Counted from the first letter of the whole stretch, positions 1 through 61,003 are shown. The stretch: 61,003 bases of DNA, filler included, from Sphacelaria rigidula (GCA_964200075.2; 7 parts of 7 records of this genome joined end to end with filler, not necessarily neighbours in it); one strand, 5' to 3'. The notes: generated from the letters alone by a model not told the origin. Program-made: numbers and translations.

Positions 1-63
1 TCCCAGCATTGCAGGGATGCGAGGTCAATGGTTTTATGACTATGGGATGCATGATCATGAGTC
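1..63 (-). repeat. Terminal fragment of the ~500-bp dispersed repeat seen at 24279-24787 and 31477-31980
   Basis: Reverse complement GGACTCATGATCATGCATCCCATAGTCATAAAACCATTGACCTCGCATCCCTGCA matches 26035-26089 and 31486-31540. Confidence 0.8.
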
Positions 64-417
64 CAAAGTCTGAAGGTATCAACCCATCTCTACCCTGTAA
101 TAGTAGCTGCCTGTCATTTTGCCATCAACGGTTGGAGCACCCGTCCCGCCGAATTCCTTCTCTATTTCTCACTCTGTCTTCTACATCTTCACGATTTGTA
201 TCACGGAAAGCAGACTCTGCTGCCAAAATACCATTATTCATTAGCTGGTCTGGCGGCATAACTGAAACCATTAGATCTGGAAGGAATAGTGTTCGATTCC
301 CATCAAACGCTACGTTTACTGCGGATTATTTCTGCAAGTATCCGATTTCCGTCGTTCGAAGCATAAGGAGGTGAGTAGCGAAAAAGAGTGTGCTTCGTTG
401 AGTATGTTCAGATAAGA

Positions 418-540
418 GTCGACACGGTGCGGGAGTAAGTCATCATCCAATACACGATACCGAAATATAAGGCGTGTACCCGGGGGAGAGATGGGTTGAT
501 CCCTTGAGACCACAGACTTGCCTCAAGGTGGGGGTGGGGA
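418..540. repeat. Dispersed ~130-bp repeat (GTCGACRCGGTGCGGG...GAGAGRTGGGTYGAT...CACRGACTYG); other copies at 19944-20070, 22890-23020 and partial 58871-58890
   Basis: Co-linear matches on three different contigs. Class unresolved (possibly a SINE or LINE end). Confidence 0.75.
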
Positions 541-2439
541 CGGCTTAGAAGTATGACAAACGCGAGGTCAGACCTGCACCAGCCCCAACAAGTCGTAGGT
601 ATGGTAGTAAAACCACCAGGGCTACTACACCAAGTTCACCGTCTTCACAAGCACACCTGTATGTTGTCTAATGTTAGTTACACACAGAACTCGAAACGCG
701 TTCCATCCCCGAGTGCATTGTAACTGATACCCAAAACTGTACCGAGAATGCACCAAGTGCTCCCCTACAAGAGCCCACTCTGTGTCAAACGCCATGTTCT
801 TTTCTTCCGGTATACTCACATCCTCAACGAGGCTCTCGTTATCTCCCCAAGCCGTGTCATACCATGGTCTTCGAACCCACAGGATCAGTAGAGCAGAGTA
901 CCAACAGAAAAGCGTAGCCAACTGTACATCCCACGCAACGCATGACAAATAAGGCAGCAAAAACACGAGATATGTCACAGTTGCAAGCTTTTAATGGCGA
1001 CCATTGTGCAAAATTTCGGACGAGGAAGAGAAAAATAGACGAGTCAGGCACTTGCTACCATTGTATGTGAGGCGATTTATGCTCTTGGATTACCTTCACG
1101 TTCTATTTTTAAGTCAACTTCGACCCTGTATATGGAATACTGAATTTCAGCAGCAGCATCCCAGTGCGCACGAGGGACAAATAACCCCCCCCACACACAC
1201 ACAAACACACACTGCAAACGACAACGAGCAGGCAGGTCAAAATCCTCGGAATGCATCCCCCCTAAATGCATGCATTGTTGCCCGCATTAGAGAGACCGCA
1301 TTCAGGGTCTGTATGGATTTCCTCTCCAAGTTGCTGGTGACTAACAGGTACCCACACCCCCACTGGATGATCAGATATGGTCTGTGCCATCATGCCGCCC
1401 GTGGCGTGTCTTTGCGCCGATAGCGATATCTGCGATGGAGCGATCAGTGGGGTCATCGCTAAGCTCCTTGTCTTGCTCTCACTTGACCACTTGTCACCAT
1501 GATCCAATAATGTAGGGTGGAAGCTGGACACGTTGTCCCTCATGGGAGGAGCACCATCTCTTCGTAATTTTCCTGCGGATTGGTACTCGCCGCGGAATAG
1601 TATGCGCTGTCATATGATCTCACGATAGCCGTCGCCAAAAAGTGAAGAGTGGCGGTTGCCTCTCATTCTAGCTGTACGAGAAGCTGCCATGACACAAACA
1701 CATTGCGACTTGTTGCCTCTCTCTCTTTCTGTCAGTCTTTCTTGACAACCTCAGCTGCTATCGCCGGACAGATGGTGTGAAGACATGTTGAAGACATGAT
1801 GAAGGCATGGCCAAAAACCCCGACGATAGAGCAAGATGACATGCTTCAAACACAACAGCAACAACACACACAGGCACACAACACTGAACCATGATCCTTA
1901 TCCCTTCTTGTCCACTGCAGCCCGAATTTTCAACTCGAGTCCTTCTCGAAATATTTCCAGTTTTTGAGCAGTAAGGGACGGAGGAGGGGGGAAGGTAATT
2001 GTTTTCGCAATATTAGCTTCTGCAAATCCCACATGTATGCTGTATGTCGGGATACTCTTGTTTGTCATCAAGTTCTTTCTATCCCCATGCTCTCACCCAC
2101 CTCCGACATGTGCTCCCAGATGTCCGTGGTGAGCTTGTTAAAGTGTCGACTGGCCAGGCCGAAAATGCACAGGCCCACCGCGGCCATGCTGAACCCCAAA
2201 ACCGCAACCTACGTGACACGACACAGCAAGGCGATGCACGAGACGGACGGAGTGACTTCCATGTGCGATTGAGATTTATTTCTTCATTGATCATCTCACA
2301 TTAGCTGATTGCAACAATTCAGCCCGTGGTCTGAAGCGGGAAAAAAAAAAACGGAATAAGAAAGGAGGAAGGAAAGGAACAGAAAAAGACAGAAGCAACA
2401 GCCACAGAAAAGGAAATCAGAAAGGAAGAAGCGACAAAA

Positions 2440-3966
2440 CAGGCTGGTTCACGGTGATCACCCAAAGAACACTCATCGGCAAAACCTCACGCCGTTTCGA
2501 GGAATTAGACCCTGAAATTTTGCACGAATGTTATACGTGTAATTACGCAACTTTTGACGGTTAGTTTTTTTTTTCACTCTTTGATTTTTTCACCGTTTTT
2601 CGGGGGTCCCAGGTTATTGGGGGAAAAATCGACCCAATCGGACCCCCGTAAAACGGTAACAAAAAGGTAAATAAAAAACCTCAATATTCAAAAAGTTGCG
2701 TGATTATCCATAGGACATTCATGCAAAATTTCAGGGTCTAACTCCTTGAAACGGCGTGAGGTTTTTCGCCTTTGTGCGATAAACTTTGCCGTACCGAGGT
2801 CAAACCGTAAACTACTTGATTTTAGTACCAAAATGGCGGTTTTAGGCCTTGTTTGACGTGAGTATGGAAATTCAAGCATCAGTCGATCGAGTTCTGCGAC
2901 GAAAATTTGTGGAGCCCATCCATGGGTTATGCGGAGGCAGATAGTTCGCGAAAAAATGGAAACAAATATCGTAGTGCCGTTTTCCTGGGGTCCCAGAATA
3001 GAGACTACTTCGAAAAACGACTTCGATCCCGTCGGACCCCCGAAAAACGGTGAAGAACTAAAGGAATACAAAACTCATCGTCCGTAGAAAGTTGCGTAAT
3101 GATGCATAGCATGTTTATGCGAAGTTTCAGGATCTAACTCTCGATGGCAGCGTGAAAGTGTGCGCGTTTGTGGAGGACGTGGGCTTGAAACGTGCAACTA
3201 CTAGCTACTTGGTTTTAGAATGGAAACGGCTTCTGGGGCGAATTTGACGTCAAGGCAAGAAAAACTGTATAAGGTTTTCGAGTTTTTCCACCAAGCTCTG
3301 TACATGTATTCCTTGGACTCTCCCGGGACGCATCTTTTCATTATTTTTCTTTTAGGGTATTCTGTACCACCTTCCGGGGGTCTTCATGCTGGGACCCCCC
3401 GGAAGCTGGTAAAGAACGGAGAAAACATGATACATTCTCAAGAAAACAATTTTTTCATTTGGAGCATCGATACCTACGGAACTGCCAAGTTTGAGGGCGA
3501 TCTGAGCTCTTCTACGACAGATATTGGGGACACCGTCACGAGGCTCCCTGGGTCTTCCGTGCGTATCATTAGTGGATATTAGACGACGCCAACACCCGAT
3601 ATCACCGAAACATCACGGTTTCGGGTATAATTCGACCCCCGTAGAAACAGTTTTAAAAGTATGTTTTTCTCGTTAGATTCTCGTGTCGATGATAGTTACC
3701 ACGATTTGAAGCATGTAGACATTGGGTGAAAATTGGGGTTGGTATTCGTAATTTAGGTCTCGGACCAGTTTGAAGGGCGCTGATCGGCTGAGACATATTT
3801 TCTTCCATAGCGCCATCGCTACGGCCTTAAACAAAAATCCGGCTATGTTACCCTCTTCGTCTCTTCATTGCGGTCAGTATGATACCATATATGCGACTAT
3901 TGGGTGCGTATTGCGGAAGGTATTTGCTGATGACACAATTTTGGGTGATCACCGTGAACCAACCTG
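2440..3966 (+). mobile_element. Non-autonomous DNA transposon, ~1.5 kb, Tc1/mariner-like (copy A)
   Basis: 27-bp TIRs CAGGYTGGTTCACGGTGATCACCCAAA at 2440-2466 and 3940-3966 (1 mismatch). TA on the right flank, AA on the left. An internal ~75-bp subrepeat occurs in both orientations (2481-2556, 2690-2765, ~3088-3160). No transposase ORF. Confidence 0.85.
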
Positions 3967-4695
3967 TAGCAGTAATAACAGTAGTAGCAGCGATAAAAAT
4001 AACAACCAACACACACAAACACAAACACAAAAAGATGACAATCTCGCATTACGTAGCTGATTGCAACACTCCAGCTCGTGATGAGAAAAAAAATGAAGAA
4101 AATTGAAAGAAAGAAAAAATACAAGAACAAAAAGGAGTACAAGAGAAAAGAAGACAGAGCCTGGCTCGTTTCCTGGGGGGGGGGGGGTTGCACAAACAAA
4201 ACAAAAAAAATATACAAGAATCCACCAGGAACGAGAGAAAAATCAGAGATACAAGGTAACCAAACGCAATGTTTTATGTATCTAGCGTAGATTGGGGACC
4301 AAACTACGAAGGATATTCAGATATTCATGACGTAAAACTAGAAGCTCTAGTCGCAATCTAAAAGTGTTTAACAACAACGCAAGAAAAAATGATGACGTGG
4401 AAAAAACAACACAGACGCGATACAATAAAAAAATAAGTGATGATGAAACCACAAGATCGGGTGCCGCAGGCGACCATTTGGACTAATAGAGATAGAGCCC
4501 AACGTTCCCACTCGACACGTGATCCAAGCAAAAAACGAAGAAATCAAGTAACGAAGGTCACCAACCATACAAAACAAATTGCATGGTTCTATTCTTTTGT
4601 ACAAAGCATATCATTCCGACATGTCAGAATCCGCCTACCCCTTCCTCATCCCGGCGAAAAAACGTCGCAAAAAGACCCAAAAGTCACTTCTCCTA

Positions 4696-7563
4696 CGAGA
4701 TGGTTCACGGTGATCACCCAAATTGTTAGAGGTGCTAATCGGGGCCAAAATAGATATGAAATTTTTGCAAAGAGTGCCCTGGATCTTCCTGACGAAAAAT
4801 TGCACAAGCCTATGAGATGGGAATAATCCGTCCAGTCGATCGGCGAAGAAACGAATGGGCCGCCCGGTCGGTTGGGAATGGAAGCGAAGAAGGCCATCTG
4901 CACCCATGACACGCACGCGTCCCTGCTGCATTGCATCGCCAGTACGGTCTGTTCATCATTCATTTTCACGTCAAAACTGTGACAATGCAACACAGACAGA
5001 TGACCCGCCCAAAAGGGTGCCCGTCTGTATAGGTCGAGACAAAGCCGATCGAAAACGCACAGAAAAATGCAGCAGTGCAATGCTTTACAGTACAGTACAG
5101 TGTTGTCTTCCCTCTCCCACCCGTTGCGTTCGTTCCGTTTGTCTGTGGGTGTCACCAAGGATCGACTGCACGACTGCACGAAACTCTCCGACACCGCCAT
5201 CCCTTCCTGCCTCCAGTTGCAAAAAAGTACTTGGGTTGCGGTGGGCATTCATTTTTGAAGTAAATAGTTCGCCCACAACAAGCACAACTGACCCATCATG
5301 AGGTGGCTGCTGTCTGTGTAAATTAACAAAGCCGAAAAACACCGCACAGCAAAGTACAATCAGTACAGTGCAGCGCAGTGCAGCACGATGTTAGCTTCTC
5401 TGTGCCCCCCGCCGCATTATTCCCTTCTGTGGGTATCGTCGAGTATCGGATTACTCTTTGGGAGGTCGTCACTCTTCCCGCCAGCTATAAAAGTGACGCT
5501 TGATCGCCAGGATGATATCTTGTGTTCATTTTTCAAGTCAAAATTTCTGGAGACGGTCGCCTCTTCCCAAAACTAAACGGCTCTAAAGTTGAACTCTCCG
5601 ACCCCCTGTTTAGGTCATCTGGGTCTTGCACTCATTTTTCAAGTGAAAAGTATGCCGATACGACATATGCCCGACCCTGGGTTGAGTGGAGGGTGAGGGA
5701 CATCTGTCGGTGTTTTCCTAATGTACAAGCTCAAGTCGCAGCACGGAGGCAGTGGACGCCGTACATCGAACATGGCGGTACCGATACAATTAACACCAGA
5801 GACGAAGAGGAGAGCACAATTCGATCACCATGATGTTGAACGCTCCAGTAAACGCAATGCGTTTTACCTTGGGTTTCTTATGCAGCTGTGTGCACGAGCG
5901 GCGGGGTATCATTTTTGCACATGCGTACGCACCGAAGTAAAGTTACTCCGCGACCGATTCAGATCTGCCCCCCCCCACGTTTGCATGATCACGAGTACAC
6001 CCACGTTTCCCTACGAGCCCCTTCTGGCTGTGACTATTCTTCACTTGAACTTGTTGGGGATGGTGCGTTGCTCAGGACATACTCCATCGATGGATCAGTT
6101 TAATCCGGGCGGTTCTCCACGGTTACGTGCGCGATTCGAGCGCCGGTTGTTGCGTCGGGTGCGCACAACCCCAATGCACTGCACTGCAGCCTTCATTTCA
6201 GGGCACGTCTCGCAGTCGGATCAGTAAGCCGGAAATTATATTTAAATTATATGTTTTTTTCAGGTTTAGGGTGTGCGCCTTCGAAGATGGAGGATAAGGC
6301 ACACGCCATGGGCTGCGTGTGGAGGGTCAGCAACAGGATTTAGGGTGTGAACAGGGAGGGTGTTGCCTGCGCGCGCGATCAACCCGTCAAGAGATTGAAT
6401 TGTATAAGCAAGTGTATTTGGGCGGAGCATCCCAAGACATGAAAGGAAAAGGGGAATTTTTGTCTGTGGTCGTTTTGATTTCCTCGAACAACCCAGACAC
6501 GTTTTTGGCCCCGATTAGCACCTCTATTTGTGTCATCAGCAAATGCCTTCCGCAATACGCACCCAATAGTCGCATGCATGGCATCATACTGAGCGCAATG
6601 AAGAAATGAAGAGGGTGACACAGCCTGATTTTCATTCAAGGCCGTAGCGGTGGCGCTATGGAAGAAAATGTGTGTCAGCCGATCAGCGCCCTTCAAACTG
6701 GTCCGAGATCTAAATTACGAATACCAAGTCCAAATTTCACCCAATCTCTCCATGCTTCAAATCGTAGTAACCGTCATCGGCACGGGAATCTAACGCGAAA
6801 AACATACTTTTAAAACTGTTGCTACGGGGGTCGAATTATACCCGAAACTGTGATGTTTCGGTGATGTGTGTTGGCGTCGTCCAATTTCCACTAATGATAC
6901 GCACGGAAGACCAACGAAGCCTCGTGACGGTGTCCCCTATATCGGTCGTAAAAAAGCTCAGATCGTCCTCAAACTTGGCAGTTCCGTAGGTATTGATGCT
7001 CCAAATGGAAAAATTGCATTCTAGACGACGTTTCATGGTTACTTCGTTCTCTAACGGCTTCCGGGGGTTCCAGTATGAAGACCCTCGGAAGGCGGTACAG
7101 AATGCCCTAAAAGAAAAGAAAGAAAATGATGCGTCACGGGATAGTCCAAGGAACACATGTACAAAGTTTGGAGAAGAAAATTGCAAAGCCCATACAGTTT
7201 TCTTGCCTTGACGTCAAATTCACCCCAAAAGACGTTTCCATACTAAAACCAACGAGTCAGGAGTTGCACGTTTCAAGCCCACGTCCTCCACAAACGCGCA
7301 AACTTTCACGCCGTTTTGAGGAGTTGGATCCTGAAACTTTGCACAGCTGTTCTATGGGTGATTACGCAACTCCTGGAAGAACGAGGTTTTTCGGAAAGAA
7401 AAATGCCGTTTTGCGGGGGTCTGATTGGATCGATGTTTTCCCTAAGAAATGGGGCCCCCTGCAAAACGGTGAGAAAAGTCAAGAAGTCGAAAAACTTCGT
7501 TCTTCGAAAGTTGCGTCATCACCCATAGAATATCCGCGCATAATTTCTGGGTCTAAATGCTTG
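4696..7563 (-). mobile_element. Second, inverted copy (B) of the same element, split by an insertion and lacking its far TIR
   Basis: TA followed by CGAGATGGTTCACGGTGATCACCCAAA at 4694-4722. 6527-~7390 is the reverse complement of ~3070-3939, and 7405-7563 of ~2505-2655. The ORF track shows the same peptide at 3770+ and 6696-. Confidence 0.85.
4727..6526. mobile_element. 1800-bp non-autonomous TIR element inserted into copy B
   Basis: Perfect 24-bp TIRs TAGAGGTGCTAATCGGGGCCAAAA (4727-4750, 6503-6526). Flanks ATTGT/TTTGT look like a 5-bp TSD. Removing the element restores the host sequence seen in copy A. Confidence 0.88.
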
Positions 7564-8630
7564 ACCCTTTTGGAACCCTCCCCTCCCGTCCCCGAGCCAG
7601 ACGCATTCTTTTTTTTTCCCATATATCGTGTCGCCCTCTGAGTCCCCGTCACAGTACTCCCCCCTTAACGTGTCTCACATTTTCTTTTTATTGTGGTATC
7701 TTGTTTTGCTTCTTTTATTTTATTTTTTCTGTGGTGTGGGGGAATGGAATGTGTGGGTAAAGCAACCTCGTTTCACTGCGTTCTCCTGCGATTGTTTTTA
7801 CCCATTGGAGGACGTAGCCATGATCTTGGGCAAGAGTGACATTGAATGATGGACATTTTCATCTTCAAATAGCGGGAAATTGGCTACCCGTTGGGTTGAC
7901 GTTCTACGGAGAGTATGTATTTAAATTCGAAAAAAAAAAGTAGTGACCCAACCATGGCATGTATTGAGGAGCCCGGCTCTTGGATTTTATGATATGACCT
8001 CAGTTTATGTTGATTTAGGGAGCGGCGAAACACGTTTGAATAAGCAGCTCCTACGAGCGTCACTCTCTCCTTTCATTCCCGGTTTTTGGCTGCGATTCAA
8101 CAGTTCCCCGGTGGAGTATCTACGAACCGGGAGAAAGTGAGTCTCAGAGATAAGAGCAGTAGTCGGGCTGCTGTTTGGTCTGGCGTGTTTTATTGATTGA
8201 GGTTTCGGCTTGTTTCGATTTGTGTTGTACCTCCCTCTGCTGTAGATGAAGCTGGATGCAATCAATTGCGTGATAAAAGTGCTATTCTGGTCTGTATTAT
8301 TTGCTTGCTGTCTCCTTGTGTGAATGCAACACGAGAGCGACTGTGGTCAGCTTGCGCTACTGAGCTGAGTAAACAACGTACACAGAGGTCTGAACCTGGA
8401 ACAATCGTGGTGAACACCATTACACCCTTCTCAAGGTGTCACACCCTCATCACATCACAGCCTCATTATGAGAAGCCCTCACAAAGAAGACAAGATGGAA
8501 ACAGAAAAGACCGACGGCAACCATTTTTACTGTGGAGGACCGAAGAAGACTCCAGACGCACACGTCATGGATGTACCGAAAATGAAAGCCCGGAGCGGTC
8601 GGATTGAGTTTGTCCAATGATATCACGCGA

Positions 8631-8730
8631 NNNNNNNNNNNNNNNNNNNNNNNNNNNNNNNNNNNNNNNNNNNNTTAATTAATTAANNNNNNNNNNNNNN
8701 NNNNNNNNNNNNNNNNNNNNNNNNNNNNNN
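8631..8730. other. Artificial 100-nt contig spacer (N44-TTAATTAATTAA-N44); the same spacer occurs at 17361-17460, 26090-26189, 34819-34918, 43548-43647 and 52276-52375
   Basis: Six identical N blocks with a six-frame stop linker. The segments between them are 8630/8630/8629/8629/8629/8628/8628 bp, i.e. contigs sorted by length. Confidence 0.98.
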
Positions 8731-9387
8731 AAAATGTAATATCATTATTTATGTCGGATCGGCACCCACAGCTGTTTCAAAAGTCTTTCTCGTCCCCTCG
8801 AGAGATACCCCCCCCCCCCAACAACCCCCCAACAACCCCCTCCCCCGCCGCCCTGCTCCGCCTCGAAAGGGATGCGCGGTCAATTGTCAAACGACTAACT
8901 TAGTAAGGCAACAAGCAACAAATATGAGTACTGTACGCCCCCCCGCCTCCCCCTCACGGGCGCCCTGATGCCCCTCTCCGAGAAGGGTGTGGCACGCACA
9001 ATAATATTTAACATGTTTGTAGACATTCTTTCACACCTACCCGCGCATGAACATATGGCGTGCATGGTGTGGCCCGTCATGCAGAAGCAGGGAAAACTGG
9101 GACTGATTGCATCATCGCAGGTAGACGCGTGACGAGTAGTAATGCTACGGTAGGGGTGCACTTTTTGCGCAAAATGTTATCTGATTCAGGGGCTCCTCCT
9201 GACGATTCCAGATGCACAAGAATATGGGTTAGGGCATCCCCGCTTGCAAGTTCATTCGGGATATCCCTAGCATATTGGAATAGCAATCCTGGCGTACTCT
9301 CACATATTTCATCAGTCGTGTTTTGGATTAGATAAAGGGCACCTAACAATTCTAAGCTCAGAAAATGTGTGTGCAGCAAGTGTTGAA

Positions 9388-9489
9388 CCCTCCAACCGCA
9401 GAGTAATTAAGTTATCTGATGGAATGTTCTCATGTTTCAAGTAAAATTGATGCTGGTTCGATAGATGACCTACGCTCACGGTCAAAGGG
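9388..9489 (-). mobile_element. ~100-bp piggyBac-like MITE
   Basis: CCCT...GGTCAAAGGG termini with TGAA/ATAA flanks. Reverse-complement match to 11319-11416 and 31982-32083. Confidence 0.65.
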
Positions 9490-10030
9490 ATAACATACCA
9501 CAAGTATGACACAACAAAGTCAGCACTGCTGTGCTTGGAATCGTTGAACCTGATTTTTTCTCTGCACTACTACACTACAGTTAGTAGGAGATGTGACGCA
9601 GTATTGAATGCTGAAGCAAACCCGGTTCAAAACGCTTTACCAACCACGCGTGCCGCAGCATCGAGGAAAACGTGATGTGGCAATTCAAGAGTCTCGGAGC
9701 GGGGAGATACCAACATGTTATTTGCAGGTGCTTCGTATCACGGTTTTTCGCCGAATCATGCGGGCACTAAATGGTGCCTTTGTCGTGAGATCATCTGCGC
9801 GCAGTGTTGGGACTCTGCGAGAAGATGCTGCGGGACAAGTAAATGTGGGGTTGAAGTTCAAGCCCATCCCGCCGGCGCGAAGCACTCCTATTTTTGTCGT
9901 TATTGTTGTCCTGCTGCATGCTGTGATGTACTGTACTGTCTGTTGTCTGACTAAATGAAGAAGCTGCCGCCCCTCGGAATCACTCCGTCTCTATCGCTAT
10001 CCATCTTTGTACTCGTATGACAGACAGTTC

Positions 10031-10245
10031 TATAAGATGAGATTGTACACTAAAATGAGGTTCAAGCCTAAAACGGTGCTTTCTTCACAGCGCTGTATGG
10101 CCACAGAGTCGGTAAAATGCGCTGAAAAAGTATCTACGCGATCGAGGGGAATTAGGTCGACAAAAACGTTATTATTGGGCGCCATCGCTGAAAGTGTGGA
10201 GGAAACACTGTTGTGGGCTTGAACCTCGTGTACAACCTCATTATA
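10031..10245. mobile_element. ~210-bp MITE-like element
   Basis: ATGAGATTGTACAC...GAGGTTCAAGCCTA is inverted against TGGGCTTGAACCTCGTGTACAACCTCAT. A related left end occurs at 43500-43547. Confidence 0.55.
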
Positions 10246-10673
10246 TACAACTATGTGCTGTACAGTATATGGAACACATAGAGAACAGTACAATAGTAGT
10301 CGTCAGGGCAAGCATATTTGCTGTCGAAATCTTATGGAAAGTCGCACGGGAGATACACCAACCAGCTTTAGACAAGACGGTAGCAGCATTTCTCGCTCGA
10401 CGGCAGTTACAAAAAATATTGGGGTCATCAGTGCCGCGGACGGCCCAGTTGCCGTTTTTGACGAGTCGCGCATGCGGTTCAGTACAGCGAAGCAACTGTG
10501 TACAAAACACACAGTTGTAAGGAACGCGTCGTAGCACGGGCGGACGGGCAGTCTACAGCAGAACACGGAATCCATGAACGGTATAGGATATAGTACAAAG
10601 CTTAGGGTATGGCATACAGACCTGGTCTGTATGTCATACCCTTTGGTACAACGGTCTAATTCGGCAGTGAAAG

Positions 10674-10801
10674 ATCTTCACGCATCTCACCGCTTGCGGT
10701 GTGGTCCGCTGTGCGCTGTTCGTGGGTTGCAACTGGCATCTTCACGCATCGTTCCGCTTGCGGTGTGGTCCGCTGTGCGCTGTCCGTGGATTGCAACTGG
10801 C
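10674..10801 (+). repeat. Tandem duplication, 2 x 64 bp
   Basis: The unit ATCTTCACGCATC...CGCTTGCGGTGTGGTCCGCTGTGCGCTGTYCGTGGRTTGCAACTGGC occurs at 10674-10737 and 10738-10801. Confidence 0.92.
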
Positions 10802-11318
10802 AGAATGTCGGCATTCTAGGTAGACAGACCTGTTGCCCCTTGAATACTTCCAACCGTTTGAGTGCCCGTAGATGTACAGTACACCCAACTCACTCAGCTA
10901 ATGAACGCGACGCCGACTCAGTAGGTGGACACATCAGATTGGGCAAAGGCTTCAGCGCTCGCACACGCTACCAGGCACGAATTTATAAAGAAATAAGACT
11001 ATCCCGTCTCACAAGAGTATCTTGCCGTGTATTCGGCCGCGTTCCGCAATGTCATGAATCTACGCAGGCAAGGATTACGCAAGCTGCCAAGCTAATTGAC
11101 CCTCGCACGTCCAAACTGCAGTAGAGTTTACCACTTGTCTCAAACTGTTCTCGTTCTCGCTGGCTGGAAGAAATCTCACATATGAGCACTAAGCACAACA
11201 GTGATACGGATGTAGCTAGCACATGCACCGTAGGGCCTCAGTTTCCATCGCACTGTTATTCCAGGATTTTCCAGGATTTTCCTTGAGATCATCATCGAAG
11301 ATACGACGGCTAAAATAA

Positions 11319-11416
11319 CCCTTGGACAATGAGAGTAGGTCATCTGTTGAATCGGCATCGATTTCACTTGAAAAAATGATACATGGTCCAGATGCACTAC
11401 GCTCCTGGTCCAAGGG
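11319..11416 (+). mobile_element. ~100-bp piggyBac-like MITE; truncated copies start at 11944 (after TTAA) and 12546
   Basis: TIR CCCTTGGAC...GTCCAAGGG with ATAA/TTTA flanks. Shared core GTTGAATCRG...TCACTTGAAAAA. Confidence 0.72.
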
Positions 11417-11504
11417 TTTATTCCGGTGTGATTGGCCAACAGCGTTATTATTGGAAGTATGAGTAGGGTTTTCGGTTCTTGGTTTTTTCTCGCGGAGCGA
11501 TGCG

Positions 11505-12950
11505 ATTCATGGTTGGAACACAGTTTCCAGGTCCGTCTGGACCGTCATATCCGGGGGTTAGTTTATCACTTGGAGCACAGCACCCCTGGTGAAGATCCGG
11601 ATTTACAACACACTAAAATTCAATACGAGTACCCACAAAGTCATAAACTATACTGGATACCCGGATCGCTGACAGAGATGAGGGTTCCACAGGCTCGCTC
11701 AGCGTGCGCAGGACGAGTATGAGTACGCGATTTTTTAAACCCGTTGATCGCGCCGGTGGGTCATATGTTGACTTGGCATCACTTTACAATCAACAAGGAA
11801 CTGTAGAGAGGTATCTCATACTCGAGGTAACCGCTATATATTCAACAGACGACGGTAATTTAGTGTCGAACATATCAGGAACCTCGAGCTTGAGATAACT
11901 CTTGTAAGACCCAGACAGCCCACTCTGGCAGTCAAGGGGTTAACCCTTTGACCGCGAGTAGAGATCGTCCGTTGAATCAGTATCAGTGTCACTTGAAAAA
12001 TCGCTGCTGGCTCGATGACCTACGCTCCTCCTCGCGAACGCCTCAGGCTCCGATTTGAGCTTCACCACCGAACACTTTGCCTAGGCTAGAGTATCGTTCA
12101 ACTTCCCTATCCGTATGTACAATATTTGACGATGAACTTGCGTCATCGCCGGGTTCGCTAAACCCCCCACGCCTCTGTCTCATTTCGTAGGGAATACGTT
12201 TGTTGAAATGTCGTAAGGGCAGGGGGGGTCTACCCGACAGACACACTCAAAACACCACCAAGGCTATCATACCACACACAAAATTTCGGGTGGCACCTTT
12301 GTGGTACAAAGAGGTGGTTTTTGTATGCGCAGCGACGTGATTCATGGTTGGAAATTGCCAGCGGGTCGTTCACAGAGATGACAGTCCCACAGGCTCGCCC
12401 CGCGTGCACAGGACGAGTATACGCGTTGTTTGAACCCTTTGAACGTCAAGGTGGGTGATACGTTGACTTGACATCGTCTTTTAATCAACAAGGAATTGCA
12501 GAGGTATCTCAAATTCGAGTTTACCACTATATTTATGACAGTTGACCCTTTGACCGCGAGCAGAGGTCGTCTGTTGAATCAGCATTAATGTCACTTGAAA
12601 AATGACTGGATGGCTTGATGACCTACCCTCGCGGATGCTTCAGGCTCCGATTTGAGCTCCTCCAGCGAACACGAACACTTCACCTTGGCTCAAGTACCGT
12701 TTAACTTCCCTACCCGTACGTACAATGCTTGACGATGAAGTTGCGTCGTCGCCGGGTTTGATAAATAACCCCCCTCGCTGCTGTCTCATTTATTCATAGG
12801 GAATACGTTTGTTGACATGTCAAAATGACAGCGGTCCACCCTAAACACGGTCAAAACACCACCAAAGACAGCTGTGCGGCAAGGAGGGTTAGGCTGGGCC
12901 ACAAGCAAAATTTCGGGTGGCAGCATTGTGGCACGAATGGTGGTTCTGGT
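11505..12950 (+). repeat. Diverged tandem duplication (~11505-12339 and ~12340-12950) that carries MITE remnants
   Basis: Co-linear blocks: CCACAGGCTCGC (11687/12387), CAACAAGGAA (11791/12486), CAGGCTCCGATTTGAGCT (12044/12641), TAGGGAATACGTTTGTTGA (12188/12797). Confidence 0.85.
11807..11902. mobile_element. 96-bp mini-MITE with AGAGGTATCTCA-type TIR
   Basis: AGAGGTATCTCATACTCGAGG is inverted against CCTCGAGCTTGAGATAACTCT. Same terminus as the 213-bp MITE family. Confidence 0.65.
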
Positions 12951-13189
12951 ACGGACAGAATAAGTCCTTCTATTACTCGGTTGAACAAAACCTATACGAT
13001 ATCTCGTCGAAATTTTGTCTGTTCAGGAGGCCGGAGATACTCTAGACCGAGGCCAGAATATGGCTTTTTAACGCATTAAACGGTCATCTCCAGTCACAAT
13101 CGAGATTTGAGAATCTCGCATCACTAGCGACGGATGAGACGACCCCAGCTCACTTCTCCTCTCACGCAATTTCTCCCAGACACTCTCGA

Positions 13190-13609
13190 ATGAGGTGTAG
13201 ACGACGACCACGGACAGGGCCGGCCGCGGCCGCGGCCACGGCCGCCCTTTGTGTAGCGAGCAGCGGGTTGGTGACAGCGGGCCCTGCCACAGTACTGCCA
13301 ATACCAAGAACACCGCGGGATCATGGGCATCAGGTTCTGAATGCAGGGGCTCTCGAGCAAACCGAGGTTGGGGGGCGATTAGCAGTGGTCGTTCCGGTGT
13401 ACGACGGCGACTTGGAAAAGTCTCTCGAATCCATGGCGTTGTGGCCAAAGGTATGTCACCAGGAAACTCTGTCCAAGGTAGAGCTTGTGCTGTACAAGGC
13501 AGAGAGGGAGGAGGAGGGAACGAGGGAATCTTTACAGAAGGCGTTGGAAGAAACGGCGGGCGAGTGTTTCGCGGAAACAAAGATCGTGTACGCGAATCTC
13601 AAGGATGAG
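13190..13609 (+). CDS. Exon 1 of an uncharacterised GT-A-fold-like protein (N-terminal hydrophobic segment, RLAVVVPVYDGDL strand)
   Basis: ATG at 13190, 140 codons, ends GATGAG|GTGAGG (phase 0). Joins exon 2 as ...YANLKDE|DNVYPKGPSMQFY.... Confidence 0.75.
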
Positions 13610-15377
13610 GTGAGGACATGTCGGCGTGATACATGCAACGTTGTACGTGTACGCGTTGTATGTGTGGCGAGGTAGCGATTATGAGCGTTCTGGGGTGACG
13701 ACCAGTGCGAAGCTGTGTGCACGAAGGCTTTGCGTCTTGATGGATGACTGCTTAAAGCTTTTTCTGCACACAAACAGCTTCATACGAAGCGCTTGCCCAG
13801 CTGTCGAACTCCTGATGAAATCTACGCCGGACCAACGGAGAGCACAGAATAACGGATGTGTTTCTGAGAGGCTCCGACTTCCTCTGCATTCGTGTCGACC
13901 GTAATGATCCATCGTTTTCCCGAATCGTTCCTGCAGTCGGCGTCAGTTCATGGAGGGGGTAGCACATCCAAAGCTCATTTTCGCCGCTTGGCCCAAATCC
14001 TTGTTTCTGCTACTTCGCTTCGTATATCGCGTGGGGTGATGCCTCGTAGCAGTGTCCACTGCGAAGCTAGCTCATTCTGCACTTTTCTTGTAGTTGAAAG
14101 GTATCACCATATGTCTCGTAATGTGCCACAACACGCGCATAAACGTTGCACAGTACTGAGTGGTTGCACTTGTACTATATTTCACATCGCCCATTGGGCG
14201 GTTAATCTTTCACATTTGAGCGGAGGCAAGAAGATCAATGCGTGCACTACCCCACTCTTGTTTTGGTATGATCAGACACTTTCCTGGTTCGACTGGAGAA
14301 GGGTGTAAATCGTCTTCATGGGTGACTTGCTCACCATCTACCCATTACTTCGTCCCGGCCGGGAGGCATTGTTGATCCCGCAGAAATAAGTTACGAAAAG
14401 GGAGCTTGGTGCCGCGAGAACAGTCATCGAGATCTCCGCATTTTCTCCGCAACATGTCGCATGTCCACTTGTCCGCTCGTGGATGAACAGGTCACGGCGA
14501 TACAATAACCGAGCGTGTTCATCGATGTGGTACGCGCGCCGAGCGTACGTATCCGGTTGATTTTCCGATCGTTAACGCGTAGACTTCCCCAGACCTGTCG
14601 AAGCGTGGATCACACAGCATACATGTGTTCAGGAAGCGAACAGATTACCCGTTGAACCACTGAGCGCTCACTGGTTCCACGAGTTAATTGTTTGCTCCCT
14701 GAACAAAGCTTGTAAACACATTCAACGTTGCTCCTTTGCTCACTTTCGAGGAGAATACAGCCAGTCTGAAATATTTATTTTTGGCAACCCGTGTTTTTTT
14801 TTCACAAGCATATTAGCACAAACGAGCAGCATGTGCATGCTTTTTATTCAAGTATCCCGCCATTTCGATCATAACGCTGCAAAACCTACCACTACCCAAC
14901 ATTTGATGACCTAGTGCACGTGTTGGTTGAGCGGGATGGCGCTGTCATTGTAGCCGACACGAGGGCACATGCGTATGTATATCAACGCTTTCCTTTTGCC
15001 CCGTGGACCGCAATTTTTACTGTCAACATCCTGGATCGGTTTTTAAGGTTCAACATTTTAATGAGTTTCAACTCGAAAACAATGCGTACCCTGACCTAGA
15101 GTCATGACCGATGAATTTCATATGGACGAACTCATGCCCCCCGACCTCCTTGAAAGTATTTTCGAGGGTTGAACCTCGAAAATGGATCCAGGCTGTGTGT
15201 CACTATTTATCAACTATGCCGCAAGTGCTGGAATCAGCACCCGTCTGTAATCGTCGCTTGTTGCCTTGCTACGAGCACGAACGTCAAGATCGCCTTCTCT
15301 TGATTGCACCTCCATCGCCCCCTGCCCCTCGCCCCGGTCTATCCCTGTCCCCATCCTCCCCCTCCGGTCGAAACCAG

Positions 15378-15821
15378 GACAACGTTTACCCAAAGGGCCC
15401 ATCAATGCAGTTCTACAAGCTGTTTCTGGATGATGATGTACGACGGCACTTCACCAAGTACGATGCCATTTCGATTATCGAGTGGGACGTTTTAGTGGCG
15501 CGTGAAACTAGCTTCAAGCAGCTTTACCATGCGAGCTTCAACGTCCCGGAGCCATTCTGGGTTAAGGGTAGCGTGCTCGCCGGTACAAATTTCCACAACA
15601 CGGCCGTCAACGCCGATATGTGGCACGTGCTGGGGCATATCAACGGTAACGCCATCTACAACAACAACGACCCTGACTTTGTTGAGTTCGTGGAGTATAC
15701 GCTTGCGCGCTGGGATTATCAATATCCATATGACGTGGCACTGTGGGCTACGATCTCTGACTTCCCGTACAGTTGGCCTTTGTGGCAACGGTACTCGACA
15801 AAGTTCGTGACGACCAACCTG
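15378..15821 (+). CDS. Exon 2 of the same gene (IIEWDV, FWVKGS and WHVLGHINGNAIY motifs); later exons not identified in this contig
   Basis: Pyrimidine tract then CCAG|GAC acceptor, 148 codons with GC3-rich codon usage, CTG|GTGAGA donor, phase 0 at both ends. Confidence 0.85.
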
Positions 15822-16943
15822 GTGAGATATTGTATTTTCGTGTGCCCCTTGTTGGCTGTTGATACCTTGACACGAAAGCAATGCTGGACGCCTTGCACGA
15901 TTGCCGCCTCCTTTTACTGGAAACTCGTGATCGAGCGAAACTCCTGAACTTTTCATGTGTAGCCTATGAAATCAGGAGTTGAAGTAGTTGGACGATAATT
16001 TCGTGTGCGATATGTTACCCATTGCTGTGGATTGCTCATGTGGTATCAGCTTTCTCTGTTCGGCGGTATCATACCCCCTTGAAGGGGTCTGTAAGATATA
16101 TGGGGATACGAGTAGTGCTGTTGTGGATGAAAAGGTCATGAGTGATTTCGAGACAAGAATTGCAAACGGATATGAAGGCGAGATTGATTTTCCATCTCGG
16201 GGATCGGATGTCGCTGACTGGTAGGCTGAGTGTACACTTGAAATTAAAAAAATAAGGGGTGGTGACCCTTGCCTATGTCAGCAGCGTTGTGTGCACCGTC
16301 CCTTCTGCAGCATTGTTGTAATTTTGTCACCCGCTGAACCGTAAAGTCTGCCTCAAGTCTGGTCAGCGCTGTCTGAATACTTGACTGAAACTAAGTATTT
16401 GAGCCATAAAAATAGCCGGACTTGAGAATGTGCGTTACCCCTCACGAATGTTCAAGTCGTGTTGTCGTTCTTTGAGTATGTAGAGCTCTATACCTCTGGC
16501 GACTTTTGCGGCTTTGTTTTTAGTGTATGAATCTTCGCATTTGAAGGGTGATCGTGTGCCGACACGGCTGACGCACAGTGGCGTGTTTTGGCATTTTTCT
16601 CTCGCAAGGATTGCGGCCTGATGCTTTCTCACGGTTTAAGGTCATGTCTCGTGTCACTTGTATTTCTTGAGGCTGTTATTTTCAGGTACGGGACAGTTGA
16701 CGCAGTTTTCGGCCCCCATACATAGAATATCATCAATGCGTGTCTTGAACGCTTTACATCATCGCACTGAGAAGGGTCTAACCCCCACTTCTCCAATTTG
16801 GTTGACTTCACAAAGTTTATAGAATGGCCTTTGGATTATGACCCAGCTTGACAAGAGAAAATACGGGGTTCTGTGACGTTTCCAAATTCCCACCCCGGCT
16901 CCACATGGTTTTATGTCCAAATGGAGCATAATTCAGAGGACAT

Positions 16944-17100
16944 TCTCGAAACCCCAGAGGAAAGCGAGTCGGAAAAATGGGCTAGTCTCGCCTTTGTAAG
17001 GTGGTGCAAAGTGTCCACGAAGCGCGGTGGTGATATCCCCTGTTTCGTGACCCAGAACTGCGACAATTATTCGAAACTGATGAGTCCGACCAAAAAAATC
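16944..17100 (+). repeat. Diverged single arm of the foldback family at 59542-60022
   Basis: TCTCGAAACC...CTAG...GGTGCAAAGTGTCCA...CCCTGTTT is co-linear with 59847-59945. Confidence 0.65.
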
Positions 17101-20100
17101 CAATTTACATGAGGAGAGATGGTTTAGGCGGTCATCCATTAACAACCGCCGCGGTCGGACGAACAGTTTTTTCTTGTCGTTAGGTCGTGTCGTATTGAGA
17201 CAAAAAAAAAACGGTAAGAGGACCACGCGTCCGAAAGGAGCATGTTGAGTCGTCGCAACCGTGGGCCAGCCCGGCGATCAATCGATATGGTGCTTTTGGA
17301 CGTGTCCAACTTTCTGTTTTTTTTTTCTGGGCATCCCCGGGAAGGTTGTGCGTGGTGGTGNNNNNNNNNNNNNNNNNNNNNNNNNNNNNNNNNNNNNNNN
17401 NNNNTTAATTAATTAANNNNNNNNNNNNNNNNNNNNNNNNNNNNNNNNNNNNNNNNNNNNAAAAGATCTTAAAACGTACCCCAATTTACCATGGAAAAGG
17501 TACAGTGAAACGACACATCCGTGGTTTACAGTTTCACCTGAACCGTAACAAATAACATTTAAGTCGTGCCGCTTATACAGTACAGTATCTTGTAGCGGTG
17601 ATTCCAATCACACACAACGTACTCAGACTGCCCTGTCTGAATTTGCAACACAGTCCACTTCTGGGAGGTTGGGGCCGAAATTTTACGAGGATATGCTGCA
17701 TGCAAGGTGAACAACTGTGCTTGAAGCAGCACATTGTCCTCATCTGCTGAGGTGTCTAATCACTTTAACTTACTGTTTTATTTCTTTCGTTTTCTGCCGC
17801 GAATGTATTTCGCGTATTGATATTATAATATAGTCCCCTGTCAAAACTTCACCACCGAACTCCTAATAAATATCAAGCGGCGCGTCATCTGCCAACCGCG
17901 AACAGGAACCGTTGCCCGGCCTGGCTCGTAATGCTCACGAGAGGTTCAAGAATGGGTAACTATGGACTGAGAAAACTCCATCAGAAGCAGAAGTTGGATA
18001 TTTTCAATACCTTCTCGTCTCAGGGGAGGGAGAGGTCCGGAGCATGTTGGTTCGAATCGTCACCCTCCACCGGTATGTGTTTTTCGCCGTGTTTGGGCTC
18101 ATCTGTAGACCCTTCCGGATTCCTGGCTGATCAGCGTACACGGAGGGAGAGGTGTTTTGGTCGTCGATCGAGGAAGGTTGTACCGGTAAAAGAGAAAAGG
18201 GGAAGTGGTGCGCGATTAGTAGGAGAAAAATGGTGAGAATATGTTTTGACAGGCAAGACAATCCTCCCTCTCCTCTCTTCTTCTCCAGGAAAAATGACTA
18301 ACAACTAGATGGAGCTATTTCCGCCGTTTGGGTGTTCCAACTGTGCACTTCTACGCCTTTGACGACATGCGAGAGGTGCGCATTGGCGTCGATATCGGGG
18401 AGCGAGAAAAACGAAGGCATTTCACAGTGGCTGGCTCATCTACTACCCTTCGATACTTTGAACAAACACAGGATATACGGTAGTAGAAATCGTCTGCATC
18501 ATCCACATCCACGCACCGCCAGACAAGAAGGTGTACCGTAGAACACACAGCTAGTGAGCGCAACAAATACCCCAGGTGAAACAGGTTCCCTAAAAGCGGA
18601 TAGAACAGGACTGCCGGTTACAGTACCCTGCCAATGCTCGTGTCATTATCGCTCATACTTTGTGTACCCCACGGTACTTCCCCCCCCCCCTTCCGTCGTA
18701 TCGAAAGAGGTTCGTAATCGACGTTCAAATGATCAAGGCAAAAAAGCGAATGAGCATACCCCCATCCTCGTGCCCTCATTCCTCCTCCTCGTGCTTCAAG
18801 GAAAGGATTGCCGCGTCAGGGAAAGCGGAAGATCCGCAGGCGAATGTAGTATCTTTTGTGAGCGGAAATCGGTATAACATTACTCGGCAATATTTTTTGT
18901 AATCCAAGAATGTTGTTTTTTGCTAGTCATGAACAAGGGGGAGAGCAAGTCAGCGGCCAACTGGCAAGATGAAGCCCATTTCTGGGCTGAGGTTCGAGTC
19001 TTGGTATTTTCGTGTCCAGCCGTGAAGATCCACCACTGTCTCGTGCTTGGTGAATAGAGCTGGCGAGCTCAACCGCGCCACTGCCCTGACCTGACCGCCT
19101 TCGCTGTGCCTACAAGAGCAACTGTGCCAAACTTCGTATCTGCTGGCCGACCTTTGTTTGCCTGTTTCGCATGTGCGTGTTCCTTTTCTGTGTGACGCAA
19201 CTCGAGTCCCATTCGCTGGGTACACTGACATATCGTGCTGGCCACATCTGGTCGTGGGGGACGTTTGCCGAGGACCTCAAATTACATGTCGAACGGGGAT
19301 CTTTTTCTGGGACATCCATTTGGGATACACGTATTCATGTGAGACATCCACGTAGTATATGGAAGTCCATCTGAACGCTGGCCCTTATCCGGAATATGTA
19401 TGTATCTACTATAGTATCCATCTGTGGCGTTCATCTGCCACGTCTATCTGGTACATGAACGTCCGTCGGGAACGCCCATCCGGATCTGGGGTGCCTCGAC
19501 CGTATCGATCGGTGTGTCGAGGTTCGTGGGTTCGAGTACCGACAAATCTGATCACTTACATTTCGATCGAGCGTGATTTACACGTGAGTACGGGGCAAAG
19601 AAAAGTATCGCTGGAAGCCGGTAGGCTGCGGTAGCGCTGTTTGAACCCTCGATAACTATTTGTTGGGAAGGCGCCGACGGAGAGATCAGTTGATCCATTG
19701 CAACTAACAATATCGTCCCGAGAAAGAGAGAGGGGGGGGCGTAAAGGCATGACAAGAATACAAGCTCGATCGCAGCGGCCGTGACTGACGGTCTCAGATG
19801 GGCGCGCCGGGTTTCGGGCAAGGTAGTGTCAAAGCATGCGATTGAAGGCACCGCCCAATACTGTGTGTGTGAATATACGAGATAATGAACGAACGAGAAA
19901 ACTGGCCGGCAGATAACATCATTTCAACTACATGGAGCTAGCAGTCGACGCGGTGCGGGATTGCTGACGATTCAATCAGCGATACCAATATGTAAGTCGT
20001 GTATCGGGGGAGAGATGGGTCGATTGACTCCTTGAGATCACGGACTCGTCCCGAGGAAGGACGGGAGTTCAAAATGGGATCGGGGGGCGAGGGAGGGTGA

Positions 20101-20969
20101 TAAGGGTAGGCTCGGGAGGGGCTTTGACTCAACAATGAACGATGGTTGTACTTTGGCAGTCGAAGGGTTACCCGCTCGAAGGATTACCCGCACGTTCAAC
20201 AGCCGGTATGGGCCCGAAACGTCATGATTGCCTTTCTTCATCGCGCCCCGCAACTGATCCAATGGGCAACAGGCAGCGAAGCATGGTTCCGAAGCAGACC
20301 CCGGTAGAGATGGAGATGGACCGTGGGCACCAGCTGGTCAGGTACCTTTCCCGCTGCGCTGCTTCCCAATGCACCGATACCCACATCTGCTCCAGAAGTC
20401 AAGGTCCCTGCAGGGTGAAGGGAGGTCACGAGGGGTAGAGGGGGGGGGTAAACACGAACTGTGGCGTCACCATCATCAACCGTCTTCCCCCACAAGATTT
20501 GAAAAGTAATGAAAATTTTCAAGATACCTGGTTTATTGCACCAACACGTAAGTACCCTTCCCCCCCCCCGTGGTGCATGTCATATTTCATGTCGGAATGT
20601 GTCAGAATGCTGGCCGTACCGTACGTTCGCGACAAACGAATTAAAAAAAGTTGTACACCTCTTGTCTCATGATTTTTTCCCCTTGTATTATGTTGAAAAC
20701 TGGTCAATTTTCATCGACGTAAGCAAGTACGCAGTGGTACGTTTTGTTCCTGTGCCGAGTGCTCCCGGACGCTGCACGATTTTGTTTCTTGTGGTGTTTT
20801 TTTTTCCTTTTTTTGTCAACAGAGCTGTGTACCTGTACCACTACTTTCGATTCATTATTTCGTGCTTGCCACAATCAGTCGCACTGTTTAACATCAATAA
20901 TAGCTCAAGATATTATACATATATGGATGATGACCCAACGGGTCAACACATTGCCGAGGTCATATGCAA

Positions 20970-21840
20970 GGGCGTGTCTTGTAGGGTGCGGGTATGGTCA
21001 GTAAGGCATGAATTTTCTCACAGAACTTCAAGACCTGTCGGGTTGCGTAACGATAGTCTTATATAACTAAAAAAACCTGTAGGGTACGACATGAAGGTTG
21101 TACAGAAATCCTTACACGTAATCGGGTAGGTCTACAAGTATACCCGTACTCCAGGTAGAGGTAAAACGTTTCGCGCAGGCCTCACAGAACTTGCGGTCGA
21201 AGGTGAGGTTGTACAGAAACCCTTACACGTAATCGGGTACCCAAGTATACCCGTACTCCAGGTAAAGGTAAAGCATTTCGCACAGGCTTCACAGAACTTG
21301 CGGGCAAAGGTTAACATTTCGCACAGATATCATTGAACCACCCGGTGAAGGTGGACATCCCGCACGGATCTCTCAGAAGTGTCAACCGTTTTGGAAGCGT
21401 TGATGGAAAAGTGACGATTTACAAAGTCCCGTATATGCCAGATTTCGTCACCGGGAAAGCGTCAGTTCAAGTTCGGTGCACGTGTCTGTCTCATTGGTAC
21501 GCTTGGACTCAGAGTGGTGCACCGTTTTGGCGGGCTGCATCAACAGTTGCAGGAGAATAACCGTGTCTTGCCCAAGAAGTCGTCCATCGTAAAACGTCAC
21601 CTTTCCACACCCTGGACAAGAGAACACACAGTCAAAAAGTGTACCACGTACGGTATCGACCAATGCGCCTATTCCAACGGACAATAGATTCCATATTGTA
21701 CGCAGTACATTTTTTGACAATAGGATCTCTTGTCCAGGGTGTACAACTTTTCATCAACGGTTTCGAAAAGGGTCAAGTACGGGTAACACCCGAGTACATA
21801 TCTTGGGTATGCAAAAACTCGTACCCTACAGAACACAACC
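20970..21840. mobile_element. Non-autonomous TIR element with internal ~112-bp tandem repeats
   Basis: Imperfect TIRs GTGTCTTGTAGGGTGCG / CGTACCCTACAGAACAC. The unit AGGTTGTACAGAAAYCCTTACACGTAATCGGGTA...TCACAGAACTTGCGG occurs twice in 21095-21311. Confidence 0.6.
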
Positions 21841-21883
21841 TCAGCAATAGGCACTGTACGTTTCATATCGTTTCGTCTATTGA

Positions 21884-22095
21884 TAGAGGTATCTTAAACT
21901 CGGCTCCCGGTATCCTCGTTTGTTTTGTTCTACTTTTTAAAGGGGAAGTAATGGCGACTCGTCAGATGATGAGATCCTTTGCCCGCCAGTTCAGGTCCTC
22001 TCATGAATCGCGGTCACTTTCACTTGAAAAAATAGTACACAACTCAGAGCCAGCGAATAAACCAGGAACCGGAAGCCGAGTTTGAAATACCTCCA
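21884..22095 (+). mobile_element. 212-bp MITE
   Basis: TIR TAGAGGTATCTTAAACTCGGCTCCCGG / CCGGAAGCCGAGTTTGAAATACCTCCA. Full-length homologue at 33196-33408. Confidence 0.85.
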
Positions 22096-23379
22096 ATAGG
22101 GTCTGAAGCACTTGGTTACTGTGAGGACTCGAGTCCACTGCTCCTCTCACAACTACTCTCGAAAAAGCGTGCATGTTAGTTTAGTGTACACACATAAGGA
22201 GTATGTTTTTTTATGGTGTATAGAACGGGCAAACCACGCCTTCGAAACGAAACACCTGACAGACGTTTTGGCCGCTTTCCACCGTTTTCGTGGCGGCAGG
22301 GTTGCCAAAGCTGGGGCAGCTGCGTGCGCCCAGTGCGGCGGGGCGGGCGGAGGGTCGGAGGAGGCGAAGACTTTCGCTTTGGCCCTATGCGAGACCTTTG
22401 AGTGTCCCCGGGCCGTTCAACGGGAGGTGAAATAGCGGAGCACATTTTAGGCTGATGAGGTGAGGTGTTGCAAGAGTTCCACACCCTGGACAACAGATTA
22501 TATCGTAAAAAAACGCACTGCGTACAGTATGAAACCTGTTGTCTGCTGCAAGACGCGCAGTAGTCGGTACTGTACCCAGTACACTTTTTGACAATGTAAA
22601 AATATTGCCATTATCCAGGGTGTGAAGTTTTCCCAGTCGGCTAGAGTTGGTGTTCCGTAGCCGTCGCGCCCCGTCTCAGCGACCTAAGTTAAAATGGTGT
22701 AATTTGGCACCAATTGGGCGGGGGAAACGCGGTTCGATTCCACGCCAGATGCGTCTATTATAGTTTTGCTTTTTTTGCTCAGAAACGTATCTGATACTCG
22801 TCGTTAACAGCGCGCGCGTGTGTGTGTGAAACGTACCTGAGCAGCACAAAGAGGAGTCTCTTCTCTTCGGGTGCGCAAGTTATACGATGGTCGACGCGGT
22901 GCGGGGGTGCTAATCATGATCCAATCCGCGATAGATACCAAAATTGAATGCGTGGACAGGAGGGAGAGGTGGGTTGATCTCTTGGGGTCACGGACTCGTC
23001 CGGAGGAAGGGGAGGGATGAAGAGGTGAGAACAAAAACATGTTCAAAAATATAGAACACACTATGAAAGCAAAGACTCAACATTTGTTTTTGGAAATCGC
23101 CGTCGGAAACGCCCGTGCGTGAGATGGCTGCCCGTGGATCGACCGGTGTGCTGACGTGCATCGTGAAAAAGGGACAGCGGGGCGATACAAACAATGAATA
23201 TCAACCCCCGACCGCACTCTATCCAGCGGGGCAGCGACATCTAGAAGCATCCCAGCCAATTGATACCACTCGGCACTCACAGGTATTGCGTGTGCACCCG
23301 CTCCGTTACCTCATGTGGTCGCCCAGGCCCTAGACCTGGTGCTATCGGCGGTGGCCGTCGCCCCTCCATCGCTACATAG

Positions 23380-23806
23380 TGACGATATTGTGGGATTTCC
23401 GTGTGGTTCTCAGCAGGTGGTGGCAAAGGCTGACACCGACAGACGTTAGCCCGTACAGCTAGCTTGCAGGTAGCAGGTGATGCTTCTGCTGTGGACTTGT
23501 TGATGTTGAATGGGCGCTTGCCGCCGACAAAGACTTGTAGAGAACCAGGGACTTTGGCAGTCTAGGGAAGAAGATAGGAGAGAAAGCAGAGTGAGAGAGA
23601 AAGGGGGCGAGCTTTATGGCACCTCTTCTCTTTCTAGAATATCAGACACACACTCATGTTCTAGACTCGTCTAGTCTAGAAGCTTGTTCTGGAAACTACT
23701 GTTCCAGGAACCAAAGTACCGTTCTACGTGGCCTACTTGAACCAATTACTGTTGTAGAACGTTCCTAAGATACGGTGTAACCATTCAGATCTCGACTGCT
23801 ATAACA
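23380..23806 (-). mobile_element. Possible solo LTR (left boundary uncertain)
   Basis: The minus strand begins TGTTATAGC at 23806, with a cluster of TCTAGA/TTCTAG words and a purine tract. No partner LTR or TSD found. Confidence 0.3.
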
Positions 23807-24278
23807 CTACTTAACATTGACTCATGTAGCTTTGCTAATCTATAAGAGACCACAACCAGAACGACACAAGCGGGGCCTGGTCAGATGAAATGCCGGCGGC
23901 CCGCCCATGTCATCAGACCAACGACAAAACCGCGGAGATGGCAGCAACGGCGGCGGTATTGTCCGTAGCAACGTAAGTGCGGCCGCCGGGGCATCTGTCG
24001 GCGAGGTGTCGGCGGAAAGCGAGTGTGCAAACGATAGCGATGGAAATGACTGTCTTGGTGGTTCTTGGGGGCGTGTCAAGTGCGTGCGAGGCGGAGCCGA
24101 CAGGTCCCGCCGGCGGTTACGGTAGCGATGGTCTTGGCGCCGGTGTTGGGGTTAGGGTGGTATTCGCACCAGACGATCAAGATGAGTATGCCAATGATGA
24201 GACGGTCTAACGTAGTAATTACCGGTCATCAATAGGTGAGATAAAACGCAAACTTTCCACGGGTTGGGGAGCGGAGAC

Positions 24279-24787
24279 GGGGGGATGTACTTGGGATCTT
24301 TCACGCCGTAGTTATATTGTAATTGGTCTCGCATCTCTACGAGTCGAGACGGAACACGCCGGGTTTTCTCCGGACCAGGCTCGCACTCAATCACCAAGAG
24401 CGAAGCGCCGTGGTGTGTTCGGCGAGTCGCATGAAGGGTGAGCTGCATCCTGCCAAGATGGTTCGCGTCGAAGCGTACCGATAATCTTGTATATGGATGA
24501 CAGCCTCCAATGAATTGGTTCATTTCCTGGTATCGCCACTTCCAGAGACAGCCACGGGTTACACACTGCCTCATTGGTGTCTCACCACGTAAACACTATG
24601 GAATATAATCCCCTTTGCGCGGAGCTGAGGTTCTCCCGCCCCGTATAATATGATCAAACTCGACCATCACCATGGTTACCGCAAAAAAACCCGCCAGCGA
24701 CGAATAAAACAGGTGACTTGGTTGCCTAGCTCACGCAGTGAGTGCCGTGTTTCACAGAGCCGTTGCCAACCGACGCCAACCTTCAGA
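24279..24787 (+). repeat. ~500-bp dispersed repeat, probably a non-autonomous transposon
   Basis: Co-linear over its length with 31477-31980 (e.g. GTGTTCGGCGAGTCGCATGAAGG, GAGACAGCCACGGGTTACACACT, CCCCTTTGCGCGGAG). Ends also at 26030-26089 and 1-63. Confidence 0.88.
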
Positions 24788-25438
24788 GAGAACGGGAAAT
24801 GGGGCGCGGGAGGGCAGAGGGGGGATAAGTCCGGGACTGGGAACCTCAGACAGAATAGATTAAATGTTGTCAGACCCAGGTTGTGCTTGCATACAGAGAA
24901 GCTGTTCAGTGATACTGTAGCGTCGGAACTAACGGCGTTCAAGGCCAGCTGGTGGTGATGTGCTGGATTGATTGAAGTATGCATCAAGTGATCCGCAAAT
25001 CGTTCTAGCCATGGGTGGTCGCAAGATAAACATGCTGCGAGAAATAAACAACACGGACACTCGCTGAAAGGAACTCGGGGAAATCGGTACGCATGTGAAC
25101 GGATGATTCCCTGGAAAGTATGGACTCGTCTCGAGGGCGGTCAGGGGTTCATGGTATGCTGAAAAACTAAGAACGAAACGCCCGTCCGCTCCCGTGGTAC
25201 GGTTTTCTGGCATTAGTCGCGCCATCTTAGCTTTTGCAGGTTGACAGGGAACAAACAACATGTTGACTTACTGTATGAACTCGTTACTGTCTGAAGCAAC
25301 GCCTCAGCACGAACCCCTCAATCCTTCAACACTTTGGTTATCACCCCCTCCGAGATAATGAATGACTCCATCAACGCTTTTCTCATAACCCTAGCGGGTA
25401 AAGTGAAGGCCTCGCCGAGAGGGACAATGAACACACAC

Positions 25439-25975
25439 CTGCTTCCAGCGCTGTTTTTCTCTCCACGACAACCCTCTCCCGGCCGGACATTACTGCTGTT
25501 GTAGCTGTCGATATGTCGTCTATGTCTCTAGGTGGTGGTGTCTGTGTTGGTTGCTGCGACCGAGGTCGATCGCTACGGGTGGCGTATTTGCCGTCTGCGG
25601 GCAGTTTTGACTTGGTCTCCGGCGTGTCACGGTCAGTGTCGGCGGCAGCATCGACAGAAACAGTTGTACCGTGGGTAGACACCGATGTATCGGCAGAGTT
25701 CGTTGAGGTGGCTATTGGGCGAGGTGCTCGGCTTGGCTCTGGTGCTGCCTCGTCGTTGTTGTCGTTGCCATTGTCGTTGTCGATGCCGTTATCCATACTG
25801 TTGTCGATTGTGGTGCTGCTGATCCTGCTGTTGTCCTCATTGTGCCGTGCTCGCTTGGCCGGACCTGCTGGAGGAGATGGCGATATCGGCGACGCTGTCG
25901 GTACAGTAGAGAGGAGGTGCGATCGCGCAGACAGTCGGTGCTGCCTCACCTTGCGCAGGGCTCTTCGCACAGACT
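25439..25975 (-). CDS. Probable internal exon of an unknown low-complexity (S/T/P/D/N-rich) protein
   Basis: Open frame with candidate GGCAG|AG acceptor and GCAG|GTGTGT donor, both phase 1, 537 bp. A phase-compatible acceptor exists at 20407. No recognisable domain. Confidence 0.45.
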
Positions 25976-28935
25976 CTGCCATCGAGAGGTTGAGGTTGCA
26001 GTTGCGTTTGCGCACGGCGGGAGGGGAGGGGGGTGTACTCATGATCATGCATGCCATAGTCACAGGACCATTGACCTTGCATCCCTACANNNNNNNNNNN
26101 NNNNNNNNNNNNNNNNNNNNNNNNNNNNNNNNNTTAATTAATTAANNNNNNNNNNNNNNNNNNNNNNNNNNNNNNNNNNNNNNNNNNNNACTGATTGACC
26201 GCTTTTCACTCTCAATCGTATCATCTACTCTCAATCTCACGAAAACACTGTTTATCATGGTATCTCGGAAAAACTGCCTTGTCCCGGTCGAATTTCGCCC
26301 ACCGGACAGAGGGCTAGACGGATTGTGAAAAGAGGTAATACTCACTTTATTCCTCTCCTTCATCACTTTTTTCCAGCATTCGTCGCTGTCACCGGCGAAA
26401 AAAGATTTCATCGTCGTAGGAAATACGTAGAGAGAGTACTTCACGATATATTTTCTTCTGGTCGGAACAGGATCCAGCCAGGTGCAAACACCCCTCAGCT
26501 TATTATATTCTGCTCATGCGATGTCGTCATTCTGCACGACAAGGCCAACCAGTGAAGATTCTTCGGTATACTGACAAGGAGGGAAATCTCACTGTTCACT
26601 CATGCATTCTCAACTTTCGGCGGAAATCCGGTAACAATCAAATCAAATTATGTTATACCGACGTCACGATGCAAACGTGGAATTTTCGATCAACCATCGC
26701 ACATGAAGTCGGGATACGCATAATAATTATTGGCGGTCTGCAACAAGACGGTCAAGCCGAAATGACCACAAAGCAGTATACTGTAGACATCCATTTGCCA
26801 AGTAAAGACAAACTAGAGCGCAAAAAGTTCAACCTCTGGCTTGTGCAGGTTTGCGGGTTAACTTCCGAATACCATCCCGTTGTGTGTATATATAGTATAT
26901 ATATACATGTGTGTATATATATACACACACAAACACACCTGAAGGGAGCTTGAACCATGGATTTTCCCTGTATCCATGCATTTCAGTACGTACAAACATG
27001 AACCAGGGATAAATATCTCGTGCGCGGGTGAATAGTCAAGGCTCCGCCATACAACAATTGCACGGGGGGGTTTGTTTCACACACATATGTTTGTTTTGCA
27101 GTATTATTCCAGGACACACCACCAGCCAAACACGGGTTACGGTGCGACAAATCAAGATGATAACCAACCAGCACAGCCAGCAGCGCCCATGTTCTCCCAC
27201 CAAACAAATCAAACATCAGTCACCCCTACCCTTCCTTTTTGCGTACGCGACCTCTCCGTCAGTTGGGGAAAGAAATAAAAACCCACAACCTGTCGGTAAC
27301 ATGCACCCAACTATGTGTTGCGCCGCCTGGATCATGACTCGAGTTCACCCTACAAACGTAACACTTTTGAGAAACAAATGCACCAAGAGGCACCAGCTGC
27401 ACCAACAACGGCATTCCGATTCAATGCTACTACTAAAAAATAACCTACTACGCGCAGTGGTGCTCCACTCAGCATCCCCTCGCTGCAACAACGCTCAAGG
27501 CTAAAAATCACGACACCCCAAGATCCGACACGTGGCCGTCACCATCAAGCACGGATCACATTAGATGCGATCTAACCAACCAGGCGGTTTCCTCTGACGA
27601 TAAAATCACCGATCAAAACATCCCCTCCAACAGAAAGGAGTATTAATAGCACTTGAATAAAAAACGCGGATAACTGAAAAAGCACCGGGGAAAACTCACG
27701 GTAGCCGCGACCGATGAAAACGGGTGGGATGAGAACAAAACCACCGAATAACCGTAACATGGCTCGCCAACAAACATCTCGATCCTTCCCAATCCCGCGC
27801 AACAATGGTACCCTCGCTTTCATCCACGAAGAACCCCTCCTCCCCTCACCCCCCCACTGACACCGTAAGATGTCCCGGCAAAAAACACCATGGTCCTGAC
27901 CAACCTCGCAAAAAAGCGACCTCCTCGCTTCATTTGCAAATAAGGAAAACTACGCCCCCTCTCACCCCTCTCGACCCCACCCCACCCCGCCGCACCCCCC
28001 TTCCCTCCCCCACGAATCAACGACCAACCGAAGAATACTTACACAACGTTGTACTACTAACTAATCCCCATCGCTTCCCATTGATTTCCCCCCTCTTGTG
28101 GTATTTACATCGCGCGCGCGTTATTTCGCGCATTGAAATCGAATATTTTTGTGACTTCCCCATCCAAGGCACTGCTTGCTTGTTTCTGCGCCTACGCCGT
28201 CATCCCATAGCGGGTCGTGCAATGCGGGGATCATGATAAATGGTGCATTTGACGATACTATATCGCGACAAGAGGTTTTTAAAAGTAACAATAAAGGAAA
28301 AACAGGATATCTGTACACTACGATAGGATATCTCCATATGACGTTCTGTGCCCAAGCCCACGAAACAAATATTATACGACGCACATGTATGTGTATATAT
28401 ATGTAAATATCTATAAATGAAAAAGAAAATCCGTTCCGAAATCTCATATGTTTTACCGACCCTCACAAACAAAATCAAAATCATCCCCAAGCCCGTCCAA
28501 AAACCGCTTTATTCGACCCGTACTTCTCGGGCTCAACAGGCTGCCGCCAACCGCGGTTACCGCCATAACGGAGGCGCCTCCTGGCTCATGTTGCAGTATC
28601 GCACGGTGACAACACTACTGTTCCCGCTTTTTATCCCCGACAAACCCGTGTAGATCCATGTGTATCTGCCCCTTGGCACCACCGTACCTCCTCGGACCGT
28701 ACCGTACCATACTGATATGTGAAGGCCACCTAAACCGTCTCTCAAATTGGCTCCACATCGGCCGGCACTACCAGAGTATCGACCAGCTTGGACCTGTACA
28801 GCACCGACACCGCAGCGTACAGCGACAGTATCGTCCAGCGCGAACCCCCGCAGTACACAAACCGTGCAGTGCATCACCATGCAGGACCGATGCCCATCAT
28901 GCCGGCATAGAACAATGACCGCAAATGAATTGATG

Positions 28936-29082
28936 TCACCCCCTGCCATCTCCGTCCAGCTGCGACGTCTCCGAAACGTTCTCGTCGCGCTTCAGATAGC
29001 CCATCACGCCGCGGATCAGACCCGCGCGGTGCACCCCTTTCACCAACGTTCCCACCTCTCCCGCCACTTCCTTCGCGATATC
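28936..29082 (-). CDS. Terminal exon of the WD40 (BEACH-WD40-like) gene: DIAKEVAGEV...LDGDGRG*
   Basis: GGCAG|GAT acceptor, phase 0, 48 codons plus TGA. Confidence 0.75.
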   Translation of the reverse strand, partial: DIAKEVAGEVGTLVKGVHRAGLIRGVMGYLKRDENVSETSQLDGDGRG

Positions 29083-29769
29083 CTGCCACGGCAGTGATTT
29101 TCCAGCAATGGGTTCGCGGATTGAGACGGAGCGGGGACGTGCGCAGGAGTAGGCAAAAGTTCTCGCGGGAACACCAAATCAAGATAACGGACGATGTACA
29201 CGATGCAAAACATGATTGTCCTTGACGACTCTTTTGAGCGGCCTGGGCAGGGAATAGGCGAGAGTGGACATGGTAATCGTGTTCATTTGCAACATGGAAA
29301 ACAGATTCCGGGAGCCGGGGGGAAGGAGGAGGTGGAGTGATAAATACGTTTCTAACACAACGGAGGGATGATCGGGTACCAACAAGTTTAACTCCTAGGG
29401 TGACTAGCTGCAACAATATATACATGTATATTTATGTTGCCTAGGTGCTGCTTGGACTGTGAGAGATCCATATTTGACTGGTAACGGCTGCAAAAATCTG
29501 TACATCACCTGAAGGCAACTGTTACAAATCCGTATATTTGCCACGACATCTGCGGGAGGGGGGAGGGGAAAGAGGGGACATGCTGGAAGAAAGTCTACAA
29601 GCCCTCTTGGTTATGGTGTCAAAAATAGACGAAAACTTGTCACCGTGGGGTGGTTGCCAGGAGGGGATGGTATAGTATGTATCCACAAAATGGTACCGGC
29701 GATATACACCATCAAGTGCAGAATCTCCCGCGTTACATACATATCGTTATCGTTCTCTCTCCTTCTCAC

Positions 29770-29934
29770 CCCCGTGTGGTTGACCAGGCCTCCCACGCCC
29801 CGTATGGACTTGGTCGCAATAGAGTGAGCCGTGTTGACCGTCCCTTTCAACACCTTCGCTGGCGCCTTGATCAGCATGGACCCCATGGCCGCCATCATGT
29901 TGTGCCGGAGCCATTCCTCCGCATCTGGCAACGC
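29770..29934 (-). CDS. Penultimate exon of the WD40 gene: ALPDAEEWLR...LVNHTG
   Basis: Poly-T then CTCAG| acceptor, GGG|GTGAGA donor, 55 codons, phase 0/0. Confidence 0.82.
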
Positions 29935-30387
29935 CTGAGAAAAAAAAAAAACACAGCGGAAAACAATCAAACTTTTACCTTTTGCTAAAATATGTAGCTA
30001 ACGGTCTGACAAAAGATACATGGCAATGTGCATGCAATGTCTGGTCAGGATCCTATTCCCTCCCGAAAACAAGGGGCGTGAAAACATACTCCACTACACA
30101 AGAAATAGGGAGCAGAGATGCATGCGATGCAAAAAAAAATGCCCATGCAGAGTGTTTCATTGTGAGCACGTCCCACGCAGCGCGCTTGCAACAGGGCGAC
30201 ACCCTACCAACTCACCATGTCGACTACAGGCTTATCTATCTTACCCTTTTCCAGCTGCAGTACACCGCTTGAGAGTTCACACTTTGCGAACGCAGTCAAA
30301 GGAAACGATAAGCCAGCCATGCCGCTTGCGCACACACAACCACATAAAACAAACTTGCAAGGGGGATAAAACGGAGGCCGACCTCAC

Positions 30388-31326
30388 CTGCACCAACAGA
30401 CTACCGTCGGCAGTACCCACACACACGACAATAGGGGCATTCGGGTTAGGCCCCAATTCCACAGACTCCACCGCGGGCCAGTCCTGCTCGCCCCCAGCGC
30501 CCATGCCGACCGCAAATCCCCCCGCCCGTCCCCTCCCCCCGCCACCCCCTGCGCCGCCGGCGCCGCTAGCGCCACTACTTCCAGGGAAGCAGTCGATCGT
30601 TGCCCAACTGTGAGGGTCCAGGCTCCACACAGGAGCCAAATCGGCAGTGGTCCGAATCTCCAGCATCAATCTCTCACCACCGACAACAAGCAGTTCGCCG
30701 CGGCCGGCGGTGGAGAGGCATCGCACGGCACGAGTCATGCCCGCAACCCTTGCCGTGAGCCGCCCATTGACCGTGTATACCTCCAGTTCGTGCGTCACGG
30801 GCACCGTTACCGCCGCCGCATCCATACCCCCGTCGGTCTCGACGACCACAGGAGCGGTCGGTCGAGAACCCGCGAGAGCCGCATACCCGGCCTCCGCGAG
30901 CGCACACGCCGTATAGCGTGTAGCCGGGGCTTCGGGCGTTTCGAGATGATTCGAGCACCCGCCGCGGCCGCCGTTGGGGTCACCGACTGCAGACCTAAGC
31001 GTCCGCAGCAACACATTTCCCTCGGTCGAGGTCAGCAGAGCGCGTCCATCGGAACATGTCAGGGCAAGCCCGAGGCCATCGCTCACGGCGCACGCGGTCA
31101 CGGGGCCACGGTGACCGCGGACCACGAGGGACGGACATCGGCGGGCGGCGGGGCGGCGGGCGGTCGCTGTCAAGAAGCTGGCCGTAAGGCGCCGAAGGGA
31201 CCACAGCAGCGCCGTGCCGTCGCTAGCGCCCGAGAGCACGAGATCGCGGTCGGTTGCTTCGAGCCCGCACGAAGCGAGGCAGGTTATCGGGGCGGAGTGG
31301 CCGTGGAGCGCCATCTCGCCGCATAC
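30388..31326 (-). CDS. WD40-repeat exon (GH...VLSGASDGTALLWS; RGHRGPVTACAVS)
   Basis: GCAG|GTA acceptor, CAG|GTGAGG donor, 313 codons, clear GH-WD repeats. Joins the upstream exon as WQFDSSNGQ|VCGEMALHGH. Confidence 0.9.
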
Positions 31327-31476
31327 CTGCTCGGTTGTTTCGTCATGTGTTTCGGGGAGAAGGGTCGAGTGGGAATACGGGAGGTAGGGCGGGAAGCAAG
31401 GTACGCATTGGTGTTGAGATGCGTATGTGAGAGTGTCAGATCATATGCACACAAAAGCACTAGAGTTGGGGGAGCG

Positions 31477-31980
31477 GGGGGGGGGGTACTCATGATCTTG
31501 CATGCCGTTGTCATAACATCATTGACCTTGCAACCCTACAAAACCGGGACGGAGCACGCTGGGTCTTCGCCGGACCAGGCTTGTAATCACTCATCAAGCA
31601 TGAAGAGATGCGACGTGTTCGGCGAGTCGCATGAAGGCTGACACCGCATCTCGCTAAGTTTTTCGGTCCGCGTACTAATTAGCTTGAATATGGATGACAG
31701 CCTCCGATGAGTTGCTTCATTTTCTGGTACCGCAACTTCGAGAGACAGCCACGGGTTACACACTACCCCATGGGTGTCTCACCATTCAAGCACTGCGTAG
31801 TACGATCACCCCCTTTGCGCGGAGTTGAGGTTCTCGATCCCGTACAGCACGATCTAATTCGACCACTTATCATGCTCACGGCAAAAAAAAACGCAAGCGA
31901 GAAAAAAATAACCTGACTGCCTAGCTTACACAGTGAGTGGCGTGTTAAACAGCATCGCTACCAACCTAGACTAATCCTCA
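31477..31980 (+). repeat. ~500-bp dispersed repeat inside the WD40 intron
   Basis: Homologous to 24279-24787. Confidence 0.88.
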
Positions 31981-31981
31981 G

Positions 31982-32083
31982 CCCTTTGACCACGAGAGCA
32001 TTTACGTCGTCTGTTGAATCGGCTTTAATTTCACTTGAAAAAATTATGCATGATCCAGATGGACCACTCTCGCAGTCGACGGG
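31982..32083 (+). mobile_element. ~100-bp piggyBac-like MITE
   Basis: CCCTTTGACC...GACGGG followed by TTAA. Homologous to 11319-11416. Confidence 0.72.
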
Positions 32084-33083
32084 TTAAAGGGGGGGAAGGG
32101 GGACTAGGGGGGGAGAGGGAAGTGGGCTGATTCCCAGAGACTGCAGCTTCGTCTAGAGGGAGGGGAGCGACCAAAAAAATAGACAAAGAAGAGGTATATG
32201 TGTGAAAAGATAACATGTAGCTGCACATTTTGGTTTGATTTAAAATATGAGTCAAACACACCGACATACGATCGACCGCAACGTTGTGCGTTCCCATCAC
32301 CTCGACAGCAATGAACTTTGATTACACTATCCTAAAACCCCCCCTGTGTTCTGCACTGCGAGCTGTTGGATACATACAGTAGGAGCACGCCCCATCAACA
32401 TCTTCAAGGCCGCAAAACCTGAACCTCAACCAGGAAAAAACAATAAACACAGATCACACACACCACATGATCAACGTGGCCGATATGGCTGAACAACGGA
32501 TTCGCCACAGCGAGCACACAGGATTGCACAAAGTCACCACAAGACGCACTCAAGTTCACGCGGAGAACGATACTCAAAGCAAGAGTGAGACAGGACTTCC
32601 TACATGTAATCAATATTGGATGCTTCAGAGTAGTATCTACATCATAAAAGAGGAGGGAAGTGGAATATGCGCACGCATGGGCGAACGAAGACCGTACTCC
32701 GGTCTCATCACGCACTGAAATTTGATGTACAGTAGGCTATCCTATGTGATGCCCTGCCTCCCTGACGAGCATCGACATACGGTATCTGAAGCCACACACG
32801 ACTAACTACAGGTACTGCAAAGTTATACACATGCGTGTTGTTCATGTGCATACCCCGTATATATTTGCAGATGTGTTGAAAAGTGAAGCGAAAACACACA
32901 TCGCAAAAACTTCAGCGCCTGGCTTGCGCAGGCGCAGTACTGCAACCCAATTGACGAGACCATCGACGTTTTGAATTGCTGTACCTGTGTCGTCCCTCCT
33001 GCCAGCAGCCTTTGGCGGAAGAGTTCTGTGTGTATTGGGCTTCAAGTGAAATCCAGTTGGGATGCTGGACCTCCGCACTACGC

Positions 33084-33170
33084 TGATTGATTGATTGATT
33101 GATTGATTGATCGATTTTCGCATTTCAACTGATTCCCTAGATCCAACCGTGGCCACATGACAGGTCGACA
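33084..33170 (-). mobile_element. RTE-LINE 3' end remnant with (TCAA)n tail; similar stubs at 53188-53275 and, more diverged, 2288-2340 and 4040-4085
   Basis: Reverse complement resembles 48783-48871 (TCATGTGG...TGGATC...ATCAGT...TCAATCAATCA). Confidence 0.65.
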
Positions 33171-33195
33171 CTGGTGACGTCCAATTATTTCTTAA

Positions 33196-33408
33196 TAGAG
33201 ATATCTCAAATTCGATACCCGGTATCCTGGTTTGGTTTGTTCTATTTTTTCAAGTGAAAGTGATGGCGATTCATCAGATGATGAGACCCTTTCACCACCA
33301 GGTCAGGTCCTCCTATGAATCGCGATCACTTTCACTTGAAACAATAGTACACAACCCAGAGCCAGCGAATAAACCAAGACACCGGGAGCCGAGTTTGAGA
33401 TACCTCTA
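33196..33408 (+). mobile_element. 213-bp MITE
   Basis: TIR TAGAGATATCTCAAATTCG / CGAGTTTGAGATACCTCTA. Homologous to 21884-22095. Confidence 0.85.
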
Positions 33409-34279
33409 ACACCAGTTAGGTAGCGGATCAGACGTACGACAAGTACTCGTACTGTTGGCCGTACTGTTTATGGAAGCCCTACGGTAATAATGTATACTAA
33501 TGATCCTTCAGGCTACCGTTTGCGACCGCCATAAATAGATGCTCATCTGAACGGTCTAAAACGTCGCCCCCTTTCCACCAAAAAAGATGGAAATATGTCA
33601 AAAATATAACCGTTACTTCACCCCTACTCAACCATCGACAGGTCATACGATATTTTTTTTTATCTCGACGACATTTGTTTTTTTTGCCCCTAACAGTTGC
33701 AAGACCTTCGAGCAATAGTGTACGCCATGAGTTTTTTTGTTTGTTTTTTTCACGGCACTGTCGGCACTCAGGGCCTTTCTTCCTCATAAAAAAGACGAGT
33801 CTACTTTTCCATGGTAGCACGTTTGTAACGCACAGTTTCCATATATTGTGAAAAGGTGGTTCCTTGAGAAACACTTGCGGGAATTTATCCCTTCCGCTGT
33901 ATGTGGTCATTCCCACGTCACCCCCCCACTCCATGATCCTTTTCACGGTTAGGATTAATCATTACGACTAAGAATCACCGAATCCACGATTTCTTTGGCC
34001 TGATTGCCCAAAAGGGAGAAAAAAGTTGACCGCTGGTCCGAGGGGCATCCACGCACAACTTTTGCGCCATTCCACGTGTCTGAGCTGCGTGTACCTGGGT
34101 TGCAACGCTGAAAACAAAGCCCATGGATTGATTCGTACGAGTCAAATAAAATATACTAAAACCGAGTAATTTCCAGACGAATCATTATTCGTCCGACCCT
34201 TGAACCTCTTGGAGGGCTTCACTAGCTCATCCCTTCGAGCAAACAGATACAGACACAAACATCCGGATACAAAACACAC

Positions 34280-34667
34280 CTGACCATTGGACGAATCGAA
34301 CTGCCACACCAGCAAAGCTCCAGACTCATGCCCACCGCTGAACAAATACCTTCCCGACGGCGAAATAGATACCGGCGCCGCAGGCAGGGGCGGAGGCCAA
34401 TCCACCCCATCCCGCGTCCTCCTGCGTTCGGCACGACTACCACTACCGCCACCAGGTACAGGCTTCGGCCCGAGAGGGATCCTAGGAACATTCTCGAACG
34501 ACGTCATTCTGCGCTCCACGCAGATGCCGCTGGCAACCGCGCGTCCCTGGCGAGCGGGGCTAACGCTCGACGAGGTACGCCGGCGTTGAGCGTCGGGAGC
34601 ACGGTTGTCGACGTCCGCCACTGCAGCGATGGCAGCGGTGAGGTCTGGCGCAGGCAGCTCCGTGTCG
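34280..34667 (-). CDS. Upstream exon of the WD40 gene (ISPSGRYLFSGGHESGALLVWQ); 5' exons lie beyond the contig end
   Basis: Pyrimidine tract then CTAG| acceptor (alternative at 34620), CAG|GTGTGT donor in phase 0. The YLFSGGH motif resembles the first WD repeat after a BEACH domain. Confidence 0.78.
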
Positions 34668-35373
34668 CTAGTAATTCATGGGGGGAAATGGACATTTTAG
34701 GGGGGGAAATCGAGGGTGGCAGGTATGGGTTTGGGAGAGGGGACGGAGGGGGCGGGGACGGGGACGGGGGGGGGGGGGGGGGTCGTAGGCAGCAGGAAAA
34801 CAAAGGATAAGAAGGGGGNNNNNNNNNNNNNNNNNNNNNNNNNNNNNNNNNNNNNNNNNNNNTTAATTAATTAANNNNNNNNNNNNNNNNNNNNNNNNNN
34901 NNNNNNNNNNNNNNNNNNCTCGTTGGCCAACACGAGGATGAGCGTCGTTTTTTTTTTTTCGAGGACCGTGCTTTGCTGTGCGGTGCATGCACGCCGCATA
35001 TTGTGTACGGTTAGATCCAGCATTGTCTGAAGACTACGGCATTCTCAACCCTGGCGGTAAAGCAGGAGATTGGTGCCGTATGTCCCGCATCACATTTGCC
35101 CAGCCCCCCCCCCGGCTGATGGCAGTGCAACATCGGGCTTGTGTGCGACGACTTGATAGCATTCTCAGAGCAATTGTTAGTAGATGAGAGCCATTACGGA
35201 GAACACCGCGCTGTGTGTTGTCCTGGATTCTGCGAAGACGACCCTCAGTTGCTCACCGTCAACGATTCCTCCCACACCATATCGCTCGAGAAACACGGAG
35301 GCAAGCAATGGCCTCTGGTCATCAGTTGTGGGTTCATCATCACTCATCATCTCCTCTTTGCCGCCGCATGAAC

Positions 35374-35626
35374 AACAGGTTCCAGTATCTGTTGTCTGCA
35401 AACTATCATTTACATCTAATACAGGCAGTACAGCACGTCACTCTCTGTGCCTCACGTTTCTTGAAGTCACGGTTCGTGGGACTGTCCGACGAAATATTGT
35501 ACCGAAACGAGCCACCTCCGCATGGAAAACAGGTTCCAGTATCTTTTGTCTGCAAACTATCATTTACATCCAATGCAGGCAGTACAGCACGTTACTGCCT
35601 GTACCACACGTTTCTTGAATTCACGG
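35374..35626 (+). repeat. Direct repeat, ~100 bp x 2, period ~154 bp
   Basis: AACAGGTTCCAGTATCTKTTGTCTGCAAACTATCATTTACATC...TTTCTTGAAKTCACGG at 35374 and 35528. Confidence 0.9.
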
Positions 35627-35801
35627 CACATGGTTGCAGAGTTAGTATAGGCGGTGGTGCAGCCATTTCCCGAAATGGGCGGCTGCGTGCAAACTTCATT
35701 TTTCTGAGAGCCCGGTTCCCAACGGGTTACAACTACATGTCCAATTGATGTGTGTGTTGTTGTTCCATCTATTCTGGACACTTGCCAACCTTCCCGGTAT
35801 A

Positions 35802-36100
35802 TAACAATGTTTTCGAGACATCGAGAGTAGAGGATACGATTGAGACCGAAAAGCGGTCAATTAGTGAATGTATCATTTCTGTTCCGGAATGACCCTCCAC
35901 GAAGCCCAATATGCTTTCTGCAGCAGCTTGCCACTGAGGTCCTTGATGTCCCTGAGTAGGATATCGACGTGAAGCTGTAGGCACACGCTAGTGATGGAGG
36001 CAAAGGAGCACTCACGGAATCCAGAATGGCTAAGTTGAAGCGAATGATCAAAACCACTCTCAATCAGCACTCCACTCTCAATCTCACGAAAACGTTGTTA
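35802..36100 (+). mobile_element. ~300-bp MITE; other copies at 53767-54068, ~42100-42390 and an end fragment at 26190-26255
   Basis: TIR TAACAATGTTTTCGAGA / TCACGAAAACGTTGTTA with TA flanks. Shared core AGCTTGCCACTG. Confidence 0.78.
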
Positions 36101-36404
36101 TATGTGGGCGCACCGGCCTAGGTCACACAGGAGCACGGCTAACGCAGGAGTCATTTTTGTTTTCTTGTGTTAGGTCTCCACCTTCCTTCTGCGGCACTTG
36201 CCTTTCATTTTTCATCGCGAGAGAGGTTCAGCAATCTCTTTCCCTCGTCAACCATGAGGTCGAATTTTGTTTACCAACGACATAGTTGCTCTCCACTACT
36301 GGGCATTGTGTGAGAAAGAATCCCAGATCGCTGCGAGATTGGAACCCACGACCCAACCGTCCGAGGGTTTCGAGGTAACTAACTGAGCATCCAGGGTGAC
36401 CGGC
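36101..36404 (-). mobile_element. tRNA-derived SINE (uninterrupted copy)
   Basis: Reverse complement is co-linear with 44107-44296 plus 44847-44979 and has degenerate A and B boxes. Confidence 0.8.
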
Positions 36405-38942
36405 ATGGATGGAAAAATGAAAGCTACCATGTGAGAAGTAACCTTGTGTTCCTGTCTCGTCGTCCCATACGTTCACACTGTAACGCTTTGTACAGTGGGA
36501 GTCCAACTACACTGCAATCAAAGTTATTGATCACAACGGAATTGCTACTGAAATACAAGTGGCTGTAAAACACCAGGAGAGGGCAGGCCCCCCGCATGAT
36601 GCGGTCCTTCCGGGTCTGCGACCCACTGTACTCTGCTGGGACCCCCACAGGATATATATTTCGCGCTCGGGATAGCTTTCATCCTTCGTAAGGGTGACCC
36701 TCATAGTGGCATTGTTTATATGGTTGATGGTTCTGGAGTGGAGTGACCATTACGGACAATAAGATTACCCTTCATGTCAGAGTGATCTCCTCTTTACCTT
36801 TCGCGATGTTTAATACGAAGCACTCTCAGGCGCTTGCCGTTACGCAAAAGCAGTATAAAACCGTTCTCACACCCCGTTCAGCTAACCCACACCGGGCGAA
36901 AATGTACGGGGTCGCGGACGCTCATCAGGGCGGTGTACAGGACGCTATCGGGTCACTTGTGAGGTGTCCAGGCGCGGTATTCGTCACTTTGCACCGAACA
37001 TTTCCGTTGTCCTTGAGTTCATGGCCAGCATAGTAAACACGCGCCCACCTCACATATTGTACGCTGTCAAGCACCATGTATGCGGTGGCTTGTGTGTAAG
37101 CTCACCACTGCAGCTTTCAAACACCAGCGATAGCCACGAGAAATCGCAGCACAGCACAGCAGCTCTTCCGTACCATTCCGATGATGAATATCGGGTGGCT
37201 TCGTCTATTCAACCTTTTGTGAGACCCATCTTATTTATGGTCAAACGTTATGTCGTGTCAGTACAAACGAATGAAAAACATGAAGTTACGGTAGGCCAAT
37301 ACTTTCTTTCCACGCCGCCGTTGTAGCTGATGACGCCTCGTGGGATATCTCGAAATCGTTTTCGACAGTGCATCTCGGAGTCGCTGTTTCCACCTAGGGT
37401 GGTGTTGTGGTTGCACAGCGTTTGCCGACGATGTTTGGGACAGCCCTGCTGTTTTGCGCAACGAAGGAGGCCCAGCAGGAAGATGAAAACAACCCCCCGT
37501 CCCTCACCATGCACCTGCAGATGGCTTCGCACGCCGGCGTACATCTGGTGAATGTTATTCCGCCGATACCAATGCATGGCCCTTGTCCCTATCGTGCGTC
37601 TGGGCGTTGTCGTTGCATATGGTGCCGTGTGGACCGAGTGTGCATCGAAATGAGCACAGCAGATGTGGTTGTCGTATTACTCTTGATTCGAACCCATCGG
37701 CTAGTTTCTGTTTTATTTGTGGCCTCGGTCACGGTGGCATGTCGTTCAATATTCCGGAGGTAACCGCAATTTGTCAACGAACGGGCGCAGCCTTGTACAA
37801 CTGGAATGTCGCTGGAACGTGCACAGAGGCCGTAGATTGACGCTAGTAGCACAAAATCGTTCGGGTGGGTTTCCCCTCAGCGGTTTCAAGCCTCATCACA
37901 ACTATTTGGCACGTCCTTACTGGTGTGACCGCATGTCGATACCATTCGAATTTTGTTCTTCACCGTCATTGTGTTCCTTGGTGTTTCCAACAAAGTTGTA
38001 CAACTGCGTCCATGTGGAGGGCTCACATGGTCACTGCAATGACACCTGTGGTGCATGAAGAACATGGCCGCTCCGGCTTGTCCCGTCCACTAATTCAGCA
38101 TCGCCATGACCCTCCTTCCATGCCATGATACCACTCGTGCGTTATTGCTGGCGCTGTTGAACATGAAAACTGCCTCCCCACACCATGCGCGCCCGTTCAA
38201 CTGTGTACCCCAGTATACATGGGTGGCCACTGGGGTGCCTACAACCTCAAATTTGGACATTACAGACCTTGTGCAACGTTCGTAACGTCCAAATTCGAGG
38301 TCGCAGGCACCCCAGTGGCCACCCGTGTATTGTTCATGTGATGCTGCACAGCTATCGCTGATATATATAGTCAGGCTTTCATTGTGCAAATATTTCTCGC
38401 TGGCTCGTCCTGTGTAACCTGAAACCCTGAGTTGGTTACTTCGACATAGATCCATGCGTCAGGTCCCTTTCATGGATGACTGGAGATTCTTTAGACATTG
38501 GCGTTGTGCTTTGCATGTTTCCCGCGACGTGATCATTCTGTTATCGTACCACATGAATACTTGATGCGCTCCCGTTCCCTGCTGCAAGAGTGTGGGGGAC
38601 GTCCCACTCGGTGGAACCATCTTGCGACTTGGTATCAGCTTACATGAAGCGTCATAAAAATTATATGCAGGCAGGTTCGTTTTTTCCAGAGTATGTGGAA
38701 CAATAACACGGCCATACGTTCTTCAAAGATTTTCAAATCGGCTCCACCCATGGCTCACGAGGTATGTTTTGTTGTCTTGTTATCTGTGCTACCGTAAGCA
38801 GTACGGCTTTGGATGAGCGCGACCGAAGAAGGTGACGGCCAGCGTCGCGGGCGAATAGCGCATCATCGAGCGCTGCTCCAAGCCATCTTAAAGCTCACAG
38901 GGGTACGAGGCGGGGTTCTACCTCGAGTACGGCAGGGCCGCA

Positions 38943-41348
38943 ATGTTGGATTTAAAGAAGGGACGGCTGTGCAGTGACGGGAGCTGCTCGGACAGGCCAT
39001 CGTATGGTGTAGCAGGAAGCACGAAGGCGGAGTTCTGTTGGAAGCATGTCAGGGCGGGAATGGTGAATGTGAAACGCAAGACGTGCAGCTACGAGAGTTG
39101 CTCCTCGCATCCGTCGTATGGTGTGGCGGGAGGCAAAAAAGCGGATTTTTGTTCCAAGCATGCCAAGACGGGAATGGTGAATGTAAGGAATAAGAAGTGC
39201 GGCTACGAGGGTTGTTCCTCGCGTCCGTCGTATGGTGTGGCGGGAGGCAAAAAAGCGGAGTTCTGTTCGAAGCATGCCAGGACGGGAATGGTGAATGTAA
39301 GGAGAAAGACGTGCGGCTACGAGGGCTGTTCCTCGGAACCGTCGTATGGTGTGGCGGGAGGCAAAAAAGCGGAGTTCTGTTCGAAGCATGCCAGGACGGG
39401 AATGGTAAATGTATGGAGAAAGAAGTGTGGCTACGAGGGCTGTTCCTCGCAGCCGTCGCATGGTGTGGCGGGAGGCAAAAAGGCGGAGTTCTGTTCGAAG
39501 CATGCCAGGACGGGAATGGTGGATGTAAGGGACAACAAGTGCGGCTACGAGGGCTGTTCCTCGCAGCCGTCGTATGGTGTGGCGAGGAGCACGAAGGCAG
39601 AGTTCTGTTCGAGGCATGCCAAGACAGGAATGGTGAATGTGAAGTACAAGACATGCGGCCACGAGGGCTGTTCCTCGCAGCCGTTGTATGGTGTGGCGGG
39701 AAGTAAAATAGCGGAGTTCTGTTCGAAGCATGCCAGGACAGGAATGGTGAATGTGAAGCACAAGACGTGCGGCTACGAGGGCTGTCGCTCGCATCCGTCG
39801 TATGGTGTGGCGGGAGGCAAAAAAGCGGAGTTATGTTCGAAGCATGCCAGGACGGGAATGGTGGACGTAAGGAACAAAAAGTGCGGCTATGAGGGCTGCT
39901 CCATGCATCCGTCGTATGGTGTGGCGGGGAGCACCAAGGCAGAGTTCTGTTCGAAGCATGCCAAGACGGGAATGGTGAATGTAAAGCACAAGACGTGCGG
40001 CTACGAGGGCTGTTCCTCGCAGCCGTCGTATGGTGTGGCGGGAGGCAAAAAAGCGGAGTTCTGTTCGAAGCATGCCATGGCGGGAATGGTGAATTTGAGG
40101 AAAAAGGACTGCGCCTATGAGGGCTGTTCCTCGCAGCCGTCGTATGGTGTGGCGGGAGGCAAAAAAGCGGAGTTCTGTTCGAAGCATGCCAAGACGGGAA
40201 TGGTGAATGTGAGGAACAAGAAGTGCGGCTACGAGGGCTGTTGTTCGCATCCGTCGTATGGTGTGGCGGGAGGCAAAAAAGCGGAGTTCTGTTCGAAGCA
40301 TGCCAGGACGGGAATGGTGGATGTAAGGAACATCAAGTGCGGCTACGAGGGCTGTTCCTCGCAGCCGTCGTATGGGGTAGCGGAAAGTGCAAGGGCGGAG
40401 TTTTGTTCGAAGAATGCCAGGACGGGAATCGTGGATGTAGAGGAAAAGACGTGCCCCTACGAGGGCTGCCTTACATCTTCGTCCTCTGAGGTAGCGGGAA
40501 GAACTCAAGCGAAGTTATGTTCCAAGCACGCTAGCGCGGGAATGGTGAATGTGAACAAATGCGGTGACGAGGGCTGCCCCGAATGTCCTTCGTATGGTGT
40601 GGCGGGAAGCAGAAGGACGGAGTTCTGTTCGAAGCACGCCAGGGCGGGAAGGATGAGTCGGGTGCCCACGAGATACAAGGAAGAGGGGTGCTCCAAATCA
40701 GCTCTCGATAGTGAGAACAATGGTAATGAAAATATCTTTCTCCGGCAGCATGTTGGTGCGCACAGTACAGCCGAGGTATTCGACTCTACGAAACTCAGCA
40801 CTCGGGAGGGCTCTCGCGACCGTAGCCCGACGGAAGGTGGTAAAGCAAGTGTTGCTAATGCACGAGGAGGGAAGCGCAAACGCGCAGCACTGTCGGGTTC
40901 TGTTGTAAACGACGATGTTAGTGCTCCCCGTAGTGTGTGCGTCGGTCCTAGGCAGGGTGTAAGAACGCCCTCGCTTTCAGGAAACTCACCTTTGCTCTTT
41001 GGATACCCACCTTCGAGGCCTTATGGTGAGGAATCGTTGAGAGCAAGAGAAGGAGCAGGATTGAAAGTGGAGCTGGCAGTCCCTTCTCCTGCACACGATA
41101 GCGACGGGGTGAGACAGGTTCGCGAGCAGGCTGCCCGTTCGGTTGGTCGGAGCAGCGAACCCGGTCGTGGTGGCTTCAATAGCAGTGGTGGTGGAAGTAC
41201 GGGACATCTCTGTGGTTCGTTGCAAGTGGTACCTGGATACCTGGAGGCATGTGATGATGTGGTTTTGGGCGGGGCAGAAAAGGATTCGAACGTGAAGTTG
41301 GAACTCGACGTATCTAGTCCTTCTCCCCGAACGTCTGATACATGGTAA
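38943..41348 (+). CDS. EsV-1-7 cysteine-rich repeat protein, 801 aa: 15 tandem C-x4-C-x16-C-x2-H repeats plus a low-complexity C-terminal tail
   Basis: Uninterrupted ORF with consensus CGYEGCSSxPSYGVAGGKKAEFCSKHARTGMVNVxxKx, which fits the EsV-1-7 domain of brown algae and phaeoviruses. A possible 5' acceptor lies at 38900. Confidence 0.93.
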   Translation: MLDLKKGRLCSDGSCSDRPSYGVAGSTKAEFCWKHVRAGMVNVKRKTCSYESCSSHPSYGVAGGKKADFCSKHAKTGMVNVRNKKCGYEGCSSRPSYGVAGGKKAEFCSKHARTGMVNVRRKTCGYEGCSSEPSYGVAGGKKAEFCSKHARTGMVNVWRKKCGYEGCSSQPSHGVAGGKKAEFCSKHARTGMVDVRDNKCGYEGCSSQPSYGVARSTKAEFCSRHAKTGMVNVKYKTCGHEGCSSQPLYGVAGSKIAEFCSKHARTGMVNVKHKTCGYEGCRSHPSYGVAGGKKAELCSKHARTGMVDVRNKKCGYEGCSMHPSYGVAGSTKAEFCSKHAKTGMVNVKHKTCGYEGCSSQPSYGVAGGKKAEFCSKHAMAGMVNLRKKDCAYEGCSSQPSYGVAGGKKAEFCSKHAKTGMVNVRNKKCGYEGCCSHPSYGVAGGKKAEFCSKHARTGMVDVRNIKCGYEGCSSQPSYGVAESARAEFCSKNARTGIVDVEEKTCPYEGCLTSSSSEVAGRTQAKLCSKHASAGMVNVNKCGDEGCPECPSYGVAGSRRTEFCSKHARAGRMSRVPTRYKEEGCSKSALDSENNGNENIFLRQHVGAHSTAEVFDSTKLSTREGSRDRSPTEGGKASVANARGGKRKRAALSGSVVNDDVSAPRSVCVGPRQGVRTPSLSGNSPLLFGYPPSRPYGEESLRAREGAGLKVELAVPSPAHDSDGVRQVREQAARSVGRSSEPGRGGFNSSGGGSTGHLCGSLQVVPGYLEACDDVVLGGAEKDSNVKLELDVSSPSPRTSDTW
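38970..40673 (+). repeat. Coding minisatellite, 114-bp unit x 15 (unit 14 is 108 bp)
   Basis: The first Cys codon recurs every 114 bp from 38970 to 40452, then at 40560. Confidence 0.97.
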
Positions 41349-41522
41349 ATGGAACCATTTTTCCCACCGATGCCGTTGCTCAAATTAAGGATGTATCAGT
41401 GCGGACTCGCGTATGTTGACGACGCAAACGACGCTTGATCGGCACGGAGTTTTCTCTTCTATGGATGCGAAACAGTTCGAGGGGTTCATGGGGTCCTGGT
41501 AGTATGGCTTCCGCCAGAATGA

Positions 41523-41962
41523 AACACGGGATCTTACAAATTGGGGGTGGATCTTTAATTAGGGATGAGAAACCCGGAGAATTGGAATCTTCGTATCCAC
41601 ACCAAATCTTCGAGGTATGGTTCCATTTCTTCACCTGCTGATAGATATTGACGACTACCACACGCTGTAGACATTGGGATTTCGATCACCGAGTATTTGG
41701 GGTCCGAGGTGAAAAACCAATTCTGGGGAATTCCGGGTGTCCGAACGGACGCCAGAATGGTTCCGAAATCGGTTTTTCACCTGGGACCTCAACATTTCGA
41801 TGATCGAAATCCAAATTTCTATGGCGTGTAGCAGTTGTCAATAGCTATCAGTAGGTGAAGAAATGGAACCATATTTCGAAGATTTGGTGTGAGCACGAAG
41901 ATTTTGATCCTCCGGGTTCCTCATCCCCAATAAAACATCCCCGATTTGTAAGATCCCGTGTT
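41523..41962. repeat. ~440-bp imperfect palindrome (foldback MITE-like)
   Basis: AACACGGGATCTTACAAAT (41523) pairs with ATTTGTAAGATCCCGTGTT (41962). Pairing continues to the centre GTCCG-AA-CGGAC at 41739-41750. Confidence 0.93.
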
Positions 41963-43647
41963 ATGAGAGTCTAGCATTCAGTCAAGAGGGAGAACCCAAA
42001 AAATAGAAATTTCTAATCAACACATCGAATGGTGGATTATTCCGGATTACGCCCTGCGCCGAGCCAGGCAAGAAGCACCTGAACTGTATTCTAACTCCCT
42101 TAGCGCCATCAGCCAGCAGAAATGTGAATCCAGATTTCGAGGAATGGTCGATTTGTATCTGAAACAGTTTCAGTTGTGAAATGCTCGTCCAGGCTATATA
42201 CGCTCTGTGTACCAGCTTGCCACTGGAGCCTCTGATGTCCCCCAGAAAGGATCTCATTGTGGAGCTTGAAGCACACGACATCGTTACCAGCAAACCGCAC
42301 ACACGAAAAATAGGCCAAGTCAGAGCGAATCATAAACTCTACTTGCAATTAACGCGAAACTCTCCATATTTCGAAACCCTGTTACGTCTCAGTACCAGAT
42401 TCCACCAGCGACCGAGGCGCCGTTGACTTAATTGCGTCAACCGTGCCCTTCAGTTTCAAGTTGCCAAGGGCTGATCGAACGTGACGTCTTGGTAGCAGTC
42501 GGCGACCCGACGAACCGCGACCCCACTCTGACTTGCGATTCGTATTTGTCCCCAACCTTGCTTGACTGATGGTGCAATGCCTACAGTAACTTTGTTCATG
42601 TTGTAACACAGCATTTGTACCCCCGAACAACAGCGCGTGCGGCGCATTTCATATCTCATCAAAGTCCACGCAGGAGAGTTGTTTTTTGCCACAGTATAGT
42701 CTTAGTGCTATAGTTGTAGAAACATATTCTGTCTATGGGATCTTGAAAGACATCATGATTCCACCTCGCACCTGAGGTCCAACTGGTGCTGTACACCTCA
42801 AGAATCGCTTAGGGCAGAGGTGGGGTTTTGCATCTATCTCACTTTGTAGATGGCTGGAGCAGACAAAACAAGGGTGAGCGATTGTTTGTTGATCATCTCG
42901 AAGCTGTGGCACAGTGCGGTGATGCGCTGACCCTCGATAACGACACATTCACAACCCGGACAGGACCAAGTGTCCATATCACCTGCAATCTCGGGAGATG
43001 GTTCACGTCGGGGTTGAAGGGTGGCAAACGATTAGCCGGGTCTGATGGTGGTTCTCATTCTTGCGTAGTCGGGCAGTCGAGTCAGCCTCTCCCTTTTTTG
43101 CGGGATTCATCGTGACGACTCGGGCCCAATTCATTGGCATTTTCTCAATTCTCTAATACTTCCTCTGTCCCAAAAGTAAAGGTCCTAATGGGGGGCAGAT
43201 CATATCTCGCCAATGGAGTTCCCTACGATGTTCAAGTTAGCTTTGCTGACAAGCTATTGATACGGTGATGTTCATAATTAAAATGACTCGGACTCACCGA
43301 GACTTATTGGGTCGAAACGTGGGAAATTTGCGGGTTTTGGGAACTTCTACAGTAGGGCGCTCTAGCCCCCATCGCGGAGCGTTACGGTGTCGGCGTTGGC
43401 TACCGAAGAAAGAGTTTGTCCCAGTGCAAAGCTCAGAACAACGAAACCGAGTTACTGGAGACGATCTTCCAGTAGTACAGAACAACGAATTGTGCGAATT
43501 GAGGTTTAACTTCGAGATGAGGCTCAAGCCTAAAACAGTGCTTTCCCNNNNNNNNNNNNNNNNNNNNNNNNNNNNNNNNNNNNNNNNNNNNTTAATTAAT
43601 TAANNNNNNNNNNNNNNNNNNNNNNNNNNNNNNNNNNNNNNNNNNNN

Positions 43648-43653
43648 ATAATA

Positions 43654-43699
<46 letters not shown>
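43648..43699 (+). repeat. (AAT)n microsatellite at contig start
   Basis: Direct reading. Confidence 0.95.
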
Positions 43700-43700
<1 letters not shown>

Positions 43701-44106
43701 TGCACGAGCCATGTATCACCTCTTTGTGAAAGGAAACGCCATGCGCTTTTTGTTCTTGTCGGAGCAGAAAAATACGCTGTCATCATCCACCATACAGCAT
43801 ATACCGTATCAATACTGTCGACACCTCCATTATTTCATTCCTATCTGCCAGTTCCTGCACAAAACGACGCTTCTCAGAAAGACGGAATCAAACTTGCTTA
43901 TCATATCGAGAAATGAAAAACGGATCGCCGCGTCCGAGACTTTCTTGGAGATGTACCACATCTATACATAAAAAAGAAGCAGCGTCTGCTGTGGAGGGAA
44001 TAGTAATGACAATATACACTTTGTATCGTTAGAAAAAACGAAGATAACCGTCAGGGAAGATCTACTTCCGAAAGAGAAAAAGGTCGCGTGAAATCGCTCC
44101 ACATCA

Positions 44107-44979
44107 GCCGGTCGGCCCGGTGGCTCAGCTGGTACTCCGAAACCTTCTGACGGTTGGGACGTGGGTTCGACTCTCGATGAAGCCGAACGGTCTTGATATT
44201 TGTTCTCACGTTATGAGTGACAGTGGAGAGCACCTCTGTCATAGGTACACGAAGTTCGACTATTCACGGTCGACGAGGGGAAGCGACCGCTGAACCAAGG
44301 GTCTGTCGAAAAATGGTCTCGGGACACGTAGGCCCCAAAAATGAAAATTCGAGTTTTCGAGGGGGGGCGGAGAGGGTTGCCGTGTACAGAGATCCTTGGC
44401 ATGGAGGTCGCTGAGACGGCGGACATGCACGCCACCCCCCCCAACCAAGCCCATCACCTACCATGATTACATTTATGGAATCATGTTCCGTGTCGTATGC
44501 CTCGAGTATCTACCAGTAATCTGGGAAAGTGTGGCGAGGCGTGAGACAATTTTTCTACCTTGGCTGCAGGCTTTCACTACAGTGCGCTCGTGTGCATACA
44601 TGTGTGTGAGCATGGCCGGCATCCGAGGTCATCGGGACAGAGCGGGTCAGGAGCAGGAGAGAACATAAGGACGTCGCAAAATCCACCAGACCATTCATTT
44701 TTTTTCTGTCTTTCTCGATTAATTTCTTCAAGAATGTTTGCCAAAAAACAACAAATCATGACAACGTCTGAAAAATTGCCCTCCGGTACGGGAAGGGGGG
44801 GGCTCCGTGCCCGAAAATCTTCCCCCGACAGACTCCAGGCTGGACCCTTCTCGCGATAGCAAAAACCGCAAGTATTGCAGAAGTTTGGGCACTGAAACAA
44901 AATAATAAATAAATAAAATGTAAAACCTCCTGTGTCGACCTTCCTCCTGTGAGACCCCGGCTGATGCGCCCACATATAC
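44107..44979 (+). mobile_element. tRNA-derived SINE split by an insertion
   Basis: A box TGGCTCAGCTGG (44121-44132) and B box GGTTCGACTCT (44164-44174). The body matches 36101-36404 on both sides of the insert. Confidence 0.82.
44297..44838. mobile_element. ~540-bp hAT-like non-autonomous element inside the SINE
   Basis: TSD GCTGAACC/GCTGGACC (7-8 bp) and short TIRs (C)AAGGGTCTGTCG / CGACAGACTCCAG. Confidence 0.75.
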
Positions 44980-45049
44980 CGAACGGTGTAGACTCGCGTG
45001 CAGAATAGACGGGATGGCAACACACATCCCCCCGATAAATCCTCGTGGG

Positions 45050-45373
45050 GATATTCTCGACATTTTCATCCAAAGCAATCAGCCGCTTCCAGTCTTCGAC
45101 ACCTCACCCCACCCATCATCAACAACAATAGCAGCGTCAAGACTTTCGCGTTACATCTTTCTTGCCGTCAGCGCCACCATGGGCACCACCAACGCGACGT
45201 CTTTGGAAACCGTGTTGGTGGTGCTGATGATGGTGCTGACGGAGAGGAATAGGTGAAGCGAAGGCCGTGACGCCTTCGTTGATGTTGATGAGAGGTGTTT
45301 CTACCGATGGATGAGGTGATGCGTCGAAGACTGGAAGCGGCTACTTGGTCCGGATGAAAATGGGGAGGATATT
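45050..45373. repeat. ~320-bp imperfect palindrome (foldback)
   Basis: CATTTTCATCC..AGCCGCTTCCAGTCTTCGAC pairs with GTCGAAGACTGGAAGCGGCT..GGATGAAAATG. Inner pair GCACCACCAAC / GTTGGTGGTGC. Confidence 0.85.
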
Positions 45374-45510
45374 TTAAGAGGGATCGTGGCGGGGGGGGGG
45401 GGGGGGGGGGGGTCTGTTTATGTTTGTGTTTGTTTGGTTGTGGTTGGTGGTGCCTGGGCTTTGTTTTTTTTTTTTTTTTTNNNNNNNNNNGTGGGGTGAG
45501 GGGGGTGGGT

Positions 45511-45546
<36 letters not shown>

Positions 45547-46899
45547 GGGGGGGGGGGGGCGGCGTGATTTCATGCGACCTTTTGGTATTCTCGGATTAGA
45601 TCTCCCATGATGATTATTTTCGTTCTTTTCAACGATACAGTAAAGTTTACTGTCGCCATTTCCAGTCCCGTTGTCTACAGCAGATGCTGCTTGTCATGAT
45701 ACATGTATGTGGTGAAGCCGCAAGACACTCTCGGACGCGGCGATTCTTTTTTCACTTACTCGATATTATGAGAAGGTTCGACTCCATCTTCCTGAGACGT
45801 CGTCGTTTTGCGCAGAAGCTAGTATATAGCGAGTTCGCTACTTCTGTCGTTGGATCGCAACGTCAACATCGATGACCTCGGTCAGCCAAAGGAGGGCTAA
45901 TCTACGAAGTTGCGCCATTCACCGTGCGTTACCAGCCGTATCCTTGATCATGTTCCTTTGAACCACACTTCGTGACTTCATCGGCGTCTTCCGCTTTCTC
46001 CCTGGGAGTGGATAGGGGTAGGGGTGGCGGGGAGAGGAGTGAGTAAACTTCGTACCAGAGTCACGTGAAAGTCCAGCCCGGTGAGACGACGCCATGGTTT
46101 TGGAACATACATGTATATACTGTATACCGTGAACGACCGAGTCCGCCGTACGTCTTGCATGTGTGTTTGAATGTAACGCAACGTCAATGAGCGATATCGG
46201 CGTCCTATTCTCCAGCGTATCCTGGTGTGTCGATTCTTTGTGTTGCGATCATTGAGAGTGACCGCGGCATTCGGGGACGCGAATAAGTTGGGAAGCCAAT
46301 CGAGAGATTCGTGCACAAAGTCTGGATGGGGAAGTATATCATGGATGGGTGAACCATCATATCGCATACGCGCATACAACCGCATGTCAAAAGGCAAGTA
46401 GTATGCGAGCATAGACCTGCATAAAACACTCATCTGTAAATCGGAAATTGATCTAAAGAAAAATGATAGATTCAAATCTGAAACGGCACATGATCATTTC
46501 AAAAACACAGGGTAAGGAACATACTGACGCACCGGAATACAAACCTACCGCCCGTCATGCCGCCCAGCTTTGCATACAAGGAGAAGATGGGTCACTGGAA
46601 GCGCTGTATTTCTCGAAGGAAACTCCGTACACTTGGCACGGCGCTTAACGAGCATCGATGAACATAGAAATGAAAAAATTGAAGAGGCACATAACTTGCG
46701 GGCATATTTTACACCGGCATGCAGCGTGCGTTGTCCTTTTCATGTACGCTTCGTTTCTAGTATATACCGATGGGTTCGTATTTTTCAGTCAAGTGTGACA
46801 AGAGGAGAAGACGCGCGCGCCACCCCAGAAGATGGGGTTTGATCCACACCGAGCGTTTGCGTGATGGCTATCGGTAGTCGTTGACAATTTGAATTTGTA

Positions 46900-48871
46900 G
46901 AGGCCCACCGCGAATAACCATAGTCATCCGTTTGCTTCTCGACGGCATTCGAGCTCGGGTGCAGCGTGGTTCCAGGTATACCAGGGACGCGGACAAGGAT
47001 GCGTTTTGTCCCCACTTCTGTCTAACATCTTCGGTGCGGCCTTCATGGACGTGATCGCACAGCCGTTCGCGGTGGACCCAGCCATCCCATCATATCAGAT
47101 TTGATATTTCTAGATGGTGCACCAAAAGGTGACGGCCGTGAACCTCTGGAAGAGATGACGCTGGAAAAGGTACGGCGGGTGGCGCGGGCAATGCTACATG
47201 CGGATAAACCCGACATAGTCTCGAGGTCTCCAGACGAGCTTGCTGGAATGATGGGCCGTGGTAGTGGTGGCCTCTCAGCAGTTCGATTTGACGGTATTGG
47301 AGAGTAAGACAAAGTCCATGCGCCTGTGGCCAGTACCCAGATCCGCCGACACCGCCCTGCATATCAGTGCGGCCAGTAAGCGGTATAAGCAGACGACCAA
47401 GTTTGTCCACCTTGGTAGTGCCGTCAGCGTGGATGTACAAATTTCCATTGAAATCAACCGCCGCATCAGCGCTGCGTAAGCACTCATCCGAAAGCGGTTT
47501 CCCCCACTCTACGATCGACCCAACGCCCAGTGTCAGTAAGTGTCCTACTACTGTTGAAGGCGGGGACGGCGGAAGCTCTGTTATGTACGGATGTGCTACA
47601 CTGACGCTGCGTTCCGAGGGCTTTGACAGTCTGCGCATTGCCCACCACAAGCTTTTGCTGCGAGTGGTTGGATTTCGCAGGGAAGGTCGAACGGGCTACA
47701 GGACTCTTTCGTACAGAGCTATGCTCGAGAATACCAACTGCGAACGCATCGACGTGACTATCCGCAACCGTTAACTCTGGTTCACGAGGCCCTTGCCAGG
47801 CAGGACGAAAAACATATCCCAAAACGCGTCATGCATGGATGGTTAGCCGCACAAGGGCCGAAGGAAGCGGGCCAGCCTCCCAAACACTGGGGTGGGGCAA
47901 CCTCGAGGAGAACCGATGTGCACTAGGAGCCCTTCCATGCAAAGGAGCACAACGGAAATGGTCCATCTACGGTATAGCGGATAACAACGCCTACGGCTGG
48001 GTCACTGCGGCGGTGAAGCATGGGCGTATTGCATTTTTGAGTCGATAAAGGGGCGGGAGAGTTCGAGGACACGTGGCGACTCGAAGACGAACGCGAATCG
48101 GACCTTCGCCACGAACGAGAGGCTGCGCTGCTGCGATGAGAGCCGGCACTCGGAGAGCTGCCACGGCTAACACAACAACAATAGCAACAACTCGCGAAGG
48201 GTCCGGGATGGGAATGGCTGAGATAATTGCCTACTTCGTACCCGACTAGGGGTGGTTGAGGTACGCTGGCCTAACGGAGACTGATGTACCCCTGTCTTCT
48301 CCCGTAGGCTGTTGATTTTGTCCTCGGTCGGCGGTCTTGCGGTACTCCCTGGTTCGTGTCTCGGTGTCTGTTTTGCTGTACGGTGTCCTCAGGCTTCATC
48401 ACTTCCGTCGTCTTCTTCTCTGTTCTCTCTTCCCCTCTCCATCTCTCTCTCTATATGTGTATTCTTTCCACCCGCTGTATGCAAGTCGCAGCTTGGTGCC
48501 TCGCTTCTTCGTAGGGTTGCGGTGTGAGAGCTCATACCCATGATCGTATTGCCGAAATAGATAAGCCGTAATCGTTGCCACGGTGTGTTCTCTTTTATTT
48601 GATAGGGTATGAATGCGTGTGCTTTCGCGTAAGACCTTTTCCACTTGAAGTCACGATGCAGAGGCCAGCCACTCCTCGCCCTTATTTTTTTCTCGTCCTC
48701 GCGTTGTTTACTTGTTTGCTTTTGAGTTTGCCTTTTGTGCCTGTTCCACCTTTCTGTTTCCTTCACGTCCCTTCGGTACGTCTATCATGTGGATAATGGC
48801 TGCCTGGATCATGACTCCTGGGAGGATCAGTAAATGTGCGGCTATCAACCAATCAATGAGATCAATCAATC
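46900..48871 (+). mobile_element. 5'-truncated, decayed non-LTR retrotransposon (RTE-like): reverse transcriptase remnant, 3' UTR and (TCAA)n tail
   Basis: Frameshifted RT motifs QGCVLSPLLSNIF, AMLHADK (decayed LYADD), FDLTVLESKT, FVHLGS...EINRRI and MYGCAT, with several stops. Confidence 0.9.
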
Positions 48872-48889
48872 AGAGGCGAATGATGCTTG

Positions 48890-49340
48890 ATGACCTCGTT
48901 ACGACAACAGCGCTAAAATCTGTGGTGCATACCCACCGCGTAGCCAGTAGTCTGTGCATGCTGGAGGTGGAGGAGGCGTGCATTCTTCAAACAACACCTC
49001 TCACGATTGGGCTTGTTCAATCAAATGAAAAACGTCCAGATACACGCCTCCCAAGCAGGCGGAGTCCGGCTCAGGCCAGGCGGTATCGTGAGGGCTGTCG
49101 ATGGACGTTGCTGATTTGAATTGCAGAGGCACATCATGCCTGACCACCTCATCACAGCAGCTTCAGTTCAATAGCTGTAGTGCATATCCACCGCGAATTT
49201 CATAATCCATGTACTGTATGCAGGAGGTTGGTGGGAACGTGCATTCCCCGAACAATACTCCCCACGATTTGGCGTGTTCAGTCAAACACGACAAGCCGAC
49301 ACACACACCACCTCAGGAGGTGCGATTTGGCTCAGGCTGA
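48890..49340 (+). repeat. Diverged direct repeat, period ~255 bp
   Basis: CTGTRGTGCATAYCCACCGCG...GTGCATTC...CACGATT...GGCTCAGGC at ~48920 and ~49175. Confidence 0.7.
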
Positions 49341-50597
49341 GCGTTTGTGTAATAGCTGCCGGTAGCCGCTGCCGCAAGGTGGGCCACCAATAGATGTGAA
49401 AAGAGCCGGAAGAATTGCAAAACTGGCAATAGTCAGCTCTGAGGATTGAATGATGTCAGACATATTTTCATTTTCCTTTACAAGAGATTCTCGTGTACCA
49501 CTGGGCGATTTTTGAATGCGAGGGATCGAGGTTCGTTGAAAGGCTGTGAGGTTTGTTGACGAGGTAGACGCGCACTGCGCGGCAGGCATAGCTTCGTATA
49601 CACAATGAGAATGGGATTGATCGGAAGGTGAAGTCATCATGTGCCCCGTCTATCAGCGAAACTCGATCCATCCCGTCTTATGTGCTGATGGATCACGCAA
49701 GTCACCGCCCTCCTTACGCTGTTTAGGTCGCCACAGCGTGTGAGTGAAGCTGGGCAAAGGGTACTGTCTGCCGATCGGGAAAAATTGTTGAGACAATTGA
49801 CTAAACAGTCGGGCGTGCGTTCCACGCTTGATGCGAAGTGGGTGGATTAGTCGAGTGTCACCATGCCCTTCTCTTCGTCCATCAATATCATTCATGGTCC
49901 CATCAAAGTAGGGGCTACAAGTGTATTGTTCGCTGCGTGCTGATGACGGTACGATGGGCATCACCATGTTGTGGTGGTCAGCGCCGGGTAGACTAGAGCA
50001 AACCTTCAGGTTGGACACTGCTGTAAGAGAAACGCACAAATATGGAAATGATAGGTGTGGTTTCTATGTAGCCGTATCTAACCTTGGCCGAGAGTCGACT
50101 GTCCGCTGTATATAAGCACCATCACCATTGTCTCGATGCGGATAGATGCGAAGAATTTTCCTGACGTTCACAGTGATCTATCTGTATCGGCTAGTTAGGC
50201 TTCGCGACTGAACTACGTGTGATCTCTCTCTATGCTAATGATTCCGATATGATGTCGGCTCCTCTGGTGACAAACAACACGTCCATTTTTCTGTGTCACC
50301 TGCTTCGATATAAAAAATGTCGTGTTACTATGATAGGCTCATTTCATGCATATCACATGAAAGTGGATGCATAAAATTTCGTGTCGAAACCAACTCGCCA
50401 GCGTTCCGAAGCGTTCCTCCCCTCTGCATTTTGATAGTGCCGCTCATGACCATGGCCTGGTGAATGGTGCCTCTGTCATCAAAATAAACGTGGTACGATG
50501 CACACAACACCACACGAGTTCCCACCGAAACGATCCTTGTGTTGGAGTAGCTGAGCAGGGACTAGGCTCAGAGCCATCGCGTATAGGCCGGGGGTTC

Positions 50598-50600
<3 letters not shown>

Positions 50601-50674
<74 letters not shown>
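50601..50674 (+). repeat. (GT)37 microsatellite
   Basis: Direct reading. Confidence 0.97.
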
Positions 50675-50676
<2 letters not shown>

Positions 50677-50969
50677 CTAGGCTGCGCGAACACAACGTGG
50701 CATCAAAATTCTTCCATGCGCGTATTTTAATTCCATCCCAAAACAACCATCATTTTTCTGTGTCCGCAGTGAGAAACACAACCTCCGCCGTTGCTCTGAC
50801 CCATAATTCGATTCACCGCCGATATGCGGCAAACTTCCACCAATTTAACGCCAGGAATAGATCTTCCTAACAACGCCGCGTTTGTTCAAGAACGTAATCA
50901 TGACTAGATAGCTATCGAGCTTCCACCACCCGTGCACATGTTTTTCGTGCAGAACTGTTTCGATTTTAG

Positions 50970-51760
50970 GCATACAGACAAGTGATACGTATCGTATCCC
51001 GAAACTCGATACATTTGACCCAAACATATCTTGGATGTATCGATTCGACATCGCCTAAAATCGCGCAATATCTCGATACCATATATAATGTCGTATCACG
51101 CGATACATCGTGCATATCCCGCAAAGTATCGTGCGGTACGTGATATCGCACGATACATTGCGGAATAATATATATATATATATATATAGAATATTTCGAA
51201 CTCACGAGCGTGAAGCATACTTTGTAACGAGGCGTCCACGAGATTCAATGCTGATTTTGGTGTGCAAGTTCCTCCGCACCCGCCCCGGGAGATGGCTGTT
51301 CGGGCCAATGCCAATGCTAGGGGTCCGGTCAGCGGATTCGTACGTTACTTTGTGCGGGGGTACACATGCGTTCGCGACTGTTCGAACGGACGCGCGATCG
51401 CGGTGGTCCTGCAATGCTTCCGGCGGGCATGAACATTTCGACAGGGGATCTATTCTCACGAGGGCTTGGCAAGGCAAGAATACCGAGATTCTCGAGAAAG
51501 ACGGACTAGACCCGGGGCTGCGCCCCGGGTCTCGTGCGGCTTGTACAATATACGATATGTATGTGCAGTTTCATGTGCGAAAAACCAGGTTGGTTTAGGA
51601 CGCTAAATGTCTTGGGGAAATTCGGAGGTGAACATCCGGACATCGCAACCGATATCATACATCACGGGGTAAGATGTATCGAATATCGTATCGTGTCGCG
51701 ACTGCTTTACAACAGATATCGAGTATCATACCGCGCCGATTTGTTTCGTGATAAGCACTA
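50970..51760. mobile_element. Remnant with clustered TATCG/CGATA subterminal-type motifs (hAT-like)
   Basis: Dense TATCG/CGATA words at 50984-51160 and 51650-51725. The right end reads TAGTGCTTATCACG on the minus strand. Left terminus not found. Confidence 0.45.
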
Positions 51761-52150
51761 CTAATAATGCACACTTTCACTGCCCGGGAAAAGCAGAATC
51801 CCCCGGAAAGGTGTCCCACAACACAACACAGTAGGGGAACACGGTCGCTTGGTGCGTCTCGATCAGACATTCCGTGCAGCCGCTCCATATGCGGACTTTC
51901 TGGTTGTGGTTTTTGTCGGCCAGTGCTGCAGCAGGAATTGTCGCTGACGTGATGTGCGCGTGAACTGTACCGTCGCTTCATCCTCCGCCATATCCTACAG
52001 ACCGTGCCGTCTCTTACTCTTCTCTTTTCGTCTTCTACGATGGGCACAATACTTCGTTACCGGCGTCATTACCTCGATTTTTCAGTCACTCAATGATTGC
52101 CGGCGAGAACCCGGCGTGCTCCGTCCCGGCTTTGTACGGGCGGATCCCCG

Positions 52151-52275
52151 ATGGGGTTGACATCGGTTGGCGATGACGGTATAAAATACGCCACTCAAGC
52201 GCGCAAAACAAAACGGTAGCTGCCGCAGTGAGTGGCGTATTTTATACCTTCATCGCCAACCGATGTCAACCCCAT
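52151..52275. repeat. 125-bp hairpin: 47-bp arms (1 mismatch) and a 31-nt loop, ending exactly at the contig end
   Basis: 52151-52197 matches the reverse complement of 52229-52275. Confidence 0.95.
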
Positions 52276-52479
52276 NNNNNNNNNNNNNNNNNNNNNNNNN
52301 NNNNNNNNNNNNNNNNNNNTTAATTAATTAANNNNNNNNNNNNNNNNNNNNNNNNNNNNNNNNNNNNNNNNNNNNTGTTTTGTGCTTCTGTGATCGTACG
52401 CACCCAAGCAGTCGTAAACTCGAGCAAGCAGCACCTGATGGGCAATCGTATCGGTTCATGAAAACCAGCATGCCTCGAA

Positions 52480-52670
52480 CGGCAGTACGAGTGGAGTACT
52501 GCTGTTCAGCCGGCGGAGTACTGCTGCAGCTTAAAAGACCGCTGTACACCGGCAGTGTAGCACTGCTGTCCAACAGCAGCGGAGTGCTGCTGCAGCAGCA
52601 AGGACTGCTGTTGGCTGCAGCAGCAGCGGAACTGCTGTAAAACCTCGGTCTGCACAGGTGCTGCACAGCT
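52480..52670. repeat. Degenerate CAG/CTG-rich low-complexity tract
   Basis: Many CTGCTG and CAGCAG words in both orientations. Confidence 0.7.
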
Positions 52671-54287
52671 CGTATTCCACAACAATTCCAGAGACTGACG
52701 GTATGCTGCACAAAGGGGTTCAGGCGGGCGGCAAAGATTAGGAGCATAGTAAACAGTACATTTTTCGTGCCCATGTAATCTATGGCCGAAGTATCATGAC
52801 CAAAATGGGGAATACCTCTAGCAGGCGGGGTAGTCCATGTCAGTCCATCTCAGATGACCATTCTGTGGGTATGGGCTCTTTTCAAGGGTGTGACGCTCCC
52901 AAAAATTCCAGCAGCCGTTATTACTCGGCACTCCGTTGACGTTGTGATGTCCGTCAAAACATTTTCCCGGCGTGTTCGATATAAATAACAATGTGTTCGC
53001 TTGTGATCGAGTGTTGGAAGCTTTCCGGGGCTCGAAAACTCGGAAGCAATGTGGGTGTAGCTCAGTGCAGTGAGCCAATTGTAGCACCCTGTTTTCTGCT
53101 ATTTTCGATTGAATATCCCGTGCCAGGGGATGGAGGATACGCCGTAACTGTTGGTCGTCGCAGCTCTTGATCAAGGTGGACCATGTTATTGATCGATTGA
53201 TTGTCGCACCTTGACTGATCCCTCAGGTGTCCAGCCGTGGTCGTATGATGGACGTAGCTAAGAAAAGAAAAAACATGTTAAACAGGTTTGTATTTACTTC
53301 TTCTGTGCCTGAAGCGGTCGCACTGAGTGGAACCTGTGTGGTCCAAGGTCTTTCAAAATCAGTTGATGAAATGAGTGCTAAAGTGACTCATTTTTGTAAA
53401 TCCTCTAGTGGAGTGCTCACCTCGACAAGTGCGTTTCTTGTAGAAATCGGGTGTATCGGGCTGGCAGAGACCACTGTGCACCGGCTACCCTTGTCGACAC
53501 CTGTTCGCTACCAGATACTGCCAGAGTCTGGGGGCTCAGCAGCAGCCATTACCCAACGTGCAGTGTGCATACCGTACTGCATCTTACCCTGTTGAGCGGT
53601 ATGCGTTGTTTCAATCCTGAGGACGGGAGTGCAACTCCGACTGTGCACGTACATGGGGAGAGAGGTAAAACATGCGACTGTTTTTCTTCGTGTTGATGTT
53701 GATCATATTCCCGTCGCCGCGTATGCTGAGAGTCTTGAGAATAACACGCGTCTCCACACATGTGGTACAACGATGTTTTGAGGTTGGGGGTCTTGGATAC
53801 CATTGGGAGTGAGAAGTGGTCAATTAATGTATGAAATGGTTTCAGGTCCGAAAAGGCCCCTCCCGAAGGCTCGATACGTTTTCTGTAGAAGCTTGCCACT
53901 GTAGCCTTTGACATCTCTAACTAGGTTACCAACGTGTAGCTGTGAACATACGACAGTGCTACAGGCAGACGAAAAGCACACAGAAAAAACGAAAAGACTA
54001 GTCAAGTTGGAGCCAAAAATGAAAGTGAGTGAACGGCAGGCCTGTCTCTCTCACGACAGCATTGTTGTTTGTACGCTGTCTGTCTGCACGTGACTGGAGT
54101 GTGCTTCGTACGACTTGATTTCTTGAATTTCGTCACTTGGTTGTGGTTGCCATGTGCACTACTGTGCATAATGGGTGTTGTCCCCGTTGTTAGAGTGCCG
54201 GTTCTCCTCACAAGTTCAAGCCACTTGCTGACTTTACCCATGCTTCTGGTTGATCATGGTGTCATTGTTTCTCGTGTCGCTGTGCAG

Positions 54288-54497
54288 GGTCCGCGGCGAA
54301 TGATCGGTCGGTGCTTTGCGGGTTTTACGACACCAACGGCGGTCCCGAGTGGCTCGAAGGGACGCGGAGAAAGTGGAAGACATCCGAGGACCTATCGCAT
54401 TGGGCTGGCGTTACCGTGAATGCGGAGGGGCGTGTTATTAGGCTGGATCTGTCTGGCGAACGTTCTTTTGACGGTAGCGGAAGCAACAAGTTGACGG
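54288..54497 (+). CDS. LRR N-terminal cap exon, ROCO/LRR-receptor type (DRSVLCGFYDTNGGPEW...LSHWAGVTVNAEGRVIRLDLS...NKLTG)
   Basis: TGCAG| acceptor, ACGG|GTGAGC donor, 210 bp, phase 1/1. Matches the DRxxL..GG..W...W.GV.V...GRV..L.L cap of brown-algal LRR proteins. Confidence 0.88.
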
Positions 54498-57004
54498 GTG
54501 AGCGACTCTTACAACGGGAACGACGGTGTGCGGTCATGCAGGCCGCGATATGTTCGGTCGGTCCTTGCCATGAGCTGTGTTGGTGACAGTAGTAGTCTGC
54601 GGGTTGAGCACGACCAATTCTTGCCCGCTTCCCCCTGGAGAGCCGCAATCAACCTTTTCATCACGCGTGTGAAGGCCCTGTCGTGGGTTGGTCTGGATAC
54701 AGTCATCGATAGGCCGAGCATACAGAAGGACGTGATCGGACGCGAGCGGTTTTATTCCCCCTCTGTCCTTGCTCCCTGTAAATCAATGACGTAATTATTG
54801 GCAAAGTGTAGTAGATTATGACAGTCGCTCAGTTGGCGTACGTCGACGCGAGCGACCTGTTCCTTCTGTTTTCTACACATTGAATATATCTAGATATTGC
54901 AGTGATGTTGGGACTTTCTCACCGGAATGTGCGAAGCGATTGCATGAGTGATGCGCTACAGGGTGTACGCCTCGGACCGAGGAATTTCAAGCCACGTCGC
55001 CCATGTGCAGGACTCTAGCGACCGACAGATTTTACACACAGTATGATGCTCAAAATTGCTTCATCGTGGTTCAACCAAAAGGCGTCCAGTGACTCTTTGA
55101 AGTCACTGGACACGAACATTGTACTTTTTCGTGTTATTGCCCAGTCCCATCATGCTACGGCTCTGTCGGTTTGTCTTGACTTGGCTTGGCTTGCCCTGTC
55201 CTGACTTGTACCGTATGCCGACCTCGGTAGTTTCCGTATTTTGAATCTTGGCCTGTCACGGCCCGAGTACCATGAAGCCGATGATACGGTTCTCATCTTG
55301 GTTCGTCCTTTGAAACCGCATGTAACCTTGTATCGTGTCTTCTTGGACCATGACTCTACGATGATCGCACGGGCGCTAGGTTTTTTGGAAAAGTTGCAAA
55401 GAAAAAACAGTCCACAGTTCAAAGCAAAGAAGTTGTCCAACCACTATCTGACCGTACGCTCCCCGACTTCGCTCAATCGCTTGGGCGACAGATGTGCTTT
55501 CCGAACAAATTTGCTGGCTAACCCTCGACATCCGTGACCCCGACTATACTACAATAGCTGAGCAGCTCCCAGCTGTTTAGAAGTAGCATCCAAGATGACC
55601 GACTGCACCGTGGATCCCGTGGTGGCCAACTCCTTAGTCACGGCTGCTGTCCCACTGACGCCTGTTACTTTTGCATATCATCCCCGGTGTCGATCTGAGG
55701 TCCGTTTCAGGGGGATCGGCACCCAACGTAATAACAAATCCTTCAGTCCAGATATTATCGGTCAATCCCCGCCGACGAAACAAGAAGAGGTTCAACGAGC
55801 TGGGCCAGCCTAGAGGTGGATTTGAAGTTTGCAGGCCCACGCTCTTTTATACATCTAGAGTTGGGCCCGGAAATTTGGTACGTACAATATATAGGGCATG
55901 AAGAAAAAAATACTCCTGTACCAAAATTTCAGGGTCCAACTCTGGATGTACAAAAGAGCATGGGCCTATCGAAACCGGATCGGTAAAAATTCGGAACAGT
56001 ATTTTGCAGGCCACTCACCGCCCCACGTTTGGTTTCCGTGTATTGATATTTGGTATGGGGGCTCTCTAAGGCATATTCAACAAAACAAATAGGCCAGGTT
56101 GATTTTTTCCCATTTTCCCACTGGTTTAGGGCGTTCTACTATGGTGAATACCATTTTTACACGAAAACGCCTTTACCTCCATTTAAAGAAGAAATGGAAG
56201 GCCCATTTTGTTTGAATTCGGCACTCATTTGTGATTCCCCCACCAACATTTGTCGCCATCCGCTTAATGCATCGATCGGGAGTTTCATAGAGGTTCTAGT
56301 ATTGGCAAGGTATTGGCGCTATCTCCCTATTTTATAGAAATTACTAGACATGGGGTTCAATCAACGAGAAAATATGGGCGCAAACTTTTGAGCAGATGAG
56401 CACCTTCCCTTGATTAGACGATTAATACGATATGCGGATCACGGCCCAACTCGTCTGCGTCGATGAGATATTGCTTTTAGAGCTTAAATTCGTTTTTAGG
56501 CTGGCCCAGCTCGTAAATGTTACATTTCTGAACCACCACAGCACTTGCAGGTGACCATGAAGTCTTAGCCTCCTACGGACTTCGATGAACACAAGCTTGG
56601 CCTCCCCACCGCGGGGGCGAAGCACGGGATCGGCTTTCGTAAATGACGGGGGCTTCGTCCAGGGCTCCACCATTTGGTTCTACTCGTCCACCCTCACATC
56701 GGCCTCTATCTGAGCGTCAAAGCCTCAATATAACTACTCGTTACTTGTCCGGGATACGAACACTCTGAGGTGCTCACACGCCACCTCGTTCGGCACAGAT
56801 GTACAGTAGTGTGGTGCACAAACTTTGAGAACGTGCTTGATCCCGCTAGTCGCCGGGTGCTGAGGAGTCCTCCCGTGCGTGAGATTGGATCCCCTCTGAC
56901 TGGATTTACATTCGCCACAGACGACTGAAGAGCGTTGCTACGAGTGTGCTGTACCCGGATATCTGAACGCAGCTCCATGCGTGACTCGCCTTCGTGACAT
57001 GCAG

Positions 57005-57073
57005 GTTCACTGGTGGCGCTTGGGGAGCTGGGTGCTCTCGAGGAGCTCAACCTGTCTTTTTGCCAATTAACGG
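57005..57073 (+). CDS. Single-LRR exon, 69 bp (GSLVALGELGALEELNLSFCQLTG)
   Basis: TGCAG| acceptor, ACGG|GTGAGA donor, phase 1/1, LxxLxxLxxLxLxxCxLxG pattern. Too short for the ORF track. Confidence 0.88.
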
Positions 57074-59541
57074 GTGAGAGTCTAGATGAAACTACTGTTA
57101 TCGGCTCTCCCTAGGAAAATAGAAAATGTACCGGCAATGGTTAGAAATGCGAGGGTGATGGTTGCAACTTTTCACTCGGTGTGTGCTGAAGGGACCACGG
57201 GCATGAACACAGTAAACTATCTTGTACTCAGCCTCCGACATCGAGATATGACAGGCATGGGCATGACAATTGCTCCGGAAGAGCCGACTTCCACGTACGA
57301 CGAGGTCTGTGTTGGCCTTTCCGTTTGTTCATATGTCAAGTGCGACACTTTTTTTTGTGAAATTCCGACATGTACGTTGTGAGCGCTGTATGGGGCAGTC
57401 TGATGGAGATACCGCGGTTTTGTCTGATCGGACCGGCTGATATGATGATACACTACCCCCCAAGAAATTGTGGTTTTCGCCCAACTGCATGGTTCGTTTT
57501 TTTTATCCTGCCTCCTTTTCTGTCACGAGAGTTGCTGTCTGACGATGGAGAGCAAAATGCAGTATGATAATAGCATTACCTTGCTCCTCGCGTAATGTGC
57601 TGACGGCGTGTTGAGTTTTGTAGTATTTGCGACTGCGTTGCATCGAGTTCGGTAGGTCAGTCGAGGCCGCTCTTTTCAATGCGGCCGTCCGACAGATGGC
57701 AACAAACAAGTTTAAGGCCACTGAGTGGTCCAGGCACCTGTTCGTCCCTTACCGTCACCCGCAGGACCTTGAGCGAAATCCCAGCTACGTGACCCTCTTC
57801 ACTTATCCATGGTGGTCAGTATGATGCGGCGTGTGCAACTATTGTATAGACACCCCAAAGCCTTCGCTGATCAATGAAGTTCGAACATTCATTCTGATCC
57901 AGCCTGTACTGATCTACGCTTCGGGACTAATCCTATCCTTTTTCACCTCTCAGCTTCAAATTCTTGGTAGCTAAGATTCAATTGGTATTTCCTGTACATG
58001 GTGACGTTTGAAATGCAGTATGGTGAGGGTTTTGGGTAATGGGTGCCTCAAAAATGTTTTCTCATGGGTTGATTCAAAGTATATCATTACCATCTAGAGC
58101 AGTTGAACATCTTTTCCCGGAAATATGCTATCTTGAGGTGCGGATAATAATCTGGAATTCTTTGTTCTGTTATATCATCTCTTGTTGTTCTGTACCCTTA
58201 ACTTCTGCTCTGGTCATGTGATGCGGACGCCTCTTGTTTTCGTGGGCCAACTATCCAAAATAGTCAAGATGAGGGAATAAAACGAAGATCAAGTAGGACC
58301 CTGAAACCTTGACGCAAAAACGATACTACAGAACAAAATCATACTAACCCCATGAGGTTCAGTGCCGCAGTCGACCATTCGGACTACTGCAGATCAAACC
58401 TAACGCTCCCGCTCGGCACGCAATGCTATAGTCACAGTCAGGAAAAATAAACTATTTTACGTCCGACACAAAACAACAGGTTTTAGAAATGGAGATGATG
58501 GTGATGATAAAGCCTATCTGCGTCTTGGAAGTGCAATTTTATTCCTGGGTTACCATTCGAAATATTGTCACTTTTCAGATAATCTCGGAGGTTTTCCTCG
58601 TTCGCTGCACAGTAGCAGGTGTAAGTTTTTTCCCAACGATATATTTGTTGTATTAGCGTTCAAAAACTTCAGCGCCCCGGGTGGTGTAAATTAAAAAGAT
58701 CTTATTGTCGCCGTTAGGGTGGAAAGAACGAGGGTTCAAATTCCGATGCGTGGGGTTCTTCCTCAGAGGTATCCGATTTCCATCGTCGGAAGCGTTTTAT
58801 CAATAGTACGTCATCAATAATGCGAGAGTAAGGAGTGAGGAGTAAGGTTGACTGAGTTGGTTTGACGAGAGTTGACGCGGTGCGGGAGCGCTGACAACGA
58901 TAAGGGAAACCAAGTTGAAAGGCGTGGAGCAGGGGGGAGGGGGGAGGCATACTCATGTGTTACTTGGCTTGGTCGTTCGACCTTTGACCACGCATCCTTC
59001 TCAAGACGGAGCACCGTTCCTACTCCTAATAGACATACCTCCAACATTTAGGTACCATTAGGCGTGTACCGGGGATACATGTATAGGTGGCGCAATTTTG
59101 CAGTTGCGTTGAAAACATGTCAGCCGTCGTGTTCACCGGAAAGCGCGTCACGTTGTGGACACGCTCCAACTCGCACAGAAAACGGCTGAGCTGCGACCGT
59201 GACAGCAAAGGCATTCCAAGATAGTCTCACCATGCTGGACCCTTTTGCTTAGATATGTCCTTTTTATTCACAGGCGAATGCATTCCGCATTCAGCCCCGT
59301 AGTCTGTGCTGGGAGGGTCTTCCAAATGTACCCTTAAACCAGGGGTAGGATATTTATCCCACGCTTCAAGTCAATGTCGGAACGTTTGGACTTGAGGCTT
59401 GCGCCGCACACGAAGACTCGCTCGCAAATCATACAGGTGCAGATTTGGCTCACCAGCGTGGCACGTTGAAGGTAGCAGCGTTGGTATCTGTCTCAACCCC
59501 GTTCATATTTGGACGCAAAATTTGCGCCCAAATTCGTGCTA

Positions 59542-60022
59542 AGGTCGGATGTTATGGCACACAGATTTTTGGCCAACGGGATCGTTCACTTATGAGACGT
59601 TTGTTCCACCTTTTGACCCCCAAACAGGAAAAACCGCCAACACACGTCTTGGACACTTTGCATCACCCCACAGAGAGTAGCCTAGTCTGCTTCACTGATT
59701 CGCTTGGCTCCGAGGTTTCGAGATTGGCCGCTGAGCAAGAATTCTTTTTCAAAAATCTGTGCTTGCCGTCCCCCGCCAGTTTGCCCAATAATATGGGGAG
59801 ATCGCCGTAGATTTTATTGCACACGGATTATTGTTTGGCGGCCGCTCTCGAAACCTTGGAGCCAAGCAAATCCGAAAAGCAGACTAGGCCCCTCTCTGTG
59901 GGGTGCAAAGTGTCCAAAATATATGTTGACGATTTCCCTGTTTTGAGATCAAAAAGTGGCTCAAACATCCCAAAAGTGAACAATCTGTGAGCCGAAAATC
60001 TGTAAGCCATAACGCCCGGCCT
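59542..60022. mobile_element. ~480-bp foldback element with ~190-bp inverted arms
   Basis: AGGTCGGATGTTATGGCACACAGATTTTTGGC pairs with GCCGAAAATCTGTAAGCCATAACGCCCGGCCT, and TTGGACACTTTGCA with TGCAAAGTGTCCAA. A related arm lies at 16944-17100. Confidence 0.88.
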
Positions 60023-61003
60023 GGACAGTGTCTCCAGACAGCTCGCAACCTGCGTCCACAGCCTTGTTTATTCCCTCGTTTTCTTGATTTTAATTTTGCC
60101 GATTATGTACGGCCTCCTCACCTAAAGCCATGCAGAAACAGCGGGCATTCTCCTTCTCGTCCCAATGTTTTAGCAGGACCAGTACTTTTTTGGATCATGT
60201 CTGTTCTCCTCTCTCCGTTCCTTCCTGTTATTTCCTCGTCTTCGTGTGTCAACGTTTTTCTCCTGTTTGTCGTTGTTGAGTTCACTCCGTGCGGGTATGT
60301 CCAACGATCAATCAATATTTGTCATCTTTGGTCATACTGAACGGAAACGGACACATATTCCTGTCCTGTCCTGTCTGTCATTGACTTTTCTCGCTGGCAA
60401 ATTTAGCGATATCTAGATCTCATACTTGACCTCCCTTTTCCGCTTCCACTAATTGTATAGTAGATATATTCGGGTCCTATTCGTGTTGGTGTCTCTCTCC
60501 CGCAGAGTTGGCGGGTGAGACTTCGTACCCGCGAAGTGTGATGTCTTCATAGAGAAGGTGTGACCTGATTCAACACATTGTTTCTCTGTACGACTCACTC
60601 ACACGGCAATGTAGCAGGGGATTAATCGTTTTTTTTCGGGATCCCAACCTGCCGTTTGGTCTTTTCCTCGTCTTTCCTTCCTTCCTCCCTCCATTATACC
60701 CTGGAAGGTTCGTCCTTTCTCACCTCGTTTCCTTTTACTCAAAAGTAGAATGACGTTCCCATTTTTTTACGGACAGTCTATCCCATTGCCCCAACTGTGT
60801 TGGTGGCTTCTTCATGTCTGACAATCACTTGATGAAATCAGTTGGTCATACGTGGAAAGCTTCATGACTACCAGCAACTGGTTGTTGGGTACTGGGTATG
60901 TCCACCACGCCCCCCCCCCCCGCCTCACTTGCTGTCCATAGATGAAGACGCGGGGTACAAGGCAAAAGTAAGAGACATGATCGAAATAAGGGAAAAAGGA
61001 GGG

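Follow-up and report, generated by a model that had tools for sequence, protein, structure and literature searches.

Constrained scaffold and two fast positions in a fifteen-unit EsV-1-7 array of the brown alga Sphacelaria rigidula

EsV-1-7 genes are described, in the portions of the literature available to us, as the largest orthogroup across brown-alga genomes, with 2018 EsV-1-7 proteins counted in 31 genomes. The family includes a developmental regulator. We analysed a 61,003-nucleotide stretch of Sphacelaria rigidula DNA (the window, by which we mean the whole of this stretch, filler included) that carries a long array of such repeats, and asked what the array might do, and in particular whether it could be a modular reader of DNA or RNA whose specificity resides, like that of TALE or PRDM9, in a few residues on a constant scaffold, as a first-pass annotation had proposed. 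That annotation also held that EsV-1-7 domains have no established molecular function, in agreement with the available parts of the published accounts.

A fifteen-unit array in a probably expressed brown-alga gene

The locus consists of a single open reading frame on the plus strand (38943-41348), the longest in the window, encoding 801 amino acids followed by a TAA stop in what is apparently one coding exon; the exact 801-aa sequence is present in the ESM Atlas. Pfam assigns 15 stretches of the protein to PF19114 (EsV_1_7_cys; 690.4 bits against a gathering score of 25 bits, E 1.8e-213), only 9 residues precede the first unit, and no other Pfam domain was credited anywhere in the 801 residues. 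A Phe_ZIP entry (E 4.6e-13, 0 stretches) was rejected as the sum of weak matches across the repeats.

A six-frame scan for the pattern C-x4-C-x16-C-x2-H returned 14 exact units, and the fifteenth is unit 13 (aa 466; 40338-40451, plus strand), in which asparagine replaces the final histidine, H26 (CSKN at 40404-40415), confirming the fifteen tandem units annotated earlier. Thirteen units of 38 aa (114 bp) each follow one another in exact register on the plus strand between 38970 and 40451, with starts at 38970+114*i, and unit comparison identified two degenerate terminal units behind them (40452-40673, plus strand), namely unit 14 (36 aa, from 40452) and unit 15, the last (from 40560). Tandem Repeats Finder independently reported a period of 114 bp at 38996-40650, with 14.6 copies, 84% matches and a score of 2101. 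Units 14 and 15 are common, nearly unit for unit, to the closest paralogue, P0002, whose number of units differs from that of the present array. DNA identity between units ranges from 69 to 95%, with the maximum reached by a non-adjacent pair (units 8 and 12); a lag test detected no higher-order repeat, mean identity being 86-89.5% at lags 1-8. The nearly identical DNA stretches that had been pointed out before are indeed present, each codon of CCG TCG TAT GGT GTG GCG occurring in 11-12 of the 13 in-register units and each codon of GAG TTC TGT TCG AAG CAT GCC in 10-13 of them. The array is strongly basic (96 K+R against 44 D+E, pI 9.39), with a net charge of +2 to +6 in 12/13 in-register units.

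The remaining 224 residues form a C-terminal tail (40674-41345, plus strand; pI 7.08), which had no match in Pfam or NCBIfam and could be aligned with the tails of six other Sphacelaria rigidula proteins. This alignment revealed three short motifs, all on the plus strand. The first is a basic cluster, G-K-R-K-R-A (40869-40886), with KRKRA present in 6/7 aligned tails, counting P0009, in which R replaces the first K (RKRA); it resembles a nuclear localisation signal and may act as one. The second, L-K-V-E-L (41061-41075), contains a K-V-E that is invariant in 7/7 tails and presumably corresponds to the hydrophobic-K-x-E SUMO-acceptor pattern. The third, V-K-L-E-L (41292-41306), is a similar motif near the C-terminus, where [VLM]-K-[LI]-x occurs in 6/6 tails that reach that far, with E as its last residue in four tails, D in P0004 and K in P0003, the tail of P0002 stopping before it. 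Such a tail would supply the protein with short motifs for import and regulation.

Contig coverage suggests that the gene is transcribed, although the kinds of sequencing runs X1-X8 are guesses. Contigs from three runs tentatively typed as RNA (X5, X6 and X1) cover 38800-41753 and give zero coverage on the flanks (36420-38123 and 42384-42951), whereas run X2, which looks like DNA, covers 30/30 bins; on the basis of this gene-limited cover the gene is probably expressed. In the same three runs, 383-nt contigs match the window from position 38800 onwards while their remaining 170 nt map elsewhere, and X2 is continuous across 38419-39012. Together with a likely acceptor read from the sequence (cag at 38799-38801 behind a pyrimidine-rich stretch at 38765-38793), this gives a hint, conditional on the guessed RNA nature of these runs, of a splice junction and of probable 5' untranslated sequence in the main exon (38802-38942, plus strand), with an in-frame stop located between 38802 and the ATG. 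Downstream, X5 contigs at 40590-41613 and 41586-41753 delimit a probable 3' untranslated region (41349-41753, plus strand), whose true end is uncertain, since its distal portion runs into a palindromic repeat of high copy number. High-copy repeats lie on the flanks of the gene. Within the array the contigs are short and jump from unit to unit.

The closest relatives among the matches listed are unnamed proteins of Sphacelaria rigidula, Ectocarpus, Scytosiphon and Pylaiella, and no viral hallmark was found in the six other window ORFs of at least 200 aa that were scanned, whose sole family match was WD40. These ORFs, together with 801 codons that remain open, a scaffold whose rate of change is only about 0.3 times the synonymous one (see below), a tail common to six paralogues, the gene-limited cover in three runs and the likely splice junction, make it very improbable that the locus is a decaying or selfish duplicate, such as a functionless inserted-virus remnant or pseudogene, even though the family is considered viral in origin (in the accessible part of the source), unit 13 no longer has its histidine, both terminal units are degenerate and high-copy repeats flank the gene. 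We favour instead a host gene of a Sphacelaria-like brown alga belonging to an expanded EsV-1-7 family, as one part of the overall reading developed below.

Taken alone, the array gene is an ordinary further member of this known and functionally uncharacterised family. It has the same tandem C-x4-C-x16-C-x2-H spacing plus 12 residues as other PF19114 members, including Ectocarpus IMMEDIATE UPRIGHT (IMM), and, like the Ectocarpus members in the available portion of their description, it has no other Pfam domain. As far as the accessible description of IMM goes, that protein has five repeats instead of 15, the units here are more alike, and IMM is set apart by its own N-terminal domain, where the present protein has only its few pre-array residues. 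The combination of KRKR and K-V-E in the tail is, within the family, confined to a Sphacelaria subgroup.

Positions that change between units

With units that are still young, the homogenised array offers a natural experiment in which positions that are held can be told from positions that are free or pushed. Amino-acid change was earlier said to be concentrated in three places, and the three residue lists given for them are identical, letter for letter, to the columns read here: position 9, the residue before P-S-Y-G (codons 38994+114*i, i=0..12, spanning 38994-40364 on the plus strand; RHREQQQHHQQHQ), loop positions 17 (SGGGGSSGSGGGS) and 18 (TKKKKTKKTKKKA), and the neighbouring positions 35 (KRRWRKKRKRRRE) and 36 (RNRRDYHNHKNNE), the latter lying in the inter-unit linker [KR]-x-K-[KT] (codons 39075+114*i, spanning 39075-40445 on the plus strand). 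Across the whole unit, pN/pS was 0.128/0.260, and with positions 9, 17, 18, 35 and 36 set aside the ratio to the global synonymous rate was about 0.30. The scaffold is thus under purifying selection.

On the unit tree, codon 36 accounts for 12 of about 66 non-synonymous changes with 0 synonymous ones, and codon 9 for 7 non-synonymous and 2 synonymous changes. Under a null model of evenly spread change, one codon with at least 12 changes has P 2e-5 and a second with at least 7 has P 0.0018, such that change clusters at 36 and 9 against a constant background, as had been proposed. For the loop and position 35 the proposal did not stand: all four units with K35 (1, 6, 7 and 9) also have S17 and T38, three of the four also have T18, and the tree counts amount to 3 non-synonymous changes at 17 and 18 together and 3 at 35. 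Positions 17, 18, 28, 35 and 38 are therefore not hypervariable, as they mostly reflect two linked unit subtypes, and the truly multi-allelic positions are 9 and 36 only.

Whether this clustering reflects diversifying selection bears directly on the idea that each unit reads one or a few bases through position 9, positions 35/36 and the loop, with units reshuffled in minisatellite fashion as in PRDM9/KRAB arrays. Relative to global dS, dN reaches 3.3 at position 36, against 1.6 at 9, 1.3 at 35 and 1.9 for the three taken together (nominal P 0.003-0.027). The expected excess of dN over dS at the named positions is nominally seen, among single positions, at 36 alone (single-site P 0.0015-0.007), a result not predicted by pure relaxation. 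Correcting for the selection of the most variable codon weakens it to P 0.18 across 38 codons, or to P 0.06 across the 13 codons at which at least three residues occur, and positions 9 (P 0.06-0.19) and 35 (P about 0.55) are not singly above neutral. These algal codon tests concern one array, the others being viral.

Similar positions stand out in other arrays. Mean within-array entropy across 37 other arrays is highest at 36 (1.83) and 9 (1.78), position 36 is nearly always polar or charged (L, V, I, M or F in 23/374 pooled family units), and in two independent viral arrays with homogenised units position 9 ranks at or near the top for variability. In one homogenised viral array (L019), by contrast, S and N are the only residues in the linker column, and no position is clearly above the synonymous rate, the maximum being 1.22 times that rate at position 28. 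In most viral arrays each unit has a single orthologous counterpart, about 60% identical to it, whereas the algal array is homogenised, and comparison of giant-virus orthologues placed 9, 35 and 36 among the least constrained positions, none exceeding 1: the highest per-position pN/pS values were at 35 (1.0), 9 (0.6) and 4 (0.56) in one orthologue group (A) and at 4, 36 and 9 (0.4-0.5) in the other (B). Hairpin positions 8, 13, 16, 17 and 20 are unit-specific and yet kept between viral orthologues, and are reported constant in the present algal array. Among the viral arrays, one (L013) was assessed by eye only, and the one viral and four metagenome loci from the related-locus search (alignment A2; L001-L005) contributed unit lists only.

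The picture of a constant scaffold with hypervariable positions would come from 9 and 36, as the positions under least constraint and with the fastest divergence. Their clustered changes, the mostly polar or charged residues at 36, and the difference in unit number between paralogues and the similarity of non-adjacent units, both of which fit array reshuffling, favour a reading code. The corrected P values, the linked subtypes at the loop and at 35/38, the S/N linker of L019, the drift of 9/35/36 between viral orthologues, at a pace that does not exceed the synonymous rate, and hairpin residues that in viruses differ between units and persist between orthologues while being constant here weigh against it, and we consider such a code improbable. 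More plausibly, position 9, just behind the first cysteine knuckle, and linker position 36 would be the least constrained surface positions of the unit.

Predicted structure and likeness to known modular arrays

AlphaFold2 predicts six units with a pLDDT of 78.8 and a strand/turn pattern that repeats in every unit, comprising a short hairpin (12-14, 20-22), a helical turn from C23 to H26, and a third strand (31-33). With a pTM of 0.36, the units are not predicted to pack against one another in a fixed way; the units are confident and no rigid superhelix appears, a further point against a reading code. With the six-unit model as query for the fold searches, Foldseek gave no match at E up to 0.001, with B-box and PHD modules in its low-ranking, weak tail, and the best VIA-align matches were weak ones to the IDOL RING (Z 2.3-2.4) and the zinc-binding domain of coronavirus nsp13 (Z 2.0-2.3). 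By sequence, solved structures yielded 0 matches with the protein as query (E up to 1) and 0 with a six-unit profile (E up to 10), and the algal units had no usable named match outside PF19114 in the ESM Atlas.

Among known arrays, a likeness exists to the C2H2 fingers of PRDM9 and KRAB proteins, which are beads on a string in the absence of ligand and evolve like minisatellites with few fast positions. The present array likewise consists of small tandem zinc modules, presumed in our case, whose coding DNA units are nearly identical and in which few positions of an otherwise constant scaffold change fast. Its ligands, their spacing and the secondary structure predicted for it are different, with no Pfam match to zf-C2H2 at E up to 0.1. 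The linker is a conserved part of C2H2 arrays, whereas here it holds the fastest position, and the corrected P of 0.06-0.18 at position 36 falls short of establishing positive selection at DNA-contact positions (dN/dS above 1) as expected of the PRDM9/KRAB type. TALE repeats are 33-35 aa long, helical and metal-free, and pack into a superhelix; they resemble the 38-aa unit in length and in having two adjacent variable residues, and differ from its cysteine-rich build of short strands and one helical turn, for which the low pTM predicts no fixed packing.

An alternative is that the array binds RNA and not DNA. RNA-binding CCCH fingers have the spacing C-x8-C-x5-C-x3-H, and the CCCH ligand set and basic charge here recall tandem fingers of that kind; the spacing C-x4-C-x16-C-x2-H differs from theirs, and the partner domains found in relatives (below) act on DNA, so that we regard RNA binding as a remote prospect.

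Nuclease and transposase fusions in relatives

An indirect pointer to nucleic acids comes from relatives of the array. Giant-virus proteins (loci L006-L020), detectable homologues with the same repeat, carry 7-15 units followed by a zinc-ribbon and a C-terminal nuclease fold, unlike the present protein, which has no nuclease; nuclease-bearing homologues among the matches listed are 29-47% identical to it. An HMM of this C-terminal domain matched 62/121 proteins (the present protein and the 120 homologues listed), with no match in the present protein (P0001) or in named brown-alga homologues, and conversely PF19114 occurs in 79/84 proteins aligned on the viral domain. The domain is modelled with high confidence (pLDDT 89.5, pTM 0.82), and its best structural match in VIA-align is the 'EDxHD' Vsr-like homing endonuclease I-Bth0305I (3r3p_B; Z 9.0, 94 aligned, rmsd 3.0), followed by DNA-bound Vsr (1cw0_A; Z 8.4, 136 aligned), with 3hrl_A third (Z 8.0) and mostly restriction-type nucleases further down. 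Other searches of the viral tail gave a best Foldseek E of 5.8e-3 (McrC), no credible family in Pfam, PHROGs or NCBIfam, 0 matches of its profile to solved structures by sequence at E up to 10, and only leads in the ESM Atlas (score 0.86; DUF559, Vsr, PvuRts1I-like). No printed link between EsV-1-7 and nucleases was found among the papers listed for the EsV-1-7 term. In Ectocarpus, the available part of one account describes a Tc1/mariner transposase with an EsV-1-7 repeat domain at its N-terminus.

These fusions to a Vsr-like nuclease fold and to a transposase lend indirect support to a role of the repeat in nucleic-acid handling. They also bear on the alternative of a protein-binding or scaffold module that does not read nucleic acid and whose fast positions are simply exposed and unconstrained. 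Such a module would agree with the structural look-alikes, all of them weak (IDOL RING, nsp13 zinc-binding domain, B-box, PHD) and all zinc modules with protein partners or with several roles, with brown-alga proteins that have no enzymatic DNA domain, and with Ectocarpus EsV-1-7 genes lacking any other Pfam domain in the accessible portion of a 2026 preprint. The nuclease fusion in about half of the proteins and the N-terminal position in the transposase are, however, the places usually taken by DNA-binding modules, and the array is strongly net positive, which leaves a protein-binding role rather unlikely, if a serious contender.

We therefore propose that the gene encodes a nuclear array of zinc modules that most likely binds DNA and evolves like a minisatellite, a reading to which we assign about an even chance of being right as a whole. 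Each 38-aa unit would be a small zinc-binding module with C1, C6, C23 and H26 as presumed ligands, in line with a proposal in the available literature that the four EsV-1-7 ligands bind zinc, and the basic linkers would string fifteen such beads into a highly basic array that would bind DNA in the nucleus. The array would evolve as its units are duplicated and converted, while purifying selection holds the scaffold. Of the nucleic-acid reader suggested at the outset, general nucleic-acid handling thus gains from the relatives' fusions and the basic charge, and the TALE- or PRDM9-like code stays unproven. A bolder extension, in which the arrays form a further class of modular DNA readers that arose as the aiming part of giant-virus Vsr-type nucleases and were co-opted by brown algae as a large set of nuclear regulators, with positions 9 and 36 tuning what a unit reads in young, homogenised arrays such as this one, selection driving them apart and recombination shuffling the units, strikes us as a long shot.

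The pattern within the array and the fusions nevertheless turn the repeat into a testable proposal, a DNA-binding zinc module, with two candidate sets of specificity positions: 9 and 36, which are fast everywhere, and 8, 13, 16, 17 and 20, which differ between units and persist between viral orthologues. The fusions themselves belong to relatives of the present protein. A similar layout is known from I-Bth0305I (PDB 3r3p), which matches the domain of the viral relatives and not the present gene: in the available portion of its description (PMC3239194) it is bipartite, with an N-terminal DNA-binding region followed by a C-terminal Vsr-like nuclease, as in the viral array nucleases, and it contacts DNA through NUMOD motifs where the viral relatives carry EsV-1-7 units.

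The array-bearing gene and its probable transcription

The longest open reading frame of the window (38943..41348, plus strand, 801 codons) carries the array. Tandem Repeats Finder resolved a 114-bp unit in 14.6 copies (84% matches, score 2101), the same 114-nt spacing was seen in a second repeat search, and the Pfam family PF19114 (EsV_1_7_cys) matched 15 stretches of the 801-residue protein (E 1.8e-213). The C-x4-C-x16-C-x2-H motif is complete in fourteen units and carries asparagine for histidine in unit 13; units 1-13 keep an exact 38-residue register starting at 38970, and units 14 and 15 are degenerate; a motif scan found no EsV-1-7 motif in the window outside the array. Re-reading the units, we found the residue lists for the variable positions and the near-constant DNA stretches in the first-pass annotation to be correct. 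Among the matches listed, the nearest proteins are unnamed Sphacelaria rigidula products (best identity 66%), followed by proteins of Ectocarpus, Scytosiphon and Pylaiella and by many from metagenomes, and the identical 801-residue sequence is present in the ESM Atlas. The gene is a further member of the known EsV-1-7 family, whose expansion and lack of assigned function are already in print.

The edge units 13-15 (40338-40673, the 3' end of the array) are far more diverged than the inner units. Unit 13, besides losing its histidine, has a net charge of -2 versus +2 to +6 in other units, and units 14-15 are common, nearly unit for unit, to the paralogue P0002; it seems that only the inner units have been homogenised. 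Long ORFs of 169-280 residues also overlie the array in other frames or on the opposite strand (38952-39794, 39049-39654 and 39831-40508, minus; 39197-39706, plus), expected by-products because the repeat unit happens to be without stops in those frames.

Contigs of public sequencing runs were compared with the gene region in 30 bins, the RNA nature of X5, X6 and X1 being the tool's guess. Run X2 covered all 30 bins at even depth, and the smaller runs covered 18 (X5), 16 (X6) and 16 (X1), corresponding to the gene itself (38800 to about 41750) and to high-copy repeats, with no cover over the unique flanks 36420-38123 and 42384-42951. A 383-nt contig of these smaller runs fits the window from 38800 only, adjoining a cag acceptor and pyrimidine tract. 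The pattern resembles that of a spliced transcript whose start would be the ATG at 38943, given the guessed RNA identity of the runs, and the gene is probably expressed.

Eleven differences from the window occur in X6 and X1, none in X5 or X2. Eight sites lie inside the coding sequence (39096, 39759, 39805, 40053, 40061, 40067, 40665 and 40803; 6 non-synonymous, 2 synonymous) and three outside it (38887, 38892 and 41484); one turns the H of position 36 in unit 7 into Y. Within the array these contigs measure just 126-150 nt, so that cross-mapping from paralogues is possible.

Variation among units and across arrays

Counting positions from the first cysteine, column entropy is highest at 36 (2.57 bits), followed by 9 (1.74) and 35 (1.57). 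A maximum-likelihood tree built from the 13 in-register units implies some 66 non-synonymous and some 40 synonymous changes, with 12 and 0, respectively, at codon 36 and 7 and 2 at codon 9 (P = 2e-5 and 0.0018 for their non-synonymous loads under an even spread). Pairwise Nei-Gojobori estimates for the whole unit were pS 0.260 and pN 0.128, and dN over global dS reached 3.3 at position 36, 1.6 at 9, 1.3 at 35 and 1.9 for the three together, with 0.30 for all positions except 9, 17, 18, 35 and 36.

Neutral codon evolution simulated on the same tree, scaled to the observed pS, gave P values of 0.0015-0.007 for position 36, 0.06-0.19 for 9, about 0.55 for 35 and 0.003-0.027 for the three jointly. 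Because these positions had been picked for varying, the fair comparison is the maximum over codons, for which P was 0.18 (all 38 codons) or 0.06 (the 13 codons with at least three residues). From these values, the unit scaffold is clearly constrained, 9 and 36 change at the neutral rate or faster, and the non-synonymous excess at 36 is suggestive, not established. The dN>dS that the first-pass annotation would take as support appears in the ratios and is not established once the choice of the most variable codon is allowed for. Its claim that amino-acid change concentrates in three places held for 9 and 36, and gave way for the loop at 17/18 and for 35: S17 and T38 occur in every one of the four K35 units, and positions 17, 18, 28, 35 and 38 mostly mark two linked subtypes rather than independent hot spots. 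This is a real EsV-1-7-family gene under constraint, with a minisatellite-like array and two fast positions; that it is instead a gene in decay is extremely improbable.

Across 37 other arrays, each with at least five period-38 units and drawn from the 120 homologues listed, mean within-array entropy was again highest at 36 (1.83) and then 9 (1.78), which rank among the top three variable positions in 13/37 and 14/37 arrays, respectively; many other non-scaffold positions are nearly as variable. L019, a homogenised array from a giant virus (12 units of 37 residues, pN/pS 0.22), varies most at 28, 9, 4, 11, 14 and 15, none clearly exceeding the synonymous rate, and uses just S or N as its linker residue. 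In seven distinct viral orthologues (L006, L007, L009; L011, L012, L020, L015) ten units correspond one-to-one at about 60% identity, with an array-average pN/pS of 0.19; the highest values of pN over global pS in viral group A are those of 35 (1.0), 9 (0.6) and 4 (0.56), and in group B those of 4, 36 and 9 (0.4-0.5). Positions 9, 2, 15, 25, 24, 7, 35, 4 and 36 vary both among units and between these orthologues, and hairpin positions 8, 13, 16, 17 and 20 differ among units and are kept between orthologues.

On the simplest reading of these alignments, 9 and the linker would be the least constrained positions of the family, and the hairpin, which in the Sphacelaria array is constant or in two forms, may be the better candidate for a unit-specific recognition surface, if one exists. 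That positions 9/35/36 carry a genuine PRDM9- or TALE-like code, the reading that would make the fast positions specificity determinants, is unlikely. New here are a picture of selection resolved by position and two competing sets of positions that are candidates for specificity. Separately, in the giant-virus array-nuclease loci L006-L012, L015, L018 and L020 every unit has a conserved identity of its own at the hairpin positions.

Predicted fold and nuclease-bearing relatives

An AlphaFold2 model of six units, built with 50 aligned sequences (mean pLDDT 78.8, pTM 0.36), builds each unit from three strands (positions 12-14, 20-22 and 31-33) with a helical turn at 24-26. Confident units without fixed packing fit independent beads on a string rather than a TALE-like superhelix. 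Foldseek returned nothing among solved structures at E up to 0.001, a Protein Data Bank sequence search gave no match for the protein or its units, and VIA-align found no clear match, its best scores (Z 2.3-2.4) being to a RING domain and the nsp13 zinc-binding domain. An array serving as a protein-binding scaffold is a lesser possibility.

A degenerate F-C-x2-H-A-x2-G-M-V pattern run against viral contigs returned 15 loci. At least three units in one frame occur in 14 of the 20 viral or metagenome loci collected in all, and 11 of these 14 arrays lead into a conserved tail of 182-254 residues, for which Pfam, PHROGs, NCBIfam and PDB sequences gave no match. A profile search with this tail across 1.84 billion entries yielded 6036 cluster representatives at E <=0.001 (971 at E <=1e-30), the weakest of which may be arrays only since the first part of the profile holds EsV-like units; PF19114 is present in 79/84 aligned family members. 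The L019 tail was modelled confidently by AlphaFold2 (pLDDT 89.5, pTM 0.82) and matched the catalytic domain of I-Bth0305I (3r3p_B, Z 9.0, 94/98 aligned), Vsr endonuclease on DNA (1cw0_A, Z 8.4, 136/155) and the endonuclease-like protein 3hrl_A (Z 8.0, 91/94), with lower-ranked matches mostly to restriction-type nucleases.

In relatives, the array precedes a DNA-cutting fold. I-Bth0305I is described (PMC3239194) as a bipartite homing endonuclease with an N-terminal DNA-binding region followed by a Vsr-like nuclease; the viral relatives resemble it in the fold of the nuclease domain, whereas the Sphacelaria protein is without that domain. A tail-domain HMM matched 62 of 121 proteins (the Sphacelaria protein and its 120 homologues listed), and neither the Sphacelaria protein nor the named brown-alga homologues among them. 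Each unit would bind zinc, and the basic array (K+R 96, D+E 44, pI 9.39) may bind DNA; we favour a DNA-binding zinc array, at about even odds, and consider RNA binding by the array very unlikely. In the EsV-1-7 literature, the original 2017 paper and supplements aside, we found no published link between the repeat and a nuclease; a 2025 paper describes an N-terminal EsV-1-7 domain acquired by an Ectocarpus Tc1/mariner transposase.

The C-terminal tail and genomic surroundings

The C-terminal tail is common to six Sphacelaria paralogues. Its K-V-E is invariant in 7/7 aligned tails, a KRKR cluster is kept in 5/7 (RRKR in a sixth), and close to the C-terminus comes another motif resembling hydrophobic-K-x-E. 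On consensus patterns, these may be a nuclear signal and SUMO-type sites, and the tail would carry the protein to the nucleus.

Six other window ORFs of at least 200 residues were scanned and held no viral hallmark, the only match being WD40 repeats (E 2.1e-10) in a 345-residue ORF at 30277-31314 (minus), a probable exon of an adjacent host gene. Two near-perfect palindromes flank the array-bearing gene, at 38215-38330 (57-nt arms, 86% complementarity) and 41549-41940 (195-nt arms, 79%), each with 2 nt between arms; the latter overlaps the likely 3' UTR. Both are probably high-copy repeats of a foldback or MITE-like kind; X2 contig depth in their bins runs from thousands to hundreds of thousands.

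Homologues P0042, P0096 and P0015 give 26-36 bits with the land-plant Pfam domain Zf_WRKY19 (PF24906), in partial matches (profile positions 1-13 of 24) overlapping the first cysteine knuckle of EsV-1-7 units; some relationship between these short motifs is possible. Six pairs of 44-N runs with 12 bases between partners (8631-8730, 17361-17460, 26090-26189, 34819-34918, 43548-43647 and 52276-52375) recur every 8729-8730 bases, alongside a single 10-N run at 45481-45490; such strict periodicity looks like a masking or assembly/processing artefact rather than biology.
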